From: Octopus sinensis
Taxonomy: Eukaryota
DNA length: 17,427 bases
Direction of reading: 5' to 3'
Assembly: GCF_006345805.1 (NCBI RefSeq)
Contig: NW_021824894.1
Coordinates: 1-17,427 of the forward strand
The position numbers and the translations under genes were made by a program. Numbering within the stretch: position 1 is the stretch's first letter; each line of letters starts with the position of its first letter. The notes under the pieces are model-generated. The model had not been told where the DNA came from. It was given only the letters and a program-made list of their open reading frames with translations, and did no database searches. This document shows, piece after piece, positions 1-17,427 of this stretch.

Positions 1-90
1 CATACATACATACATACATACATACATACATACATACATACATACATACATACATGCATACATACATACATACATACATACACACACACA
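1..90 (+). repeat. (CATA)n microsatellite grading into (CA)n
   Basis: Direct tandem CATA units from base 1. Confidence 0.97.
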
Positions 91-133
91 CATATCCACG
101 TATACATATGATATCCCATATGTACATACAGAT

Positions 134-216
134 GTGTGTCTGTGTTTCTCTGTGTGTGTGTGTGTGTGTGTGTATGTGTGTGTGTTTTTGTGTGTGTGCG
201 TGTGTGTCTGTGTGTA
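134..216 (+). repeat. (TG)n microsatellite, imperfect
   Basis: TG run; explains the CVCVCV part of ORF 134..367. Confidence 0.95.
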
Positions 217-968
217 TTTAGTCCTTACCTCGCAAATGAATATGTACAGAGGACCTAACAAGGGGAAGAAATCAGTAAGAAGTGATCGCTCGACCGTCGA
301 GAAACAGCAGCCAAATATCGTTCAAAACGAACCTTTCTATTTCCATAAAGCAGGACACTTTGGATAGTATAGTTCTATATAGATAAATAGGGAAGGAAAG
401 AAAGAGACAGAAGAGTGGAGAAAGATTGTGCATAAATGAAAGAAACGGGCGTTCTAAATACACTATGAAAAGAATATCTACCAACAGTGATAACAGATTG
501 TCATATCTAAAATATCTTTGAACATATATCTTCTCTATCAGGTCTGACCTATGGTTAAACAGTAAAAAGAACAACAGTCAGTACTAGAGTATGTAGTCTG
601 CTCACCAACATGTATTCCAGCGCATCTTATATTAAATGGATGTTTTAGCAGAGAAATGGATCTCTGCCTCTTGTCATTTTATTTTCTGCCTCGTATCCGA
701 TTTTCAGATATGAAATTTAAAAGGTTTCTTTTTCCTTATATTTTAATGATTCAATAGACAATGTCTTTTAATACTGTTGCTATTGGACACGGAAATTATG
801 AAGATGTCGATCCTTCACTCCCACGCGAATCGATTTATTGATTTTTCTATGCTATATTGCAATATTAATATCATTTCTTTTCTCCACAATATGAAACTAT
901 CCGCCTGGTAAGAGAGAAAGTCTGGTGATTTGGCTACTGTAATCAGTCAGCTGGGTTAAACAATGTTT

Positions 969-1065
969 GAAAGATAGAAAGATAGAAAGATAGAAAGATA
1001 GAAAGAGGGAAAGAGAGAAAGAGAGAGAGAGAGCTACAGTGATAGATAGATAGATAGATAGATGA

Positions 1066-1149
<84 letters not shown>

Positions 1150-1275
1150 ACAAATAGGCTGATAGAGAGAAAGAGACGGAGTGATATATAGATATGGAGA
1201 TAGATAGACAGACAGACAGAGACAGACAGATAGATAGATAGATAGATAGATATACAGACAGACAGACAGACAGAC

Positions 1276-1359
<84 letters not shown>
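969..1359 (+). repeat. Compound (GATAGAAA)n/(GA)n/(GATA)n/(GACA)n microsatellite
   Basis: Direct tandem units; source of the three LSIYLSIY minus-strand ORFs. Confidence 0.97.
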
Positions 1360-1750
1360 CGAGGAAGAAAGATAGAGAAATTGGTACGTAAACAAGTAGA
1401 AAAGTACATACGTGAGTTAGTAGACAAATTGACTGACAGAGTAGTTTATAGAAATCTTCAGATTTGTTCGTTATACAGAACAGGGGAGACAATTAGAAAA
1501 TTTTGGTATTTCAGTAATCACGCAGCAACCATGGTGGGATTTCACAATCTAAAGTATTATTCGATCACACAAACCCCAGTAAGATATATCTATATATATA
1601 TCTATATATCTTACTTTGGGATGTAAATACTCACACGACGGAGCTAGTTCCAGCGATGCGCGCACATACAGATAAAGAGAAGCACACATATACACATGCG
1701 CGCACACTCACATGTATGTGTGTATCTACGTGTATATATGTGTATATATA

Positions 1751-2130
1751 AGGCGACGAGCTGGCAGAAACGCTAGCACGCCGGGCGAAATGCGTAGCCG
1801 TATTTCGTCTGCCGTTACGTTCTGAGTTCAAATTCCGCCGAGGTCGACTTTGCCTTTCATCCTTTCGGGATCGATTAAATAAGTACTAGTTACGCACTGG
1901 GGTCGATATAATCGACTTAATCCTTTTGTCTGTCCTTGTTTGTCCTCTCTGTGTTTAGCCCCTTGTGGATAGTAAAGAAATAGGTATTTCGTCTGTCTCT
2001 ACGTTCTGAGTTCAAATTCCTTTCATCCTTTCGAGGGTCGATAAATTGAGTACCAGTTGCGTGCTGGAGCCGATCTAATCAACTGACCCTCTCCCCAAAA
2101 ATTTCGGGCCTTGTGCCTAGTGTAGAAAAG
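1751..2130 (+). mobile_element. tRNA-derived SINE, dimeric form
   Basis: A-box-like ctggcagaaacg; B-box gagttcaaattcc present twice (about 1824-1836 and 2008-2020); core gtcgactttgcctttcatcctttcggg..aagtac shared with the copy at 7737-7950. Confidence 0.85.
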
Positions 2131-2332
2131 TATATATATATATGTGTGTGTGTGTGTGCGTGCGTGTGTGTGTATGTGTGTGGATGTTTTTCTCTTCCTC
2201 TTTTTAATTTAGAATAAATATATTTATCTATCTACTTGTTTGTCTGTCTAGCTATCTTCGATCTGCCTGTATATCTATATCTATCTATATACATATACAT
2301 GATCATATATATGTATGTATGTATGTATATAC

Positions 2333-2650
2333 GGCGGGTAAAATTCCGGACATCCATGGACGAGTTCTGTCCACCGGTCCTTGTCCCTCATCATCGCTGT
2401 CATGTCCTGCGTCACCCAGTGTCAACATTTGTCATCCTCAGACTCCCTCTTCTAGTGTATCATGTAGGGGTTCCCACAGTGCAACCCATCAGTTTTCTCA
2501 CGTGATAAGAATCACAGTCTATGCTGGTTGACTCACAAAAGACATATTTTGAGAATTTCTGACAAGTTCCATCCATTCCATCCACGATATATTTATTTGA
2601 ACTCTCTCTCTTTCGCTTTGCTGAGATTCCCATAATGAGATTAAAGCTGA
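2333..2650 (-). mobile_element. Possible decayed 3' end of an RTE-like LINE
   Basis: Manual minus-strand translation gives ...DMTAMMRDKDRWTELV, resembling the RTE C-terminal AMxDRxxWRxxV motif; stops and frameshifts present. Confidence 0.35.
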
Positions 2651-2892
2651 AGGAACATCTCTTCGCAACAGTAAATGCAAATTAAACCGTGTTACATTCA
2701 CCCTTGTATGGCTTTCAAGAAGGTATTTGCTCTAATTTTCAGTACTGTAAGATGTATTCGTGTCGAAAGGGACAATTTCTAAGAATATGAAGTTCGAATG
2801 TAAATAATAAATGAAATACATTAGTGGTTAAAGTGGTTAAAGTTCTGAGGTTCTTTTCTTAGACTACATCAAGGATCTTTCTAATATTTGTA

Positions 2893-2970
2893 TATGCATA
2901 CGTACATGTGTGCATATGCGTGAGTATATCTACGTATGTATGCATATGTATATATGTGTGTATCTGCATG

Positions 2971-3006
<36 letters not shown>
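2893..3006 (+). repeat. (TA)n/(TG)n low-complexity tract
   Basis: Direct dinucleotide repeats. Confidence 0.9.
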
Positions 3007-3009
<3 letters not shown>

Positions 3010-3289
3010 AATTTCATAATATGTGTAATATTATCCACTACTTTCAGGATGCATTGAAACAGCTGTAAAGACTTAATAATAGCTTCTTCCATATAATGAT
3101 GATCGCTTGTTCATATCCCATTAATGATATTTGCTATAGCATTTTCTAGCCTACTTTCCGGATTCTGCAGTGTCTACTTTGATTGAAAAGTTGGATTTTA
3201 ACAATTACAACTGCCTGAGCACAAACTTTGTTTTTATATGTTCTTGTGTAAGCATCGCCATATATGTCTGCATATGGGGCGGGGTGCTC

Positions 3290-3811
3290 TCCAATGCGCT
3301 AAAATGGTCAAGTAACCCTCTGACGTATTTCCTACAAAAAGTCAACTTCAAGTTCGGCATCTCCTTTAGCCTTTTGCACAAGTTCGCTGCAATAACAGCC
3401 CCCAACTGGTCACCGTCAATATTTCGCAGCTTTTCTCATTTTCATGGTTCTCATCTTCACCGCGGAATTTTTCGGAACCAACATTGAGTTCTACGTTTGT
3501 TATTAGTTCCCAGTAAAATCATTAGTCGTGATTTGGTTTACTCTCCGCGGATTTATATCTCATTTTGAGACGGTTCTATGAAAATAGCACTAATTTTCGT
3601 TTCATTTTGTTTTTTTTCCTACCTCTTATTCGATAACATAAAATAAACCAAGATATACAGGTAAAGTAATCCATTAACATAATTCCATAGAGCACAATTT
3701 TCACTTTCAAAACGGCTCTTCTTTAAGAGAGTAGTTACAGATGTGTCTATTCCAAAATAAACATCACGTTTTAAAGCAAGAAAATCTGCAGTTACTTTTA
3801 CACCAACCTAA
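3290..3811 (-). mobile_element. Decayed Hsmar1-like (cecropia-type) mariner: 5' TIR plus N-terminal transposase remnant
   Basis: Minus-strand ttaggttggtgtaaaagtaactgcagatttt (3811-3781) resembles the Hsmar1 TIR TTAGGTTGGTGCAAAAGTAATTGCGGTTTT. Frameshifted peptides KISAIF, LKMRYKSAE, GTNNKRRTQCWFRKF and IDGDQLGAVIAAN parallel Hsmar1 KQIRAIF, FKMGRKAAE, GTANERTVQWWFKKF and VDNDQLRAIIEAD. May extend to a weak TIR-like tract near 2821-2853. Confidence 0.8.
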
Positions 3812-3888
3812 TGTATATAAATGTATAATGTATATATACATGGCTGCATATATATGTGTGTGTGAGTGTGTGTGTGTGCGTATATATA

Positions 3889-3977
<89 letters not shown>

Positions 3978-3978
3978 T
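3812..3978 (+). repeat. (TA)n/(TG)n microsatellite
   Basis: Direct dinucleotide repeats. Confidence 0.93.
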
Positions 3979-4299
3979 AAAGACTCCGCCGGTTACGACG
4001 ACGAGGGTCCCAGCTGATACGATCAACGGAACAGCTTGCTCGTGAAATTAACGTGCAAATGGCTGAGCATTCCACAGACCGTGTACCCTTAACGTAGTTC
4101 TCGGGGATAATCAGGTGACACAGAGAGTGACAAGGCTGACCCTTTGAAATACAAGTACAACTCATTTTTGCCAGATTGGTGGACTGGAGCAACGTGAAAT
4201 AAAGTGTCTTGCTCAAGGACACAACGCGTCGCCGGGAATCGAACTCACAACCTTACGATCATGAGCCGAATGCCCTAACCACTAAGCACGCGCCCTCAC
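3979..4299 (-). mobile_element. tRNA-derived SINE with CORE-like domain
   Basis: Minus-strand A-box gtgcttagtgg (4289-4279), B-box gagttcgattcc (4246-4235), then CORE-like gtgtccttgagcaagacactttatttcac. Confidence 0.85.
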
Positions 4300-4300
4300 T

Positions 4301-4530
4301 AATGTAGATATATATATATAGATAGATAGATAGATATATACGTACATCTATATATATATATGAATTATATATATATTATATAAATATATATATATAATAT
4401 ATATATATATATATTATATGTGTGTGTGTATGTATGAATGTATGTATACATATATATATATGTATGTATATGTATATGTGCATAACTATATATTAATATG
4501 CATGCATATGTATAGTTATTGTGCGTGTAT
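4301..4530 (+). repeat. (TA)n/(GATA)n/(TG)n compound microsatellite
   Basis: Direct repeats. Confidence 0.92.
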
Positions 4531-4685
4531 GTCTGTGTGTCCTTGTGTTTCCGTGTCCTTCCATCAGGTCAGAGTTAATCATCGTCTTTTAAAAGGTTTT
4601 TTACACAGCTTATAATTTTAATTTTTTTTTTTAATCTTTCCAGATATTTGTAATTGTACCAAATGATTTTTCTAAAACCTTTTTC

Positions 4686-4699
4686 AATATATATATTAT

Positions 4700-4765
<66 letters not shown>

Positions 4766-4778
4766 TGCATGTATATGT
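4686..4778 (+). repeat. (TA)n microsatellite
   Basis: Direct repeats. Confidence 0.92.
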
Positions 4779-4940
4779 ATTCAGTCATCTCATGAATAAT
4801 GTTAACTGCATGAACTAAAACTCGGAGGGATACGGGATAAATTACCAGCATCAACTTGATATAAAAGCAGATAGTAATTATACCTTGACTTATTCTTAGT
4901 GCGAGTTCGATTTTAACAGTTATTTTTTTCAAAGCTAATA

Positions 4941-5772
4941 ATGCAAGTGACAAAGGAGCATATTCGGTATATTTTGATCTGTTGGTTAAATAAAGGCAAC
5001 AACGCAACGGAAAGTGCTTGGAATATTAATGGGGATCGGACAATAAACGTAAGCTAGCGTCAACGGTGGTTCCAGATATTCCGAGCCGGAAACTACAGCC
5101 TAGAAGACGAGCTTCGTTCTGCAAATGCTGGTGGAACAAAATACCATCATAACCGTTGAGGAACTAGCAGAGAAGTTTGGATTTGGTCTTTCAACTATTC
5201 ATCGACACCCGCGTGCCATCGGAAAAGTCAGCAAATTGGGTTAATGAGATCCTCACAAACTTTCCGAGTGTAATCGGAAACGTAGCGAATGGATGTGTGC
5301 TCTTCTTTGCTGTCACGTCTCACAAATGAACCTTTTTTGAACAGAATGGTGACTGGTGACGAGAGATGGGTTCTCTATAAAAGTGTCAAGCGCCGAAGAC
5401 TGTGGTTAGGGAAAAAAGAATCACAAGCATCCCAGGCTAAAGGTTTTCACCCACGTAAGATGTTATTTTCTGCTTGGTGGGATATGAAAGGTTTAGTCCA
5501 CTTTTAACTTTTAAAGCCAGACCAACCGATTAGAAAGGAGATCTACTACGAGCAGCTTATGTCAGCGCTTGAAGGAAAACGACCATTTTGGTTTCAAGAC
5601 GAAAGGTGTTCTTCCATCGGGATAATGCTCGGCTACATACAGCGAGGATGACATTTAAAAGGCTAGAGCAGTTTGAATAAGAAATGATGCCCCATCCACC
5701 ATATTTGCCGGATATTGCTCAATCTGATTATCATATATTCCGCAGTTTTCAAAATCATTTGGATGGAAAAAA
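4941..5772 (+). pseudogene. Mariner DD34D transposase pseudogene, 3'-truncated
   Basis: ATG at 4941: MQVTKEHIRYIL..QRWFQIFRAGNYSLEDE, ..PHKL, VTGDERWVLY, HPRKMLFSAWWD, HRDNARLH, PHPPYLPDIAQSDYH. Exactly 34 codons (one now a stop) separate the second and third catalytic Asp. Multiple stops and frameshifts; homology ends at NHLDGK. About 4779-4940 is probably the 5' TIR/UTR (no partner TIR seen). Confidence 0.95.
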
Positions 5773-6084
5773 TAAAGATCCGGTCTTTTGGCTGTCATTG
5801 TTATATGACAGCCAAAACACAGGATCATTAACGAGAGACAAGTTTATGTATGGACGTATCTGATGAAACCCAGACTGCAAAATTGATACAACACAACATG
5901 TTGAAAAGGAGTCCCACCTAAGGAACACTAACTAGCAGGGTGGCTCGAAACGACCGTTGTACAAAATTTATATCCCGATTGCAGATGACACCAGGTAGCC
6001 CAAACTGCGCCAGTGCTTTACTCAACGCTTCAAAGCACTAATCGACATATAACTATTAGTCCAAAATGTTAAACATGTTTATTT

Positions 6085-6103
6085 GTGTGTGTGCGTGTGT
6101 GCT

Positions 6104-6160
<57 letters not shown>
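6085..6160 (+). repeat. (TG)n(TA)n microsatellite
   Basis: Direct repeats. Confidence 0.95.
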
Positions 6161-6162
<2 letters not shown>

Positions 6163-6173
6163 TTATATCTAAA

Positions 6174-6472
6174 GTGGTTTCAGAGTCATGTTTTGGCTGC
6201 TAGCGTGGTGGTATCTCTTAGATACCCTAAATTATAATCTTAATAATTATTACCTTTGAAGGTTTTTATTCCCATTCTGGCCACCTGATAAGATCGGTAT
6301 TTAAATAACGAATTATATTTACTGTGGTTTTAGAGTTAAGTTTTGGCTGCTATTTCTAGCGTGGTGGTATCTCTTAGATACCCTAAATTTTAATAATAAT
6401 TATTACCTTTCAAGGTTTGAAGGTTTTTATTCCCATACTGGCCACCTGATAAGATCGGTATTTAAATAACGA
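6174..6472 (+). repeat. Two-copy tandem duplication, unit about 150 bp
   Basis: 6174-6311 aligns with 6324-6472 (gttttggctgc...ggtatctcttagatacc...gccacctgataagatcggtatttaaataacga). Confidence 0.92.
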
Positions 6473-6494
6473 TCTTATACTTATTTATATAAAT

Positions 6495-6604
6495 ATGTGT
6501 GTGTGTATAAGCATAAATATACATATATACACATACATATATACACATACATATGCATATACATGTGTATATATATATATATGTGTGTACGTGTATGTAT
6601 GTGC
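6495..6604 (+). repeat. TA/TG/CA low-complexity tract
   Basis: Direct repeats. Confidence 0.88.
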
Positions 6605-6932
6605 TGTTTTAAGCCAATTCCTAATACTTTTTTCCACACTTCAATATTTATGCGTAGTTAATTTTCTGTTGCTGTCAGCAGTCACTAAGTTAAACATCGT
6701 TAGCTTAGTCAGGTTCCTCTGCATCTTTCTTCAGCGTTAATGACATTCATAGCAATTCCTTCATTAATAAAATATTGTAAACCTTCATGATATATCAAAA
6801 GAACATGAAGCGACGAAACAACTTTTTCTTTTAATATTATTTATTATTAATGTTGTTTGCACATTTAATGAAATGATGGCGAATAGTTGTTGCTGTACTT
6901 CCTGTTTCATTAAAATATTTACTTTAAAGTTT

Positions 6933-7460
6933 GGGCTTGCTTGTGTGGTTAAGAAACTCACTTTGCAACGACGTGGTTTCGTGTTCGGCCCCGACTCGCG
7001 GTTCCTTTTTGCACAATTGTTGGATCTTTTCTCTTTGAACAGCAGATCGAGAAATTATTTTTTTTGTAACGGTAGAATGTGTCATATAAAATATATTTTA
7101 CTCGTAGTGTTGCTGAGAAAAGTTTATATTTTCAAAGTTATTTCGTGTTAAAGTAGTCGTACTCCGGTAATTTCAACCAATCAATGACGTATACTCAGCT
7201 GAATAAAATTATTGCCGTTGTTTGTCAACAACAACTATTGGCGAAATAACTTTGAAAATACAAACTTTTCTCAACAACACTAAGAGTAAAAGATGTTTTA
7301 TATGACACATTCTACCAGGGTCCGAAGTTTGAAAGTGTTTAGTTACAAACAATTAATTTCTCGATCTGCTGTTCAAAGGAAAAAGATCCCAATTGTCTTC
7401 TAATGTCTCCGACCAATGTCTTGTGAGTGAATTTTGTAAACGGAAACTTTGCAGAAGTGA
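6933..7460 (+). mobile_element. Degenerate tRNA/CORE-like SINE split by a MITE
   Basis: The head gtgtggttaag..gtgttcggcccc (6933-7013) and body tgtcttct..ccgaccaatgtcttgtgagtgaattttgtaaacggaaact (7394-7456) join into a sequence colinear with the SINE at 14465-14618. Confidence 0.7.
7021..7390. mobile_element. MITE/foldback DNA element with long imperfect inverted arms (about 125 and 150 bp)
   Basis: 7022-7145 is the reverse complement of 7242-7389 apart from a 25-nt indel and substitutions; flanked by the direct repeat caattgt (7014-7020, 7390-7396). Confidence 0.85.
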
Positions 7461-7609
7461 GTGGACAAACGAAAGAAAGCCCATATATTCTTGTAACGCA
7501 CTTCCAAGACTTTGATTTGTATGAAACTGAATCAAAATGCTTTCAATAATAATGTATATAGGATGGACCAAAACGCACCAAAACATTTGACATTTTATCT
7601 ATACTAAGT

Positions 7610-7661
7610 TATCATCATCATTGTATTCATCATCACCATCATCATCATCATCATCATCATT

Positions 7662-7705
<44 letters not shown>

Positions 7706-7736
7706 AATTATTATTATTATTATCATTATTATTATT
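7610..7736 (+). repeat. (CAT)n followed by (ATT)n
   Basis: Direct trinucleotide repeats; source of the poly-D/poly-N ORF 7599..7790. Confidence 0.96.
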
Positions 7737-7950
7737 AAGGTGTCGAGCAGGCAGAATTCTTAGTATGCCGGGCGAAATGCTTAGCGACATTTAGTCCGTC
7801 TTTCCGTTCTGAGTTCCAAATCCGCCGAGGTCGACTTTGCCTTTCATCTGCTCGGAGTCAATGAAATAAGTACCAGTTGAGTACTGGGGTCGATGTAATC
7901 GAATAACCCCCCTCCCCCAAAAATGCTGGCTTTATACCAAAATGTGAAAT
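7737..7950 (+). mobile_element. tRNA-derived SINE, monomeric relative of 1751-2130
   Basis: gcaggcagaa A-box-like, ttctgagttccaaatcc B-box-like, shared gaggtcgactttgcctttcatc..aagtaccagttg..tggggtcgatgtaatcga core. Confidence 0.85.
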
Positions 7951-7990
7951 CATTATTATTATCATTATTATTATCCTTATTATTATTATC

Positions 7991-8053
<63 letters not shown>
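7951..8053 (+). repeat. (ATT)n microsatellite
   Basis: Direct repeats. Confidence 0.96.
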
Positions 8054-8607
8054 GAGTGAGAGAGCAGTTCATGCCATCAAAGTGACACTGGAGTAGAATA
8101 TACGAAACCCAATATACCCATCATGATTACCCGTCTGATAAAGGTACACCAGGCACATGCATCACAGCCATATGTGCGCGACATGGTGATCTCATATCAA
8201 GATAAACAGCACATGACCTTGCAGGTGGGGCCCAGTTAGAATTTTTCTTCAGGTTGAGTAGCCCATCCCGCTCAAAAGGTCCCTGAATAAGGGTTGTTTA
8301 AGGATGTTGAAAGAACCACCCATGTTTCCAGAGGTGAATTATTCAAACCCCAAAGAATCCCTCTCAACAGATGGCTATGATGCTCCCCACTACTTCTGCT
8401 CGTGATCAGAGATGCACATGTCGTCAGCCACTAAGGGACATGCTCAACTGGTTAAGGTCAAACAACTGACAAGCAAATCTGTGGTATTGAGCAGAATATT
8501 TGCTGTAGCCCATCTTTTATACCAAGACAAAACAATGTACATGATAACACTTCCAATCAGTTAAGATCAGAAGCCATGAGAGCCACTGCCTGGTACTGCA
8601 TCAGAGC

Positions 8608-8611
<4 letters not shown>
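8054..8611. repeat. 558-bp (ATT)n-flanked non-coding module, copy 1
   Basis: Near-identical to 10123-10651 and, in part, 10849-11140; no ORF of 60 aa or more. Confidence 0.92.
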
Positions 8612-8677
<66 letters not shown>

Positions 8678-8680
<3 letters not shown>

Positions 8681-10107
8681 TAGTTTTATTTTTATAGCGT
8701 GCTTTCACTTCACTACCGAGCACAGCTCTGTGTGCTTTGGGTATGTGTTGTGATTTCTTGTGATGCTCTGACGGTTATTGTATGGAAAGTGTTCTGCGTA
8801 GGATGTGTGCAGTGCCTAGTAGTGCAATTTTCTGTATGTTATATGTGTTTGTAAGTCCTGGTGTTTTTGTTATGTATTTGTCTGAATATTTTTTTATCAT
8901 GCCTAATGCACCTACTATGATAGGAATTGTTTCTGTTTTCAGATTCCACATTCTAGTTACCTCTATTTCCAGGTCTTTGTATTTTGAGAGTTTCTCCATT
9001 TCTTTTAGAGACACGTTGTCATCAGCCGGTATTGATACATCAATTAGAAAGCATTTTTTTTTATTCATGATCTCTGACAACTATATCTGGTCTGTTGGCC
9101 TTAATTTCTCTATCTGTGTGTATCGGCATATCCCAGAGTATGGTTGCTTTCTCGTTTTCTGTGACCTTTTCTGGTGTGTGCCTATACCATCTTTTTTCTG
9201 TTGTTATTCATAATGTTGGCATAGCTTCCAATGTATGTAGGTTCCAACTCTGTCATGTCTGTGAATATATTCCTTCTTAGCCAAGACTGGGCAGCTAGAG
9301 ATAATATGATTTATTGTTTCTTGTCCATCTCCACATATTCTGCAGTTACTTGTAATATTTCTTTTCATTACATGTTTTTGGTAATTTCTGGTGGGGAGGC
9401 TTTGGTCTGTTTCTGCTTTGAGTCCTGAGCTTCTCAACCATTGCTGGATTTTTCTTTGTCTATTTCTTTTGCTTTAGTTTAGTCCAGTATTTACCATGAA
9501 GGGGCTTTTCTTGCCATCGTTTTATCATGGTTCGTTGCTGTTCTGTTTTTAGTTTGGATTTCATTTGTTTTATAGCTTTTGTTGTTTCTCATCTTCTTCT
9601 TCTTCATGTTTATTAGGTGGTATGATTTCTTGTTTGTATTTGTCAGCTTCCTTAAATACTGAGAACAGTTTTGTTTTGCTCGTGTTTTGCCGCTATCTGG
9701 ATCAGTTTTCCTTCCTTCTGAAGTAGATATTTTTGCAGTCCTATGGTGGTTATTTTATAGTAGTTTTCCAGCTGTATAAGGCCTCTACCACCTTCTATAC
9801 GTTGTTATATAGTCTTTCTATGTCAGATTTTGGGTGATGCATCCTAGATCCTGTCATTATTTTCTTGTTTTCCTATCTATTTTGGTCAGTTCATTTCGTG
9901 TCCAGTTAAGGATATTGTAGCTGTAACTTATAACTGGGACAGCTAAAGTGTTGATACCTATTATCTTGTTTTTAGCATTGAGCTCTGTGTTTAGTATTGA
10001 TCTAACTCGTCTATAATATTCTTTTTTTATTTTCTCTTTCATTTGTGTGTGTTGTGTCTTATCTAGTTCATGGATTCCTAAGTATTTGTAAGTTTGGCTT
10101 TGGTCTA
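8678..10107 (-). mobile_element. 5'-truncated, degraded R4/Dong-type non-LTR retrotransposon (RT C-terminus, CCHC knuckle, restriction-like endonuclease, 3' UTR)
   Basis: TYKYLG..KEYYRRVRSILNTELNAKNKIIGINTLAVPVISYS; CRICGDGQETINHIISSC..RHDRVG; NRPDIVV..IDVSIP..EKLSKYKDL..IPIIVGALG. (AAT)n on both sides of the sense strand. Confidence 0.92.
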
Positions 10108-10122
10108 ATTATTATTATTATT

Positions 10123-10651
10123 GAGTGAGAGAGCAGTTCATGCCATCAAAGTGACACTGGGGTAAAATATACGAAGCCCAATATACCCATCATGACTACC
10201 CGTCTGATAAAGGTACACCAGGCACATGCATCACAACCATATGTGCGCGACATGGTAATCTCATATCAAAATAAACAGCACATGACCTTGCAGGTGGGGC
10301 CCAGTTAGAATTTTCTTCAGGTTGAGTAGCCCATCCTGCTCAAAAGGTCCCTGAATAAGGGTTGCTTTAGGATGTTGAACGAAACACCTATGTTTCCAGA
10401 GGTGAATTATTCAAACTCCAAAGAATCCCTCTCAACACATGGCCATGATGCTCCCCCACTACTTCTGCTCGTGATCAGAGATGCACGTATTGTCAGCCAC
10501 TAAGGGACATGCTCAAATCTGTGGTATTGAGCAGAATATTTGCTGTAGCCCATCTTTTATACCAAGACAAAACAATGTACATGATAACACTTCCAATCAG
10601 TTAAGATCAGAAGCCATGAGAGCCACTGCCTGGTACTGCATCAGAGCATTT
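10123..10651. repeat. (ATT)n-flanked module, copy 2 (29-nt internal deletion)
   Basis: Colinear with 8054-8611; lacks ctggttaaggtcaaacaactgacaagcaa. Confidence 0.92.
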
Positions 10652-10678
10652 ATTATTATTATTATTATTATTATTATA

Positions 10679-10713
<35 letters not shown>

Positions 10714-10714
10714 T

Positions 10715-11157
10715 CAGTAGTTTTATTTTTATAGCGTGCTTTCACTTCACTACCGAGCACAGCTCTGTGTGCTTTGGGTATCAACACTTTAGCTGTCCCA
10801 GTTATAAGTTACAGCTACAATATCCTTAACTGGACACGAAATGAACTGACCTATGTTTCCAGAGGTGAATTATTCAAACTCCAAAGAATCCCTCTCAACA
10901 CATGGCCATGATGCTCCCCCACTACTTCTGCTCGTGATCAGAGATGCACGTATTGTCAGCCACAAGGGACATGCTCAACTGGTTAAGGTCAAACAACTGA
11001 CAAGCAATTTGTGGTATTGAGCAGATATTTGCTGTAGCCCATCTTTTATACCAAGACAAAACAATGTACATGATAACACTTCCAATCAGTTAAGATCAGA
11101 AGCCATGAGAGCCACTGCCTGGTACTGCATCAGGGCATTTTCTGCATCAGGGCATTT
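10715..11157. repeat. Mosaic: Dong 3' UTR piece, inverted RT piece, partial module copy 3
   Basis: 10715-10781 copies the Dong 3' end at 8678 onward; 10777-10851 is the reverse complement of 9884-9958; 10849-11140 is the distal part of the module; 16-bp duplication ctgcatcagggcattt at the end. Confidence 0.9.
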
Positions 11158-11380
<223 letters not shown>

Positions 11381-11544
11381 TCATCAATGCAAGTATGTGT
11401 CTATTCATTATTATTTTATTTATTCTATTCAATTTTAGAAAAACTGAAGCGTGTCTTGGACTATTCCGGAGCATTCTGAACTGATTTTGTGCATGACTTT
11501 TGGTTCACTCTGTACATTTCCTTGTATATTTCCTTTCCTGTGGT

Positions 11545-11910
11545 ACTCTTCCAAAATGTTAAAAGAAGGTGTAATATGCCCTGTCCATCAGAGCTGATGC
11601 TAAAAATTACAGGTCTATCTCTCTGAGCTCAAAAGGTCATGCAACGCATTGTCAAAAGAAGGCTAATCACGTTCCGAGAATAAAATAGACAAAAACACAA
11701 CATGGCTACCGTCGAAGGAAGAGTTGCCTCACACAGCCACTACAGCATTATGACCGGATACTGAAACGGCAGTTCAACCACTCATATGTGGATGTGAGAT
11801 ACCACAGCTTTGCCAAGGCCTGTCACAAAATGCGTGATCTTGGTATTGCTGAAAAATTAGGAGAGGGACCGCATAACGATTTAGATGTCAAATGTCAGAC
11901 AATATTTTAA
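11545..11910 (+). pseudogene. CR1/L2-group LINE reverse-transcriptase fragment
   Basis: Manual translation NYRSISL..KVMQRIV..TQHGYRRRKSCLTQPLQHYDRILKRQFNHSYVDVRYHSFAKACHKMRDLGIAEKLGE matches the pattern YRPISL..QHGFR.GRSCLTQL..VD.IYLDF.KAFD of CR1-group RTs, with deletions and stops. Confidence 0.8.
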
Positions 11911-11926
11911 AAACAACAGAGAATGT

Positions 11927-12080
11927 AGTTCTATATTTAAGAGATGAGGAATTATGTACATTATTTACATTATTTACAATATTTACATTCGACGGATATT
12001 TGTCCTCATCTTGTTTGTTGTTAACAGAACGTTTCTTGAGGAAATTTCGAACCTGGGTTCAAAAAGTATTTTTCGATATT
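11927..12080 (-). mobile_element. Left (inverted) arm of HHR-bearing palindromic element; ribozyme core deleted
   Basis: Reverse complement of 13641-13799, lacking the 33 nt of 13690-13722 but retaining gaaacgtt. Confidence 0.88.
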
Positions 12081-12096
12081 GTTATCGTTATTATTA

Positions 12097-12143
<47 letters not shown>

Positions 12144-12172
12144 TATTGTTATTGTTCATGTCATATGCCCGC

Positions 12173-12238
12173 GGGCATATGACGTAGTGGTTAAGAGTGC
12201 GGGCTACTAACCCCAAGATTCCGAGTTCGATTCCAAGC
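12173..12238 (+). mobile_element. tRNA-derived Pol III head (A and B boxes) directly followed by (AAT)n
   Basis: A-box tgacgtagtgg 12180-12190; B-box agttcgattcc 12224-12234; anticodon-like stem-loop cggg-ctactaa-cccc; no acceptor-stem closure, so not a functional tRNA. Confidence 0.8.
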
Positions 12239-12254
12239 AATAATAATAATAATG

Positions 12255-12318
<64 letters not shown>

Positions 12319-13582
12319 GAGGGAGGCCGTGGTCTTTTGCAACTGGCAATAACAATGAAGATTGCTACAATTGGCCTAGACACCTACCTGAAAAACTCTG
12401 AGGACTGGATGTTAAAACTTGTCTCAAAACATGAAAACAAGAAAGCATCATACTCAGTCACAAAACAGGCAAAGGAATATCTAAGTGAATTCCGAATACA
12501 ACCAATTTCGGAATTAGAGATAGACATACAAGAAACAAGCACAGAAAAAGCTAGGCGCATGAAAACCCGTGCCAAAACTGCGGCCTTAGATATTCTGAAT
12601 AATAAATGGCAAGAAAACCTCTCTGTGGCAAATACCCAAAGAGAGCGAATAATGCAGATATCGACAAAGCCCTGACCCATCAATGGCTAATGGCCTCTGG
12701 CTTAAAATCTGAAACAGAGGGGTTTATCATAGCAGCTCAAGATCAATGCCTACCAACGAGAAACTACCTGGCCAACATATTAAAGATCAGAAGCAGTCCA
12801 ACGTGTCGTGTATGCAAGCAACAAAATGAAACCATTGACCATGTGGTCTCCAAGTGCAGTCTTCTAGCGCCTACAGAGTATCTCAACAGGCACGATAGAG
12901 CTGCACAATATATTCACTGGGTAATCTGTAAAAACCTGGATTTGCCCCATGAAAAAAAACTGGTGGGAACACAAACCACCCCCAGTGCTTGAAAATGACC
13001 ACATCTCACTCCTCTGGAACTTCACCATTCAAACTGACAGGAAGATAGATGCAAATAGGCCAGACATCATAAAGAAGACTTCAAACAAAGAACATGCCTC
13101 CTCATTGATATGACTGTCCCAATCGATATAAACGTATCTGTCAGGACCTACCAAAACTGAGCAAATATAAAGATCTTGAAATAGAAATCAGCAAAATGTG
13201 GAAGCTGAAGACTAAAACAATACCTGTTGTCATAGGTGCCCTGGGAATGATAGCAAAGGGGCTGATAGCTACCTAACTCAGATACCAGGAACCCCAAAAA
13301 TGGCAGAAGTTCAAAAGATAGTGCTCATGGGAACTGCTCATATCCTACGCAAAATAATCTCTATGTAACCTCAAGGTTTAAAAACAACCATAATTTTCGG
13401 TTTAAAAAAAAAAAAAAAAAAACTTTTTTTTTTAGACATTCATTAGTACAAACATCCCCCCCCCAAATATATGGCACACTAGGCATAACAACAACATGAA
13501 CCTCCAACCCTGTTGTCTCTTGAGGTCTCTGGGTGAGACTTGGAGCCAACTTGTACAAATATAAAGCAAAAGTCAAACATAG
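12319..13582 (+). mobile_element. Second 5'-truncated, frameshifted R4/Dong-type LINE
   Basis: EGGRGLLQL..; GLKSETEGFIIAAQDQCLPTRNY..CRVCKQQNETIDHVVSKC..RHDRAAQYIH; NRPDII..IDMTVP..KLSKYKDLE..IPVVIGALG; 3' UTR gaggtctctgggtgagacttgga. (AAT)n at 12239-12318 and 13583-13641. Confidence 0.92.
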
Positions 13583-13604
13583 AATAATAATAATAATAAT
13601 AATA

Positions 13605-13640
<36 letters not shown>

Positions 13641-13642
<2 letters not shown>

Positions 13643-13799
13643 TCGAAAAATACCTTATAAATGAGAACCCAGGTCCGAAATTTCCCCAAGACACCTGAAG
13701 AAGGCTGGAGGTTATACCAGCCGAAACATTGTGTTAACAACAAACAAGATGAAGACAAATATCCGTCGAATGTAAACAATGTAAATAATGTAAATAATG
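13641..13799 (+). mobile_element. Right arm of HHR-bearing palindromic element (PLE terminal-repeat-like)
   Basis: Inverted homologue of 11927-12080; ends in tandem aatgtaaat units; contains the HHR motif. Confidence 0.85.
13690..13735 (+). ncRNA. Minimal type I hammerhead ribozyme motif (helix III variant ACAU)
   Basis: Helix I gacac/gtgtt; core CTGAAGA 13695-13701 plus an extra A; helix II ggctgg/ccagcc; GAA 13723-13725; ACAT-T where the sister copy has ACGT-T. Confidence 0.75.
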
Positions 13800-14209
13800 A
13801 ACAGAGAATGTCTTAAGGGAAATTTGACTGCTATTTCTGGGATTTTTAATAACCACCTAGAAGCTCGCTTGTTAGCTCGCCTCGCCTTATATGTAGTAAA
13901 AGTTACGCGTGCATTCAACAGTGATTAGTTGAAAGACTTAACTCATTTGTAACATAATTTACAGTTTGAGTAAATTATGCATAATAGTCATTATATAGGA
14001 CTACGATCAATGTAATTGTAAACTTGAAATGGTTTAACTGCTTCATAAGAGGATTTATTGTTTTAATCGGTTATAACGCTGCCATGATATAATGATATAA
14101 TGCTATACAACTACCACGCTTATAATGCTCCGGTCATTACACGGTGATATCAATAGCTGTGAATTTAAAGGAATTCATTCATGGGGAAATTTGAATTAAG
14201 AATACAACC

Positions 14210-14246
14210 ATATATATATATGTGTATATATATATATAATACATAC

Positions 14247-14291
<45 letters not shown>

Positions 14292-14301
14292 ATATATATC
14301 C

Positions 14302-14342
<41 letters not shown>

Positions 14343-14375
14343 CATAAATATATACATATATACAGATATATATAA
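14210..14375 (+). repeat. (TA)n/(CATA)n microsatellite
   Basis: Direct repeats. Confidence 0.95.
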
Positions 14376-14464
14376 ACACGCATACACAAACGTAGGAAGC
14401 TACTAATGCCAAACAACACCACAGTATCATGAATATGTGTTCGAATGCATGCATATATATGTAT

Positions 14465-14618
14465 AGGCGTAGGAGTGGTAAATAGCTTGCTTACGACCAC
14501 ATGGTTGCGGGTTCAGTTCCACTGCGTAGTACCTTGAACAAGTGTCTTCCATTATATCCTCGGCCCACCAAAGCCTTGTGAGTGGATTTGGTACAGGGAA
14601 ACTTAAAGAAGCTCGTCG
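14465..14618 (+). mobile_element. tRNA/CORE-like SINE, 5' half, running into (TA)n
   Basis: ggagtggtaa A-box-like; gggttcagttcc B-box-like; gtaccttgaacaagtgtcttcc CORE-like. Confidence 0.82.
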
Positions 14619-14651
<33 letters not shown>

Positions 14652-14652
14652 G

Positions 14653-14686
<34 letters not shown>

Positions 14687-14688
<2 letters not shown>

Positions 14689-14864
14689 TGTGACAATTAT
14701 TCGGTTGCCAAAATAAAACTCCGACTTTCGTCTCGTTCGGGGCGGAAATCTGCTCCGGCATCTCGTCTGTCTTAATAACTGATGAGATGCCGTACAAGCA
14801 TTCCCGCCCGCCCCGACATCCGAAAGTCGAGTTTTATTTATGCCAACCGAATAACTGTCATATA
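14687..14864. mobile_element. About 180-bp foldback element within (TA)n (MITE-like or HHR-bearing PLE-type palindrome)
   Basis: 14687-14730 pairs with 14821-14864; 14737-14745 with 14808-14816; 14756-14764 with 14784-14792. Confidence 0.85.
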
Positions 14865-14934
14865 TTATATTACAGATAAATTCCTCTATTTACATAATAT
14901 CGAGGTCTCATTCATTCTTTTGTTGTCATACCAT

Positions 14935-14966
<32 letters not shown>

Positions 14967-14969
<3 letters not shown>

Positions 14970-15177
14970 TGTGTGTCTGTGTTTGTCGCCCCCCAACATC
15001 ACTTGTCAACCCATGCTGGTGTGTTTATGTCTTTATAAATTAGAGGGTCGACAAAAAACAACGATAGAATAAGTACTAGGCTTACGAAGAATACATCTTG
15101 GGGTTGATTTGCTCGACTAAAAGCGCTGCCCCAGCATGCCCACAGTAAAATGACTGAAACATGTAAAACAATAAAAG
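14967..15177 (+). mobile_element. SINE 3' half, probably the continuation of 14465-14618
   Basis: aataagtactagg..tggggttgatttgctcgact resembles the SINE core at 1877-1918; A-rich tail. The link to the 5' half is inferred. Confidence 0.6.
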
Positions 15178-15187
15178 AATATATATA

Positions 15188-15397
15188 CCAGAGTAAGCAC
15201 ATAGATGCGAAGCAAGGTGGTAAAAATAGTACTCGAATACCAGAAGTATAGTAATATGCTTTAATAAAAAGCTGCAATACTTTCACATTTCTGTTCGTCG
15301 GAAAGGTTTTGTTTAGAATTCTAAACAAAACTGTCCAATGAACGGGAACATGAAACTCTGAGTGACAGTTTTTGTGTTATTTTTGCTGCTTTTTGAT
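15188..15397. mobile_element. Asymmetric palindromic element with divergent HHR-like motifs
   Basis: Perfect 26-bp palindrome at 15306-15331; the arms beyond it are inverted homologues, each with a hammerhead-like core. Confidence 0.75.
15327..15372 (+). ncRNA. Degenerate type I hammerhead fold, probably inactive
   Basis: Helix I aaaactgt/acagtttt (8 bp), core ccaatga, helix II acg-ggaa-cat, GAA, helix III act-ctg-agt, position 17 = G. Confidence 0.6.
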
Positions 15398-15513
15398 AAT
15401 ATATATACATATGTTTACATATGTATATATATATATTATATATATATATATAATAACATTATTGGTGAATTGAAGAATGGAGCTGAACGCAGTTTGAACA
15501 GAAATCGTTTTAT

Positions 15514-15602
15514 TATCATTCTACACGTGTTTCGAAAGGCACAAATTACCAAAATCACGATTGAATAATGGGACCATATTGTGTCTTTTCTTCAGGAAGA
15601 AA
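15514..15602 (-). ncRNA. Mirror hammerhead copy on the minus strand, lacking G10.1
   Basis: Minus strand CTGAAGA (15595-15589), aaagacac..gtgcctttc, GAA, palindromic helix III ACACGTGT (15530-15523), then A. Confidence 0.65.
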
Positions 15603-15989
15603 AAAGAAATCCTTGGAAAAACAAAAACAGCACAAGGCAGAGCAAAAACAAATCGAACTGTGCTCCTAAGAGCCCATGGCGAAATGTTTTACAGTGTATG
15701 TTGAGAACCGTGTGGCTGAAGAAAGTAACAGGATTGCCATAGGTCAGATCGTCAAACATGTGGGTGGGGGTGTATAGATGTTCTTTGTGACCGAGAACTT
15801 TATTCTCGTCACAATAAATCTATACACCCCCACCCACATGTTTGACCGATGCCTGACCTGTTGAATTCTTCAGCCACCGGTTCTCAACATACACTGATAA
15901 ACAGTTTCGCCATGGGCTCTTAGGAGCACAGTTCGATTTGTTTTTTGCTCTGCCTCTGTTCTGTTTTTGTTTTTCCAACGGATTTCCTT

Positions 15990-16076
15990 TTTCTTCCTGA
16001 AGAGAAAGACACAATATGGTCCCATTATTCAATCGGATTTTGGTAATTTGTGCCTTTCGAAACCGTGTAGAATGAA
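15990..16076 (+). ncRNA. Type I hammerhead ribozyme with complete catalytic core
   Basis: CTGAAGA 15997-16003; helix II gaaagacacaa/ttgtgcctttc with G10.1-C11.1; GAAAC 16059-16063; GTA triplet 16067-16069; helix I ttcttc/gaatga (one mismatch). Confidence 0.78.
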
Positions 16077-16286
16077 TAAAACGATTTCTGTTCAATCTGC
16101 GTTCAGCTCCATTTCTTCAATTCACCAATAATGTTTAATTTCAATTATCCGCCACCAACAACGCCGCAACGGTTTGCAACGCCAGATGGTTGTACCTCAC
16201 CGTGCTGTTCACTGCTGTGATTTTTGCTACTAAGATCGGTTAACTTTTGATTAATCCACTAAAGATTATTCATCTTTATATTTCAC

Positions 16287-16289
<3 letters not shown>

Positions 16290-16325
<36 letters not shown>

Positions 16326-16340
16326 GATAGATAGATATTA
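16290..16340 (+). repeat. (TA)n(GATA)n microsatellite
   Basis: Direct repeats. Confidence 0.93.
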
Positions 16341-16874
16341 TTAGGGTATTTTGGCGCCTTAAATAACAGTTTTGACTGTTTATTTCCAGCAGGCAGACAT
16401 ACTTAGTATGTCCTTTGATTAATTTTAAGCCCTCCACTATTTGATGCCTTTGGATGGGGGGCTGCTATCGCCTATATTATTGATTCTGTTATTATCATTT
16501 TAAATTGTTACACTAGATAATAATAGAGTCAATGATATCTTCACAAATTAATTTGTCATGAATTATTTGCTCCGTATTGAAATATATATATATATTTTGG
16601 TAACATTAGGATTATGCAAATTAAGCTCCTATTTCATTATGCCGGCTACCGTTCAATGATACTGACTTGTGAGTGAGATTTTCGGAGTTGTTTCATGATT
16701 ATACCGATGCAACCCTGAAATAACGTGATATAAATACAATAAAAACGATAATACCAGATGTGATGTCTACCTGCACACCATCTCTCAGTACGGGTTAATC
16801 TGAAGGAGATTTGTTTACTATTTCTAGCTTGCGAATTGATTGTGGCCTAGTACAAACTGCCTTGCATGACACTT

Positions 16875-16966
16875 GCCTTATCGGCACTGAGGAGATAAAA
16901 GGCAAAGACTAGTCGACGAGAAGATTTGAACCTAGAACCTAGTTTGACATTTTAACCAATTCAACC
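16875..16966 (-). mobile_element. Highly decayed SINE head
   Basis: Minus strand ggttgaattggttaaaatg..aggttcaaatc..gtcgactagtctttgccttttatc resembles the 1751-family head and core. Confidence 0.4.
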
Positions 16967-17079
16967 GGCGTGTTGCACTGAAAAGCCGACCGTTCGATCT
17001 TTTAGTATTAATTATATGTTACAATATTTCACCTTATTCTTTGATTACATAAATCCATTTAAACAACAAACAGCGAAGA

Positions 17080-17427
17080 AAATAATAATAACGGGAACAA
17101 CAAACTCAACATCAATGGTAACAGCTACACAGAACAATAACAACAACAACAACAACATCAGCCAAACAACGGCACCTTCAATGACAATACTGTCACCAAC
17201 AACCAAAACAAGAAGCATAACAGCAATACCAGAACTTTCGAGAACAACAACAATAAACAAACAAGGAAACACTAAACATACAAACAATAATATTTCTTTC
17301 TAGAAACAGACTTCAAACCCAAAGAATTATACAGGAATCAACAACAACAACAACAAACAAACAAAATGGAAACAAACACCGGGAAAAAAATGGAATTCAA
17401 ATAAAGGAATAAGCAACAAGCAGCAAA
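17080..17427 (+). repeat. Degenerate (AAC)n / A-rich low-complexity tract
   Basis: aacaacaac runs and imperfect derivatives to the window end. Confidence 0.85.

Follow-up and report, generated by a model that had tools for sequence, protein, structure and literature searches.

A mirrored block of tRNA-like head and minimal hammerhead in Octopus sinensis, a candidate fossil of PLE-type retrotransposition

Architecture of the block

The window, i.e. the whole stretch of 17,427 nucleotides of Octopus sinensis DNA analysed here, contains a mirrored block between positions 11,915 and 13,811 that is enclosed by a 12-bp direct repeat. From left to right, the following features make up the block:

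11915-11926, no strand: left 12-bp direct repeat (target-site duplication, TSD), AACAGAGAATGT, adjoining the end of the element
11927-11958, reverse strand: tail extension of 32 nt, present in the left copy only, with no counterpart in the right arm
11959-12076, reverse strand: left (inverted) 3' module, its hammerhead core deleted (deletion junction 12035/12036), keeping GAAACGTT
12077-12159, reverse strand: counterpart of the (AAT)n linker in the inverted copy, with the (ATT)n microsatellite itself at 12077-12153 and degenerate ends
12160-12183, no strand: perfect 24-bp palindrome, axis at 12171/12172
12172-12238, forward strand: tRNA-like Pol III head, tRNA-like +1 at 12173
12180-12190, forward strand: box A of the head, TGACGTAGTGG, one mismatch
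12224-12234, forward strand: box B of the head, AGTTCGATTCC, one mismatch
12239-12318, forward strand: (AAT)n linker, 5' of the LINE insert
12319-13583, forward strand: Dong/R4-type LINE fragment, 5'-truncated, a secondary insertion with a zf-RVT domain and (AAT)n flanks
13583-13642, forward strand: (AAT)n linker, 3' of the LINE insert
13643-13799, forward strand: right 3' module, tail-less, with the terminus ...GTAAATAATG following three 9-mer repeats
13690-13735, forward strand: minimal hammerhead (min-HHR) of the right arm, of the type known from Penelope-like elements (PLE)
13800-13811, no strand: right 12-bp direct repeat (TSD), AACAGAGAATGT, adjoining the end of the right module

An earlier sequence-only reading of this DNA had described a 12-mer directly flanking the block, and AACAGAGAATGT is indeed found on either side, at 11915-11926 and at 13800-13811. 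The pair of flanks that carries it reaches a local-alignment score higher than that of 99.6% of shuffles. The palindrome of 24 bp likewise lies where that reading had placed it, and so do the mirrored arms, the switch of polarity from (ATT)n to (AAT)n and the LINE insert. When reverse-complemented, the left arm (11959-12076) is identical to the right arm (13643-13799) at 92.4% of 118 aligned bases; the alignment has one indel of 6 nt and one of 33 nt. Past the outer ends of the arms no inverted similarity was detected in a test for a large palindrome. As a side observation, one unrelated pair of 12-mers (D5) arises by chance in the same 2.3 kb as the TSD pair.

At the centre of the block, the left half of the palindrome (12160-12171) is a stub that repeats nt 1-12 of the head unit in inverted orientation. 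The axis precedes the tRNA-like +1 of the head by 1 nt, and the polarity of the microsatellite switches at that very point.

In the head, box A and box B are spaced 33 nt apart, a combination whose joint chance we roughly estimate at ~0.005 per window. The head stops just after the B box, which leaves the T stem and the acceptor stem without their 3' strands. Furthermore, it is collinear with the head of a SINE at 4296-4224 on the reverse strand (score 37, compared with 14 ± 2.7 for shuffles), which belongs to a canonical tRNA-type SINE (4296-3985, reverse strand) to which the Rfam tRNA model assigns 22.7 bits. Neither ARAGORN, run on the window, nor the Rfam tRNA model, with the head searched alone, detects a cloverleaf in the head itself. 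For the proposed tRNA-like Pol III head, the boxes are present; a likeness to tRNA is suggested by the collinearity with a SINE head, but the tRNA searches do not recover it. On the sense strand, no T4 run occurs in the head or in the right module.

The open frame of the head, compared with 1.84 billion representative proteins, returned three spurious weak matches, and the head had no match in GTDB genomes and IMG/VR. Since no second copy was found, the linkage of head and module rests on this single locus.

The LINE insert comprises the C-terminal zinc finger of a reverse transcriptase (RT), a frameshifted region resembling a REL endonuclease and a 3' UTR. The window contains a second Dong copy at 8679-10112 on the reverse strand, with an intact C-terminal ORF (8778-9080, reverse strand) whose only matches in the PDB are R2 proteins, at a weak E of 0.27. 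The zf-RVT domain PF13966 was detected in both Dong copies, and both sit in (AAT)n, which flanks each of them on both sides in its own polarity. The later entry of a Dong-type LINE into the (AAT)n linker, as suggested before, therefore agrees with both the zf-RVT domain and the (AAT)n on the two flanks of the insert.

A minimal hammerhead in a recurrent 3' module

Judged by its sequence, the segment 13690-13735 fits the published PLE min-HHR descriptor (PMC4209133) in its boxes and helices. Helix I is formed by GACAC/GUGUU (13690-13694/13731-13735), flush with the core and 5 bp long, where min-HHRs have 4-5 bp, and helix II by GGCUGG/CCAGCC (13703-13708/13717-13722), 6 bp long. The box CUGAAGA at 13695-13701 agrees with CUGANGA, and GAAA at 13723-13726 is followed by CAUU. 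Between A9 and G10.1 lies the unpaired A13702, and G13703-C13722 corresponds to the G10.1-C11.1 pair, while a helix III loop is absent from the right-arm motif. The predicted cleavage follows U13730, at a site that agrees with NUH and includes U16.1 and U17. The minimum-free-energy fold of the motif (z = -2.66) contains helices I and II and no others.

The full descriptor has this sole match in the window, with 0.0007 matches expected per window and none in 3000 shuffles for these helix lengths. For the core and helix II alone, the expectation is 0.005 per window, and this pattern had no match in ~130 kb of unrelated eukaryotic loci. Rfam cmscan reported no hammerhead either in the whole window (E ≤ 1) or in the module alone (E ≤ 10). 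The negative results of Rfam and ARAGORN are compatible with a truncated head and a min-HHR, because neither is covered by those models. A second CUGAUGA...GAAA arrangement at 14779-14825 was rejected as a chance occurrence, as its stem has only 4 bp and it sits inside a MITE-like hairpin. Many Rfam miRNA matches in the window correspond to TA/TG microsatellites.

In the PLE min-HHRs described by Cervera & de la Pena (2014, PMC4209133), a palindromic 15.2-16.2 allows a dimeric helix III, and self-cleavage occurs as a dimer. At positions 15.2/16.2, the right arm and L023, an independent Logan contig, both read C/A (ACAU) instead of the palindromic C/G, and only the remnant in the left arm reads ACGU. 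The non-palindromic state is compatible with CpG decay.

The expectation of a hammerhead module in both arms was borne out for the right arm only, which carries the PLE min-HHR, whereas the left arm is devoid of the catalytic core owing to a deletion of 33 nt. The missing bases correspond to 13690-13722 of the right arm, that is, to the 5' strand of helix I, CUGAAGA and helix II.

Five copies of the module were identified, namely the two arms, L023 and two Octopus bimaculoides ORFs, P0001 and P0041. The linkage of (AAT)n and module recurs as anticipated: (AAT)n precedes the module in L023 as it does in both arms, so that this arrangement holds for all three DNA copies. The tail is conserved in P0001 (VLYLGDGEL...) and in P0041 (...VHNSSSLKYRT), and the homology of both stops at the tailed end, 11926/11927, at the same base as here. 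The tail-less end also occurs independently, in L023 (1-180). P0041 keeps the catalytic core with both boxes at codon level. As P0041 thus has the core block as well as the tail, the gap in the left arm must have arisen by deletion, and the right end, which has no tail, represents a variant terminus. Homology to P0001 is lost partway into the module, as in a 5'-truncated retro-copy, a likeness judged at the protein level only. The 32 extra bases of the left arm had been considered as an argument against a TSD; this was dropped, as P0001 and P0041 place the extension within the element.

An exact scan of JGI metagenome contigs with a 19-mer of the module yielded only two chance matches of 19-23 nt. 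The head, the module and the other SINEs of the window are absent from the Tara metagenome and long animal ENA contigs with relatives of the Dong ORF.

Origin of the mirrored block

We consider it on balance probable that the block is the fossil of one retrotransposition event, in which PLE machinery copied a small non-autonomous RNA consisting of head, (AAU)n, min-HHR and 3' region, and that it was later hit by Dong. Three hallmarks of PLE insertions come together in the block, an inverted copy that abuts on the 5' side, a one-sided tail of 32 nt and a 12-bp TSD. Indeed, PLE insertions have an optional tail of 30-40 bp on one end, and PLE cut and extend both strands, with two RT start sites that bracket the tail (PMC8557442, PMC11167929). 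The inverted twin, the one-sided tail and the TSD match these descriptions (PMC8557442, PMC11167929), in line with the PLE-type mobilisation that the sequence-only reading had put forward. Its idea of a single insertion with a 5' inversion needs to be modified: the architecture is that of a PLE-type insertion, but the inverted part is a twin, i.e. two cDNAs placed 5' to 5', and not a 5' inversion.

The mechanism that we propose is derived from the anatomy of the locus and from the published in vitro behaviour of a PLE protein. The RNA would have begun with a tRNA-like Pol III head and continued through an (AAU)n linker and a minimal hammerhead of the PLE type into a 3' region of ~70-100 nt. 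A PLE endonuclease would cut the two target strands ~12 bp apart, and both 3'-OH ends would prime reverse transcription, where a distal start would give rise to the 32-nt tail of the left copy and a proximal start to the tail-less right copy. Upon reaching the 5' end of the RNA, the two cDNAs would join end to end and form the perfect palindrome with its axis 1 nt before +1. Later losses may have removed nt 13-67 of the head, most of its length, and 33 nt of the ribozyme from the left copy, the right ribozyme may have undergone a G-to-A change at position 16.2, and a 5'-truncated, (TAA)n-targeting Dong/R4 LINE would have entered the (AAT)n of the right copy. The locus is likely inactive at present, and it likely constitutes a dead nested transposon fossil with no host function to be expected. 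Against this reading stands that an extra event is needed to account for the mere 12 nt of head in the left copy, and also that 15.2/16.2 is non-palindromic in the right arm and that Rfam and ARAGORN miss the ribozyme and the head.

In an alternative scenario, which we regard as rather unlikely, two separate elements are involved: the arms would be 5'-truncated twins of a PLE, or of a derivative of one, with (AAT)n in the pLTR, and the head with its (AAT)n would be a simple SINE, mobilised by Dong, that landed centrally at a later time. Most genomic min-HHRs are indeed thought to be truncated PLEs, and opposite-strand pairs 100-700 bp apart are common (PMC4209133). In addition, the (AAT)n tracts of the window draw site-specific elements (two Dong fragments and a ~540-bp repeat in (ATT)n), the (AAT)n directly 3' of the head has the polarity expected of Dong, and other copies joining head and module were not found. 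However, the head would have to hit the exact base of the polarity flip and leave no (AAT)n on its 5' side, whereas the other (AAT)n-embedded elements of the window show one polarity across both flanks. Moreover, this scenario leaves the inverted 12-nt stub from the 5' end of the head to be explained separately. The coincidence of palindrome axis and polarity flip, both 1 nt before the +1 of the head, thus favours one head-(AAT)n-HHR unit.

The perfect 24-bp palindromic junction, together with the mirroring of stub, microsatellite and module in the arms, could also reflect an event at the DNA level, where fold-back repair, or template switching during replication, at the 5' end of the head turned one head-(AAT)n-module copy into an inverted pair. 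We deem this very improbable, given that fold-back predicts neither a 12-bp direct repeat at both outer ends nor two different arm termini, each of which recurs in independent copies, and that inverted similarity ends with the arms. Furthermore, inverted arms of this length, with a direct repeat on the flanks, are what a foldback or MITE-type DNA transposon would show, with the arms as terminal inverted repeats around central nested insertions. To this last possibility we give hardly any credence. The ends are unequal, with the 32-nt extension on one of them only; the independent copies L023, P0001 and P0041 are solo arms followed by unique DNA, with P0001 losing homology within the module like a 5'-truncated retro-copy (again at the protein level); the arms carry a strand-specific ribozyme motif; and a TSD of 12 bp is, to our knowledge, atypical among the known superfamilies of DNA transposons.

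The preferred reading is further weakened by the head-module linkage being seen at this one locus, and in that no autonomous PLE, with RT and GIY-YIG, that shares the module was encountered in the window or in protein searches, in which the module returned short ORFs only.

Relation to known elements and microsatellite landing sites

The mobile unit was probably a ribozyme SINE of the Sm-alpha kind, and we know of no description of an internal (AAT)n linker, or of PLE-type twin and tail ends, for Sm-alpha. As far as PMC2770079 relates, the schistosome SINE-like retroposons Sm-alpha and Sj-alpha likewise unite a Pol III tRNA-like head and a hammerhead in one short element. Sm-alpha, as reported there from Ferbeyre 1998 and Laha 2000, has a canonical type I hammerhead that is detectable by Rfam and a head that tRNAscan assigns to tRNA-Gln; compared with that account, the ribozyme here is of the minimal PLE type and no cloverleaf is detected in the head.

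The min-HHRs in the pLTRs of PLE (PMC4209133) share with the present motif both boxes, the extra unpaired nucleotide, the G10.1-C11.1 pair, a long helix II, a short flush helix I and the lack of a helix III loop, and they also occur as inverted pairs a few hundred bp apart. In contrast to those, no PLE ORF or pLTR is attached here, a tRNA-like head stands at the 5' end, only ~55 nt separate the ribozyme from the (AAT)n, and 15.2/16.2 of the right arm is non-palindromic.

With the non-LTR retrozymes of animals (PMC7229834), which have TSDs of >4 bp and have been proposed to be PLE derivatives (bioRxiv 10.64898/2026.07.22.740005), the block has in common that it is small, non-autonomous, AT-rich, hammerhead-bearing and thought to depend on PLE. 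Retrozymes, however, are arranged head to tail in tandem, each repeat bears a canonical type I hammerhead, and they are expressed as circRNA (PMC7229834). The locus falls outside this group: its copies form an inverted pair and are not in tandem, Rfam detects no canonical hammerhead, and it combines a min-HHR with a Pol III-type head.

We tentatively entertain, as possible yet doubtful, that octopuses harbour a family of tRNA-headed SINEs with a min-HHR and an internal (AAT)n, copied by PLE and not by LINEs, which would spread (AAT)n through the genome and so seed landing sites for the (TAA)n-specific Dong-R4. If true, three elements would depend on one another here, a Pol III SINE, a PLE and a LINE with site specificity, and such a family would provide a clear case of a Pol III SINE moved by PLE outside the flatworms. 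Its insertion scars would represent the in vivo counterpart of the in vitro behaviour of a PLE protein, namely priming on two strands and two RT starts. A real family would also help to account for the large fraction of 'unclassified SINE' in octopus genomes, for the source of thousands of orphan min-HHRs and for the plentiful targets open to LINEs that are specific to microsatellites, Dong among them.

Among the LINEs of O. vulgaris, Dong-R4 shows the highest activity (PMC13282606). The insert would probably be placed in the Dong/R4 clade, with which it shares the RT zinc finger, a REL-endonuclease-like C-terminus, the 3' junction with (AAT)n and the (TAA)n target, though unlike those LINEs it is 5'-truncated and frameshifted. 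The ~540-bp repeat in the window lies within (ATT)n on both of its sides.

Architecture and insertion signature of the block

The window holds animal-type DNA rich in AT and microsatellites. The landmarks that the sequence-only reading had placed between 11915 and 13811 (a 12-mer repeat, a palindrome, mirrored arms, a switch from (ATT)n to (AAT)n and a LINE in the right (AAT)n) were all found in place, and are listed here together with the tail and a second LINE:

11915-11926 and 13800-13811: 12-mer direct repeat AACAGAGAATGT
11927-11958: 32-nt tail, an outer extension of the left arm, not on the right arm
12160-12183: perfect 24-bp palindrome, axis between 12171 and 12172
left and right of the palindrome: microsatellites, (ATT)n and (AAT)n, respectively
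12172-12238: tRNA-like head, box A TGACGTAGTGG, box B AGTTCGATTCC
12319-13583: LINE fragment of 1.27 kb, splitting the right (AAT)n
8679-10112 (-): second Dong-type LINE, 5'-truncated, in (ATT)n and flanked in the same way as the insert

In a local test, the direct repeat scores above 99.6% of shuffles. The outer arms (11959-12076 and 13643-13799) are mirror images with 92.4% identity across 118 aligned bases, and no inverted similarity was found outside them in the flanks tested. Matches to translated pieces of the element were limited to 'uncharacterized proteins' of Octopus bimaculoides and a single Logan contig; hence the DNA comes from an octopus or a near relative. The ORFs that run through the module, 13661-13816 (+) and 11892-12182 (+), match UniProt A0A0L8FV75 and A0A0L8H9T6, gene models which are probably transposon-derived ORFs rather than genes.

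The tail belongs to the element, since two independent O. bimaculoides copies (P0001 and P0041) both carry it and their homology ends at the same base, 11926/11927, where the 12-mer starts. The tail-less end …GTAAATAATG is seen again in L023, the Logan contig copy, with unique DNA after it; hence 3' ends in the family come in two forms, separated by about 32 nt. In PLEs, the tail is an optional 30-40 bp extension, often present at one end only, next to an inverted adjoining copy (PMC8557442). In vitro, it was traced to the two sites at which a PLE protein starts reverse transcription, the same protein cutting both target strands and extending each of them (PMC11167929). The left-arm extension is such a tail. 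The layout of the block, an inverted twin with a tail at just one of its ends and a 12-bp target duplication, is the one that the PLE mechanism predicts. PLE-style mobilisation of the arms is well supported and, in our judgement, quite probable; the claim of a PLE-mobilised ribozyme element is upheld by the twin, the one-sided tail, the 12-bp duplication and the fit of the ribozyme motif. An autonomous PLE for comparison with the module was seen neither in the window nor in protein searches. The block itself is likely an inactive locus, and its interest lies in the family that it indicates.

A minimal hammerhead motif in the right arm

Rfam gave no hammerhead match in the window, nor with the module alone searched up to E ≤ 10. 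We read the motif against the published descriptor of the minimal PLE hammerhead, min-HHR (PMC4209133), with which 13690-13735 agrees item by item, except at positions 15.2/16.2. Helix I (GACAC/GUGUU, 5 bp) is flush with the core, the boxes CUGAAGA and GAAA are both there, an unpaired A precedes stem II, and helix II comprises 6 bp (GGCUGG/CCAGCC) with a G10.1-C11.1 pair. Helix III has no loop, as C-A-U-U alone precedes the 3' strand of helix I. Helices I and II are exactly those returned by an unconstrained minimum-free-energy fold (z = -2.66). A script for the full descriptor found this single site in the window, against 0.0007 expected per window (3000 dinucleotide shuffles, none with the observed helix lengths); core and helix II alone are expected 0.005 times per window and were absent from ~130 kb of unrelated eukaryotic loci. 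By structure, 13690-13735 belongs to the PLE min-HHR class and is a putative ribozyme.

At positions 15.2/16.2 the right arm has C/A instead of the palindromic C/G of min-HHR. This region reads ACGT in the left-arm remnant, and a CpG transition would plausibly account for the change, but L023 likewise has ACAT. L023 (1-180, Logan SRR11869385) is an independent, more diverged (AAT)n-module copy with a decayed core (CTAATGA) and two 9-mer repeats rather than three. The left arm lacks 33 nt, corresponding to the 5' strand of helix I, the CUGAAGA box and helix II; as P0041 retains this block (…PKTPDDGWRVYQLK…), the gap is a deletion. Of the two hammerhead modules proposed earlier, the right one thus carries the PLE-type motif, while the left one has lost its core.

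The tRNA-like head and a proposed composite unit

In each of the three DNA copies, the L023 contig starting within it, (AAT)n lies upstream of the module, and the linker is therefore a family feature. The head has boxes A and B with one mismatch each, spaced by 33 nt, and can be aligned collinearly to that of a canonical tRNA-type SINE at 4296-3985 (-). In that SINE (3985-4296 (-), ~310 bp, (TA)n on its flanks), the head has the same B box, AGTTCGATTCC, and receives a weak score from the Rfam tRNA model (22.7 bits, below the gathering score). No cloverleaf was found in the head, because it stops just beyond the B box. The proposed tRNA-like Pol III head is probable from its boxes and the SINE alignment, though it shows no tRNA fold. 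Protein-level searches returned no further head copies.

The position of box A puts the tRNA-like +1 at 12173; given the axis between 12171 and 12172, the right copy begins at -1 of a Pol III-type unit, which is where a full-length cDNA should begin. Microsatellite polarity flips exactly at this axis, and to its left 12 nt from the 5' end of the head remain as an inverted stub. Reverse transcriptases are capable of end-to-end template jumping. The simplest reading would be two full-length cDNAs of a head-(AAU)n-module RNA joined 5'-to-5', the left head having been mostly lost, either as the cDNA was made or afterwards. In the main rival, the head is a separate simple SINE mobilised by Dong. 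That reading must place the insertion, by coincidence, on the one base of the polarity switch and needs a separate account of the stub. The other (AAT)n-embedded elements in the window have the same polarity on their two flanks. We consider this rival rather unlikely and moderately favour a composite head-(AAT)n-module unit, to which we infer that the head belongs.

Schistosome Sm-alpha likewise has a tRNA-like head and a hammerhead (PMC2770079), and PLE-derived retrozymes resemble the block (PMC7229834; bioRxiv 10.64898/2026.07.22.740005), which by definition is not a retrozyme since its copies are not tandem. What sets the block apart from both is that it unites a Pol III head and internal (AAT)n with a minimal PLE ribozyme and twin/tail ends. 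Full-text literature searches turned up no account of cephalopod SINEs that carry a hammerhead. Altogether, part of the sequence-only reading stands: both the PLE-type ribozyme element and the later Dong hit have support, and the head's place in the unit is inferred.

The LINE insert and other elements of the window

The LINE insert codes for a zf-RVT finger, after which comes a frameshifted REL-endonuclease-like region. (AAT)n borders the insert on each side, and its 3' junction reads …CATAG/(AAT)n. These domains and flanks, together with the second copy alike, support the claim that Dong later struck the linker. The intact C-terminal ORF of the second copy has weak PDB matches, to R2 proteins alone. 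Among the LINEs of O. vulgaris, Dong-R4 is reported to be the most active group (PMC13282606).

Two short pieces, 10716-10781 and 10777-10851, are 100% identical to the second LINE; one is its 3' end, the other an inverted internal piece that adjoins a partial repeat copy. A 5' inversion resembling twin priming, a segmental duplication of recent date or an artefact of assembly could account for them. The repeat in question (~540-570 bp; 8044-8610, 10113-10650 and 10849-11139) is present twice in full, at ~91% identity, and once in part. Each full copy is embedded in (ATT)n with the same polarity on its two sides, and neither A/B boxes nor a hammerhead core were seen in the repeat. The repeat resembles a non-autonomous element specific for (TAA)n sites, possibly dependent on Dong.

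Dozens of Rfam 'miRNA' matches below threshold (mir-3149, mir-297, mir-1277 and others; 1-175, 2880-3010, 4415-4500, 6480-6610, 14200-14390), all on TA/TG/TATG microsatellites, were dismissed as composition artefacts. A MITE-like hairpin at 14690-14860 has inverted ends (gacaattattcggttgcc…/…ggcaaccgaataactgtc-like); the CUGAUGA…GAAA inside it was rejected as a chance hammerhead match, its stem having just 4 bp. A mariner-type transposase fragment lies at 5289-5504 (+) (Pfam Transposase_1, E 3e-7).
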